Made by a program: the position numbers and the translations under genes
The notes under the pieces: generated by a model
The model's input: only the letters and a program-made list of their open reading frames with translations
What the model was told of the DNA's origin: nothing
The model's database searches: none
Shown: one piece after another, positions 1 to 61,864 of the stretch
Layout of the letters: every line of letters begins with the position of its first letter
Numbering within the stretch: position 1 is the stretch's first letter
Source: Hyphochytrium catenoides
Lineage: Eukaryota; Protista; Hyphochytriomycota
NCBI GenBank assembly: GCA_900088475.1
Contig: FLMG01003767.1
Location: 1-61,864 of the forward strand
DNA: 61,864 nt
Direction: 5' to 3'

Positions 1-692
1 TCTTGACGAAGGACACGTCCCGCAGCACTCCTGCATTCTGCAAGCAGTTTATGAGAACAGGCGGGGGGAAGAAAGAGAGGGAGAGGGAGAGAGAGAGAAA
101 GAGAGAGAGAAAGCGAGAGAGAGAGAGAAAAAGCAAAAAGAGAGAAGAGGCAGTAAAGGAGAAGACGGAGTCCAAGACAAGAGAAGAACGAGATGACGCA
201 AGCTCCTGCCCTACATTGATTAGGATGTCCACTCTTCCAAAGGCGTCGATGGCGCTCTGAATCACCGCAGCGCCATTCTCTACGGAGCTTTGAGGAGCAC
301 GGGTGAGGTCAGCGTCGCCACTGTCAGGGTGAGAGAGAGAAGATATGCAGCTGAAGAAGAAGAGAGGAAGCAGAAAGGGCAAGCAATTCGAAGAGAAAGA
401 GAGGGAGAGAAGGCTGACAAACAATGGCGGGAGGACCTTACTCCGTAGTGGATCGCACTTACTCATAGTTCGCCACAGCGATGCCTCCCTTTGCCTTGAT
501 CTCTGCCACCACATCATCCGCCACTCTCGTGCTGGAGCCAGTGCCCGTGTGGCTGCTGCCCAAGTCGTTTACGACGACCTTCGCGCCTCTTGCTGCGAGG
601 TGAAGAGCGAAAGTGCGGCCGAGGCCCAACCCTGCGCCAGTAACGACGGCTACTTTGCCGTCGAAGCGAAGTGCTGACGGCTTTTGGTCCAT
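1..692 (-). CDS. HSD17B4: Peroxisomal multifunctional enzyme type 2 / 3-hydroxyacyl-CoA dehydrogenase (SDR), 5' part; continues beyond the window edge
   Basis: Exons 692-463, 287-215 and 37-1 with GT-AG introns give [19 protein letters not shown]...VVVNDLG...AVANYDSVENG...[17 protein letters not shown]. This has the TGxxxGxG and NNAG SDR motifs typical of MFE-2. Confidence 0.93.
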
Positions 693-927
693 TCTTTCCC
701 ACTGGAGCAGAAGAGAAGAGAAAGAGCCTTGATGGTTGTCCCACCTCAAACAAAAGAGAGAAAGGCGCGGATCAAGCTGTTCAAGCTCTGCGATGACAGC
801 GAGGTGAGCTTATCTCTGCAGCCAGCCAGTGAACAGCTATCCTTCTTCTTCTTGGCTTTCCAAATCTTAGACCGACTCAAGATCGATCTCCTTGACTTTC
901 GATGCGTGCAAGCTCCGTTACTGTTCT

Positions 928-939
928 CTCTTCCAGACA

Positions 940-973
<34 letters not shown>

Positions 974-1124
974 TTCTTTCTCTCGCTCTCTCTCTTTCTC
1001 CCTCTCTCTTTCTTTCTCTCTCTCTCTTTCTTTCTCTCTCTCTCTCCCCCTCTTTCTTTCTCTCTCTCTCTCTCTCTTCCTCTTTCTTTCTCTCTCTCTC
1101 TCTCTCACACTCTCTTTCTTTCTT

Positions 1125-1158
<34 letters not shown>
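928..1158. repeat. (CT)n / (CTTT)n microsatellite
   Basis: Directly visible; it produces the spurious SL/ER-rich ORFs. Confidence 0.95.
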
Positions 1159-1162
<4 letters not shown>

Positions 1163-2300
1163 CGTCTTCATCTGCATCTTTCTTATTGCTGCTGGTCACT
1201 CCAGCATCTTCAACACGAATCCTACGTTCTTCCCAATCACTCTATCCCTGATAATCACTGGGACCCTCAGTAATAATATTAATATGCCTGGCAGTTATAA
1301 GGAATAATGAGAGCATTGGCCCCTTGAAAGACTTCTCTTAACTGTCGCGGCTGTGGAATGGGCAGAAGAGAGAAAAAAAGCTTCAGAAGCAGCAGCGGCA
1401 GCAGCTGACGAAGATTGATGCAGACGTTTGCCTTGGAACTATGTACTAGGCTAGGAAGGGAAGGGAAGACCAGGCTGTCAATGGCAGAGATGCAGGATGA
1501 CAGGCAAGCTGCCTATCCTGCCGCTTCAATCGTAAAGGTAGCCAGTCATAGCTCTTTACCATGCGATAGTAGAGAAAGACTGGCCGGCGATGGCGTAGGA
1601 GGTAGATCTAGTCTTACAGCTCACAGTAGACTGTCGTGATGTTTGAAATGGCATCAGAGAAATAAGCTAAACAAACTGCGCTCCTTGAGAGAGATCTCAC
1701 CCGTACAAGGCTTGGGGATAGAACGGCGGCGGTGGAGCAGGACTGCCTCCTAAGAGAGCCGAGGAGCTACCACTGCTGTCTCTCAAGTCTTCGAACTATG
1801 CTCTGTGGAGGAGGTTTCTATCCCCAAGCACGCCGCACTGCATGTCGCATCTTCATTGCTTCACCTCTACTATGAGTGTTTGCTTTAGCCAACAACGTTT
1901 CTTTTACTTCTGGCAGCAAAGCATGACTATCAACAATGGAAGGTTGACTCACTCACCCACGGGACTAATATCTGTCATTGAGTCTACTGATCAGCAGTAG
2001 CCCAGGCGCTTCTATCTATCAATCAATCCAAACAGTCACGGTCATTGCGGCTTCTGAAGTCTCCGCATCCATCTGTCTTACTTGTTTATCTGGCAATTTT
2101 GATGAAGTCTCATGATTTAGCGCTGCTGCAGTGCATGGCAAGACGGATCAAGCTAACCTAAAGCTAACCAATAGAGAGATCATCTAGCCCTCGTGTCCTA
2201 CTATCTCATCTCTGCCCATTGCCAGCGACCTTGTAGCCCTTCTTCCCGCATTGTCATACCATTTCGTTAGACTAGTCAGCAGCTTTCCAAACACAAGCAT

Positions 2301-2833
2301 CAATCCACAGCCTTCTCCTTCTCCGATGGCCAACTGGTGCAATGGCTGCACCATTCCAAGCGTCTTACAGCTAAGGACTGAGGACAGGTGGAGACCAACA
2401 CTCATCATAGGAGACTCTATCATCCTCCTCAGTGAACAATCCACAGCCTTCTCGCCTTCGCCTTCTCCAAGGCCAGCTGATGCAGTGGCTGCACCGTTCC
2501 AAGTGTCCCACTGCTGAGGACTGAGGACAGGTGGCGACCAAGACTAGGAGACTCTATCATCCTCCTCAGTGATCACTCCACAGCCTTCTCGCCTTCGCCT
2601 TCTCCGATGGCCAGCTGATGCAGTGGCCGCACCGTTACAAGTGTCTTACTGCTAAGGACTGAGGACAGGTGGCGACTAGCACTCATCATAGGAGGGAGAC
2701 TCTATCACCCTCCTCGGTCATCAATTCACAGCCTTCTCGCCTTCGCCTTCTCCGATGGCCAACTGCACCGTTCCAAGTGTCTTACTGCTGAGGACTGAGG
2801 ACAGGTGGCGACCAGCACTCATCATAGGAGGGA
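2301..2833. repeat. Tandem array of about four diverged ~140-bp units
   Basis: Recurring CCACAGCCTTCTC...GCACCGTTCCAAGTGTC...CTRAGGACTGAGGACAGGTGG...CTCATCATAGGAG, with units starting near 2301, 2438, 2576 and 2723. Confidence 0.88.
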
Positions 2834-3658
2834 GACGCTGGTCATCCTTCTCCTTCTGCGATGGACTGACGGACGGTGTTTGTCATGCAGAAGCCCATCA
2901 TTCTTCTCAGAAAAAAGTCCACGAACACAGAGGAACCCACGCCCGCATTCTGGGTCCTGCATCCGTACGGATCCATAATAGAAAGCACTAAAGACGCTAT
3001 ATATTGCAATTTAATAGGTCAATATACGGGATAGAAGGACAGGTACGGACAATTGGCGCTATTTTTGGGACCCAGCCGCGCGCTGCTGCCGCCTCGCCTC
3101 TGTCTGTCTCATTCTTGGCGCCTGAAGCTTAGCAGCAGCCTCGCATCGCCTCTTTATCTCTCTTTGTCCGCCCCAAGCTACCGCTGTCGTACCTCCACAC
3201 CGTTCTGGAAGGAAGAGAAGCAGATTCTGCTACTAAAGAAACTCTTGTTTGTCACTGGAGGAAGGGCTTTGCCTTCTGGGTGATAGGCGAGGAATATCCC
3301 GTCAAGCCTCTTTTTAGGCAGAGACCAGGCGCCGCGGCCGCGTAACTATCAGGGTGGCGCGGTCCTTGAATGCCGGATAAAAGGACCTTTATGCCCGCAC
3401 ACCTTTGAAGAGAAAGCTGGCCTCCTCCAGCTCCTCCTCCTTTTCTGATAGTGGCAATTGCGGGCGGAGCCTCCTATGTTCAAGAGCCTTCTTCCTAGAA
3501 AGGTTTAAAATGCCTCCGTCGATCAGAAAACAGATAGAAAGATAACGACCATCACTTGAAGAGTTCTCTATCTTCTGCCTCAGGCCCATCAGCCGCCAGA
3601 GAACTGAAGTTCTTGAGCTTCTGCTTGTCCTTCAAAAACTGCAGGGAGTGGCCGCACG

Positions 3659-5050
3659 ATGCCTGGCATTGTGCCGCCAGTGCTCTGGCGATGGCTATCG
3701 GATCCAACTGGGAGGAATGTAGCAGGTATAGCCCAGAAGGGCGAGCCTCAGTACATCGAGAGCAATGCAAAAACCACGGTGACGCAGGCTCATGTTAGCT
3801 CACGAGGGATCTCTGGTTCCCCCAGTGGAGAGCCAACTAGAGACCCGGAGACTGTCGCCGATCTCACGCTTTCAAGCAAGAGTGAAAGCTCTACAGCAGC
3901 ACCTTCGAGTCTAGCAGCGTCTCCTCAAGGCAGGAAGAAGCCTAAGAAAGACGGGAGACATCCAGTCAGGCGGCCTCGCAACCGAAGCTTCTCCCGCCTT
4001 CTTCTACCCTCTCAAGTGGGCCGAAAACGGGCGCAAGTGACGGTAACAGTCCGGGGTGCGACATCGTATCTGAAGCAATATGCCGTCTATGACATTGATA
4101 TTGCCTGCTATCGGACTCATCTAAGCGATGAATCTTCTGCGGAGCCAGGCTCTTTGCGACGTTGGACAGTAGAGAAGCGTTACTCAGCAATGAAAGAGTT
4201 CAATGAGACGCTCTTGCAGCATCTCAGACCGTCGCACCTCTGCACAGGCACTTGCCCTGTGCTTTATCAGCATCTTCTCTATGACTTTCCTAATCAGCGA
4301 CTGTTCCGTCGCTCTTGGAAGGCTTCAGTCATCAAGAGGCGGATCATCTCTTTGCAGAAGTACCTGGATGCCCTCATGTCGATCCTAAACTCTGAAGCTT
4401 TCTATCGCTGCTGCATTGGTTCCGAGATCTTCAACCTTGTGGCAGACTTCCTTCAGAGCGATGGATGCTGTGCAGACTCTAGCTCCGGATCCTCAAACAA
4501 GGCTAGTCCTGCCTCATCTCCTTCCGAGACGGAGGAAGGTGTAGTACCATGCCATGACGAGAAGTCAGTGTCGGGGGCACTTCCAAAGGATGAAGGCCTG
4601 AAGATTGATATGCTCATACCTCCTGCGCTCCTTGCTGGAGAGAAGAGAGACAGTACCGGGCGCTGTCTGTGCTGCAAACTCTCTCTTGAGGACGTCCTTC
4701 CTGCTCATGCATCAGGCAAGCTAAGGAGCAGGGTTGGATCACGTCGCAGTATGGCACCAAATGGCAGTACAAGGAATGGCAGTGCGAACGCTGCAGCGGC
4801 AAGCCCCTGCTTTAGCTCTGGAGGAATAGAGACACACTTCGTCTCGTCAGGGAGCTTTTCTCTCTCTCAAGGCCTGGAAAGTATATCTTCGGTGGAGTGT
4901 GGGCTTTGTCACAGTGATCGCGACCTCATCACTACGCGTTTGCCTTGTGGTCATTACTTCCACGACGAGTGCATTTTGGAGTTCTTCACCTCCGCGAGTG
5001 ACGCAGGCAAAGAGTTTATTTGTCCTGTTTGCAATTCGACTGTATCCTAG
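3659..5050 (+). CDS. PX domain + C-terminal RING-H2 protein (putative E3 ligase), intronless
   Basis: 463-aa ORF. PX signature YAVYDIDI...WTVEKRYS...FPNQRLFR...IKRRIISLQKYL; RING-H2 CGLC...LPCGHYFHDECI...CPVC. Confidence 0.85.
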   Translation: MPGIVPPVLWRWLSDPTGRNVAGIAQKGEPQYIESNAKTTVTQAHVSSRGISGSPSGEPTRDPETVADLTLSSKSESSTAAPSSLAASPQGRKKPKKDGRHPVRRPRNRSFSRLLLPSQVGRKRAQVTVTVRGATSYLKQYAVYDIDIACYRTHLSDESSAEPGSLRRWTVEKRYSAMKEFNETLLQHLRPSHLCTGTCPVLYQHLLYDFPNQRLFRRSWKASVIKRRIISLQKYLDALMSILNSEAFYRCCIGSEIFNLVADFLQSDGCCADSSSGSSNKASPASSPSETEEGVVPCHDEKSVSGALPKDEGLKIDMLIPPALLAGEKRDSTGRCLCCKLSLEDVLPAHASGKLRSRVGSRRSMAPNGSTRNGSANAAAASPCFSSGGIETHFVSSGSFSLSQGLESISSVECGLCHSDRDLITTRLPCGHYFHDECILEFFTSASDAGKEFICPVCNSTVS

Positions 5051-5053
5051 CCT

Positions 5054-5086
<33 letters not shown>

Positions 5087-6018
5087 TCTGCCTCTCAAGA
5101 CGCCAAACCAACGGTTTATCCAGCTTCACTCATTATATCCGCTCTCCTGCTTTCTCCTCTTTCTTTTCTCTAGAAGCGCTCGTTGTGGGCTTCAACCACC
5201 GCGAAGTGTCTCAGAAGAAACAATTCTGCGCCTCTTTCTCTCTCTCTCTCTCATTCGCTCTCTCTCTCTCCTCTATTTTACTATCCTTCATTGTCCCACT
5301 TTGGTCCTTGTGGTCTACGTTGAGGACACTTCTACCCCTTCTCTTGCCTTGCCTTGACAGGGCAAACAGCAGAGTGGGCTCTCTTTGAGCGTCACTCCTG
5401 ATAACTCCAGTATTTATTGGCTATCCATGCTACTTTGGCTTTTATATAGACAAGCAAGTGCTAATGAAGTGACAGGCGCGGTGCTGTCGGCCCGAGCCAT
5501 AGATACATATATAGATCTTTATCAGGTGTATGTCTTTCTCTATCTCCATACATGCTCTCTCTTCTCTTCGTCCCCAGAGCCTTCTTGATCTTATCGCATC
5601 TTGAGGCCTGGGAGTGCTTCTAGAAGGGGACTGAATGTCTGACTCCTGACTCGCTGCCCAACTTACCATGGCGTGGCTACTTCCTCTCCCAGATTCTGTC
5701 TCTTTCTTGGTCTCTGGCATGCTCTCCTTCTTTGACGAGCTTACTTTCGCACGCTGCTCTCCCTGTCCTGAGCTCTCCCTTCTCTCTCTCTCTTCCCTAT
5801 GTCAATGACCTCTCATCATCATCCTCTGCCTGCCTTGCCACGTAACGGATCAGAAGCCTGATAGCCGTTAGCAGTCGCCTAGATCCCATTCCAATGATCT
5901 TCATCAGCAGAAAGAGCTGCAGAAAGCTTCAGAAATCGACCATGATCTCAACCGATAGTCTCCTTTCTTCCCTCATTCTCTCCCTCATAGACATTGATCG
6001 AGCTCTGTCGAAAAAACG

Positions 6019-7868
6019 ATGGGACGATCTCCATCGCCATCAGGGTATAGAAGGCGGTCGAGGAGCCGGAGTTTACGCAGTGGGAGCCGCCGGGTGTCAA
6101 GGAGGGAACGTAGCAGCTCAAGAAGTCGCAATGACCGGTACGGAAGTTCTTCTCATCGCCAGCGATCAAGATCAAGAAGCCCCAGAAGAGATAGAAGGCG
6201 GCGATCCCCTTCTTCTGACTCTACCCGCTCATCCAGAAGAGATAGAAGGCGGCGATCCCCTTCTTCTGATTCTCCCCGCTCTTCAAGGCGCAAAAGGTCC
6301 CGGGATCGTGGAAGTGGAGAAGACCGACACCGCCAGAGAGGTAACTCTACCTCGCGCACTACAAGGCAATCTCAAGACTCTTCTAAACTCCTGAAAAGAA
6401 GGGATAAGGCGGATGCTGATAGAGAGCAATCAGCAGCGAGCTTCTCCTTTAACGCAGTGATGCTGTCAGAACGGCTTCATGAGATCAGCAACATGCGAGC
6501 CAGAGACGAGAAAGCAGTGGAAAGAAAGTTGAAGCAGCTGAATGAGATATTGCATCCAGACTTCGCGCTGTACAGTCTCCAGGACGGACGGAAGCTCCTA
6601 GAAAAGGCTGACTTTGAGACCAGGTAGACCCTTTGCCTCTCTTTGCAAGCAGCAGCCGGCTACCTCCGTCCCGCTTTGCCGATGTCTGCCCTTCCCTTCT
6701 TCTTTTGGAACCCAAGCGGTCTCTTTCCATCTTGTCTTCGTTCTCGACGTCTGGCCTTTTATTCATTAGTCTTCCCTTCTTTCACTCCCACCTTTCTTTC
6801 TTCGTTCCATTCCCCTATCTGGCTCTTGGGTCAAGCCGGGGCCTTCATCAACGGATCCTCTCTTTCTCAGATTCGTCTCTTTCTCTCTCTCTCACACACT
6901 CTCTCTCTCACTCTCTCTCTCTCTTCGCCAACGCTCACTCTATGTACAGCTCGCTCGCTCCCTTCTCCCTCTTTTGCCCTCTCGCTCTCTTGTCCTTTAA
7001 TAAGCCATATTACCCCTCTCTGCTTTGCGCTTGGCCTCAACATCTCTCTCGTTCTCCCCCTTCTCCTTCTACGCTTCCTTGCTCTCACTCCTAGTATTGT
7101 CGAACTCCTTTGTGTTCTATCTCGTTGTCCTCGCCTATCTCTGGTCTGCACGTCAGCCACTCTCTTCGATTCCTGTCGTCTCTTACTCTTGGTCTGTTGT
7201 TTATTTTTCTCTCGCTCAAGCCTTCGCTTATCTGTCCTCTTGCACTTGTGTCCTCTAGGTTGGACATGTACCCTCGTTGTGGTCCGTTCATTAAGTTCTC
7301 CCTTTTTCCTAGTTTATCGCTTACGTCTCTGGCTACGCCTCTCCTCAAACCAAGTCTACTTCATCCATCTAGTTCTAACATGAACCCGCACTCTTTTCCC
7401 GTTGACCGTCTTCTTCCCCTCAGAATGCGGAAGCGCTTCATGAACAGTCCAACAATGTCTGAGAACATTCTCAAGAGGTTGTTTGTCGAAGACATCCAGG
7501 TACGCTAGCTCCGTTGTGTCAATTCTTCAAGAAATATAGAACCCTGAATCTCATCCCTACTTTGAACTTAGGATCCGTCTACCACGTACGCAATGGACTT
7601 CTTTGATTATAAAGACATTGTGGATGAGCTCGAGGACGGCTTTCAAAGTGGCTGCAGGATATGGCTGCTGGGGGCAAGGGGAAACTTAATCATTAGCATC
7701 TACGAGGGAGAAGATGAGGATCTAGTTGGTCGAGAGGAAAGCAAGGGAGAGAAGGATCTCCTAAGTCTCGATTATGTGAGGGAAGGGCTGAAGCGACTAG
7801 GTCTGGACACGGAGAGAGATGTCCGGTTGCATTACAACGACTATCACAATATAGAAACCATCGGGTAG
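6019..7868 (+). CDS. Arg/Ser-rich hypothetical protein, 3 exons
   Basis: The RS-dipeptide N-terminus (MGRSPSPSGYRRRSRSRS...) joins in frame through 6019-6623, 7424-7499 and 7572-7868 with GT-AG introns. The C-terminal domain is not recognised. Confidence 0.65.
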
Positions 7869-7929
7869 TCTAAATGCCCAAAGTAAATGAGGCCTCTTAG
7901 AGCTTGTGGGCCGCCTATCCAGCTCCTTC

Positions 7930-9115
7930 GCCGTGCGTCTGAAAGTTCCTTACAGCTTGGGTACAAGCTGGCCTGCTCAGTCAAAGTCTGTTCTACTAGC
8001 TGCTACTGCTCCTGTAAGGACAGTGCTGCAAAGCAGTCCGTTTGACTCCCGTAAGAAAAATCTCTGCTAACCATTGCGGGTCATCTCAGTTTGATAATAA
8101 GGTCCGGCGTCGCGAAGTGTGAGAGTGTGAGGAAACGTCGACCCGGATGCGCATCAGGCACTCATGAGATGTGAGTGTAGATAGGTTTTCTTGAAAAGGG
8201 ATTCTCTGATGTAAGCCCTTTTTGGCGTTTTTTCCCTCAGCATCAATACTCATATCAGTGGCAAGCTGAGTCCTGAAGAACATAGTCGTAGACCTATTGC
8301 TACGTAAGAGTTCAGGTGGAGTACCTGGCCTCCTCTTCCTAAGATCAGCCATGGCCACCTCAAACTCCTCTAGAGTCTCTGCTCTTGCTGCCTGATAAAC
8401 AAGGGCATGTTCTGCTGCAGGACTCAGCTTGCCCCTGATATGAGTATTGATGCTGGCAACTATGTGCCTCAGACAGTATTGATGCCCGGCATGAGGTAGG
8501 CAGCTGTGTACTGCATTGATAAGCCCTGAACTATGATAGAACTAAGGCTTTCTTCATATAGAGCAAAAAACAGCCGCGGTAAGGACATTCTCTCAGCTTT
8601 GTGCTTCTGAAAGGACAGTAAGAGGCTTTTGCTGCAGCCAAAGCAGGATAGAAACCAACTCCAATAATGCTCACCTTTTCGACAGGTACGAGTGCGAGGC
8701 AGATCGGAATGATATTATGCATAGCGTCCTTCACTGATACGACAAGCAGCACTCTTGTCTTGGTCATGCCGCCCATTAGGAAGGCACATATGGTAGTCAG
8801 TGCTATTAGCGGTAAATCTGTGAGCGTCTTCTATATCTTAGCGTCCAGGGCCAGCATTGGAATGCATTCCGTCCAGGGCCGGCATTGGAATGCATTTATA
8901 AGCTGCATCAATGCAAACTGATGTTATCAGAATGGATCGAGTAAACTGATACTCTCCATTTGAGGTGCCATCAATAGCTTGAGTGAGTCTCTACCCTGTA
9001 GAAACTACTACCAGGATTGTCCATCGCGACCGACTTCAAGTAGCTTTCCCGCTTTTGAGATGTGGTACTGTAGGACCGTTCATCACCCATTAGAGTTTCC
9101 ATCATCCTCTTTCTT
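7930..9115 (-). mobile_element. Decayed Mutator-like (MULE) DDE transposase
   Basis: Collinear fragments across frameshifts: KARKRMMETLMG...YLKSVAMDNPGS; QFTRSILI...CIPMPALDGMH (first catalytic D); VLLVVSVKDAMHNIIPICLALVPVE; LTVLSE...CFLLYMKKAL; ARAETLEEFEVAMADLRKRRP. Stops and an internal ~25-bp tandem duplication are present. Boundaries are approximate. Confidence 0.82.
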
Positions 9116-9480
9116 GCCTTTACATCTTCCACTACTGTAATAATCCAAGCCGAAGGCTGGATTACGCACTACTTGTAGTAACGTCGGGCGAGCCCTAGGC
9201 GAAGCCTAAAGGTATTGATATTGTACTATAGCTGTCAATTCTCTGGATTCTTAGAATTGACAGATAGACCAGCGATAGACCATAGGATAGACTCATAGGA
9301 TGGTGATAGTCTGTTGCTTAGCCCGTCGTCGATGTATCACGGTACGTCATGAGGGCTTACCGAGGGAGGCTTATTACAGTAGTAGCAGTAGCAGCTCGCT
9401 CCGCTGGACTTTTCGCCAGCGGAACCTCTCGACAGGTATTAGATCTACGGTAGAACTCTATTACAATGGTCACTTTTCAG

Positions 9481-9916
9481 CAAGATGGTTTCCTTGTTGT
9501 TATTTTGTTGCCTGTTTGGTGTCCAGGCAGCTGCGCCGCTGTGAGGCAGCTGTTGTTGTAAATACCTTCGCCCTCCGATGAAGGCGTACTACGAGTACAA
9601 GCTATCCAAAGCAAGCAACGTCCAGCTTCTCTCCTACCTCCTCCTCTACTCACTCCACAACCTTGCTCCACCCACTCTTGTACTTACTGCCTTTCGTCCT
9701 GCTTCTTCCTTCCTTCCTTCCTGCTGCTGTTGTCAAGTCTGATCTTCTATTCCTCCTCCTCCACCCACCCACCGACCAGCAATAGCCTCCATAGGTTGCT
9801 CTAGCGAAAGCTTCTTCAATCGTCAGAAATGATGGTTTCCTTGTTCTTGTCTCGCCTGTTTGGTGTCCAGGCAGCTGTGCAGCTGTGAGGCAGCTGGTGG
9901 TCCTGCCTTCGCCTCC
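9481..9916. repeat. Pair of diverged ~90-bp direct repeats
   Basis: GATGGTTTCCTTGTT...GCCTGTTTGGTGTCCAGGCAGCTG...GCTGTGAGGCAGCTG near 9484 and 9831. Confidence 0.8.
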
Positions 9917-10636
9917 TACTAACACATCAGGTAAGATGCCTAATTATTACTAACAAGGCCCTGCTGCCATTCTGGATCCCGGTCTTGGTTATTAGTTCCT
10001 CGTGACTCTGTTATGCTCGCGTTTACTATTCCGTCAGGGCAGCTCGAAGAGAGACGAAAATGGAAACCAACAATGCCCACACTATTATTGTGAAACGAAA
10101 TTCGAAATGTATCCCACCACCACCATATCATTTGGAAGCGAAAATAAAAGCGAAGGCGACCACCCCCAATCTGATATGAAGGTCGAGAATGGAAAGGAAG
10201 GCCTCCCCCATCAGCGGAATTGGGAGCGGGATTTAAGAGTCTCGGGAGCGGCAGGATTGGACACGAGCCCAACAGCCGGAGGGAGAACCATGGCACCATA
10301 CAGATCATTTTACAATTTTCCCAAAAGACACAAGGAACAAATCAGAGTTTGGCTCCCGATCACCGAAGAGCTGGGGCAGAAGAATCATTGCTATGAGGGC
10401 CTCACTCACGGGTGCTTGAAGGATCATTGCTATGGCGTCCTCAGCTGGTAATGTCATCGTGCTCTTTCTACCGCTTCTCTGCTGCTTTCGGTGTTACTAG
10501 ATGTTGATAGTATCGTTGTGGATGTGCCAAGAAACCCTATCTTATGATCCATTGATTTCAGACGCGCATAGAGTGGAGGAGGCTTCGCAGAGGAGGAGGC
10601 AGCATAGAACGTCAGGAAGTCGACAGCGTCTCCAAG

Positions 10637-10861
10637 ATCGCCATCTAATCCAGCTGTAGTGGCTGTTTGTCGCGCATTCAGTGTGTCTATGTGGTCTTGA
10701 AGACGCTGTCGACGACTTCGATTTTAGACGCGCATGGAGAGGAGGAGGCATCGCAGAGGAGGCAACATAGAACGTCAGGAAGTCGTCGACAGCGTCTTCA
10801 AGACCACATAAACACACTGATTGCGCGACAGACAGCCACTACAGCTGGATTAGACGGTGAT
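10637..10861. repeat. 83-bp inverted repeat (foldback) with 59-nt loop
   Basis: Arm 10637-10719 is the reverse complement of arm 10779-10861 with 5 mismatches, counted by eye. Confidence 0.92.
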
Positions 10862-10930
10862 GTGTCTAGTATGTAACCGTGGAGGAGAGGTTATATGACA
10901 AAGGTATGGAAGAACAGAGGGACAAGCTAA

Positions 10931-11850
10931 ATGTCGCTATGTTTTGAAACTCTGTGTCGTGTAGTGACACCAGAGGGCATTTCACTCTGCCAAAAGGAGC
11001 AAGTCACAAAGCGCGGCCTAGAGGCGCCTCTATTCCCAGGCAACACAATTTGGGCTCTGCCGGAGCCTGATCGGAATGTCCTGCGGACGGGCTTCAAAAC
11101 AGAACTGGAGGCTCGCGTTACCGCGGTCTCCAGCGCCTATAGAGCAGGGGGTGAAGCATTAAACCCCTATTTGCTCTGGGCCCTCCAAAATGGGAACCCG
11201 CGGGCCAATCTTTCGAAGGCCAACACGTTCCTACATCTGGTCCATATTTGCGGTGAGGAGGCTGAATATCTCCAAGGGGCTTATGCTGGGAGGGGTAGGC
11301 GAATGGAGCTCAGCGCGGAGTTCACAAGATTCGTGGTAAGTGTACTCTTGTATTGAGCGTTCTAACGGAAATTACTGATTTGTAGCATCGCTCAGTCTAT
11401 GCCATGTACCGTGTCTTTCAGCTACTCTCATATAATAGTCTAATATTGCCCGCCCATTCCTGCAATCCTCCTTAAGAATGCCCTTCGTGGGGACCGCGGG
11501 GTCTCCCACCGCGTTCTCCAGAAATTTGGAAAGAAGGTTTGGGGACACCAACTCTATCATCCAAGTTGGGTTACAGCTCCAAGCCAACTTCATGAACCAT
11601 CTAGCGGTATGTCTGCTATTACTGTTCATTGTGACGTTGTAACCCCTACCTCTATTTTTAGCTGAAGGTGGAGGATGACCCTACGATTTCATCCTTCATC
11701 GACTTTGGTACTCAGTCTCATATAACAAGAAATGGCATCCTGTGCTTTGCCTATAATGGGTGGCCCACTATTGATGTGGATCTTGGCTGTTGGTGATCCC
11801 CCTTTTCTGTCAAACTTAGTGAATAGTTTATGTTCGAAAAGTTTCTAGTG
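10931..11850 (+). pseudogene. Spliced, apparently disrupted gene of unknown family
   Basis: The 141-aa ORF contains a GTAAGT donor near 11336. Two short GT-AG introns follow, but the downstream exons contain a frameshift and stops. Confidence 0.4.
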
Positions 11851-12011
11851 CTTTTGAACTACGTATTATGATCACCACGAACCACTAGGAGCCTTTCCTC
11901 TTCCAGCGTCAGCTGGGCTACCTGCGCGAGTCCCTTCGGCATCATGGACTGAGTAAGCGGGCACTTCTGGCGGTCAGAAGGCAAATGAATAACTGGCCCG
12001 ACAAAGTGGCA

Positions 12012-12032
12012 CCCTAACCCTAACCCTAACCC
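12012..12032. repeat. Interstitial telomere-type repeat (CCCTAA)3CCC
   Basis: ccctaaccctaaccctaaccc is directly visible. Confidence 0.85.
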
Positions 12033-13402
12033 GTCTGTGCAGGGTTAAGCAACCACTACCGTTTTGTCCTCGGTCACGCCGGCCCGCTAGCGCCACATAA
12101 TTAGAGCGCAGATATCCGCTAACGGTCTAACCGCCCTCATTCTTCAATCATTCTGAATTCTGATGCCACAGAATGGGCGTTAGCGGTTCTTAGACGCTGA
12201 AAGGATGAGCTCCGACAACGCGTTAGCGGAAGCCTAACACTACCTTGGACGGCTTAGCGGCCAAGGAGTGGGCTCGGTCGAGGGGAAAAAGAGAAGAGAC
12301 AGAGGTGAGATGAGTGAGTGAGAGTGGCCGCAACAGACGAGGAAAGAGATAGAAGGCATGAACTGCAGAAGACAGCGTGCCCAGTAAACAGGAAACGGTG
12401 TACGGATTGCTGCGCACTAAAAGGCGGCCAGGCGCTAATAATAATGCCTAATAACTCTTCATAGGTGCTTTTTTCCCTGGTCGTGCCGTAGAACTACTAG
12501 GAGGTCCCGTGCTTGTCGTTCAAGCCAGTCTCTCTTCTCCTTCATCACTCTTTCTCCCTACAATAATCCTCAACCCTTCTTTCCCTAGAACTACTACTAC
12601 TACTACTGACACAGATAAAGCAGTTCTGAACAGAGAGAGTGCAGCCGTCACCTCCCTCTCTCTCTTTCTCCCTCTCTCTCTCTCTCTCTATCTTTCTCTC
12701 TCTCGTCTCGTCTCGTCAGTCCTTTGAGCCTTATTACTTGAGAACGAGGTCAGGATACGGAGGAGGAGAGGCACCTGAGAAAATCTAGGAGGGTTGATGG
12801 ACTTTCCCTACTAGTCCAAATCGAGTAAATAAAGTGCACACCACCCGGAGTAGACTTCAATACTCCTCATTTCTCTTCATCTTGGGGACTACGTCGTTCT
12901 CTCTCTTTCTCTCCTTCTTTCTCTCTCTCTTTCTCGATATAGAATATTATTATGGCACCCTCCCACAGCCTTAGCGACTCTCTGCTCCTTGGGCTCTCTT
13001 TCTCTCTCTCCCTTTCCTGTCCCAGCCAGCACCACGGTCAGTGGTTCTATGGGGACAAACCCCAGCAATCTCCTTCATGGATTGTACATCAGCCCAAATT
13101 TCTGAACGGCTCTTGCTGCTCGACCATTATTTGCCTTCCTTTTATGGTAAGTAAGGGATGAAAGAGCCAGAAGAAGGGGTATGGTGCGTACGACCGGAGA
13201 GAAGAAGTAAGAGGTTAGTGAGGAAGACAGGAGAGGAGTCTGCACCAATGCGACAGGCCGAGTGTTGTCAGTTCTAATGTGATCAGATGATGCTTCCCTG
13301 GGCTTTATCTGTGTCAAGGGTGCTTTGCTAACTAAGGTCAAGTACTCGATGCGTAATGTTTGTGCTCAGTTGGTCTATTCTCTCCCTCTCTCTCTCTCTC
13401 CT

Positions 13403-13436
<34 letters not shown>

Positions 13437-14167
13437 GCTCTCGCTCTCTCTCTTCCCTTGTGTCTTTCCCCTCTATTGTTCCTTCTAGCTTCTGGCTCTA
13501 CTTTTTGCTCAATTCTTATCTCCTTTCCAATGCGCGCGACTGTCTCTTTTTTCCCTCTGCTATTTTTCGTCCTCGCTATCAGGCTCACAAGAAGGGAGAC
13601 TCTGACCCACAACTCAGAATGATTGCGTGGCTCTCTTAGTAATCGCGCATCTCCTTGTGTGTCACTCTTGCCCTTCATCCCACTCTGACTATGGTGATTC
13701 CAAGCTATCCCGCTTCGCATAGGAATCTCAGGTAGAAGGGGAAAAGTGTTTTTCACGGGAGAGCGGCTCTGAACTAGAGCGTCGACCGCGGCGGCCGCTA
13801 TCGAGACTCCAATGGCCCCCAGACAGCCATTCTAGTCTGAGGCCAGCCCTGCTGTAGATTGCTGGAGAGAGAGAGACTGAGCTCCCGAAAGCCCCCTCAC
13901 TCTCAGCGAAGTCTTTCCAGGCTGCTGTTTGTCGGCTGGTCCTACAAGATATCATCTCCTCTTTAGGCGAATCTATTCCTCACCATCAAGTGGAGGGTGA
14001 TCTCTGAGAACAAGGAGATAGGCATTGAACCCCCGACGAGCGTTGTCTCTCGCTCTCCCTCTTTTCCTCGCACTCACCGAAGCCCTAGCTTCAGTTCGTT
14101 CTCTCTGTCTTTGATTCTCTCCTGCCCACTTCTTCCAGACCGACAACGTCGAACTCATTAGCTAGCC

Positions 14168-15886
14168 ATGGCGGCCGACGGTGACGCCGACAGCCCCCGA
14201 CAGGAGGAGAAAGATAGTGCGGGCGGCTTGATAAACGATGGATCAAGGAGTGAGCCACCGGGCAACTCTACCCTTGCCTCTGTCGGAGGAGAAGACTTGC
14301 CCACCTCCAGCTTCGATTCTGCCCTTCTAGCAGACCGCTCGTCCACAGTAGCTCACTACCTCCAACTCCCAAGCAGACGGCACTACACCTCTTCGGGCGA
14401 AGGAGGGCCCACTGCCGCCCATTTGAACTACAGCGGGAGCAGCATCTCGGGCGATGAGGACGATTATGATATTGATATGTATATGGCAGAGGTCACGCCA
14501 ACAGCCTCCACAGAAGAAGCAGATGAGCTTCAGAGCATGGAGCTATCGAAGGAGAAGAAGTGGTTCCGGAAGAGCCGGAAGAGTAGCTTGAAGGCTGAAA
14601 GAGAGGCAATGGGTCTTGCTTCCTTGGACAAACTGACAGAGAAGAACCCGTCCGCTAGCCCCTGGAGGGCAAGATCATACATCGTCCTCTTGCTTATCAT
14701 TATTAGCTGTGCGCTTCTGCCTATCACTATGCTGGTCTGGTACATTCGCGATCTCTTAGTAGACCCGGAGTACTGGGTAGCAGTCACTGGGCAGATGGGA
14801 AGGGATCCGATGGTACAGAGAGCCGTTAGCATCGCTCTCTCTCAGCACATGGTCAAGGAGATCCCTGAAGGCGTAAGGACAAGTTTGGAGGCCAACGGTA
14901 CCTATGATGATGTTCTTTTCCTCATCAACTCCACGTCACGCAGCGTTGTGAACAGCACAGCCTTCCCTGAAGCCTTCGACAAGGCCAGCTTTGCCGCTCA
15001 TTCGGTCTTTGTCTTCGCTTCCACGGGAGAACAGTCGTCACCCGCGGTAGAAGCAGAGCCTGGGCAAGTCTATCTAAACCTTTCTTCTTTAGCGGTTCAG
15101 GTGCGGGACGACCTAAGCCAGGAAGGATATGCAGCAGTTGTGGGGCCAAACACCACGGAGCCTTTCTTGATTGTCATCATCAACTCGACGGCACTGGCGG
15201 CGAATCAAGGAATTGTGAGAGCTGTAACTTCCTTTTTAGCCTTAGGACTGCTTGTCATCGTCATGATGATGTTTATCTCTGCGATGTCCGTGGCTACGAA
15301 CAGGAGGCGGGCATTTGACTTCATCTGCGTGGGCATTGGAATCGGCGCCGTCTCTCTTGGCTTGGTGGCAATGATCTCCATGGAGTATGCCTATTCTGGA
15401 GACTCGACAGAGCTTGGGCCGGTAGTTTCCAAGCGCATTGAGTTCTATATGTGGTCACCGCTTTGTCAAAGGGCTCTGATAGTCTATGCTGTCTTTATTG
15501 GCGTCTACTTTGCCTTACGAATGGCATATGCGGTGAATGAAGCGAGGAATAGCAATGTGACGACCAGGAATAGATATAAAGCTCTTCGGAGGACGTTCTG
15601 GATCTGGGGCCCCGTATTCTTTATGAGCGTTGCGGGCTATGTCCTCTTGGTCTACGGCTTTGTCTTCCTTGGACGTAGCTACGCGTACAGGGATGAGGCC
15701 ATCCTTGTTCTCTCTCTCGCTGGGGGCCTGGCGCTGCTACTGATCATGGTGTCAATGGTGATGAGACATCACACGAAGCGTCAGCAGACAAAGGCAATAG
15801 AGGCGTCAGGTTTAGCTAGTTCCTCAAGGGCCGCAGATGGACAGCGCGTGAGAAAGCGTGATTCCCCAGAAGCAAGTCCAGCCTGA
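14168..15886 (+). CDS. Intronless multi-pass membrane protein resembling an actinobacterial integral-membrane family
   Basis: 572-aa ORF: low-complexity N-terminus, one TM, a ~150-aa soluble domain, then about five TMs. Confidence 0.85.
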   Translation: MAADGDADSPRQEEKDSAGGLINDGSRSEPPGNSTLASVGGEDLPTSSFDSALLADRSSTVAHYLQLPSRRHYTSSGEGGPTAAHLNYSGSSISGDEDDYDIDMYMAEVTPTASTEEADELQSMELSKEKKWFRKSRKSSLKAEREAMGLASLDKLTEKNPSASPWRARSYIVLLLIIISCALLPITMLVWYIRDLLVDPEYWVAVTGQMGRDPMVQRAVSIALSQHMVKEIPEGVRTSLEANGTYDDVLFLINSTSRSVVNSTAFPEAFDKASFAAHSVFVFASTGEQSSPAVEAEPGQVYLNLSSLAVQVRDDLSQEGYAAVVGPNTTEPFLIVIINSTALAANQGIVRAVTSFLALGLLVIVMMMFISAMSVATNRRRAFDFICVGIGIGAVSLGLVAMISMEYAYSGDSTELGPVVSKRIEFYMWSPLCQRALIVYAVFIGVYFALRMAYAVNEARNSNVTTRNRYKALRRTFWIWGPVFFMSVAGYVLLVYGFVFLGRSYAYRDEAILVLSLAGGLALLLIMVSMVMRHHTKRQQTKAIEASGLASSSRAADGQRVRKRDSPEASPA

Positions 15887-18313
15887 GAAGTGAGGGACAG
15901 CACGACTGCCCCCATCGCCTACATCTTTTCAAGGACAACATAAGGGAGTATCTTCTGTCACGAAGGAGGACCCGTCAAGACTCATGGCTGTGAAGGCTAA
16001 GAAGTAGTAGAGACGCAACGACGGTACCAAAGGAGGCTGCGTTATCGCAAACAATCCTATTGTCACGACCTGCAGCGCCAACTTGTTCCAGCTGGCATTG
16101 CCCTCTGCCCTTCAACGATCCTGACTTCCAGCCTAGAAGCGAGGAGAATGCCCGGTCACTCGTCCGTCTTCAAGCGGAATGTCATACCCTTTAGCCTAGC
16201 AGCGTCCCAAGAACTGAGCAAAGAACAAAGGATATGAGATTAGGAAGTAGCTGGGTCTGTCATAGGCGACGATGTCATGAGAGATTCATCCTCTCAGAAG
16301 CGACCTGCTGCCTTCACTTGAGAGTTATAGACTAAGTATATTGACCGGCATGGATCTCAGACATCAAAGAGTGTGCCGTCCTCCTTAGACTCTTCTCGTT
16401 CTCTTTTGTCCCGTTCATAGCTCATTGAAGAAGTGAAGCCTGTAAGCTCGCGTCGCCTGTAAGCTCGCGTCGGTGCCTGTGAGCTCGGGCCGGTGCCTTA
16501 TGAGAGTGAGACCAAAGGTCACATGATGGCGGAGAGGCGCGAGACAAGGAGAGAGAGGAGCAGCAACAAGCTATGACATTGTTGGCCAGTAGCCGAGGGA
16601 TAGTATGTAAGGGACAGCTCCTCGTCCGCGGCACTGAGTGACGCATCCAGCGAGGTTCTTGGGAATGAAGAGCTAGAGGCAGATGCTGTCTGAGAGTTAG
16701 TTTAACAGTATCTTTTTCATAGGCCTCTTATAGACAATGGAGGATAAGAGCAACGAAGAGCCGCGCTGCCACCACCATCGTCGTGATGCCTGTCCTAGTT
16801 CCTCGGGCTCTCCCTCTTTGTCCAGCTCTGCTACTGTGCCAACTGTCACTAGAGCTTTGTCCACTTCAGCGCTTGTATCGACATCATTGGTGCTTCTTCT
16901 TCTGTGCACATCAGTGTCTCCTACCGAAGTGATGATAGGTCAGACACGTCGAGGAACCAGTCGTCAGGAGAGACGAGGAGGCCAACGAAGAGAAGGACGC
17001 TGGAGGAGAAGCGTCACCTCTGAGATGATGACGCTAACAATGATTGTAAGGATCCATGAAGGGAAGAGATGAAGAGAGGAAGATGGCTTAGAAGATGAAA
17101 GAGGACAACTCGTCTTCTTCTTCTTCTTCTTCTTCCTGTTGTGTCTCACATCAGCAGCAGCGTGAAGATGCAGACCCTTTCTCTTTGAGGGCTTCCTTGT
17201 ACCTCTTCGTCCCGCTAGACTGGTAATAAGATAGGAAAATAGAGACTCTTTCTTTCTTTCTTCTCTCTTTGTCTCTCGCGCTGTCTCTTATTTTCGTCGG
17301 TCATGGCCTACTTGAGAGTTGTACAAGTACGAGAATTTCCAGGAGCTGATACTTATACTTATGCCTGTAATACCATACAGCAACACAGCAACATATGTTA
17401 GTCGATTTACAAATAATTGCGTATTTCTTTTATTTTCCCAAGTTGAATTACTTACCTCAGGTTTACCGAGGTTAGGGGATGGATGGGTCATCTCCTTGCA
17501 CTGGAAGAGGAGCGAAGACGCTGCCCATCCATCCTGTGTTGTCATAGTCACGAGAGGTGGTCGATGTACTCTACCCACCCGCCCATGCAGTTGTGACTAC
17601 CCCGACTCCGTGATAGAAAGACAGCTAACCTTTCTTCTTCTTTGCATGTTGAGGTTCTACCCGGACTCTTACTCTCTCTCGGCAAATGATGCCAACAGTA
17701 ATAAAGACGAGTGTAGAACTAGGACCCTGTTCGCAGACATACTTATAAGGTAGCTTATTAGCGATAATCATCTCTCTACAGCAGAGCTCAGTTGAGAAAC
17801 GCAATCTACCGTGCAAGTGCTCTTTCCTTATTAGCAGTGACTAACGAGAGACACCTCTGTGCTACTCCTCAGCCCAAAGACTCAACAACTCTGTTCTCTA
17901 ACAACTTCTACATAGAAAGTTGACTCCACTTACAAAACAGTAGTAGAACTATGTGGTAGTATTCTCTACAGTAGATCAACTGAGAGGTTCAGCTGATATT
18001 CGGTATAAATGTTGGAATAGCGTACTGATGGTGGATAGAGAGTGCAGTTCTGGAATCTCCAAACCTAAGATGTGGCAGTGATGGACCCAAGCCAGTCCAG
18101 ATAAGGTGTGAGCCAGCGTGAAGTGGAGATGGAAAGGAGTAAGAGACAGAGGGAGTCGATAATACAGCTTTTGATCAGATATACGCTCCGATGAGGTATT
18201 AGTACAACGAGGAAGAGAGACATCAGAGATATAGCGTAGTTCTAAAGCTCTAAACTTCCCGAGACGGCTGTGTTCTCTCCCTCTCTCTCTCTCTCTTTCT
18301 CTCTCTCTGTCCT

Positions 18314-18356
<43 letters not shown>

Positions 18357-18438
18357 NNNNNNNNNNNNNNNNNNNNNNNNNNNNNNNNNNNNNNNNNNNN
18401 NNNNNNNNNNNNNNNNNNNNNNNNNNNNNNNNNNNNNN
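18357..18438. other. Assembly gap (others at 19066-19120, 42284-42344, 47628-47647, 55890-55948, 59154-59207)
   Basis: N runs, several adjacent to CT microsatellites. Confidence 0.99.
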
Positions 18439-18665
18439 CCCCCTCTCCCTCTCTCCCCCTCTCGTTCTCTCTCTCGGGCGTTGATCTTAGGTCACACAGA
18501 TCCTATGAAAGATTTTGGACCATCCGAGAGCCCCAGAATCATTCAACCCAGAGTAACGCCTGTCTCATGGTCTTCTCTCTGCTCTGCTCTCTCCACAAGT
18601 CAAGGAAGAACCATTGCAGGAGCAATGATGTCATCCAGCATAATAGTGGCAGTTTACCCAGTCTA

Positions 18666-18699
<34 letters not shown>

Positions 18700-19120
18700 T
18701 CTCCGTTTGTCTCCTTTCCTCTCTAACCTTTCTTTTGTATAATCTCGATTCGAGGGCTGAGAAGCTTCTTATCCTACAGCGTGTTCGGGCCTAGTTTTCC
18801 ATCTCTGACCCTTGGCAAGGTACGAACAACTTGAAGAAGACAGAAAGACAGAGAGACTCGGGACCTAATAGGGGAGAGTCGAAGGGAGAGAGAGAGAGAA
18901 AGAAGGAGGGAGAGAGAGAGAGAGAAGAAGAGAGAGAGAAGAAGAGAGAGAGAAGAAGAGAGAGAGAGAGACTTAGAGAGAGTCATCGTCAGTCCAAGCC
19001 CATAATACACCCAATACTGCAGAAAGCAGCGCCTGATACTGATCCTGCTGGCTAGGAGCAGAGAANNNNNNNNNNNNNNNNNNNNNNNNNNNNNNNNNNN
19101 NNNNNNNNNNNNNNNNNNNN

Positions 19121-19180
<60 letters not shown>

Positions 19181-19548
19181 CCTTCTCCTCTCTCTCTCCT
19201 TCTCTCTCTCTCTCTGAATCCCTCACACACTCTTCCACCCTGCCACTGTGTCTCGTGCCCCTTCACCCTACAGAGATCCCAATTCCAGCATTCTTATTGC
19301 AGAGCTGAAGTGCAAAAGTTAGGACAGGGCGCTCGCGCCGCCGAGGAGATCCCGAAGTTCCGATCTCACTCTCTCCATCGCTCCTCCTTCACCAGCAGCT
19401 CATTGATTTCTCTCGTTGTCATTGGAGCTTCAGATCTCTATCATCGGCTGAGCTCATTGACACCACGGACAAAAGGAGACCGCGGCAAGATCTAAAAAGT
19501 CAGAGACATTGAGAGAAGCGTTGGACTATAAGCAACGGCGAAAGAACG

Positions 19549-20791
19549 ATGGTGATTCTATCACCTCGTCTCTTAGCATTTCTTTGCCTGTCGATGGCAG
19601 CTTTGCTGTCCATCAGAGCGCTAGCCCAGGCGGCGGACGAAGGTACCCCAGCGAAGCGATCAAAAAGAAAGAGAGATGTTGTCGAGGAGAAAAAGAAAGG
19701 GAGAGAGAGCTAGAGAACTAGAGCGAGCGTGTGGCACGAGAAGAGACGAGGATCACAATCAGAAAAAGGAGCAAGAGCGTGCGAGAGAGTGAGAGAGAGT
19801 GTGTGTGTGGAAGAGAGAGAGAGAGAGAGAGAGAGAGTGACAGGTGAAGGGATTAGGTCCACAATTTGAAAGTCGAGTATTTCCCTCTCTTTCACACACG
19901 TTTGGCACGGCCATCACTTCCATATCTCCTACCTTTGCTCTTTCTTCTCTGTCTCGCACTGACCTTCCCTTCTCCCTTTGTCTCTCCCTCTTCCGTGGCT
20001 CTCCCTCTGTAGGATTGCTTTACTGCACAGGGAAGATGGGCAGCTTGGCCACCACTTGCGCCAAGCTCTCTGTCAATCCTGAGGGGCTGGAGGAGTGCTG
20101 TGCCATTGCCGTAGAGCTGAACGAGCGCAACTGCTTTTGTTATCCAGAGATCACGACGAAGATGTCCGATGAAGAGAAAGAGCAGACTAAGATGCTTATC
20201 ACCGGGATGTGCAGTAGAGGAAAGTTTATCACGGGCGCAGAATGTCCAGCTGCGCTCAACAAGAGTCCAGCTGCTGAAGGAACCCCAACGAGTAGCACGT
20301 GAGACACTCTCAATCTCTTCGCTCCCTCCAAGGGAGAACTCCTCTTTCTGATCTCTGCAGTGCCAATCTTCTTGTCCCAAGTGGTCTCAGTTGTCTCGTT
20401 CTTCTGCTTACCGTCACTCTGCTTTCCTCTTTCTGTATGTCTCTCCTTCGCACTTCTCCCGTCTCCCTTATCTGTCGGCCTGACTCCGGGCTGTGCCATA
20501 GGCCACCGACTCCCCACGCTCCCGTCGTGGTATCTAACGGACAGTTGGGAGAGATCATTGCCAATCTCTCCCCTGAAGAAATACGGGAGCTTCTAGCTCT
20601 CTCGGCAGACCTGATGGACACGTTGAATAACATGATCTTTGGGGCGATGATTATCTACGGCATCTGTGTGCTCTGCTATGTTGCTGTTCTGGTCTACATG
20701 CGATGGAATAGGAACTCGGCACTACGTGGAGATTCAAGCGCAGCCAAGAAGGTCTGCAACATCCCCTTTTCTTCCTCTTTTCCTTCCTCCA

Positions 20792-20826
<35 letters not shown>

Positions 20827-23800
20827 TTACTACTGTTTTCCTCTCCTCTACAAGAAACTCCCTAGTGCTAGGACCTGTCCTTTCTTACAACGGCCACTTG
20901 TTTCTTCATCACTTTCTCGCACAGATGTTCTCACGACCGTCCCGCTATTAACGTCTCTTTCACTCTGCGGATCTTGTTGTCAGGTCATCCTTCCTGCCTT
21001 TGAGCCTCTGCTTTGGTTTATGGCCATCGACAGTATGGCTTGGTGGGGCCTATTTATTTATCTCTGGATAGAGAAGAGTGCTGACGAAGTAAGTAAAGCA
21101 TTCCTTTGACACTCTCATTGCCAATGATCTAACCCTCTCTCCTCTCTCTCTCTCTCCCTCTCTCTCTCTCTGCCCCTCTAACTTGATTAGCGGCACATCC
21201 GTCCCCTGTTTTTCTCCCGCGTGGGGATTATCTTGGCCCCCATCATCCTTCTTTATCACAAGTCCCTCTCTTTCCGGAACACTGGGATGTCCATCCTCTA
21301 CACTCTGATTATACAGGCACTTCTTATCGTCCCCTCTACCATTGACGTTATGTCTAAGTCAGAAGCGGAAGACTTTGGCACCAACCCTTGGTCGAAGAAC
21401 TCTATGTTGATGGCTTATCTTCGTATTCCTGTTATCCTTGGGATCATCTTGGCCATGGTTTACCGACCCGCTAGAGCTAGGTAAGGACCGTCAAGAATAT
21501 TCCTTGGTTGCGAAATTCCTTGACTAACACCGACGTTGTGTCTCTCTACCCTCTCTCTTGCTATTCTCTCTCCTCTCTTTTTTCTCTCATCCTCTTACCG
21601 TCATCACTTTCTTCCTGACCACGTAACTGCCCGTGTCCTCTCTCTCTCTTTCCGCCTCTGCTTGGTTACCTTCTCAACACATCCTCTACTCATGCCCTAC
21701 AGCCCGTTCACCCTCATGCTTTACCTGGGCTGTTGCCTGATGATAAACCTTCTCTACCTAAGTAACCTGATAGTGCAAGCTGCAGCGTCGTTTGGTAGGT
21801 GGAGCTGTGAAGCAGCACTGCTTAGCTCCTATCTCGTTGTGTTCCCTCTTTGCTCATGAAGCTTCCACACTTCCATCAGATCGTCCGGAGCTGATGAAGA
21901 CGGCTATGAATATTGGATGGGGTTGCTCCGTCTCCTGGCTATTCATCCCTCCTCTTACTTGGCTTCTATTAAGGGCAGACACAGGTGCGCGCTCTCTTAG
22001 TATCACCGCGAGGTCTAGCTCTTAGAAGAGGAATGAGAAGAATTAGAGGAGGGCTATGAGGAACTTGGTATCCCTTTCCTGAACAATTCCTCATAAAATG
22101 TGTCCTCCTCTGTCACGAATTAGACTTCTGGAGAGGCAAAGGACATCGTGCTGCCCTGATCATGCAGAAGATGGAATGTGAGAAGGATATGCCTGAGACG
22201 TAAGTCTTCACCTCTCAAAATTAGACAGGAAGAGTCAAAGCCATCTCACGCGCCTCCTTAATCCTCTCTGTAGCATCTGTGGCGATAAGATCCATACCTT
22301 CCTGGATGATAACAGGAGCTACTTCATCGATTTTGCCTTCATCAAGATGAATGAGAAGGTTGCAACCAACCTTGGTCGCACTTCCGTCTTTGCAGGGCTG
22401 TTGCATAACCAGATACCTGTGGCGATCACTGTGAGTGCCAGCCATTAGGCCGCTTCCCTCTTCCTTGTCCTGTCTCGGTTACTCTATAGGTAACAGATGT
22501 AACGCTAATGCCACTTGATGCTGTCGTAGATTTCAAATCAAGGAGGGAACCTCACGGACCAGCAGCTGTCCAGTGCCACCCGCCAAGCGATTCTTTGCTC
22601 AAAGATGAAACATCCAAATCTAGTAAGTTCTCCTCTTCTTCTTCTCGTTTGTCTACCGCATCAGCAGCACATTTTCTTTCTTGATCGCTATTATGATCGC
22701 TAGTCTAACTCTATGTTTTCTCTCTGCCTATCTCCCAGGTTCGCTTCGAAGGCATCTCTCTCCTCCCACCTCACATATTGATGCTTCACGCCTTACATGA
22801 GAAAAACCTCAGCACTGTTATCGGCAACGCTAAGCGGTCGATGCTTTTGGACATCTGCATGATGCTGGATGCTGCCAGAGCCGTCGCATACCTGCACCAT
22901 GCCTTCAGCCCTCCTATAGTACACAAGCATATCGTGACCGAGAACTTCCAATTGGATGAGAGCGTTAGGAGGTAAGACTCTAAAGTAGTCTAACAGAGCA
23001 GAATGTTGAGCAGACTGCTGATATCCTCATCCACCTGCTTTCCTACCCCTTCCATCTCTCTCCTTTGCTGCTCGGCCGTTCCTTGTATATGAACCTAGCG
23101 ATGGAAGGATCAGACTTGGAGGGTTTGAGCAAGCCATGCAACTGAGGCATCGCAATGGATCTACTTACCGAGTTTCAACTGTCTGCCGTGTAGAGGATGG
23201 GCCTTATCTGGTAAGAGGAAGTGGCAACCCGCCTCAGAGGTTTTCGTCCCGCTTTGTCTTCCTCTGTTGTTTCTCACCGCTATGTCCATCGCAAGCATCA
23301 TGAAGTGACAGAGAGCTAACCGATCTCTTGCGTGTAGGCTCCCGAGGTGCTAACTCATACTCTGAACTCCAGGAATGCCACTGCCGCGGACATTTACTCC
23401 TTGGGCATCGTATTGTAAGTTTTTGCTATAGCTCCACACGACATAAGGCTAAACTTCAAAGAAGGGAGAGAGGCCTAGAGAGGTTTAGGCAAGGCTGAAA
23501 GATGTTGAGAAGATCTCTGCTTTCCTCGTGCTGACGATGAGTTCCCGTCTGGCAGGTGGGAGATTGCGACCAAGTCTTCCTTGGCGGCCTATAAGACCAC
23601 GAATATTGTCCAGGTAGACTCTTCTTCTGTTTCTTCACCTGTTCTCGTGTTCTTGTGCAGAACTCAAGGGCTCTGCCTCTCTCTTGCTTTGTTTGTCCTC
23701 GTGTAGCTTCGCCATCTTGTTGGAGAGGAAGGGGAACGCCCCCCGATCGAGTGCATCAAGGATGTTGACCTGCATGAGCTCCTGCATAGCATGTGGGCCG

Positions 23801-25813
23801 CAGTCCCATCTGAGAGGCCACAAGCTCAGGATGTTGTCAAGTAAGCTCATATTCACATACTCTCTGTCTTGCTATGCCTCGAACCTGTCCTCCTATCCTG
23901 GTGCTCTTTCAACTAATTCGCCAATGCAACTCTCAGCTCCTTCAATTTTTCTCCTTAGAGTACTCGTAAAGACTCTTCACCGCCTCTCCTATTGCCATGA
24001 ACCTTACTGGATTTGCGGCTCTGTTCCTTGAAAATATAGGACCCTCGAAGCGATCCAAGAGGCACAGCTCCTAGACATTGCTACCGCTCTTCGGTCCTAC
24101 ATGGAAGCGAAGTACGCGCCAACTATGTCAAAAGCTACTCAACGGACGATGCGTCGTTCTGGGCGACCTTCTGTCCAAGAGGAGAGAATCGTTTTATTTT
24201 CTGGCGCTGCGGTGGTAGAGTTCCTGTTGCAGCAAGGCTTTGTTCAACACACGCATGAGGCGCTGAGACTGGGCCTTGCACTGCAGGATGCAGGCTACAT
24301 CCACCACTATAAGTAGGATGCACAGACCATAGCCTTTTTCTCCGTACTATCCACTCTCTGACAGTTGCTCTTCCTATTGATGAGCCTTTCCTTCATCGCT
24401 CCACTTTCACCGGAAGTTCCCTCTGCTTGCTCAATCAGAGAATGGGTTGCATCCTTTGCATCCCCTTCATCGCCATAGCCGTCACTCATTTGCTAACTTT
24501 GCATCTGTCCCCATGCTTCCTGTGCTGTTTAGGCATTCGGCCCCTTTCACACACACAAGAAAGAATCACTTCCGCTTCTCTGAGTTCACGCCTGCCCTGG
24601 GCATGGCCTCTGAAGACCATCGTCAGTTTGTTAACCTGGATGGGATGATGTATGGAGCCGTTGTCGGTACGAAGAGCCACCTTGTATGCTCTTCATCCAG
24701 GCCCTCTTCCTGCCTTGGGCTGCGCTGGCACTCTATACCCACTTCCCTCTTTATTCTTGAGCAATCCATATCCCTGCCTCTGACGCTAGTGTCTCTTTCT
24801 TTTTCCTCCGACCTTCTGGCCCCATTAGACCCAGGGAACCCTGAGGCAGCAAGAGAATCAACCCGCAACGATTGGGGCGCTTATCTTCACGATTCTAGTG
24901 CGCACAGTGGCAGTGTGAGAGGAGCTTCCTTTGACTCGGTCCAGACTTCTTCATTAGGCGGCACGACGACGGCGAGCGTCTTGCAGATCCCTTTTACTCT
25001 CAACAGCTGGTGCAACTGCAAGAGGATGGCTCAGGTTCGTGCTCTAAGCAAGCTCACCCTTGCTCCCTCTTCCAGGATTTCTCCATGCTGCCTTTCCTTT
25101 CCACTTATCTTGATGCTATCCCGTCTGCCTGTCTGCTTGGGGCGGGGTGAACCCTTTACCACTTTGCCTATGTGCACCTTGTACTCAGAGTTAAACTTTG
25201 TCCAATCTGTGTCTTCCCGCCGAGTCCGCCACTGACGCCTTATGCAACGATTACTCTCTGCGTTCTTTAGGGCCTAGAGCAGCCGACAGATAAGGCTCCG
25301 AAGGTCCTCCAGTCTTTGAAAGAGAAGTTCGAGAGAAGAGTCAACCAAATCGCAGGCAGTAGACAAGGCCGTACTAGTAAGGCAGCACGCACCTCGCACC
25401 ATCTCAGTCACGACGACTGACTAACACGCTCTCTTTCGTTGACTCTCCTATCCCTCTGTAGCTTCTGTTGCGGATAGCCTTATTGATGAGAAGAGGGCGA
25501 GCGTGTACAGCGCTAGACCTTCTACTTCGGGTCGCACTTCCCATGTGACGGACACAGAAGAACAGAGCGATCATGTGCTGCCTCTGGCTGCGACGGTCAA
25601 GCTGTACGAGGCTCACAAGGACAAGCAACTAGCTATCGTTATCTTCCCGGTACTACGGCATTATCTGTCTTTCTTGTATCGACGCTGCAGAATGACGACT
25701 GACTTGGCTTCTTTCCGATGTCTCTCTTACTGCAGAGCTCCGCGACCGAAGAAGGCGAGGATGGCAACCGCTCCTCCGACCTTCCATACCATCGCGTTTC
25801 CAGCAAAGATTAG
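19549..25813 (+). CDS. Receptor: signal peptide - 8-Cys (nsLTP/prolamin-like) domain - Pro/Thr stalk - 7TM - TKL pseudokinase - DEP domain; about 21 exons
   Basis: Phase-compatible GT-AG exons: 19549-19642, 20013-20298, 20502-20751, 20984-21088, 21191-21480, 21703-21794, 21880-21984, 22124-22199, 22274-22430, 22530-22622, 22739-22971, 23099-23210, 23338-23414, 23556-23613, 23707-23840, 24040-24312, 24533-24667, 24830-25034, 25271-25376, 25462-25649, 25736-25813 (later boundaries accurate to a few nt). Kinase-fold motifs: KHPNLVRF, AVAYLH, YLAPE, DIYSLGIVLWEI, PSERP. DEP motif: FSGAAVVEFL...EALRLGLALQDAGYIHH. Confidence 0.85.
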
Positions 25814-25972
25814 ATGAAAAGGAGAGAGCGAGAGGGAGAGTAACGGGATGGGGGCAGAGAAATATCGATCTTTCCTTACTTTTTTGAGATGGCAGGGCGG
25901 ACAGAGTGGAGTCAGTGAAGAACAGGCGGAGCGCCGCGCCCTTGCTCCATGTGCCATAGATTCATTTCTAAA

Positions 25973-26651
25973 CTACTTTTGGATGGTCTCGTCAAACAGA
26001 CAGGACCTTCGCACCTGATTCAGGTAAAAATATGGTTTCTTTATAGACAGCGTGCTCAGTATTGCTCGGTTGGGGAGGCTATTGGAGCCGTAGGATGAGA
26101 GATCCGTAGCCAGAGGAGCAAGTCTCACATCTCGAGGCGCCTCTCCCTGAGCCACGCCACACAAGTTTGCCGCACCATTTGCTGTTCTCAATAACCTCAA
26201 ACAGCATTTGAGGCTTGCGGCCTAGCTACTACCTACCGCACCACTTTTGGATTGTGCATCTCAAAGTGCAGAGAACCGCCAGCTGTCTGTCAACGACAAC
26301 CAGGTGGTCTTTATAGGCAGAGACACCTATGCTTGATAGACGTATCTTACATCCCTCCATCGGCAACGTGCCTAGCGAGCAAAGCCAAACTGTGTGTGCC
26401 CTCTCCTTCAAATCTGCCTCTTCTAGCGTTAGTCCGAAGCTGCTAGTCGAGCTCATCCGATAATGATCATCCAAGTTATTGCTCTTGCAGCTCTTGAGCC
26501 GTGACCTCTGGATCTTCATTTCTTCTTCAATCAGAACCTTTTGAGGGGAATTCTCAACCCTCAGGGAGGGTTCGGAATATAAGGCCTTCCTGAGCCATAA
26601 GTCCTGAATCCGAACGGTCAATGCCATGGGAATTAGAGATTCATTAGTCAT
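25973..26651 (-). CDS. Hypothetical protein, divergent from pelota
   Basis: Adjacent non-repetitive ORFs of 140 and 75 aa with a GTAGGT donor near 26233. No motif is recognised and the start is uncertain. Confidence 0.3.
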
Positions 26652-26950
26652 TGCCCTTGTTGAGGATGGACGGATTTCTGAAGCTTTGTCATTGAGAACG
26701 CCAGGAGAGCGAGCTGACGATGAAAGACTTCTTAAGAGAGATTTTGAAGAGAAGAGATTAGGAGACAGGCAGCGTTGATGTGAGCTGCAGAAACAGCTAG
26801 CGCTAGTCCTTTATCGGAGGCCATAGCGTGAAGCTTCAAATCGTCGGCCATTAGTGCATGAAACAGCTGCACCGCAGACTCTTTGCGGCTCCTGCTGGAG
26901 ATATTTTAGTCGACGGCCATAAGCTAGGAGCCACCTTTGCCTAAGGCAAA

Positions 26951-29900
26951 ATGAAGATTATCAAGAAGAACATCAGCAAAGATGGAGAAGGTTCCGTGGT
27001 TCTTCGGGCTGAGGATGCGGAGGACATGTTTCACGCGTACAACCTAATCTTGCCAGGAGACATCGTGCGCACAAGTACTGTGAGAAAGGTGTGCAGCCCG
27101 CTTCGAAGGGAAGGGAGTGCTTAAACTTTGATAACACGAGTAGAATAGACTGGAAGAGCTCTCGGCAAGGTACATCTGGACAAGGTAGCACCTTCTAACG
27201 TCGGTCTTTTACCTCGCAGGTGGTGCGCGAAGGCGTTACGGGCTCCACATCCAGCCAGAAAGTTCGGCTTAACTTGACAATAGAGGTTAGAACATTGCCC
27301 GAAAGAGTATATAGCAGCGGGGGAAGTAGGTCTCTTATCACCTCCTTCTGCACAGATTCAAGCTGTAGACTTTGATGCTTCTCAGTGCTCCCTCAGGCTC
27401 AAAGGGAGGAATAAGGAAGAGAACCAGTACGTAAAGGTATGAATGGGCCCGTGGCAGCAGCTAACGGAGGAAAAGCACATCACTTATTACCTCGCTCTCT
27501 CTGTCTCTATCTTTTTTCTCTCAATCTCTCCCTCTCTCTCCCGTCTCTGCTGCCCTCCCCCCATTCTTCTCCCTTCTCTCTCTTTCCTTTACTCTATCCC
27601 TCTGTGTGTGTCTCTCTCTATCCTCATCTCTCTGTGTTCTCCTTCTCTCCCTCTCGCTTCTTTCTCTCTCACTCCTGTCGCTTTCTCGTCCTTTCTGTCT
27701 CTCTCCTCTCTCGCCTTTTCTGTCTCTCTTCTTCTCTTCTCTTCCTATCGCTCGCTCGCTCGTTCTCTTTATTTCTTTCGCTCTCTTTTTTCCCTTCTTC
27801 TTTCCCATCCTTTACTCTTACCTCGTCTTCACCTCTGCCCCCTTCGCGACTTCCCTCCCTCCGTGATGCCGTGGCAATGAAGATGGGAGCCTATCACACA
27901 TTAGACCTAGAGATGAACCAAAACTTTACGCTGGAAAAGGCTCACTGGGACTCCATATCGATAGAGAGACTGCACACTGCGGCAAATATAGAGGAAAAGG
28001 CATGAAAAGCAGCTTCACACGCCTTAACAACGATCATCTTTGCTTCCCTTTTCTTTCTCTCTCTCCCTCTCTCACACAAACACGTCTCTCCTATGACAGC
28101 TAACCACCTCAGTCGCATCACCAGTTCCCATGGCTGCCGCGCGCCTCATTTTGATCCCTGTCCCTCTTTTCTTTGTCCATCGCCACATGCTGGAGGCGCT
28201 TCTGTCCATCCTCTAGCTGCGTATCTCTTCCATCCAATCTTTTATCTCTTCTATAGCGTGCACAGCTGGCCGCCTTAAAGATGCGTTCCTTGGTCTGTCA
28301 ACTCGCGTCGTGCCCTCCACTGTCTCTGATAGGCCTCCCAGGCCCTTACGTGTCATCTCATTACTCCCTCACTTGCTGTACATAGGCCGACATCGCCGCG
28401 GTGGTCATGTCCCTTGGCTTGGCCCACATCTGCCTTCTGACTACACATATGACAATTACCAAGTCACGGATAGAGATGAACATTCCCAAGAAGAGAGCCG
28501 GGAGCTCAGGCCACTCTAAAGGCATCGAAAAATTCTTTGAGGCTATTCTCCAGGTACGCCTGCGCATCCGTTCTGGACCATTAAGCCATCTCCCTCTCTT
28601 GCTTTCTCTTGGCTTGTTCATCTCCAAATCTTCCACCGCTTAATTCGCACTCTCTTTTGATCTACTTGCTTGCTGACATCCGCGTCCTTAGTGAGCGTCA
28701 GCCTACCCTAGAGTGCTCATTTCTTGGTTTTTGACCGTCGCCCTACCTCTTCTCTGACGTCCATTCTCCTCCACTCGAGACATCTCCCCTGCTTTCCCTT
28801 TGCCTGTGCCTGTTTCTACCGCTATCTTCCCACTTTAGCTAGCTAAGAAATTGCACCTACAAATTTTTACGTAGGGCATTCTGCGGCACATTGACTTTAA
28901 GCTGGTGAAAGTGGTGCTAATAGCTAGCCCAGCTTTCTACAAGGAGGACTTTTTAAAGTATATGATGGATGAGGCTGTTCGCAATGACTACAGGGTAAGT
29001 GGGACATCCGTGAGAATACTGGAGAGATCCAAAGACAACTGCATTCACAGAGATTCGTGAGAGAAAAGGAAGAGCCACGAGACTAGAAAAGCGTATGAGT
29101 GATGCTAGAGGGGTAGACTACAAGGTGGAAATGATGGGAAAGACCCGCAACAGAAAGACTGGACGTCATCACGGATGGACTGACTGACTTTATCAGATTA
29201 AGGAAGAGGTTTGATCTTCGTGTTTCACAGATTATAATAGAGAACAAGAAGAAGTTTGTTTTGACCCACGCATCTTCTGGGCACAAGCACGCGTTAACGG
29301 AAATACTGGCGGACCCTGTACGGCAAACCCATCTTCTCCTTCATTCTACGGTTCTCCCCACCATCGTTCTTATCGTTCTTTCCCATTGCCAGATCACGTT
29401 CATAGCGCTTATCTGACTCTGGCTCCTCTGGTGTGCTCTTGACGAAACTCTCCGTTCGCTGCTTTGTCTTCCTGGCCGTCCACTTTCGCTCGGTGCCTGA
29501 GTATTGTCCCAATCCTGCTGATTACGGCTGTTACAGAGTCTGCAGTCAAAGCTGGCTGACACTAAGGCAACAGATGACGTCAGAGCGCTCCAAGAGTTCT
29601 ATGACATGATGAACTCTGACCCTGACCGTGCTTACTACGGCTACAAGGTGAGTATCAGCCTTACTATGGTTCTGTCTTGGGAGATGCCGGCACATCACAA
29701 GTTCACTTCCCTAACTATATCTTTAAGCATTCTATCAATTCTGTCCTTCACCTTTCTCACCTTCACGTTGCTAGACCTCTTTGATTATTCTCTTGGTTAT
29801 GCTCTCTCTTTCCCTTTCCTCTTGTGCATCTCTATCTACTCTGTTTCTTTCGCGCTGCAGTTTCTGCGCAATCCTTCACGGTGCTATCTCTGCGGTCGGT

Positions 29901-30587
29901 TACCCACCCTTATTTACCACTTGGTGTCGATGTGCCTCAGAAGGACTGTCTCCCTCCTTTTCCTCATCAATAGCCCTCGACTTCTGTCTTTGGATGTCCA
30001 TCCAGCTTAACTTCTTCTCTTTTCCATAAACCGGCACACCACTTCCCCTAACTAACTATCTGACTCTTTGCCATTTGCTTATTTAATAACTGCAGCATGT
30101 GCTCAGGGCAGATGAAGCTGCTGCCATAGACAAGTTGTTTATCTCTGACTCTCTCTTTAGAAGCGAAGACTTCAAAGCTCGAAAGCGCTACGTTAGCCTT
30201 GTGGAGTCGGTCAAAGAAAGTGGAGGTTCTGTCCGAGTCTTCAGCTCGATGCATCCAACTGGGCAGCAGCTTGCAGAGGTAACCAAACTGAAAAAAAGTG
30301 ACATTGAAACTGGGCAACGACGAGATGTCTTCTTCTTGTTATGTGCTCATTTCTGATGCACTGGCCTCTGCTCACAGTTGACAGGCATTGCTGCAATATT
30401 GCGATTTCCTCTAGCGGATATTGACGAGGATGAAGACGACAACGAGCAGGAGACAGCGGGGCCTTCAATCGCCCCACCAGTGGTGGAAGGAGGCTTTGAG
30501 GATGATCTGCTGGATGAGGCAGACGTTGCAGCGGAGGAGATGGGCATTGTTGGCTCATTTGCGAAGCACGTGCGAATTATGGACTAA
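26951..30587 (+). CDS. PELO: Pelota / Dom34 ribosome-rescue factor
   Basis: Exons give EDAEDMFHAYNLI...STVRKV, LRLKGRNKEENQYVKMGAYHTLDLE, LEKAHWDS, RIEMNIPKKR, IASPAFYK, HASSGHKHAL, DPDRAYYGYKHV, FSSMHPTGQQL, LTGIAAILRFP. Confidence 0.97.
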
Positions 30588-32570
30588 CGCTAGGGTTCCG
30601 TGAGCCACACTCATCAAAACATCTGGCAACATACTAAACAGTTCCCTAATGTGCCCCTGCCATGTCTTACGGCTGGTGAGTTGTGGATTGGACAAAGCTA
30701 TACTATAAGGTATAGCTGGGGAGCCAACCGCAGGCTGCACATTAAGCTATCGTCTCGGCAAGGGCGCCTGCCTCATTACAAAAGAAGTGTAACGGGGGGA
30801 ATAACCGGCCTGCAGAGACCTCGAAGGGACAGAGAAGGGCGCTTTACCCTCCCAAGCTCGAGACTAGTCAGAGTGAGGGACTCATCGGATTGTAATTAAT
30901 TAAGCTTCAGTAAAGCAGATTGGCCCTAGTGCTTTCGACTTTAATAGATTCTTGCTCTAAATTGGGCAATCTTCGACTGAAGCTTCGTCAGCTGGCACCA
31001 AAAGTGCTTGGAAGCAAAGAGTAATCGAGCGCGTGTACGACATAGAAGTACAAAGCTCCTTCATTCTCTAGTACAAATAATGCAAAAGAGATCTGAAGAT
31101 TCTTATTGAAGATCTTCTATGAATATTTGTGAGAAAGCCCAATTCTGGCTGAGTGACGAAAGGATTATCCTAGTAAAACTATGACAAACAGGTACGGACG
31201 AAATTAAAACAAGCCTTACAGATTTGAGCACTTCGGTTCGCAGAAATCTGATCTTACTAGGACGTCTTCCTCCCCCTTTATAAATAAGTAATAAGAAATA
31301 ACCTAGTCACTTATTCTTATTCTAGATACTACGATCGCGTTTATAAGCTGGGGGCAGGCCGACATGACTTTAGCAGCCAGGAAAGAACTCTTGCCTAGAT
31401 TTTCGTATTTTCGTTTCCCCAAAGAATGCCCAAAAGAGGTCCAAAAGGCGTTTAGAGTTTAGAGTTTCCCCAAAATCTCCGCAGTCCACTGCACGAAACC
31501 AATACAAGCAAAATACCACTTGCACCTGGACAAACTTGACAACTTTGTGAAGTTAGGTTTGAACAAGTGTTATTTCTGTGGCATTCTTTGCTTTTGTTAT
31601 TAGCAGGAAGGTATCTTTATTATCTTATTGAACAGCTTCAAATGGGAAAGAACTCATTTTATACATCAAAATGGCTGAATGTCAGTTTAGCGTCAAATCG
31701 TAGATAAAATTGTGTTGCTCGGTGGTTCTTGTGTCCTGTCATTTGACTTGCTGACTCTATGAGGGTCGACGTTATCACCTCAATCTTTCGAGGTTTACGC
31801 CTTAATTCCAGATATTTTGCAGCTTAATTTATAGGTAAAGATGAAGTAATCATGAATCTTTCAATGTTGCAGAGGGACCGTGCACACGTCCAGTTTCCGC
31901 TCGCTTGTGGTCAGCACCTGCAATCTGATCCGAAAGAGAGGATGATCATGCTAGACAGAGTCGAGACAGAGTTAGGCTGATATATCATATATAAGTGATA
32001 TTAGCATTACAAAGGTGAGGAAGACAATACGGTAGATGTCAACGAGGTACTGCTGGTCGGACGTGAAGAGGACGAGACGGGGAGCATGGGTTACGCAGCG
32101 GCAGCAACCTCAAGTGCACTCGATCGAAGCTTCAGAGAGTTGTATGAAGACGAGTGACCAAGCCAGCCCACTGCAGAAGCCTCATCAAGTGACAGAGGAT
32201 GACAAGGACAAGTGACCAGATGATGCACATAGACTCTCCACTGGTCCGTGGAAGTCCTAAAAGTCCTAAAGCTGGGTGGAGTTGAAAGAGAGACTTATCT
32301 AACCTCATCTTCAAAGGCATTGTTGCCTCAGAGAAAAGAAAGAAGCTGTTGAAAAGAAAAGAGAGAAAGAACAACGACTGTGCGAAGCTGCAAAGTTATA
32401 GCTTGCCAGCATCCGCAGCGTAATCACTGTTCCCTTGATGCCAACTAGTTAATGGCTAGAGGACTTGAGAGTTTAGCTGCATTTCTTCGTGCACCCAACT
32501 GCTGATAAAGCTCTCTGCTGGTGGTATTTGAGAAGCAACAGCAGTGTAGTCAGCACTGAGCTTCAGAACA

Positions 32571-33536
32571 ATGCTAGTGCTGACAACGGTCTCACTATTG
32601 GTAGTGCCCTGCTTATATGGTCTCTTTATGCTCATGGGGAAAACAGAGCGGCCATTTTCAATAAGCAGATACAGCTTCATGCTAGCAATGGATGATAGAG
32701 AGGATGGCGAGCAAGGTGAATGCACCCTGAAGCAAGACTCGACGTCACGGACAAGCTCAAAGAATGATTCAAGGAAGGACGGGGCCTCTAGTGATGATCC
32801 AATTGCTGAACCACCTCTAAAGCTCTGCTTGGGAGAACTCAACACCCTCAGACCCTCATGCCCAGAAAGACTTTCGTGCCTGATAAGGCAGCTGACGACT
32901 GAGGGGTTTGACAGTATCTATGTTGTTGGACGAAGAGGAGTTTATCCAGCTAGAATGCTAGTGACAGCCGCAATGGGCACCAGTGGGCTCGGCACTATAA
33001 ATGTGGCCTACTCAAGGAGTAACCTCCTGCACCATCTGATGGGAAGCTCTAGGACCTCTATTGACTTTGCGCAGATAGAGGATATCGTTGTTGGGGTGAG
33101 CGACTCTGCCTTTCCTAGTCTCCCGTCCATATCGTCTGTCTTTCTTTTGTTTCTCGAGGCCCGTTTTTTCCTTCTCATTGTGCCCACCCCATTCCGGCCT
33201 GGACACTCCGCGGCCTTCCGTAGTGTCTCCCGTTAGCTGATGAACTTTCCCTTCTCCGCTTTCACGCCCAGAGCTCTCTCCTCTTTGCCGTCTCTCGTTT
33301 CCTAGCTATCGAAACCTAAACTCTTCCTCTTTCTTGTCTCACAGATGAGGACGAAGAGGCTGCGAAAAGTGGGGCTTCTAGAGAAGTATGACAAGTACTT
33401 CTCGCTTCGTCTGAAATCGTCCCAATCCGTCGACTTCATGGTGGAAACCAGAGAAGACAGAGACGCTCTCATCCTCTCTTTGAGAAAATTAATTGGCGCT
33501 TCGAGGTTCTCGGGGATGTCTAGAGTAGAGTCGTAG
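32571..33536 (+). CDS. PH-domain protein (PLC/Mcp5-type PH), 2 exons; start uncertain
   Basis: SIDFAQIEDIVVG|MRTKRLRK...YFSLRLKSSQSVDFMVETREDRDALILSLRKLI, joined across the intron at about 33097-33344. Confidence 0.65.
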
Positions 33537-34123
33537 CGCTAGGAGACCAAGCTCATTTATGTTTCTTCTATGTAGTTCCAATTATTTATTTGTCCTCCTA
33601 TGATAGGGATGGCAAGCCTGAGTAGAATAGCAGAGTAGGCGGCATGAAGGGAGAGACCACAAGCACACAAGGAGAGAAACAGAGAGAGAGAGAGAGAAAG
33701 GATGAGCAGTTGTCAACCGAGGGAAGGAAAGAAAGGACAGTAGCGCAGCGCAAGAAAGAGGTCTCCTTCACTTGACACTCAGCATTTTCGTATTATCGTT
33801 ATATAAGACTGTACATAAAAGAGTTGAGACTACCAAGCAGTTGCTATCCTGGGGACACTTTTGGTTGCCTTGGACCCTTACGATAAGTGCGGCGAAGAGA
33901 GCCGCTGTGCTTCTCACTTACTAACATCCTATGCCGGGTGTTCGCATCCTTGGAAGGTCACAATGGACACAGAGAGCAATGTTCGACAGGCTTTGGGTGT
34001 CCTCATAGGCTTGAGGTGTTGGGTGAAGGTCTTCGTGCTTCTTGACGGAAAAAAAAGAGGTATTGGGAGATAGCAGTCCTTCCGGAAGGTGGGAGCTTTC
34101 CCCTCACTAATCCTGTCAGCACA

Positions 34124-35653
34124 TCAGTCCAGACCGCATAAACTGTAGCTTGTGTCTGCACCACCCAGTAGTCCCTTTGTCTTTGTCACTTTCCGCCGGT
34201 CCATGAAGCGGTCCACACCTCGCATATGCTCAAACTCTTTTTTGGTGAATCGATTGCCTGAAAGAGTAAGTTAGCGGGATGAGAAGCAGGAGTAGAGCAG
34301 ACAGTCCATTGAAAAAGATCTTGAAGGACATTCCCTCAATGAGAGCTAACTACCAGGTCGATAGGGAGAGACTAGGTTCACTCTACTAACGACTTTGAGG
34401 TTCAAGGAAGAAATGGACCTTCAGTAGGAGCTGAACGGAACGAAGAACAGACTTGAAAGAACTAAGGAGACAGACTTCATGGCTTGTTAGGCTACTCGTA
34501 CCGGGGATCCAGAGTCTGTTAACGGTGGATTCGGCGAGAAGCTCAAAGGGAAGGACCCCAAGCCTATTATGCGCCAAAGAAAGACCCTTCAAACTCTTGG
34601 CCAACTTTATCTCGCCAGGCAAGCTCGATAAAAGGTTACGGTCAAGGTTCAGCTCGTCTAGCCTGGCAGCAGAGCTAAAGAACTGCGGTGGGATCTCCTG
34701 AAGTCGATTCCCTGAGAGGTTTAGTGTAACAAGAGAGGGTAGCACTCTCATGACCGACTCGGGAATGCTGGTCAATCCATTATTTGCTAGGCTCAAATGT
34801 TGCAGACTGGAGGGCAGGCCCTCAATGGACGCTATCTGGTTATTATCCAGCACAAGCTGTTCGAGATGTAAGCAAGTGAGAAGAGAGCGTAGAAAACAAG
34901 AGGAGAAGATGGACGGAAGTGTTCGAAAGCTGGACTATCCGGGTGCATGAATAGGTGCTGTAAGCTTTGGCACAATGGAGAGAAGCAACGCAAGAAGAAG
35001 AGACAGAATTATGAACTCGCCATGCAGAAAGAGAAGGGTAGAGTGTGGGCGTATGGGAACGTTCTCGAGTGGGTCACGAGAGATTCGTACCGTGGTTAAG
35101 GAGCTGAGTCCACTTAGGTCAGGTAAGGCAACGAGCTTGTTATCTTGAACGTTGAGGGTCTTAAGGTTGTTCATTGCAACTATCTAGGTACTCAGCAGGG
35201 CCATGAAGGGACGACGGGAAGAGAGTGTAAGGATAGGGATATCGAAAACAAAGCCTGGGTATTCGGAGCTCACCTCGTTTGAAAGGGCTGAGAGCTGGTT
35301 GCTGCCACAGTCCAGTACCTTAAGGTTTGTTAGCCCCATGACCTCATCCGGCAAACTCTTCAGTCGAGCCTCCTTAAGGGCCAGCACTCCCGATTTCGAG
35401 GCCATTTCTATCTTCTGCTTGATGACCTTCCACAAAAGACCTCAGCGACGTATGGTCCAAGGCTTGCAGGGTGGTGCTGTACCTTAGAAGTGCCTTGGTT
35501 CTTTGCATCCCTAGCCATCGCCGATCGTTCTCTCCGGCTCAGCTCCGTCTCTTGGGTGGGTACCACTTCATATCGCCCTTCCTCATAGTCCTCCCCAATG
35601 AGCTTCCCCCTCCCTTCCTCCACATCCGCCTGTCTGCAACAGGATGCCCCCAT
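34124..35653 (-). CDS. Leucine-rich repeat protein, LRRC57-like
   Basis: KIEMASKSGVLAL N-cap, several LxxLxLxxNxL repeats and C-terminal GNRF...GVDRFMDRRK; five exons; starts MGASCC. Confidence 0.85.
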
Positions 35654-36224
35654 CTTCGCCCAGCAGCAGCTTGTGTCTGAAGGAGGCTCTCCTCTAGAGC
35701 TTCTATTCCTCTGTCCTCTTGCTCTCCTAGAAGAAGACGCCAATAACTGTGCTCTCAGCGTCTCTGATGAAGCTTCAGAATGCGAAGCTTTGGGCCTTTG
35801 AACTCTTCTTCTTATCGTTCTGATTCCTTGCGCCGGTATTACTACTCTTGTAAAGGGGTTAGAGGATAGATATCGATGGCTTGTGCTACGTACTATTATG
35901 GTTGAGATGTTCGGTGTCCGACCGTATTTTACTGTACAGGTCGTAGCGCGGAAGAGTATTCACAGATTTATGGAATTGCGAAAGTTGCAGATTATTACAA
36001 AATCTTGGCTGTTATATGAAGATTATTGGATTTTTGTCGTGAGCGTGAATCGCCTGCGCCTAAAGCAGTCGCAAACCTGAGGCCGTGAGTGGAAGGTCGG
36101 GCCGTGAGTGAATTCTCCAGTGGCAGGATCAGCAGGGACTATGTCCTCTGGCTATTGATAGGGCCAGGAATGAGTGTATCGCATACGTCCCTCTTGCTCG
36201 CTAAGATTACTGGTGACGGGAAGG

Positions 36225-37315
36225 ATGATTGCCTGTGTGGCCCTCATGGGGCCAAGTGTAAGTGCTCTTGCCTCCGGCTCCATTCCTTTCAGAAGCATTG
36301 ACGGGTTATTATATAGAATCAGCCATTGTACTGTGCAGCGTTTGATCCAACTTCGGACGCCTTGTCTTTCCAGTACCTCGTCTTCTCTTCGCTGGACATT
36401 CTGGAAGAAAAAAGTAGGATTCTCTCCTTGGATCTCTGTCAGAAGAAACATCGCTAACCCTTGTCAATAGTGAAGGAAGCCTTACCCGAGCAATACTTAG
36501 GCTTTCTATGCCCTTTAGAGGACTATAGAATGTATGTTCCTCTAGGAATTCATTGACTGTTGCCTTGTGACCACTGAAGAACACCATCTTTTGTCATGCC
36601 ATGAGCAGATATGGTATGGTTACCGCCACCAATGTGAGGATCGTCCTGGTCTTGGAAGACTGGCCTGTGAAAGATTCTGAGCTACGACTGGTAGGGACCT
36701 ATGCCAACAACTCTTCGAGCCTGCAAGCCTATCGTCCTTTTCATCTTCCTATTGCTCTTTCATCAACATATCGTCTATCTCCTTTTCTCTTCATTGCGCA
36801 TTGTAGATGTCCTTCCGCAGACGCTATGTCTTCTCTGACTCTCTTCTTTATTTCCTCGCCGAGAATCCTTCATTGCGCTTCGGCAGATCACTCTTCTTCT
36901 CTCCCTTCTCTCATGATCCCTCTAGCACCCAACAGTAGTACTCCTTCTCTCAGTCCTTGACGGCTGCATCACTTGTGACCCTTGGCGGTGCTCTCCCTAA
37001 CCGCTCAGCCGTCTATCTTCATCTTACTTGGTTTGTCTCTTTTCCCCTTCCTTATTTTGCTTCTCGCATCCATACTGGCTCACTCATCATATCTCTCTTT
37101 TTCCTTTTCGGACTGCTTTCCTCCCCTCTCCCCTGTGTCTTACCTGGACGCAGCTCTTCTCGTCTATCCATCAGTGCTATATCGATCACATCAGCAACTC
37201 CTTCGTCCCTCTGGGCCAGTCTATCACCTCAGCAAGCTTTGCGTCCAAAGTAGAAGCTGCAGTGAGCCAATTCAATAGGCAAATGGAAAGCTACCGTGGC
37301 CCTGCAAGTAGATAG
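36225..37315 (+). CDS. TRAPPC2L: Trafficking protein particle complex subunit 2-like (sedlin family)
   Basis: MIACVALMG..NQPLY...FQYLVFSSLDILEEK...YLGFLCPLEDYRIYGMVTATNVRIVLV...LFSSIHQCYIDHISNSF; five exons. Confidence 0.9.
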
Positions 37316-37587
37316 CAATGGCTTATATGCAGAGAGAGAGAGAGTTGCCGCTGTGTTCCATGACTCTCATCTTCCCTCCCTACGTTGCCAAAGGTCCTGG
37401 ATGTTAGTGCCTTCCGAGGTTCTATTCGTTTTCCTTGTCTAGCTTGTCTCACTCTCTTGTCTCACCCCATCCCACTCCATGGGAAAGTTGAGCACTCAGA
37501 CCAACATCCAGGAGAGTTTGGAAGGCTAGGTTCCTGTTATCTTATTGTACAGAATGAATAACATTGACCACAGTGAGATCTGTGAAG

Positions 37588-39995
37588 CTACTCCTGCTCC
37601 ATGCTGCGCTGCCGCTGGTCCATGTGCTCCAGGAGAGAGTCACATTTTTCAATGAGGATCTTGAGGGCTTCTCGCACCAGCTCCTGCGGCTTGTACATGC
37701 CAACAGACTCTACCGAAACTGGAAGTATGAGGGCAGTGCAGTATCTTGTTAGAGCTCGGCTCATAAATGCAGGCGGTGGGAGTGAAAATCAGACAACAGT
37801 TCACATACATGGTGCACTAGGGATGAGGAGGAGAAGAGACAAGACTGAAAAAAGTAAAAATAAGCGCTTTCTCGACTTCGTTCACGTTGAGGACAGAGGG
37901 AGAAGGTTATTGGAGGGAGCGCGTCGAGAAAGGACCTTGAAGGGGCAGGATGCTTACATATAAAATGGTCCTTTCTCCGCATAAGCTTGACTCTATCGCT
38001 CCAGCCGGGCCCTCGGATGCACTCACGGCACATCGTACAGTCACGAGGTCTTGCCACTATTCCACGCTTCTGTCCCTTTCCCAGGTCTTCAATGTCGTAG
38101 ACGTTCATAGGGCACTTCTCAACCAACTCCTCTGCCAGCTCATTTCTTATCTATAGAGAAGCGCAGCAGCAAAACGCTAGCGTCAGCACTCGGAGACATG
38201 GGTGAGGTGAAAAGGTTGACATTTCGAACTTGGAACAGTCATTTAGCCAACAAACAGTCAGTGACGTTAGCAATGAGGCTGTAAACCGTTTTGCTAGGAC
38301 AAGTTACGTCCACATGCCAAAGAATGGCTAGGAAGTACGAGTACGAGATCTCAGTGAGAGAAAGAGCTTAGAAAGATTCGGCAGCGATAGAGAAGGGGAG
38401 GTGAGAACCCGTTGTACCACCAAGTGTCTCATGAAGAAGGAGATATCAGAGAGACAACGGACCACGAGGGGACAGGAGGTGTGCGAGCGAGTAGGCGAAA
38501 CGTGATACCATAAAGCAAAGGCATAGAGAAGGCATCGAGAGGGTGTTTACCTCCTCTTTAAGAACTATGTGGGGCTGCAATCTATAGCTAGCAGTGGAGA
38601 CTGGACTGAACTTGGCGTGATCCTTACCGATCCCCTTCCGACAATGCGCCTCCAGAGCAATTCCCTGCAGTGACACCTAGTTAGCTATGAGGAGTTGGCG
38701 ACCGTAGCTGAGAGTTGCGTCCCCTTGACGTCAGGTCCTTCTCTCGCCAGTGCTTTTTAGGTGCACACAATCTTCGCTACCGCCCACCTCCCTCTCTATA
38801 ATTTCTCTTTGTACGTCTTGCTCCATCTCTTTCCCAGTTCCCTCTTCGAAAGGTAACCCTAAACCCACCTGTCCTGGCTTTAGCTTGGCAATCAAAATAT
38901 CGTCATGGACTGGTTTGATTGGGTTCTCTGCATATTTATCTTGCTGTCCTCCCTGTGGCACCCATTCCAGGTGACGCGAATAGACTACACAGCAAGGCGA
39001 TAAGGGAAAGTAAGGAGGTGCAAGAGGGGAGGAGGGAAGCATGTGATGACAGAAAGTAGAGAGTTGCCGCGCCACTGGGCTAAGGAAGGGAGGTCTGACA
39101 ACGAAAAGCAAAGACATACATTGAAGACTGAACCAAATAACGAGGAGCTTCAAATCAGAAGCCTAGAGAAGAGCAAGCAGGCAAATTCTGAGTTGACGAA
39201 GTCAGGGACGGACGGCCTTACCTTTGGCGTTGATAGCATCTGCCGTGTTAGCAGGATCGTCTGCTCTGTCGATTGAACCCTTCCGCCTAGTGCAGTTAGC
39301 TACGAGCTTGAACACGATAGTATTTAAGTCTGTTGGCTCAGCCTCCTCATGCTCAGGAAACGGCTCAAACTCTCTAGGATCGACCTGTAGTGACAAGAGT
39401 AAGTCGAAGGAGGCATAACCAGACAAAAGACTTGATAACCCTAGAAGAGAACTAAATAGTGACAGAGTGCAGACAAACACAGCCTGTCAGCTAAGGGGTG
39501 ATGATCAAGAGAGAAGTGGAGTGCACAGGTGGGAGAAGAGAGAGAGGGAGAGAAGTAGGTAAAAGAGGACGAGTGTGATAGCGGCTGGGGAGACCCTCTG
39601 CGACCTTGATAGGAATCAGTCCTAATCGGTGGGCTAGAACTTCGTCTTGGATGATAGAGGAGTTGTTCCATATATACACGTGCTCAATAGCCATTGTCGG
39701 CACCTGGCCGTAGGATGTTAGCCGCAATTGTAGACTTGCAAGTAGAGAGCTGTGTGAACCATACCTCAGCAATGAGAATTCGTCTGAGGGCGTTGGCTAT
39801 GGAGGCATCAACCCCAATGAGGTCAAAGACGATGTCATTCTCAGTAAGGCTGATAATATTTATCTTCAACCTCTTTCTGAAGTCTTGCACAAACGCCTCA
39901 GGCTTAGCATACTGTGGCTCAATCAGCTTCGGATCCCCGAACTCCACATGAGGAGAGTCTCTCCCAACATGAACAGCGCCATAAGGAAATTGCAT
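37588..39995 (-). CDS. POLR1C: RNA polymerase I/III subunit AC40 (RPC40/RPAC1)
   Basis: [21 protein letters not shown]|VPTMAIE...[70 protein letters not shown]. Confidence 0.97.
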
Positions 39996-41091
39996 GGTGC
40001 TCCAACTCTAGGCGGCACCTCTGAAAAAGAAATAGAGAGCAATTGCTTCCCCTTCCTTGCCCTTGAGCTACTCCGGCAAGGGGCTTGACGTGGGTAAGGG
40101 CTAAGAACAGAAGCCGTCAGATGTGGCTATTGAAGGTCTGCAGACAGAGCTTCGCATCTCCAATAATCTTCACACCAATCATCTGGCCTCAGAAGGATAG
40201 CCGCTAACGGCCATTATATAACATCAACACAGAATCGCTTTCATTCATGATCGAGGGCCCTATTAGCAGTTTTCTCTCTAATCAATTGGTTCTATATTCG
40301 GGATTAGTAGAGGCTATCAGAAGGGAAAAGTGCCGTTTCGTTTGGTCTCTGAGGGAAGCTGAAAGACTGAGCGCTGAGAGCAGAGCAGAGGCTAGCTGGC
40401 TTTGGGTTAGACGTTGACTGGGAAGCCACATCCCACACCTGGCCCTCTCCCAGACCTCTCTCTCTCTCTCACTCCTTTCTCTCTCGGTGTCTCTCTCTCT
40501 CTCTTCTCCCCGTCTCTCTCTCTCTGCCACTCGCTCTCTCTCTCTCGGGCCGGTCTCTCTCTCTCTCCTCCTCTCTCTTTCTCCGCCCCCGCTCTCTCTC
40601 TCTCTCACCCTTTCTCTCTCCGGCTCTCTCTCCCTCTTATCTCCCTCTCAAACTTTCGCTCTTCCTCTTTCTCCTTTTGCATTATAAGTTATCTTCATAC
40701 CCTTTCTTCCTCCCAAATGGCTCTCCTCTTCCGCTCTCTCCCTCTGCTCTCTCTCGGATCGCTAAATGCATCGCTCTCTTTCATTTGCTTCACTTTCTCT
40801 GCCACCTGCACTCTTACAAGGCTGTAGTGCCAAAGGCAACTGACATGCCACCGAATGTGGCTGCTCCACTCTTACTTACAAGGGCCAGGAGGACCGGCGA
40901 CATTCGTTGACTATCAAGGGAGTTTCCTTCGAAGACAGTTCTTCCTCCCTTCCCAGCTGCAGTCGCAGGTCGTGCTACGTCTCAGCACCAACATTCATTA
41001 CCAATCCGAACACGTATCCCCTTTCAGCCTCATTATGATCCACCGATAGCTGTCCTCTTAGCCTTACAAAGAGCCTCTTTTCAGGAACAGC

Positions 41092-42149
41092 ATGGCTCTC
41101 TATCTCTCACAGCCGCCATCGCGGCTCTTGGGCTACCAGCAAGGGGAAGCTCCAACCCTTGGAGGCGCTTACAGAGTGCCAGTGTACCCAGCAGAAGGTT
41201 TTGAAGCCCCAGAGTCATCTGCATTTAGCGTCACATCGCCGTTGATGATGGCCCTCCTGGTGCTGACAGGGCTCATGACAGTCGCTATGCTGCTTGTACT
41301 GCTCACCAGTATTCTTCGGTCTATCAGGCTGATGATACTCTACCCAGTAAGTCAGTCTTTACCTTGACATGTACTGGCCTGCCGTCCTCTGCCCTAACAT
41401 TTTGCTTTCTTCCATCTTTACTTCCTCTTCAATAGCTGGAATTCTTCATGATCGACTCACCGCGGTCACCTGCGGAGCTTACATTGCCGCCAAAGGTCAA
41501 AGGCGGAGAAGGTATCAACTCGCCCTCCGAGGTTGACCATGGCCAAGCACTTATCACTAGCACTCCGAGTAACGTGACCCCGAAGCTCCAGAAAAAAGAG
41601 CAAGACAAGGAATATACAAAGGAGAAGCCATCTTCCCTCAGTGTGTCGACAGTATCTCTAGAAGAAGAAGAGAAAGACCACGATGAGCAAGATGATCTGC
41701 GATCCGAGAGGAAAAGCTTGCTGGTCGTCGAGGAAGGTGAAACTGACCTTGCCACGGCCGACGAGAGCGTCGCTGACTGCACCTCATCAGCGGCCTCTCT
41801 CTCTCTATCAGAGGATACATATCCCGATATCGATATCGTCACTACATCTTCTCCTATATCTATTGAGATCAACAGCAGTATGTCAGCTGCTGGAGTAAGA
41901 GTCTCCCTATCGAGAATCTCTCTTTCGTCAACAAGCCCTAGTAGGTCTATCTCTCATATAAGCCCTCGGACTCCTCGCACGCCCAGGACCGCGAGCGCTT
42001 CTCTTTCTCCCAGGGTGCCTAGGGGTTCTCTCTCCCCAAAAGTAATACAAGGCCCGAAGTCTCCTAGAAACTCTAGAGGTTCACACGTCAGGCAAGAGGG
42101 AGAACCAGCTTCTTCTCCGGGAGACCAGTGTTATCGTGACATCGTCTAG
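41092..42149 (+). CDS. Hypothetical single-pass membrane protein with Ser-rich, acidic tail; 5' end unresolved
   Basis: A TM-containing exon ends CCA|GTAAGT at about 41346 and joins in frame (ATAG|CTG, about 41436) to the 233-aa ORF. Confidence 0.5.
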
Positions 42150-42521
42150 CTCTTCTTACCTTTACATTTGAAGGAGAGAGATTGTGAGCCAAGGAGAAAC
42201 CGCCAGGAACGGGTGAGGCTGAGCGGGTTTGGAGCTGACTTTCTCTCAGCATCTCTGCTTTGCTCTTCGTCTTTGGGGTTGATNNNNNNNNNNNNNNNNN
42301 NNNNNNNNNNNNNNNNNNNNNNNNNNNNNNNNNNNNNNNNNNNNCGAGGGCAAGACAGAAGGAACAACAGAAGCGTTCCTCTATTAGATGCGAGCTGCCT
42401 TTCTCGTCGATCTCGACCGTTCAAGGTCTTAGTATTTATCAATACAAATGGCCAACTATTTAACGTTAGGGCTATGTACAGATTTAGTCCCTTTAGTTTC
42501 CTTGAAAGTCTTTCTTAAACG

Positions 42522-44293
<1,772 letters not shown>

Positions 44294-45403
44294 TGTGTCT
44301 CTACAGTTATGACCTAGGGAAGATATAGATACAGCTTCGAAGGGTTCTACGGTCAGCTACGTTGATAATGGTAAATCATCACAATGTCGCGACGGTCTGG
44401 TTTAGCATTTACCAAGGAGATCGTATAGTTGATGACAGCACTCACACTAAGCAAGGCAGGATTGTAGGTGATGCACGTAGCTCGGAATAGCGATGCTCCG
44501 TCCCTGCTTCACCTCTGCTTCCCATGGCATTCTAGAGCTTCACAGAGATCATGATGACTGATCTCTGATCTCCATCTGGAATCTCCAAACGTGCGCAAAT
44601 ACATTAAGTCCAAGTAGGAAGATTTGGACTTATCTTTCTGTCGCACTTGTAAGTAGGAAATTAGTCCGGGTAAATTTTTTTGTGAGACAGCCGACTAATT
44701 ATGCAAAAACACAAGATGGCTTACCGCTGAATCTGCACAAGCGGAAAAGCCCTAAATAAATGATTTTCCACCCACCAAAACGGGGTGCTAAAAATCGTGC
44801 TATCCAAGTACGAATACTTACTTGGTCTCCTCCTCCCAATTACGCCGATCCGAGTTAAGTTTGGATGAGTCCAAACACAAGCTAGATCTAAAGCTTCACA
44901 TGAATGTTTCAGCAAACGATTATTTCTTCCCTGGTCATTCCAATACAGACTGTTGAAATTAATGGCAGTCTTTCAAGGCTCGACTGCTTTTCGACTAATG
45001 TGTGAGTCTTGGTGAAGCTTCTGCGGTTATCTGGCAGAGCTGAGTTCTAATCTGCCAGTCATCTTCTTCAGGCATCTGATCCTGCATCAGAAGCCTTTCA
45101 GTCCGACCAAAAGCCGATGTGATCTCTCTTGATAGTAGAAGCTCGAGGCTATAGTGTTCAAGTGTCTGGCTCGCTTTGCTCCTCACGTCGGCTGTCGCTT
45201 CAAGAGATCTCAGCTCCGTCCGTAGTTCTCTCTCTTCTCTCTGCACAAGTTGCGCCTGTCCGTGTGTCAGTAAAGACTGCTGGTGCTGAGCGGAGAGGGC
45301 CAGCAGAGACGTTAGCGAGGCTGAAAGAGGTGGCGCCTTGTTAGACGTCCTGTCAAAGAAGCTCGCTATTGTCAATTGTACTATAGACCTGCCGACTTCT
45401 AAT

Positions 45404-46532
45404 ATGGCTACCAAGAAGGTGGCTGTCTCCGACTGTACGTTGGGCGGATTGCACTGTGAGGAAGTGATTGCGGAAAATGTCCCTCTATTTATAGGATGTT
45501 TGGCCGCCGTCTACATCTTTCACTATCTCGTCGACGGGATAATCGTGCGTCCCTTAAGTAATCATCTTGTTGCTAGGAGAGTTACGAAGAGAGTGAAGGC
45601 CGAATCCCTTAGAGAATGTAGGTAGTCCTCCTTGCATGACGTGTTTTGTGCCTCCCTTTAATTCTTGTTCCGGTAGGTCTCTGGAAGCTCATCGCAACAA
45701 CCACTCTCTTCACCGCCGGCTGGGCCATTAACCATCAGGAGCCATGGTTCTTTAAACACTACTTTAGCCAGTGGCCATTTACTATGTCGCTGCCTATGAA
45801 GATTCACTACTTCTGCGATATGGCTTTCTGGATTATCTCCACGGACATTCACTTTTCTCTGACAGCGAAGCGTTACGACATCAAGCGCAAGGACTACTAT
45901 GAGATCTGCATTCACCATATTGCGACCTTATCCCTCATGGTTTTGGCGTTTTTAGTAGACGTTACGGAGATCGGTATATGCGTCATCCTTTTGCATGACG
46001 TGTCGGACATCTTCCTTGAAACTGGTGAGTGGATATAGCTATGTAAGTTGTCTTTACCAATATACTGACACCGCCAATCGATATCTTCGCAGCCAAGTTC
46101 TTCCGCTATGTGAACATTCAGATCCTTTGTGACAGCTTTTTCGCCATGTTCGTTGCCTCGTGGATCTACACCCGGCTATACCTCTTTGTGACCGGCATTC
46201 TACAGTCTGTCTTCACGGATGGCTATGCCCTACAGAAGAAGCTCGGCGATCTCAGGCACTATGACATCACCTCCCAGCAGTACTGGTGGATCTGGGCTGT
46301 TATCACTGGATTTCTTTGTCTCCTACTAGTGCTCCACACTTTCTGGTCCTTCATGATCGGAAAGATGCTCTACAATATCCTACGAGCTGGTCATGATGGT
46401 CTATCAAAGGATATTAGAAGTGACTCTGAGGTGGATGAGGACACATCTGCCCCTCAGAAACCTATCCAGGCGAACGGGGTAAACGGCACTCGGAAGAGAG
46501 CGAGCCAGCGGACGCGGAAAGCTTCAGAATAG
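45404..46532 (+). CDS. LAG1: Ceramide synthase (LAG1/CerS, TLC domain), 3 exons
   Basis: Lag1 motif KRKDYYEICIHHIAT...LLHDVSDIFLETAK, WIYTRL, and C-terminal DIRSDSE. Confidence 0.93.
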
Positions 46533-47421
46533 CTCCTGCGAAAGGCCAAGAAAAGTTATGGTACAATGTACCTTATTATGTTAGACCTTTCGCTGTAACC
46601 GCTAACTAGCAAGTGAGTGAGTGAGTTTGTGTGAACTCTCTAAACCCTAATATTATTACTTTAATGTGGAAGTGAGTTTGAGTCATCTCTATCAACCAAG
46701 CTGGGTGAGGGGGCAACCCCTTACCTGGTAGCCAGCGATTCTGCAGTAAAGAATTACTCCAAAGGAGTAGCTGTCATCGGATTGTTGGTAGCGTCGCACC
46801 CTCGAGCTGCAGGGGTTTCTGCTGCCCATCACATGAAGAGACAAGGAAATCCTGATCACGAAGAGCAGAGACAAAGGCTCCAGGCAGAGACAGAGACAAA
46901 CAGAGAGAGAGAGAGAGAGAGATGAAGAGGAACAGAGTGGGAGGGGAGGAACAGAGAGAGGAAAACACGGAAAGAGAGAGAGAACGAGAGACGCAGAGAG
47001 AGAGAGAGAGAGAGTGTGGGATTGGAGACAGGGAAGAAAGAGGAAAGAGATGAATGAGAGACATGCTGAGCACGTGACAGAGTGAGTACCCCTCCCTTTC
47101 ACGACAAGAAGTGATGTCCACGTGAAAGCATCTTGCTCCTCGTCTCCAATAACCTGCACGCACAGCAGCGATGACAGTACAGGCCATCCGCTTGTAGTCA
47201 CCTCATCAACATTATAGCCACTGGCCAACCTTTGATCCTGCGTGCCGTGCTCAATGACTAGAGGCAGTGGCAGCGGTATAGCGGGCACAAGGCACAGCAA
47301 GGGGCAATAGCAAGAGCAAAGAAGATTAACTTTAGTGCGTGACGGCGCGTGGCTGCTCTCCGTCTGTCGTTCTCTTTTTCTGTCAGTCTGCTTCATTTTA
47401 GTCTTGGATCCTCTCTCCGCG

Positions 47422-47647
47422 ATGCCAGGCCCTGTCAGGCATCCGCCAGGAGGGTCTGCAGGCGAAGAAGGCGCTACGGCTGCTGCCTGCCTCTCCTTTC
47501 CTGAGTCTGCGCCCATTCCTGATAACATCAAGAAGTACCGGAAGTCCTACTTCGCAGAAGCTGGCAGCAGAGTGGTCCATCCAGGGCTGGTGCGCAATGA
47601 TCTGTTCCTCTCGCTTTCTTCCTAGCGNNNNNNNNNNNNNNNNNNNN

Positions 47648-47683
<36 letters not shown>

Positions 47684-50600
47684 TCTGTCTCTCTCTCTCT
47701 CCCTTTCTCTCTCTTTCTCTCTTTCTCTCCCTTTCTCTCTTTTCCCCTATCTCTCTGGCTTTCGCACTCAGTACGCTATTAGCCCTTGACATTGTAGCCC
47801 TTAAGTGGCTTCTGGCCGTGCGGCTTGCCCTCGGTCCGAACAACCTCTGCCCTCAATGCATGTTCTCCTTCTTGGTCTGTCATCTCTCTGCCTCTTCTTC
47901 TATCTACCTCTCTCTTTTAGTCTACCATCTGACCTCCCTTATCACGTTTACCAGGTGGAAGATGTCAAGAAGATCGACCCAATGACCAAGTTTGGCATAG
48001 TGAAGGAGAAAGGAGAAAACGTAAGCCGTTAGCCATCTCGTTGCCTCTTGTTTGCTGCAGGAGTAAAGATGGACTCTACTCATCAATAGAGTTCTCTCTC
48101 TTTCCCTAATCCCTCTTTTACCCTAGTTGCATGTGTCCTTCGCTCTGTTGAGTCTCTCTCTCTCTCTCTGTCTGTCTGTCACTCTCTCGCTCTTTCTGTC
48201 GGTCTCTCTGTCTCTCTCTGTGTCTCTCTCTCTCTTGGCCGACGCACGACACTCTTTCCCATGAAGAATATCATCTCTGTTTGGCCTGAAAAACGTTCTC
48301 TCTGTTGGTAGGTAGAGCAGCTGTTTGCACCGAGTCAAGTGAGCGAAGTGACTGATCTTGTTCAGAAGCGGAATGGTTAGCACGAAGAGTTCATTCCTGC
48401 CCTCCATCGACCCTGTTCTTCCTTTCCCATTGCGCTGTCCTTCTCCTCTTTCTCGTTACCAACTCTCTCCTTCGGCCCCGACTTGAGTCCATCCTCTTAT
48501 CTTTGCCTGATCTATCGTCTGTTCTGCGTGCCTTTGACCTAATAGTGCAGCTATCACTCTGTCTCTGGGCTGACAACCTGCTTCTTTGTAGAATCTATGT
48601 ACAGAAGTGCTAGGCGCGAGCCGCTAGGGAAGGGTTTTGTCCGTGGCCACGTTCTTCCTGAGAAAATGAAGAGTCCGGACTATCGGTTCGGCATCAAGGC
48701 AGACGCGGGCGTAGACTGTGCTAAGGGTCTTCTCTATGTCCAGAACAATGTAGATGAAACACAGTTTAAAGGTCAGCAGAGGTTACCTCGGTCAACAACC
48801 TCGTCTAGCTGCTGGTCCAACTCTTCAAACATTATCTCCTCGAGCTTGCTTTGGCCCACATTGGTGCTCCTTAGTAGCGCTCCCGCCTACTATTGCTCCG
48901 TTTTCTGAGTTTTACCTTGATCATTGTCCTCTGGCTGGTCCTTCTCATGAACGTTACGCGTCCCTTCTTCATCCAGGCTTCGGTTTTTCCTCTCAACAAT
49001 CTCTGTTCCTTCTCTTTATCGCAGAGCTCTATGTAAAGAGCCACAATGCCCTAGACCCTGGAGAGCAGCGTAACAGGCACTATGACTGGGAGAAGACCTC
49101 TGTCAAAGATCCTTCTGCATATGTCTTTGGAAGGACAGGTGGACCTTTCCAGTCGCCTCTACTATCGACGCAAGTAAGGCCTGACTGGTCTCCAAGACCC
49201 TCCTTGATAACACTCGTGTCTCTTTCTCACTCTCTGTCACTCTCCTCGTGGTGCTCTCCGCCTTGTCGAGAGGCCTGCACCTACAGCCATCTTCTCGTTC
49301 AGCAGCACTTGTCTTTCCACCTAAGTCTCGGCCTGTAGGTCCAACAAGCGCTTCAACCCGAGAAAGAGGATACGATCAGAAAGACTAAAATCACCACGAA
49401 GCAAGTGGAAGATCTTAAGAGCTCCAAGGACCAGCTAGGCAAGGCTAGAGCGCTAGGGTGAGAAGAGGATTCGCTCCTGCCGCCTCGGCCCTAGCTTATG
49501 TTACTTCTTACTCTGTGCATACGATACCTTTGTGGATTTCTCGCATTACATAGCGTCTTGCTTGCCTTTGCGCATCTGGCCACTAAATCTCTTCGTTCCA
49601 TCTAGCGCTGCTCCCCAGTTACCAGAAGATTATGTCTTCGGTGAACTGAAGTCTAAGAGGGGTGCTGAGGGCAATGCTGGCGATTGCTTGAGAGGGCCTT
49701 GGACGGCAGAAGAGGTAGTCGCTTCTCTCTATGTGGGCGCTGGTACTCTATCCTTGGGGTGGCGGTGGGAAGGCCCGCCTCCTGGACGGACCCTTCTATA
49801 GTCATTATCGCTGCTGCTCTTTTGCTCTTTGATCGCGTTCCCCTATCTTCACGTCACCTCTCCTTCATGTTCCACAATCCTCTTCATTCTCTTTCCCAGC
49901 CTATATCTGAACCCGTCCTAATAACCATTATATTCTAACCTCATCCTGTGCTCCTCTGTGTCCCTTCTTATGTCCGCCTCCGCCACCTGCAGCAGGACGA
50001 AGGACTGGGTAAAGCGACAACCCCGGGTTGGCGGAATGTCACCGCAGATACGAGGGTCTTCGGTGTCCCTTCTATAAGACACGACGTCGATCCGCCAGCC
50101 AGAAAGTCTATAGCGGACTCGCAGAACTATGGTACAAGGCGCTATTTGACTCTTGTCTTTTATTCTTCTTTGCTTTCTTCTCCTGCTGCTATCTGATGCG
50201 GTCTTTTGCGTACCCTTTCTCATATCTTCTCTCGTGCTGCCTTCTCGTCTTTGCCCTTCGTCCTCATCTTTGGCCTTCTTCCTCTCTCGGTCTGTTTACA
50301 TGTGTGGATGGTGGGTTCGTGCGTCTTTTCTTATCATGCTGTGCATCGTTAGTAGTAGCTCTCCGTAGATACTAAGACTCCCATAACCTCTCTCTCCTTC
50401 TCACCCGATGTCTGCACGCCATGTTGCTTTGTTCTCTTGTTGCTCCCGCAGGCGATGACGTAAATGCTGAGTATCTGCTTTATCCCGAGCCCTTTGCTTC
50501 TCGAGGCGTGACCGATCAAGACTTTGTCATTCCAAGGCCACGTGAAGACGTATTTGGACTTTTCCAGCGCTTAGGGTAGGTCTCAAACGCTCCTCTGAAC

Positions 50601-50841
50601 CACTGTATCGGTCTCACATTTGTCCGTCGTTTCCTCTTGCAGCTTTACCTCAGACCCGGAGCTCTTCGCCCTTCTCTGGCGGAGCGCCAGCTTACAGACT
50701 GTCGGAGCTCCTGACAGCCCAGAACTGTCTATCCAGAGTGTGCGGGCTGCGTATAATGAGTACTTAGAGAAGAAAGACGAAGGAGAAAGCGAGTTGCAAG
50801 ACTGGATTGCTAAGCTTTCGCTTTCTTCATCCACAACGTGA
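47422..50841 (+). CDS. EFHB: EFHB / FAP21-like ciliary protein
   Basis: YRSARREPLGK, LYVKSHNALDPGEQRNRHYDW, LPEDYVFG, VFGVPSIRHDV...SIADSQNYG|DDVNAEYLLYP...GVTDQDF..PR; multi-exon. Confidence 0.85.
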
Positions 50842-50981
50842 ACTGTATAGCGCTGCATCCACAAAATAAAGCCTCTGTACATATCACCACCTACTCTCTC
50901 GCCCTTGAGGGCTCTCTCGCACAGCTGTAGTCGGCTCCCTTATCCTGGCCACAGGGCGCCCGGGAAACCTAAGAGATGTCT

Positions 50982-51041
50982 TAGTTCCATAAAGCAGAGA
51001 CATAAGTGAATAGTAGTTCCATAGAGCAGAGACATAAGTGA
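50982..51041. repeat. ~32-bp tandem duplication
   Basis: TAGTTCCATARAGCAGAGACATAAGTGA occurs twice. Confidence 0.75.
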
Positions 51042-51297
51042 GTAATTACTTCGGAGGACGCATGCATTAATACTTCGCTGACGCTCTATTGCACATCCTC
51101 CGTCATTTAAGTCTTCGTGAGAAGAGAGAGGTATTTATTGCAGGCAAGAATCCATTTCTCAGCCGCCTTTACTAGCGTTAATCTTTGTGAAGCTGCCAGC
51201 CAGTGTAGGTCAGCCTCTATCTCTGCCATGCACTGGATGCCCTTATGTACATAATAGCGCCTCTCGTTCAGCCGTCAACCGCGTCTCCGGCTCACCC

Positions 51298-54200
51298 TCA
51301 GTCGTCGAAAATCTCTTCCATTATGTGACTAAGGTTGATGTTGCTGAGATGAGACTGCAGCGAAGCTTGGTTAGGCAAGATTCTCCTAAAAGGAGCCCAG
51401 TTCCTCTCCCCTTGCTACATTCTCCAGTCCTCTTGCCCTCACTGCCCCTCTTCTAATGAAAATTCTTCTTATCCGCTTCTGTTACCTCACTAACGCGCTA
51501 ACACTACTTCTACTAGATTCTTCCCTTGTACTTTCTCTTGACCAGTTCTCTCGCTCGGTTCCTCTGGGATCTACAACTTACCGATTTGAATTGCTTGACT
51601 GCGTACAAGAAGAGGATGGTGGAATGAAAACAGTTGTGCCGGCCCTGGGAGACAAGCACGGAAGACAGAGAGCGAACAAAGCTCAGGTGGATAGCTCCTT
51701 GGAAACGGGATATTACATATTGTCAAGGGAGGATATAATGAAAGTAGATCGACACAGCTTGATAGAGTAAGAGCACAAAGTTTTCCTCCTTCCCCGCCTT
51801 TTTCTCTTGAGGTGAAGCTAGAAGGGTCCGCCGTCAAGTGTGACTAAAGCAGGAGATGGTAGACCGACTTCAGCGGATGCATGAGGACAGTTTCAGAGAC
51901 ACTGATAAGGACAAATCAACAAAGAGAGCATGCGGAAAAGGATAGCCCACCGGTAAAACCTCCCAGACCTTCCCATTGCAGACAACATGGTAGGTCGGTG
52001 GGTGGATCTGGCTCATAAAGATCAAGAATCTGCCTCTGACGCTTTCAGGAGTGGGAGTACTATCCAAGTAGTGAGAGCGAGTGAAGGGACGATCTCCATC
52101 GTAAGACGGAGGAAGAAGATTATCCATAGCTGTGCAGAAGAAGTGGACCAAGATCTGAGAGTAGAGATTGGTTAAACGTCCACCTGTCAACTACCGAGAT
52201 GATGACGCAAAAAGTGACTAGGAAATGGGGTTTGGACTTGGAGAGAAGAGGATCTCCAAGCATGAACAGACGTCAAAAGGAAACAGGTGTCCTCAATTTT
52301 AGTTCAGGCCAAGTGAGTCTTACGTGGGCATCTGAAGGGAGATCTCTGGTCCATTCCCTTCCCTTATAAGGGCCCCCACCATCCCAGCGGAGATTGCCTA
52401 AGTAACCATCAGCAGCAAGGGTTCGCATGCGCTGGAATCAAAAGCGTCAGAAGGAAAGCCGATCAAGCACTGCCACTATTTGCGCAGGGAGTCATGAATC
52501 GCACCTGGAGAACGTAGTGTCGATTACTCTCGCCTCTGACATCCAGATATCTCTCAAGCTATAGAGAAGCCAAGTCAGTTCAGCGCAAGAAGAAGATTCG
52601 CCTCAGCGAGAAATAAGCTCACCGCTCGTTGTTCAACAAGAAGATTGACCCCTGATCGGACCTTGGACTGTGGGATAGCAAGGACATATGGTGAGATCGA
52701 GATTGCAGATGAGAAGCGTGTCATGCAAGGAGTGCAACGTCAACAAATGAGAACGGAACATATGGTTACCTGAGGAGCAGAGGGTAAGGAGACATTTAGC
52801 TATTAACTCATGAGACAGCTATGAGAGAAGCTGTACGTGTAGGACGCAACTGAGCCTAGGATCAGACGGACTTTGCAGATGACAATCGAGAGGAAAACAG
52901 CGGCGAGAGAGAGAGGGATTGACAACACATAGATCCTCTCGTCCCCTTGCTGCGTCTCGGGGCTCAACCTGGAATAATGGGTGCTTTGCCAGCTGTACAG
53001 TCATGTCATTTAGTGTCAGATTCGCACGAGTATAGCCGCCACCGTGAGGTGCTGGAGGCTGGAAGATAGGCTGAACCGCTATCTCCCGCTCGACGAGCTC
53101 CCGCTAACGAGTCGGGGACGACGCGACATGTAAACGAGATCGACAGACGTCAAATGAGTGCGATATTGTATGATCAAACAGCCCAACCATCACTCAACAA
53201 TGCCAGAAGATAAACCAGTCGTAGTAAACAACAGCTAAAATGCCTGTAAGTATCAGGACTAAGCCTAGGTCAGCAGGTACTAGGAAGAACAACTGAAAAG
53301 CAAGCCAGGATCTCCGAAAGTATGGTGTAAGAAACAAAATTTTAGTCGCTGTTCAGCGCAACGGAGGCCCCAAAGAGCGACTCACCTGAACGCCACATTC
53401 CATCAGTTCTCTCATATTTTGATCAAATGCAGCCTAGTTGCAGTTCAGAGATTAGAGACTGGCGGCAGGAAAGGCTGTCCCGCATAGCAGGATGAGATAA
53501 CAGGCAGCCTGAGGACAGGCACAGAATTGCTGCGCTGTCGTGGTAGGTTCAATACAGCCAGCAGGCTTAATGTTGGCACGGAAAGGAAGCGCCAGTGACG
53601 CCGAAGAGAGGAGAAATATCACGCGTAAGGACGAAGAATATTCTCAGGGTGACATACTATGAACTCCTGCAGCCTTCTGCCTAAGAACCTCCTGAGGTTA
53701 TCGGTATAGTCATCGATTGAAGACGCTAGCCCCAGATCCTCGAGTAGCTGTTTAGCCACCCGGACGTCGAAGGATCTGCTTCCATCGCTGTTGGAGACCA
53801 TCGGACTCTCACGCCTAAAATTTGAGATGGACATGTCCAAGGAGAAGAGGGACAACCAAAGAGTCAGGAAAAGGGCGATAAGGCTGACCAAGAGATTGCG
53901 GCCATAAAGGGAAGGGCCAAGAGAAGGATTGGAGGATTCCCCTCAGTCATCTATTGGAAGAAAATGTAGATGCAGACATCGAGCACAGACTAAACATGGT
54001 ATAAGAGGGGCTCCAAAGGGATTGGACATAATCTGTACCTGGAGGGCACCGCGTAGTGCAGTGGCGACGGGGTCACATGGGGCGACCCATACGCATAGCC
54101 CGGAGAGTACATGACAGGAGTCGGTGACGCTGTAGGAGGAAGAGCAGCTCCCAGAGTACCAAACGGAGAGCGCGGGGGCAAGAGCCCTCCTGAAAGAGGT

Positions 54201-54821
54201 GTCGGACCTAGGGCGTAAGGAGAGGCTGACCATCCATCGTAAACACGTGGTCAAGCCGAGAGAAAGACAAGAAAGGGTAGGAGTTAGTCCTCTGAGGCAG
54301 TCCAGTGCCCCTAGACGAGGCAGACCTCTGAAAGGCGATTTACCTCCAAAAGAAGAATCCCTGCTGTCCAGATAGCGCTGGGATTTCGTCTTTTCCTCTC
54401 GATAGGTCTACGTCGTTTAAAGTCTGAGTACATGGAGCACATACACCAAGTGGAGAGATACAAGCGAAGCAAAGGAATGTAACTCAAAGACAAAGAGAGA
54501 GGACGGTCTCTCCCAAAAGATAAGAAGGAGTGTAAGAGCTGAAGATTGAGTTACCTGAAGGTAAGACTCAAGGCCCTTTACGTCTTTGATCTCTGGTGTC
54601 CGCGGAGAGGAGTAGCGCAGAGGTGACCAATTTACTCCCTTTCCGTCCGCCTTCATCGGGGTGAAAGCGTGCTTACTAAGAGGGGTAGTTGGTGTCCGCT
54701 GCCTCAGTCTATCGGAAATCGCAGGAGGAGAAGAGATATAAGGAGTCCATACGCTCTCTCTCTGTCGATACTCCGTACGCTTGAGAGCTAATGTGCTCCC
54801 ACTTTTTAGGATGTTGGCCAT
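51298..54821 (-). CDS. TMEM209: TMEM209-like nuclear envelope protein
   Basis: LERYLDV...YVLQ|RMRTLAADG...RWDGGGPYKGREWTRDLPSDAH|ILVHFFC...PPTYHVV...VLP|GRHNCFHSTILFLYAVK...LSNINL matches the recalled conserved C-terminus. Confidence 0.8.
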
Positions 54822-56099
54822 GTCTGTCGTTTGGTTCTCACCACTCAATCAACCAATAAACCCTCTCTCTATGTCGGTCTTCTGGCTTCTTCTTCTGCTT
54901 CTACTCCTCTCTTTCTTTTCTCCCTCTTTCTCTCTCTCTCTCTCTACTCCTCTCTCATCTGTCTCGTAATGCCCCTCCCTACATTGGGTTGATTTTGCTC
55001 TTCGCTTGAGCTCTTATAAGATAATCATCCACCCGCCCAAAAGGCTGGGATGTAAAACTTCAGGCCCACGTACCCTGAAGTGGAGGCCTTCTCTGCGGAT
55101 GCTGGCGGCAGACGGGCCAATGGACGAGGAGGCTTCGCCTTCTCGCCTTCTATAGAATCTAACTCTTCATACTCCTCCGCATTGAAGCCTAACAGACGCC
55201 GCTTTAGAAGAGTGTTAGCCTCTAGCTAAGTGCGGACTGCCCATCCCAAGACAAGAGCACCACCGTGAGAGCAGCAGTACAGGGCTGGATACGTAAGAAG
55301 ACGGGTTGGGTGCACCATACGGACGAAGGGTAAGAGAAGAAAAAACATTAAAAGAGCTTACGTCACCTGCTTAGCGCTAAGCTGACAAAGCTTGAGCTTG
55401 AGCGTGCGCTGTGTTTGGGTCTGGTTCCAGAGTAGTCTGGCAATGAGGATGACGCACAGAATAGTAACGGCATGTCCTGCAGAGCATGGCGCAGGATACA
55501 TAGCGAGCGCTATCAGAGTTTGAGGGAAATTCATCAATTTGCCGCGGCAGAGACAAATCAGACAGAAGTATTGAGGTGACAAAGGTATAACTTGGAGGAG
55601 AGTAAGTGAAGAGACTAAGCAGTAGAAGCAGAGGTGAAGCTCGGTTAATTCCAGAACCAGCCAACGAGAAGAGGGGCAGCCCCAAGATCGTGCAGTGCAA
55701 TTAGATAGTGGAAGGTACCTAGGGGTTGAGTCTCCTCAACATGAGGCTGCAGGATCCCAAGGAGAGCGAAGACACTTAAGAAGCCCACGGAAAGCGACAG
55801 CCGTGTGCTTGACTGCACCCTTCCCCTGAGGGCTAAAACTTCGTCCGTCAGGGATAATGAAGTCTGACCATCCGCCAGGCTGCCTATCGNNNNNNNNNNN
55901 NNNNNNNNNNNNNNNNNNNNNNNNNNNNNNNNNNNNNNNNNNNNNNNNCCGTCTATAGTTCCAGTATCTACTGAGAAGATAGAACTTCAGAAGACACAAG
56001 AGCTACCAGGACAGACTAGCAGCTTCCCTTTCCCATCAACCTGATGGCGCTATGTCATCTTTGCTGGATGGGATGCAAGTAACCCTCTAGCCCCACAAG

Positions 56100-57463
56100 C
56101 CCTGCGCGGCAACGTCAATGATCACTGAATCCCCTTCTATCTTTTAAAATTTGTCAACCTTGTCAAGAACAAGGTAGCTCCACAGGGCGGAGAGTGACGG
56201 TGCTGCTCTCCCCAAGACCGTCAAAGTTGAGCTTCATCTGGAGATTCGCAGACCTTGAGCTTCACAGCTTCGCACAGATCAGAGCTTCGATCGCAAAAGT
56301 TTCGCAGCACCAACAAATCAAAACAGCCTCTCAAAGAATCAAATCAGAGCTCAGCCAGTGATCTGATTACTGATAGGCCGACATCCCTACATTTATCGCC
56401 AATGTCAGAAACATTTATCGCAAATGTCAGAATATTAAAATCGGTGGCCACTGGATGGTAGATTCGGGGACTTGTGGACAACTTTCTGGACGTTAACCAA
56501 CCCAATCTGATCACATCTGTGTTTATAGGTGTTTTCATATTAGTTTCGATATCAGTCCAATTAAATTTTCCATATGGGTGTTCATATTCGGGTTTTCCGG
56601 CTATTACTGACTCTACATCTCACTCTGTCTTCTGCGTTATCGCCCCTGCGCGGCCGCCGTGGCCTTGGAACTCAGTCAAGCCCAAGCACAGTCATCGGAC
56701 CTCTTTCTTCAAGAGATGTGTCAAGGCTGCAGACAATTATGCGAGTCAAGCAACACCGATCTCCGTAGAAGGGGACGGGCACCTTCCTTGTGAAAGTCTA
56801 GGAAGTGTATCCTGTACCCCGTCAGGGGGTTCAAGCCGTTGGCTCTAAGATGGTTCTTCTGGCTATGTTATTGGCAAGGGCTTCTTCACGGATAAGCTGA
56901 CCTGGTGCAGAGTGTCCAGCAGCTGCTGGAGCTCCTGCCAGATAAGTCCCATGGGGAGCTTCTCTCTACAACGATGATATAGAGAGTGCTCCGCTGCATA
57001 GAAGTCTGCTCGATTCTTCCAAATTTTCCCTCTCGCCTCTTTGAGAGACTCTTCGCTCTTGGTAATCACTGCAAGTCCATCACCTATGCCTTGCGATACT
57101 TTGCCGAAGATCTTCTTAGCGCTTGCGATGGTCTCAGCCACGGCCTCTCGAGCGGCTGACGCCTCGACGAGTTCTAGCGCCGTCTTGGGCTTTGAACCTG
57201 AAGCCCGATAATAGAAAAAGGGTGAGGAGAACTCGCCCTAGACAAAAGAAAGAGTCGAAGCGTTTTCGTGGGCGTATTTCTCTCTCTCGCGCGCGCCCTC
57301 TCATTCTCTCTTTCTTTTACTCTCTTTCGAGCCCGAGTCAGTCTACTTTCATCCTCTTCCTCCCCTTCTTTTTAACTCACTTGCCTCTACAGCCTGCTCT
57401 AGTGAGCAAATTCCCCCGTCCGATCTCCATAGCTTGGTGGTTCTCACTGCTAGGACACCGCAA

Positions 57464-57512
<49 letters not shown>

Positions 57513-60292
57513 ATTGGTTTCTCACAGACCTCCAGGTAGCTCCTGCGCCCTGTTGGTGGCAACTAAAGTTGCAGCCTTCTCTTCCTCCATAGCTTCCGCG
57601 GCCATCATCACAGAGATTCTCGAAAGCCAAGCTGGAACCAGCATCTCGTAGTCATTCCAGACGTCCCGCTAGAAGAGGAAGTAGAAGAATAGCATAGATA
57701 TTCAAAGAGGGCTGTGAGAAAAGTAGAAAGAGAGAGAGAGAAAGAGAGAGCACAGGCTGGAGCAAAACTTGCAAGAGAAGATGCCACGAAGCCCAAGCCA
57801 CAGGGAGTCCACAGGTGGCTAAGAAAGAGGAATCATTCGGAGACAGTCAAACACGAAGCTCATGGTCGAAAGCCTGAGAAACCACGCTTAGACATTCACT
57901 ATGCCGTCGTTGTGCTCTCTTTCACCTACCAACACATTCATCTCGTGCCAGACCCTATCAAGCGGAAGTGGCGGAAGACTTCTCTCGCTGCAGTAGAGAT
58001 CTAGGACGCCGCACGATGAGAAAGGAAAGGAAGACAGATTGTTGGCGAGAGACAGAACTTCAAGGCGTAGGACAATGCGATATCTAGGGCTTAAAGAGTT
58101 CGGGAAGAAGGCGAGCTTTGAATCATGAGACGCCAAAAGGCAGAGGAAGGAGGAGGAGGAGGACGGAGTGTGAGATAATGGAGGATGATACTACTAATCT
58201 CTCTTACCGGACATAATAGCTTTTCGTAAGTGCTTGCGCATGATGTGCACAAGGTCTCCCAGTGAAGGAGGACGGGCAGTGCTTGCATGGGACTCCAAGT
58301 ATTGAGCGATAGCCATCTGATACCCCTCTGTGACCTAGAGTAAGAGATGAATGAGGGTGCAATGCAGAGAGAGAGAAAGAGACAAACAACGACAGTTGGA
58401 GAAAGATACAGCAATCGACAAGGCAATCAAGGGTGGTCATCTATCAGGGTAGCAGAGCTCCCCAGCGCACAAAGCCTCGCCGCACATAGCTTTTGCATAT
58501 TCCCTCTCTCTTCTTTTTTCGCCCATCTTCCTTCTCTCTCTCTATCACACATGTTTTCTCAATATGGTCAGCCTCTCCTGTGAGTCCGCACGTGCAATTG
58601 ACATCACCCAGCTTCAGTCTCACCTGCGCGTCTACGACATTGACGACAATGTCTCGAACCATCTCCCTTACGGCCCTGTAACTAATGAGGTCTCCCACAA
58701 GAGAGAAGGTCACGGATGCTGTCAGCAGCGAGGTGAGCCGCGCCTCTCGCTTCAAGAGCTGACTCTGCCAGAACTCTAGCAGCGCTAACAGAAACCTACC
58801 AGGTAGAGAGTCATTAGAGGCCAGGAGGTGCACAAGCGTAAGTTGGAGAAAGAATCGTTCTGAAGGATGATAGAAAGCGAACTAAACAGTGCGGCAAGAC
58901 CTCGACGTTGAAGCCAGGCAAGAAGGAAGCCGCAGCGTAGAGTTTTGAAAGGGTAGGACAGCGTGGTAGCCGCCAAAGCCTATCTTGATAAGGGAGAGAA
59001 GAGAGAGAGAGATAGGACAAGAGAGAGATAGGACAGGAGAGAAAGAGAGAGAGGGCAGGACTTACACATCAGTGTCTACCACCTCCTCCGCACTGCCCGC
59101 TGTCTCGATCACGACACATTTGGAGATCTTAGCCTTTAAGCCTGCTTTCTCTGNNNNNNNNNNNNNNNNNNNNNNNNNNNNNNNNNNNNNNNNNNNNNNN
59201 NNNNNNNTTAGACCGTCTCTAGGGAACAGTAGAGATGGTGGCCTTCCTTCTTCATCTTCATGAAGGAGGCGTAGTGTAAGAAGATAGAACCTGAAGTCAA
59301 AGAGAGGGAGGTTGGGCGGAAAGACACGGGGAGCCGGGAGAGCAGATGCAGACGGTGAGTCTGGTGCACGGAGATAGGCAAAAGCGACTCTGAAGAGGGA
59401 AAGAGCTAAGCTCTCCAATAATTCCCGTCGCCCTTCACTTCGCCTCTCCTCCCCTCATCTCTCCCTTCGTAGTCCCTCCTCTTACTCCTGATGATCTCTG
59501 TTCTCTTGGTTTATGTTCATCATCTTTGGGCTTACTCTAGAGCCTCAGAGGTAGCCAACAACTTCTCTTCCTCTGTGCTTCCAAGTCCTGACAGGGCAAG
59601 GAATGTAGAGATCCGCACGTTTCCTCCCGAGTGTGAGTGGTGCCGCAGGTTAAAGAAGAGGTCGTGAATGTGCTTGTCCGCCTCCTGGGCAACCTGTGGG
59701 GATTGAGATAGTGGAGAAGAGAAACCTTTCAGACCAGAACAGAATAATGGAGAGAAAGCTTAGATGGAGCCAGACGTCAAGCAGAAAATGGTGCCAAAGG
59801 GTAACGCGGGAGACTAAAGGAACTGAGGAGTTGTGGACAGAGATTGAAAGGACGAGTTAGAAATAGAGAAGATGGCGGTTCGCGGAGAGGAGGGCGAAAG
59901 ACAGGGTCCATGGGCCGCGAAGGACCGGGACAAAGAGAGCGAACGAGAGAGAAAGACATAGAGACATAGAACGGATATGCGCCAGCGAGACAGGCTGATA
60001 GTGGTGGGATAAGAGAACTTTTTCCCGCTGTCTCTTCCCGTACCGCGTATCTTTCGAGGTACATTTGATAGATGTGAGTGCCTAAAGGCCGCTTCCAGCT
60101 TATCTTCTGCAGGGTTTAGATCAGACTTCGGCGTTCCTTTCTACCTCTCTGACTCTTTACCGATTGGCTTCATGGCGTTTCTTTTTGCTGTCTCTCTTCT
60201 CACTGTCTTCCCTCTCACTGTCTCTCCCGTACCTGGCTCTTCGACTTTCGAACAGCTCAGCTCATAGGCAGATGACTGACTCTCTCTCTTCA

Positions 60293-60330
<38 letters not shown>

Positions 60331-60872
60331 TCTCGCCTCCAATCAGTCCGCCCCCATTTCTCAATTACCTCTAGACAATAATAGTAGACATCCGCCATAG
60401 CTGCTCGCACCCATGAGAGTGGCTTCAGCACCTTCCTCTCTCGAATTCTATTAACATTCCTCGCGTAGGCTTTGCTAAGAAGCATCCTCATGGAGAGAGG
60501 AAGTGGGGAGAGATTGAGAATGACAGCGCGTTGTCTGAGAACGTGCTGGATCCTGCGCACGGCCACTGCTCTCTTTATACGGCGCAAGCGCTCAAACTCA
60601 TCCGGCCTCTTCCTGCAGTTACATATCCCGACATAGATACGTCAAAAAGGAACGTGTGCACAAAGGTGGGAGACCGAGTAGGAGAGAGAGAAGACTGAGG
60701 GCCTGTATCCACTCTGCTTGTCTGCAGACGAGAAGGATAAGAAGCAGCTCGAAGGGGCGAAGAGAAGGAAGAAGGATAAAGGCAGAGAGAGAAGAGGGAT
60801 AAAGGCAGAGAGAGGGAGAGGTAACGGATAAAGAGCCAAATCGTAAAATGAGGGACAGAAAGAGAGAGAGAC

Positions 60873-60915
<43 letters not shown>

Positions 60916-61864
60916 AGAGAGATTGAAGGAGGCACACTTTAGAGAACGCTGGGCACATAAGCTATGTCGAAGTGCATTCAATCAATAATCAGGAAAAGAA
61001 CTTTTTTGGGAGAGAAAGTCCAGAGCCAGTGATGGAGATAGCGAAGAGACAAAGAAGAGAAAGAGGGATGCTTACTCTCCCCTAGTAGAGTTGAACGCTG
61101 GCTTGACTGCATCCTGCAGCCCTTCCAATTCGCATTCTATCATCCTGAGAAGCCCATGTGGGGTCCGTGCTCGTGGAAAACCTTCTCCTCCTCCTCTTCC
61201 TTTTTGTTCCCTACCGCTCAACTGGAAGTGAAGAAGGAACGTCTGTAGAATCACAGAGAAAGCGAGAGAGCGAAGAGAGTGAGATATACACCCACGCCAC
61301 AGAGAAGAGTGATTATAGTTGCCGACGTCTAGAAAGAGAGCGACGAGAAGGGGAGCAGACAGCCATAATAAAGTTGTACAACCCAGACGAGAACCGGCGT
61401 ACACAGCCATAACACAGCTGCAAAAAGTTGGTTAGCGGTTCTGTCCGGTAAGTTAACTTGCCAGCAATCTTCTATAGAGGGACAGCGGCCTTCTCCCATC
61501 TATGTCCACAGCCTTGGCTCCTCCTTCTTCATTAGAGGAGCGGCCGAGCTCCTTAACAAGTTCCACATAGAGTTTGTTCGCTTGGATGCGCACATCCACG
61601 GGAAGGTCGTTGATCATGCTGATAATCGCACTCTACGCAGAAAAGAAAACGGAGAAAGAAGAAACCGTTAAGTAGCAGGAGAGAGAGAGAGAGATGGTTA
61701 GCGAGGTGAAGGCGTCAGCGGTAGAGAAAGTATAAAAAGAGTAAGGTCAAACACCTGGAGCACCATCACAGTGAAATCTTCTTTCGCCAGTGTAAGGTGT
61801 GGTCCGTATAGAAAGTGGTAGAAAAGGGAGAGCGGACGAGCGAAGAGAGAGAGAGAGAGAGAGA
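56100..61864 (-). CDS. Large multi-exon hypothetical protein, 5'-truncated by the window edge; 3' end uncertain
   Basis: A series of GT-AG-bounded coding-like segments: SAIISMINDLPVD..., RIKRAVAVRRIQH...ADVYYYCLE|KISWKRPLGTHIYQMYLER, AQEADKHIHDLFFNLRHH, LVGDLISYRAVREMV, AETIASAKKIFGKV. The full exon chain was not verified. Confidence 0.55.

Follow-up and report, generated by a model that had tools for sequence, protein, structure and literature searches.

The stretch of DNA analysed here (the window; 61,864 nucleotides from Hyphochytrium catenoides) carries on its + strand what is probably a single gene, expressed and maintained by selection, that encodes a divergent bigram of the oomycete GPCR-TKL-DEP type. 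The predicted protein opens with a signal peptide, an eight-cysteine domain and a Thr/Pro stalk; seven hydrophobic helices and a kinase fold follow, and a DEP domain leads into the C-terminal tail. Judged from its sequence, it would differ from its described relatives in a kinase domain that is predicted to be dead, in about 20 introns and, probably, in a signal peptide followed by a cysteine domain of nsLTP pattern.

Exon structure, selection and transcription

The gene spans positions 19549 to 25813, from an ATG at 19549, the first ATG after a stop, to a TAG at 25811-25813 (Table 1). The initial annotation had proposed that about 21 phase-compatible exons assemble into one protein, and an independent rebuilding of the model arrived at the same structure: 21 exons, with introns that are all GT...AG and phases that are all compatible, yield a coding sequence of 3165 nt without internal stop and a protein of 1054 aa. 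Searching the window with the model by tblastn revealed no paralogue. Splice choices are least secure in the tail (exons 18-21), and an alternative in-phase donor at 21762, about as strong as that at 21795, would cut the TM6-loop region by 11 aa.

Table 1. Features of the predicted receptor gene, with positions in the window
Feature	Span	Exon coordinates	Strand	Basis or remark
Exon 1: start codon and signal-peptide-like leader (residues 1-31)	19549..19642		+	phase-1 donor GTACCC
Exon 2: eight-cysteine domain and start of Thr/Pro stalk	20013..20298		+	cysteine pattern
Intron 2: would tie the cysteine domain to the receptor	20299..20501		+	inferred junction; donor GTGAGA, acceptor CCATAG|G, in phase
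Exons 3-8: stalk, pre-TM1 helix, seven TM helices, juxtamembrane LLRADTDFWRG	20502..22199	20502-20751, 20984-21088, 21191-21480, 21703-21794 (or -21761), 21862-21984, 22124-22199	+	hydrophobicity, motif identity, RNA at 21088|21191
Exons 9-15: TKL-type kinase fold without catalytic residues	22274..23840	22274-22430, 22530-22622, 22739-22971, 23099-23210, 23338-23414, 23556-23613, 23707-23840	+	PDB and Pfam matches, motifs by eye
Exons 16-17: linker and DEP domain, divided by intron 16	24040..24666	24040-24312, 24533-24666	+	Pfam, P-Rex1 matches
Exons 18-21: low-complexity Ser/Thr-rich tail, stop	24829..25813	24829-25034, 25271-25376, 25462-25649, 25736-25813	+	

Comparison with DNA run X1 supports this exon map through both an excess of synonymous changes and the confinement of indels to introns. 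Twelve of the 14 listed exonic differences are synonymous, where about 28% would be expected by chance (a probability of roughly 1e-5 by our own arithmetic), and the other two are conservative; all 10 listed indels fall in predicted introns. The difference in exon 1 (position 19557) and that at 24094, within the span of exons 16-17, are synonymous, exon 2 has three synonymous differences and one Thr>Ser, and exons 19-20 have four synonymous differences and one Val>Ile, with every indel of the 24829-25813 span lying in introns 18-19. These data support the action of purifying selection in the predicted reading frames. At the RNA level, a run search over 6 kb listed nothing, whereas one with exon 5 as query gave one weak RNA-run match. 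The contig concerned (run X4; 198 nt, depth 2.8) covers 21191-21379 and reads GCTGACGAA, the end of exon 4, before 21191, so the exon 4/5 junction at 21088|21191 is spliced as predicted; with this one contig, RNA was not found across the other junctions.

Such a weak signal, at a locus where the catalytic residues have been lost and the TM3-5 region is highly diverged, could be expected of a paralogue that has lost its function and is decaying within an expanded family, in which case the assembled frame would be biologically meaningless. However, we find decay scarcely credible against a 3165-nt frame that is intact over 21 exons with canonical splice sites, a strong synonymous excess, exons free of listed indels and a transcript that is spliced between exons 4 and 5.

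The seven-helix, kinase and DEP core

Residues 171-411 contain exactly seven hydrophobic peaks (8.5-13.6 kcal/mol on the Wimley-White octanol scale), and K+R lie on alternate, predicted cytosolic loops in a positive-inside distribution. A five-TM topology, obtained by dropping TM2 and TM7 as the weaker helices on the Kyte-Doolittle scale, was rejected: it breaks the positive-inside distribution, and TM2 and TM7 are the strongest Wimley-White peaks. All database searches were run exon by exon. For exon 5 (TM3-5), phmmer found no relative among 1.8 billion representatives, a match there to a bacterial repeat protein being spurious; two scans of metagenomes, one with exon 5 and the other with an ORF piece containing exon 4, gave no relatives, and an Atlas search with exon 5 returned generic bacterial membrane clusters only.

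The affinity of the core is apparent from motifs compared by eye with the homologue sequences (P. infestans, P. parasitica, Albugo, Aphanomyces) printed in Table S3 of PMC5784254. The segment KVILPAFEPLLW is identical to PITG_07248 at 12 of 12 positions. The motifs shared with PITG_07248, 07235, 07217, ALNC14_108020 and H257_12125 are this segment, RASP, LLRADT(D/E)xWRG, ETI..IH, IDFA, HPN.V.F.G and MLDAARAV.YLH.FSPP; ALRGD and KSLSF are among those shared in the 7TM and juxtamembrane region. Several of the shared motifs span predicted splice junctions (3/4, 5/6, 7/8, 8/9 and 10/11).

Exons 9-15 carry the kinase motifs HPNLV, APE and DIYSLGIVLWEI. Exon 11 matches plant RLK/TKL kinases in the PDB (E 0.004; top match 4l68, plant BIR2), in an alignment that sets HKH opposite HRD. 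The Pfam matches are individually weak but co-linear, exon 11 aligning with PK_Tyr_Ser-Thr positions 68-136 (E 0.14) and exon 13 with Pkinase positions 165-186 (E 0.11), while exons 9, 12 and 13 gave no match in PDB sequence searches because these pieces are too short. Strong motif matches to PITG_07217 and H257_03183 place the C-terminal domain with the TKL-type kinases. Its essential catalytic residues are replaced: VAIK has become VAIT (beta3 Lys), the alphaC Glu is Gln, HRD is HKH and DFG is GGF. The Lys of the catalytic loop is lost as well, and the Gly-rich loop has degenerated, whereas the printed homologues read VAVK, HEAALC, HRD and DFG where the Hyphochytrium protein reads VAIT, RQAILC, HKH and GGF. 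HPNLV, APE, DIYSLG..WE, the C-lobe Arg and the catalytic-loop Asn are retained. With the VAIK Lys, HRD Asp and DFG Asp all missing and the fold motifs kept, the domain is predicted to be a dead kinase, i.e., a pseudokinase by the same criteria as used in PMC3019232, where inactive TKLs with TM domains are included in the oomycete TKL family. The retained fold-stabilizing motifs and catalytic-loop Asn, and the caveat in the same study that bioinformatic calls of inactivity can err, would fit a true receptor kinase. Such a kinase would still bind ATP or transfer phosphate via displaced residues, as in WNK and CASK. We regard this as very unlikely, given that four essential residues (beta3 Lys, alphaC Glu, HRD Asp and DFG Asp) are replaced together, along with the catalytic-loop Lys and the Gly-rich loop, and that the homologues keep all of these.

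A single DEP domain lies C-terminal of the kinase, as in the DEP subgroup. Exon 16 matches Pfam PF00610 (E 2.7e-5, 24.5 bits, profile positions 18-54 of 72), a score under the 32.7 cut-off that reflects the division of the domain by intron 16, the scan having covered exon 16 only. P-Rex1 DEP domains were also matched (E 1.5e-5), and a fold search with a partial model placed DEP structures on top, at non-significant scores. A protein search with exon 16, run with a length filter that leaves out full-length relatives, found no homologues.

Seven helices, a pseudokinase and a resemblance to oomycete 7TM-TKL bigrams had all been put forward in the initial annotation, and the hydrophobic peaks with their positive-inside loops, the lost catalytic residues and the long motif blocks in common with printed oomycete sequences bear them out. 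Its remark that no description of this full architecture was known is not supported. The 7TM + TKL + DEP core is not new, since it was described in 2010 and 2018: the first study (PMC3019232) noted TKLs that cross the membrane several times and have an intracellular DEP, many being catalytically inactive, and a DEP is present in 8 of 17 P. infestans GPCR-TKLs in the second (PMC5784254). PITG_07215, 07217, 07235, 07248, 07251 and 07298 (van den Hoogen et al. 2018, PMC5784254; Judelson and Ah-Fong 2010, PMC3019232) have the same order of 7TM, TKL and DEP, a shared part of similar length, and common motifs in ICL1/TM2, ICL3, the post-TM7 segment and the kinase N- and C-lobes. Unlike the Hyphochytrium protein, they keep VAVK, HRD and DFG and have a short N-terminus in place of a putative signal peptide and cysteine domain; the Hyphochytrium gene further stands apart in its introns and in a TM3-5 region too diverged for detection by phmmer. 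Bigrams are defined as a GPCR joined to a catalytic domain; in the predicted protein, the hydrophobicity scan gives an N-terminal part with seven TM helices, and the accessory domain is not predicted to be catalytically active. What looks undescribed is only the fusion of an ectodomain to this receptor type. The intron density of the gene is unlike that of Phytophthora.

The eight-cysteine domain and its probable junction with the receptor

Residues 1-27 appear signal-peptide-like by eye, with a hydrophobic core and ALA|Q at the likely cleavage site. Exon 2 then supplies eight Cys, at residues 36, 47, 60, 61, 72, 74, 98 and 109, in the pattern C-X10-C-X12-CC-X10-CFC-X23-C-X10-C (spacings 10/12/0/10/1/23/10). 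Following a putative signal peptide, this is the exact order of the plant nsLTP/prolamin eight-cysteine motif (8CM), given as C-Xn-C-Xn-CC-Xn-CXC-Xn-C-Xn-C in PMC12985213, and includes a hydrophobic residue within CXC. The nearest Atlas feature clusters of exon 2 are LTP_2, Tryp_alpha_amyl and Prolamin-like (score 0.80), a weak protein-language-model lead. Exon 2 matched no Pfam family and, by sequence search, no PDB chain at E<=10, and showed no detectable sequence relation to LTP_2, Tryp_alpha_amyl or solved nsLTPs; no homologue of 52-165 aa, a length filter that leaves out full-length relatives, was found in a set of 5.8 billion proteins. The single-sequence AlphaFold2 model (pLDDT 55.5, pTM 0.45) includes strands and is too poor for a fold search. 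The original description of the ectodomain as lipid-transfer-like comes down to the cysteine pattern and the language-model lead and is not supported by the sequence searches or the structure model.

The 8CM proteins also differ in that they form a plant family, whereas the host here is not a plant, and in that they are free proteins of 6-15 kDa, whereas this domain would be tethered to a receptor. We consider it rather improbable that the head truly has the nsLTP fold and binds lipids, whether acquired from a plant or alga or evolved by convergence, and that it serves as the sensor built into a GPCR-TKL-DEP receptor whose kinase has turned scaffold. Were that so, no earlier GPCR-bigram would have had an identifiable ectodomain for ligand binding. 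The protein would then also be a one-chain counterpart of the Frizzled CRD-7TM-Dishevelled DEP arrangement, and a lipid ligand would become a concrete hypothesis for this class of receptors, for which no ligand is known.

We infer that the cysteine exons are probably spliced to the receptor at 20298|20502. RNA over this junction was not found, the RNA matches consisting of the one contig at 21191-21379, and the locus could also be read as two adjacent genes on the same strand: a secreted eight-cysteine protein of about 127 aa, encoded by exons 1-2 and resembling a stand-alone nsLTP or effector-type peptide, and an ordinary GPCR-TKL-DEP gene. Exon 2 read through its donor meets a TGA immediately (20300-20302), and a receptor-only protein could begin at in-frame ATGs at 20437 or 20614, the latter being the first in exon 3. 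The two-gene reading is natural, and the fusion without precedent, because none of about 20 homologues printed in Table S3 of PMC5784254 has an N-terminal signal peptide or cysteine domain; all of these begin 10-90 aa before TM1. However, two genes would leave 134-311 nt for a 3' end and a promoter, compared to neighboring intergenic gaps of at least 1 kb in the window. The interval 20303-20501 is pyrimidine-rich, the pyrimidine fraction of intron 2 (0.70) being like that of the other introns of the gene as opposed to 0.51 in exons, and at 20502, precisely at the predicted acceptor, composition turns from an intron-like 0.71 to an exon-like 0.545. The donor, which overlaps the would-be stop, is good and the acceptor is in phase; the Thr/Pro/Ser stalk runs on unbroken across the junction; and the NLSPEE... 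segment of exon 3, upstream of ATG 20614, looks conserved, resembling the TLSPAQ/TLSPQQ pre-TM1 segment of Aphanomyces homologues. An indel polymorphism lies within intron 2, at 20375. Taken together, we judge two genes to be unlikely, though far from negligible, and favor a single fused gene. If the cysteine exons did form a gene of their own, the remainder would be an ordinary, divergent, kinase-dead family member.

Related arrangements and possible mode of signaling

Amoebozoan, ciliate and choanoflagellate fusions likewise place a 7TM domain ahead of a cytosolic kinase; they arose independently with unrelated 7TM domains, and the Dictyostelium proteins among them are without DEP (PMC5784254, PMC10463195, PMC12716839); none has been functionally characterized (PMC12716839). 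GPR155/LYCHOS resembles the Hyphochytrium protein in having a C-terminal DEP in cis with a 7TM domain (PMC12716839), and the receptor pseudokinases HER3 and plant BIR2 (4l68) in the kinase fold of a membrane receptor that signals, as is proposed here, without catalysis. All three belong to unrelated families, with other ectodomains and from other taxa. Fungal Pth11-type CFEM-GPCRs and the Frizzled/Smoothened CRD place a small, disulfide-rich, probably helical head that binds hydrophobic ligands before seven helices, and in the Frizzled system the DEP of Dishevelled docks on the cytosolic face of the receptor. A CC pair is absent from CFEM, and the Frizzled CRD contains 10 Cys; their cysteine patterns are thus unlike that of exon 2 and no homology is implied, and the DEP here, in contrast to that of Dishevelled, lies in the same chain as the 7TM domain.

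We propose that in the fused receptor the signal peptide and the eight-cysteine domain, on a glycosylatable Thr/Pro stalk, provide an extracellular, built-in ligand-binding head, the ligand of which is perhaps hydrophobic. Ligand-induced rearrangement of the seven helices would then be relayed by the rigid pseudokinase and not by phosphotransfer. This domain could serve as a scaffold or allosteric partner, most likely paired with GPCR-TKL paralogues that are catalytically active, much as HER3 pairs with HER2 and plant BIR2 with BAK1. The DEP domain may anchor the tail by binding acidic lipids of the membrane or by docking on the cytosolic side of a 7TM receptor, either its own or that of a partner. 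Ligand, partner and DEP target are conjecture.

GPCR-TKLs are the largest GPCR-bigram group of oomycetes, which include major plant and animal pathogens. No GPCR-TKL receptor has been functionally characterized and no ligand is known (PMC12716839). A discrete, expressible extracellular domain in a member of the family would give a first handle for ligand hunting, and a naturally kinase-dead member would test scaffolding against phosphorylation as the signaling mode of GPCR-TKLs.

Gene model, polymorphism and RNA

On the forward strand between 18.5 and 27 kb, the six-frame ORF list shows short fragments only. The DNA was read directly and coding-looking blocks were joined at GT...AG sites, giving 21 exons whose spliced coding sequence (3,165 nt; 1,054 aa) has zero internal stops and compatible phases at all 20 introns, within 6.3 kb. 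This independent rebuild reproduced the exon assembly of the initial annotation, including its 20298|20502 junction. CT repeats are abundant in many introns, and the pyrimidine fraction is 0.62 in introns versus 0.51 in exons. An alternative donor at 21762, in the same phase as 21795 and of near-equal strength (5.4 versus 6.3 bits), would make the TM6-loop region 11 aa shorter, matching its length in homologues, and leave the helix count unaffected.

Throughout the window, introns and spacers are full of long (GA)n/(CT)n microsatellites; these account for the numerous "SLSLSL" and "ERERER" ORFs, and read placement was broken at them. The coordinates of the assembly gap, ~1.1 kb upstream of the gene, were derived from the translation of ORF 18270-18794, which contains X. 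The GCTCATT lying 91 nt 5' of the start codon, which we take to match the oomycete initiator (Inr) consensus at its core, is only a hint on promoter and lineage, such a 7-mer being expected several times by chance per 62 kb.

Features of the gene and of the surrounding window (+ strand where indicated)
Feature	Position	Strand	Remarks
Exons 1-5	19549-19642, 20013-20298, 20502-20751, 20984-21088, 21191-21480	+	GT...AG joins
Exons 6-10	21703-21794, 21862-21984, 22124-22199, 22274-22430, 22530-22622	+	GT...AG joins
Exons 11-15	22739-22971, 23099-23210, 23338-23414, 23556-23613, 23707-23840	+	GT...AG joins
Exons 16-21	24040-24312, 24533-24666, 24829-25034, 25271-25376, 25462-25649, 25736-25813	+	GT...AG joins
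Signal-peptide-like leader	residues 1-27		hydrophobic core, ALA|Q
Eight-cysteine domain (exon 2)	residues 33-127		Cys 36, 47, 60, 61, 72, 74, 98, 109; C-X10-C-X12-CC-X10-CFC-X23-C-X10-C
Thr/Pro/Ser stalk	residues ~120-135		spans exon 2/3 junction
Amphipathic pre-TM1 segment	residues ~140-170		NLSPEEIRELL...
Exactly seven hydrophobic peaks	residues 171-411		Wimley-White octanol scale
Cytosolic part	residue 412 onward		kinase fold (exons 9-15), DEP (exons 16-17), Ser/Thr-rich tail
GCTCATT	19452-19458
N run (assembly gap)	18357-18440
Microsatellites, examples	19774-19850, 20785-20834, 21130-21180
Single-exon ORF	3659-5050	+	463 aa; C-terminal RING-H2-like Cys/His cluster by eye
Arg/Ser-rich ORF	6019-6627	+	next to 3659-5050; resembles splicing-factor-type RS protein
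Single-exon ORF	14168-15886	+	572 aa; multi-pass membrane protein
Multi-exon gene directly downstream	26951-28005	+	ORF pieces Pelota/Dom34-like by eye; N-terminal MKIIKKNISKDGEGSV..., later ...AYHTLDLEMNQNFTLEK...

Contigs of a DNA sequencing run (X1) differed from the window by 40 single-base changes among the differences listed, of 62. Exons and introns are about equal in length, and 14 of these changes were exonic versus 26 intronic, a density about twice as high in introns. In the predicted frame, 12 of the 14 listed exonic changes were synonymous, and the remaining two were a Thr>Ser of the stalk and a Val>Ile of the tail; taking ~28% of random changes as synonymous, the chance of such an excess is ~1e-5. 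Synonymous changes fell on exons 1, 2, 3, 5, 12, 16, 19 and 20, which shows that the signal peptide and cysteine exons code for protein in the frames chosen. Each of the 10 listed indels lay in a predicted intron (2, 5, 11, 12, 18, 19). Over 19520-25519, differences occurred at about half the local depth (e.g., 187 of 370), which suggests that the X1 sample is a heterozygous diploid or mixed. A 198-nt contig from X4, a run typed as RNA, covers 21191-21379, and its 9 leading unaligned letters (GCTGACGAA) are identical to the 3' end of exon 4 (21080-21088), so the exon 4/5 junction (21088|21191) is spliced as predicted in this one contig. Among the listed RNA runs, cover was confined to these two segments.

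Membership of the GPCR-TKL-DEP family and the kinase domain

The initial annotation's seven helices agree with the hydrophobicity profile. With the N-terminus outside, Lys and Arg are enriched in the cytosolic loops (ICL1 4, ICL2 2, ICL3 1 plus flanking Arg) and the outer loops are acidic, which places kinase and DEP in the cytosol. A five-helix topology was rejected because it violates the positive-inside rule.

Exon-by-exon searches gave individually weak yet co-linear matches. In the PDB, exon 11 matched plant receptor-like/TKL kinases (E 0.004), with HKH opposite HRD; in Pfam it aligned with positions 68-136 of PK_Tyr_Ser-Thr (E 0.14), and exon 13 with positions 165-186 of Pkinase. Exon 16 aligned with positions 18-54 of Pfam DEP (E 2.7e-5) and with both P-Rex1 DEP domains (E 1.5e-5). 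Its single-sequence model (pLDDT 73.6) had DEP structures of P-Rex1, pleckstrin, Dishevelled-2, RGS7 and DEPTOR among the best fold matches, none significant, as expected of a partial domain. A search of 1.8 billion representatives with the TM3-5 exon yielded no relative at E<=0.001, so the gene lacks a close annotated orthologue.

The decisive evidence is that motif blocks are shared with oomycete GPCR-TKLs (fusions of a 7TM receptor to a TKL kinase), whose first ~400 residues are printed by van den Hoogen et al. 2018 (PMC5784254, Table S3). The resemblance to these GPCR-bigrams, noted in the initial annotation, is thus correct.

Motifs compared by eye with printed sequences of Table S3, PMC5784254 (bars, predicted splice junctions)
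This protein	Counterpart	Source
AAKK|VILPAFEPLLW	KVILPAFEPLLW	PITG_07248; 12 consecutive identities
YMRWNRNSALRGD	YMRYNRTVALRGD	Albugo ALNC14_108020
YHKSLSF	FEKSLSF	PITG_07298
RPARA|S|P	PPAGRASP, RPPARAS	printed homologues
LLRADT|DFWRG	LLRADTEYWRG, KADTDHWRG	printed homologues
PET|ICGDKIH	DETISSNRIH	printed homologue
FIDFA	VIDFA	printed homologue
HPNL|VRFEG	HPNVVRFYG	printed homologue
MLDAARAVAYLHHAFSPP	MLDAARAVSYLHSFSPP	PITG_07217

Homologous motifs are completed across splice junctions 3/4, 5/6, 7/8, 8/9 and 10/11, which independently validates these junctions. Polymorphism, RNA and homology across junctions are thus three independent lines in favour of the model; the gene is real and expressed, and probably single. 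Its motifs place the protein in the oomycete-type GPCR-TKL-DEP family as a divergent member with a predicted dead kinase, and its affinities are to oomycete proteins.

Printed homologues carry G.G...V, VAVK/VAIK, HEAALC and HRD, with LSDFGES at the DFG position in Aphanomyces astaci H257_03183. In contrast, this protein reads NLGRTSV, VAIT, RQAILC, HKH and LGGFEQA, with the catalytic-loop Lys replaced by Val, while HPNLV, APE, DIYSLGIVLWEI and the C-lobe Arg of the fold are retained. By the criteria of PMC3019232, these residues identify the domain as a pseudokinase, as first proposed, and the synonymous excess speaks against simple decay. The 20 introns and the diverged TM3-5 exon are further differences from the described family members.

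The initial annotation had considered the full architecture undescribed. This fails for the 7TM + TKL + DEP core, dead kinases included. In Phytophthora infestans, 17 of 44 GPCR-bigrams are GPCR-TKLs, and in 8 of them the kinase is followed by a single DEP; the same holds for nearly half of all oomycete GPCR-TKLs, of which each species has 4-18 (PMC5784254). Multi-pass TKLs with an intracellular DEP were drawn by Judelson and Ah-Fong in 2010, who found most catalytically inactive kinases in the TKL group, many of them bearing TM domains, and proposed that they regulate in the manner of HER3 (PMC3019232). Fusions of 7TM and kinase are also reported from sponges, acanthoecid choanoflagellates, ciliates and amoebae, and according to PMC12716839 none has been functionally characterized. 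The part that looks undescribed on this receptor type is the probably fused eight-cysteine ectodomain.

The eight-cysteine ectodomain

The ~20 printed family members start 10-90 residues before TM1, without signal peptide or cysteine domain (PMC5784254, Table S3), whereas here signal peptide and eight-cysteine exons lie upstream of the receptor part, in phase. The cysteine exons could instead form a gene apart from a receptor-only gene beginning at ATG 20437: no printed homologue has such a head, unspliced exon 2 runs straight into a stop codon, and the 20298|20502 junction has no RNA cover among the listed runs. This layout, however, would leave 134-311 nt between genes versus at least 1 kb for neighbouring gaps in the window. 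Moreover, the donor (CAC|GTGAGA) is in phase with the acceptor (CCATAG|G), 20303-20501 is pyrimidine-rich (0.70; 0.71 after ATG 20437) like the gene's introns, composition becomes exon-like (0.545) precisely at 20502, and stalk composition continues across the junction. The first in-frame ATG of exon 3 is at 20614, and the Thr/Pro stalk and NLSPEE... segment upstream of it resemble the T-rich segments, with TLSPAQ/TLSPQQ, that precede TM1 in A. astaci H257_12125 and H257_12133; translation should therefore start in an upstream exon. That cysteine exons and receptor form a single gene, joined at this predicted junction, we consider likely. The joint explanation of one gene, oomycete-type GPCR-TKL-DEP membership and a dead kinase is rated somewhat lower, as reasonably probable, because it covers the latter two as well.

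The description of the head as lipid-transfer-like holds for its cysteine pattern. Its spacings resemble what we take to be those of type-2, D or G nsLTPs, and the middle CXC residue is Phe. The cysteine order is exactly that of the plant eight-cysteine motif (8CM) of nsLTPs (PMC12985213), and this pattern is real. Sequence searches with exon 2 returned no Pfam family at E<=10, no PDB match and no small homologue, and its AlphaFold model was unreliable (pLDDT 55). In a protein-language-model feature search, its nearest clusters were LTP_2, Tryp_alpha_amyl and Prolamin-like, with a top score (0.80) that counts as a lead only. An nsLTP-type fold and lipid binding are putative properties of the head.

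Proposed signalling mechanism

Topology, family membership, dead kinase and DEP domain are shown, and the mechanism we propose starts from these four elements. An extracellular, possibly hydrophobic, ligand would be bound by the disulfide-rich head on its stalk, which is probably O-glycosylated, and the 7TM bundle would relay the change to the pseudokinase via the juxtamembrane segment with the conserved LLRADTDFWRG. The DEP domain may anchor the tail, either at acidic lipids or at the cytosolic face of a receptor, as DEP domains do in RGS proteins and Dishevelled (PMC5784254). The pseudokinase, predicted to be unable to phosphorylate, may partner active GPCR-TKL paralogues allosterically or serve them as a scaffold.

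Follow-up and report, generated by a model that had tools for sequence, protein, structure and literature searches.

An eight-cysteine module resembling the 8CM pattern of nsLTPs as the candidate sensor head of a 7TM-pseudokinase-DEP receptor

Analysis of the window, that is, the whole stretch of 61,864 nucleotides studied here, identified on its forward strand a gene in which a signal peptide is followed by a module with eight cysteines in the 8CM order, a stalk, seven transmembrane (TM) helices, a kinase-like domain that has lost its catalytic motifs and part of a DEP domain. Of the seven sequence differences listed in its exons 1-5, six are synonymous and one is conservative. The interpretation we favour, tentatively and at somewhat less than an even chance, is that the module is an orphan 8CM-like domain, probably mainly helical and held together by four disulfides, that serves as the sensor head of a 7TM-pseudokinase-DEP receptor. 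The module may work like an nsLTP-type domain; lipid sensing by the receptor is pure conjecture.

In the mechanism that we propose, exon 2 would provide the only cysteine-containing extracellular module of the receptor, and the eight cysteines would form four disulfides stapling a small, mainly helical domain. The phenylalanine in its CxC predicts a pairing of the LTP2 type (C1-C5, C2-C3, C4-C7, C6-C8). From the end of a Pro/Thr-rich stalk, which is probably glycosylated, the module would sense the ligand and thereby control the 7TM bundle, and the pseudokinase and DEP domains would pass on the output as scaffolds and not by phosphorylation. The ligand could possibly be small and hydrophobic.

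The eight-cysteine module and its gene

Direct reading of the forward strand showed that exon 2 is bordered by AG at 20011-20012 and GT at 20299-20300. Its entry is in phase 1, so that its coding frame runs from 20015. The frame starting at 20013 was discarded; it gives a nonsense translation, whereas the frame from 20015 yields a peptide with the core C-x10-C-x12-CC-x10-CFC-x23-C-x10-C, in which successive cysteines are separated by 10, 12, 0, 10, 1 (Phe), 23 and 10 residues. The spacings given for this motif in the preliminary description were thereby confirmed exactly, as was the phenylalanine that it had placed within the CxC. The statement that a single exon encodes the motif is also correct under the inferred gene model, in which the junctions between exons 1 and 2 and between exons 2 and 3 are without RNA support. 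The module comprises approximately 78 residues (8.5 kDa), is acidic (pI 4.86), contains no tryptophan and is more polar than typical nsLTPs. The ectodomain as a whole is made of 140 residues, and its cysteines are exactly the eight of the module.

A strict regular expression for the 8CM matched a single site, the one in exon 2, when all six frames of the window (61.8 kb) were scanned, and had zero matches in 200 mononucleotide shuffles of the window. When eight cysteines were placed at random in a span of 74 residues, 1.5e-4 of the placements showed the 8CM order and had every gap within 8-30. The pattern is rare and non-trivial, yet a chance match could occur when very many cysteine-rich modules are scanned.

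Eleven exons were chained into one gene model (Table 1), with AG/GT at all borders and phases that agree from exon to exon. The frame stays open for 593 amino acids, so that the protein has at least this length. In the chained product, the order is signal peptide, eight-cysteine module, Pro/Thr-rich stalk with an NKS sequon, juxtamembrane helix, seven TM helices and kinase-like domain. Exon 1 shows a hydropathy peak over residues 2-26, corresponding to the hydrophobic core of the signal peptide; judged by inspection and hydropathy, an AxA-type site follows and the module starts 5 residues on. The phases of exons 1 and 2 would join as g + ga to give a glycine. Hydropathy peaks revealed five of the seven TM helices; the other two, TM2 and TM7, were recognised by eye in the spliced model. 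No GPCR family of Pfam matched the 7TM part when its exons were scanned singly.

Table 1 Coordinates of the exons and domains of the modelled receptor gene
Feature	Positions	Strand	Content and remarks
Exon 1	19549..19642	+	ATG and signal peptide with ALA-QA cleavage-type site; ends in phase 1; GT donor at 19643
Exon 2	20013..20298	+	286 nt; whole eight-cysteine module and start of Pro/Thr-rich stalk; phase 1 in, phase 2 out
Eight-cysteine core (within exon 2)	20024..20245	+	First to eighth cysteine
Exon 3	20502..20751	+	Remaining stalk, juxtamembrane helix and TM1 (hydropathy peak at residues 172-190)
Exon 4	20984..21088	+	TM2; 3' end confirmed by RNA-run contig X4
Exon 5	21191..21480	+	TM3-TM5; contig X4 covers 21191-21379 with a spliced 5' end
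Exon 6	21703..21794	+	TM6; GT-AG borders, consistent phase, hydropathy peak
Exon 7	21880..21984	+	TM7; recognised by eye, its hydropathy not reaching the automatic cut-off
Exons 8-11	22124..22199, 22274..22430, 22530..22622, 22739..22971	+	Cytosolic linker, then kinase-like N-lobe through catalytic loop
Further kinase-like exons	23097..23841	+	Boundaries approximate; C-lobe piece at 23707-23841
Partial-DEP exon	24101..24316	+	C-terminal to kinase-like domain; Pfam DEP matched on the exon taken as 24032-24316

The sequence following exon 2 also allows a second product to be read. If intron 2 were retained, positions 20299-20302 would bring in ACG followed by TGA, an in-frame stop one codon into the intron. 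The putative product would be free and secreted, with about 126 amino acids that make up the signal peptide, the eight-cysteine module and a short Thr-rich tail, and would belong to the size class of an nsLTP precursor.

The earlier suggestion that the domain may have arrived by exon shuffling found no support. The 286-nt exon lies between introns of phases 1 and 2, and because it is asymmetric, a simple insertion by shuffling would break the frame. Both the composition of exon 2 and the pyrimidine-rich introns on its two sides resemble the rest of the locus.

The window as a whole has a high intron density and low-complexity, pyrimidine-rich introns. GC skew and AT skew are negative over most of its length, genes on the + strand included, which points to pyrimidine-rich introns on the coding strand. 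A run of N at approximately 18350-18440 (an assembly gap) lies within a long CT/GA microsatellite, and repeats of this kind fill many of the introns in the window. The density and composition of the introns and the position of the gap inside such a repeat agree with what has been published on the Physarum genome (PMC4758236). Several other putative coding regions were read by eye: a MULE-transposase-like frame (8089-8541, -), an exon closely resembling the N-terminal dehydrogenase domain of the peroxisomal multifunctional enzyme type 2, with GxxxGxG and VVVNDLG motifs (462-809, -), an exon like that of RNA polymerase I/III AC40 (39687-40007, -), two long exons of a TLC/ceramide-synthase-like membrane protein (45640-46529, +) and, directly downstream of the receptor, an N-terminal exon like that of pelota/Dom34 (26951-27124, +, and following exons). 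A single-exon open reading frame of 572 amino acids with several hydrophobic helices is found at 14168-15886 (+). It has no Pfam match and no match in a collection of 5.8 billion protein clusters, itself included; the absence of the protein even as itself indicates that the proteins of this genome are not in that collection.

Fold and affinities of the module

The strongest alternative to an 8CM-like sensor head is a cysteine-rich domain peculiar to this lineage and folded differently, which would match the 8CM by coincidence and would either bind a peptide, protein or glycan or be structural. We consider this alternative quite possible, about half as probable as not. The cysteines themselves argue against it. 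Their order, C..C..CC..CxC..C..C, is that of the nsLTP/8CM superfamily (LTP_2 PF14368, Tryp_alpha_amyl PF00234, Prolamin_like PF05617), and the five gaps of the module (10, 12, 10, 23 and 10) all fall jointly within the n = 8-30 described between the cysteines of land-plant nsLTPs (PMC9832785). A hydrophobic X in the CxC marks the type II pairing (PMC9832785), and the module has a bulky hydrophobic residue at this position, like type II nsLTPs. It also resembles nsLTPs in its preceding signal peptide, its mass of about 8.5 kDa and its lack of tryptophan. The combination of CFC with a 23-residue gap between C6 and C7 fits what we take to be the type II arrangement and counts against a coincidental match as well. 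The composition of the module points the other way. nsLTPs have masses of 6.5-10.5 kDa and a pI that is usually 8.5-12 (PMC2277411); the acidic, polar module is unlike most of them and fits only minor acidic types, such as the type C nsLTPs with a pI of 4-7 (PMC9832785). In addition, the frequency of the 8CM among random placements is not negligible when the scan is very large, which favours a coincidental match.

Sequence searches produced no homologue and no profile match, in agreement with a domain of different fold. The module had no Pfam family at E <= 1, nor at E <= 10 with two different boundaries; LTP_2, Tryp_alpha_amyl and Prolamin_like, the families to which the preliminary description had pointed, were included and gave zero matches even at the looser threshold. 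A sequence search of the PDB with the module returned no match, and a word-index search returned no relative. No true homologue was found by phmmer among 1.84 billion representative proteins, a scale at which relatives below about 40% identity miss an E value of 1e-3, so that this negative result excludes close relatives only. Three phmmer matches (a mucin, a repeat protein and a bacterial TSP3-repeat protein) were rejected as spurious, being due to low-complexity repeats. Metagenome scans returned nothing, either with the module or with the better conserved TM exon 5 as query, and no sequences intermediate between the module and the nsLTP family were found in the searches.

In the nsLTP superfamily, four helices form a right-handed fold that has four disulfides and surrounds a hydrophobic cavity. 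Structure prediction for the module by AlphaFold2 without an alignment gave pLDDT values of 55.2 for the whole exon peptide and 48.6 for the trimmed core, making the models unusable. These low-confidence models contained helices in two segments, the one with the CC pair and the one ending at C7, together with N-terminal strands; the strands and the lack of a helical bundle are in line with a different fold. Foldseek with the first model (pLDDT 55) returned only noise (E > 1).

The neighbourhood of the module in the ESM-Atlas was of another kind. Approximately 93 of the 100 nearest clusters carried a Pfam family of the prolamin clan (LTP_2, Tryp_alpha_amyl or Prolamin_like), and the best cluster reached a score of 0.83 with 167 shared features. 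When clusters with these families were skipped, the best ones were unnamed 'bifunctional inhibitor/LTP' clusters (0.76 and 0.70), followed by LLG1 as the next different family (0.61) and by elicitin (0.49). The fact that the neighbours belong almost exclusively to one superfamily, even after its Pfam families have been skipped, argues against an unrelated fold. The score itself lies within the range of noise, as a different fold would allow: one third of shuffled proteins reach 0.8 in this search, and the three-helix TM exon of the same gene, used as a control, scored 0.84 to unrelated bacterial membrane proteins, so that the 0.83 of the module is only a lead. Among the searches and fold predictions, this language-model neighbourhood is the only positive sign of a link to nsLTPs.

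A second alternative is that the module is a true member of the nsLTP/prolamin family, either inherited from before the green plants or transferred from a plant or an alga, and that it holds a lipid in a hydrophobic cavity. The order and spacing of the 8CM, the signal peptide, the size, the hydrophobic CxC residue and the Atlas neighbours all fit this alternative, and algal nsLTPs were likewise found only by a search for the 8CM pattern (PMC9832785). We nevertheless regard true membership as unlikely: the clan's Pfam models have no match at E <= 10, no intermediate sequences were found, the exon is asymmetric in phase, its composition is host-like with pyrimidine-rich introns of the host type on both sides, and a large membrane receptor is not a known context for the nsLTP family. 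Because two of the defining features of the family that were tested were not found in the module, membership is not established. We assign a low probability to the full claim that a genuine lipid-binding 8CM of the nsLTP fold exists here outside green plants as the ectodomain of a 7TM-pseudokinase-DEP receptor.

RNA coverage and strain variation of the gene

A first search of RNA runs for the 6-kb gene returned none, and a second returned one weak contig from an RNA run, covering a single junction. This contig (X4) aligns with exon 5 over 21191-21379, and its loose end, GCTGACGAA, corresponds to the last 9 nt of exon 4; the exon 4-5 junction is therefore spliced as modelled. Exons 1-3 had no RNA coverage among the runs searched.

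Comparison of the window with the best-covering DNA run (X1) gave seven listed differences in exons 1-5. As read from the codons, six of them are synonymous (19557, 20167, 20254, 20688, 20689 and 21265), and the remaining one, at 20283, is a conservative replacement of Thr by Ser in the stalk. The two that fall within the eight-cysteine module, 20167 and 20254, are both synonymous. In the introns, the same run differs from the window by substitutions and indels, and the introns flanking exon 2 carry substitutions and an insertion. The bias of the differences towards synonymous changes speaks for purifying selection of the frame as modelled. A contig of 158 nt from a soil metagenome (X5) covers 20549-20706 in exon 3 with four differences, and the two that are listed (20688 and 20689) are both synonymous.

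Many of the variants of X1 across 19500-25499 are present at approximately half depth, which suggests two haplotypes or two strains. Others in the same interval are present at full depth, which marks a difference of strain between the run and the assembly.

A reading in which exon 2 is no true coding exon of this gene, but an open frame arisen by chance or an error of the gene model, would agree with the missing RNA coverage of exons 1-3 and the zero protein matches in databases, but is very improbable given AG/GT phases that fit both the signal-peptide exon upstream and the TM exon downstream, a frame that is open and meets a stop directly upon entering the intron, strain differences that are synonymous only in the module while its flanking introns carry substitutions and an insertion, and a downstream junction of the same gene that was seen spliced.

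Receptor architecture and comparison with known systems

The kinase-like region gave two colinear, sub-threshold matches to PK_Tyr_Ser-Thr: one in exons 8-11, covering positions 66-136 of the profile (E 0.17), and one in the further kinase-like exons, covering 218-255 (E 0.15). Direct reading of 22274-23841 (+) showed that VAIK is replaced by VAIT, HRD by HKH and DFG by GGF, and that the APE and the C-lobe signature are kept. With the VAIK lysine, HRD and DFG lost, the domain is a pseudokinase. The exon that follows matched Pfam DEP with E values of 1.1e-5 and 1.8e-5. The match covers positions 18-55 in a profile of 72, since the exon holds only part of the domain, and its score for this reason stays under the gathering cut-off.

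As judged from its sequence, the layout of the putative receptor matches that of the GPCR-TKL-DEP 'bigram' receptors. According to PMC5784254 (van den Hoogen et al. 2018), GPCR-TKLs carry a TKL kinase behind their 7TM part, and about half of them also have DEP at the C-terminus; they are reported from oomycetes and elsewhere only from Amoebozoa, and in P. infestans DEP lies C-terminal to the kinase in 8 of 17. Members were later reported in acanthoecid choanoflagellates, and none has been functionally characterised (PMC12716839). Like these bigrams, the protein encoded here has seven TM helices towards its N-terminus, then a putative TKL-like kinase domain and then DEP in one chain. It is unlike them in that its kinase domain is devoid of the VAIK lysine, HRD and DFG, and in that an eight-cysteine ectodomain with a signal peptide stands before the 7TM part; the portions of PMC5784254 used here mention no N-terminal domain. 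An architecture of the oomycete/amoebozoan type makes it likely that the receptor is non-plant, as had been proposed from the start. An apicomplexan origin, at first considered on account of the CT-rich introns, was dropped in view of the bigram architecture, the half-depth variants in the DNA run and the genome traits that fit Physarum; the host is likely to be a non-plant protist, probably an amoebozoan.

For none of the GPCR-TKLs has a ligand or a function been established (PMC12716839), and a defined extracellular head therefore offers an experimental handle that can be expressed and screened. Should the module have the lipid-binding fold of nsLTPs, a superfamily long deemed plant-specific would extend to a non-plant protist, where it would be used as a receptor sensor and not as a free carrier. 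With a genuine head of this fold, an 8CM domain would for the first time be a direct part of a transmembrane signalling protein, and its occurrence outside plants would mean that the fold predates Viridiplantae or was captured by transfer. Should the fold be unrelated, the module would warn against identifying nsLTPs by the 8CM alone, which is the basis of the algal lineage.

That algal lineage is the nearest precedent at the level of the pattern. Algae were long considered to lack nsLTPs until a green-algal lineage was reported in 2023 through a search for the 8CM pattern, BLAST having failed, and lipid binding has been shown for some of its members (PMC9832785). The module resembles these green-algal proteins in being recognisable only by the 8CM pattern and a signal peptide and not by BLAST. 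They have extended gaps of up to 50 residues and are free proteins of less than 60 kDa (PMC9832785), whereas the module has canonical gaps and is fused to a receptor. It is further set apart from nsLTPs, which are free secreted proteins, by its position as the N-terminal head of a receptor of more than 590 amino acids, in a host that is apparently outside Viridiplantae.

With regard to its place in the receptor, the module finds a parallel in the fungal Pth11-type receptors, in which an N-terminal CFEM domain forms an eight-cysteine, helical, ligand-binding head before the 7TM part. CFEM had no Pfam match in the module at E <= 10, and its cysteine pattern, unlike that of the module, has no CC pair and has other gaps. 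What the two receptors have in common is an eight-cysteine head in front of seven TM helices.
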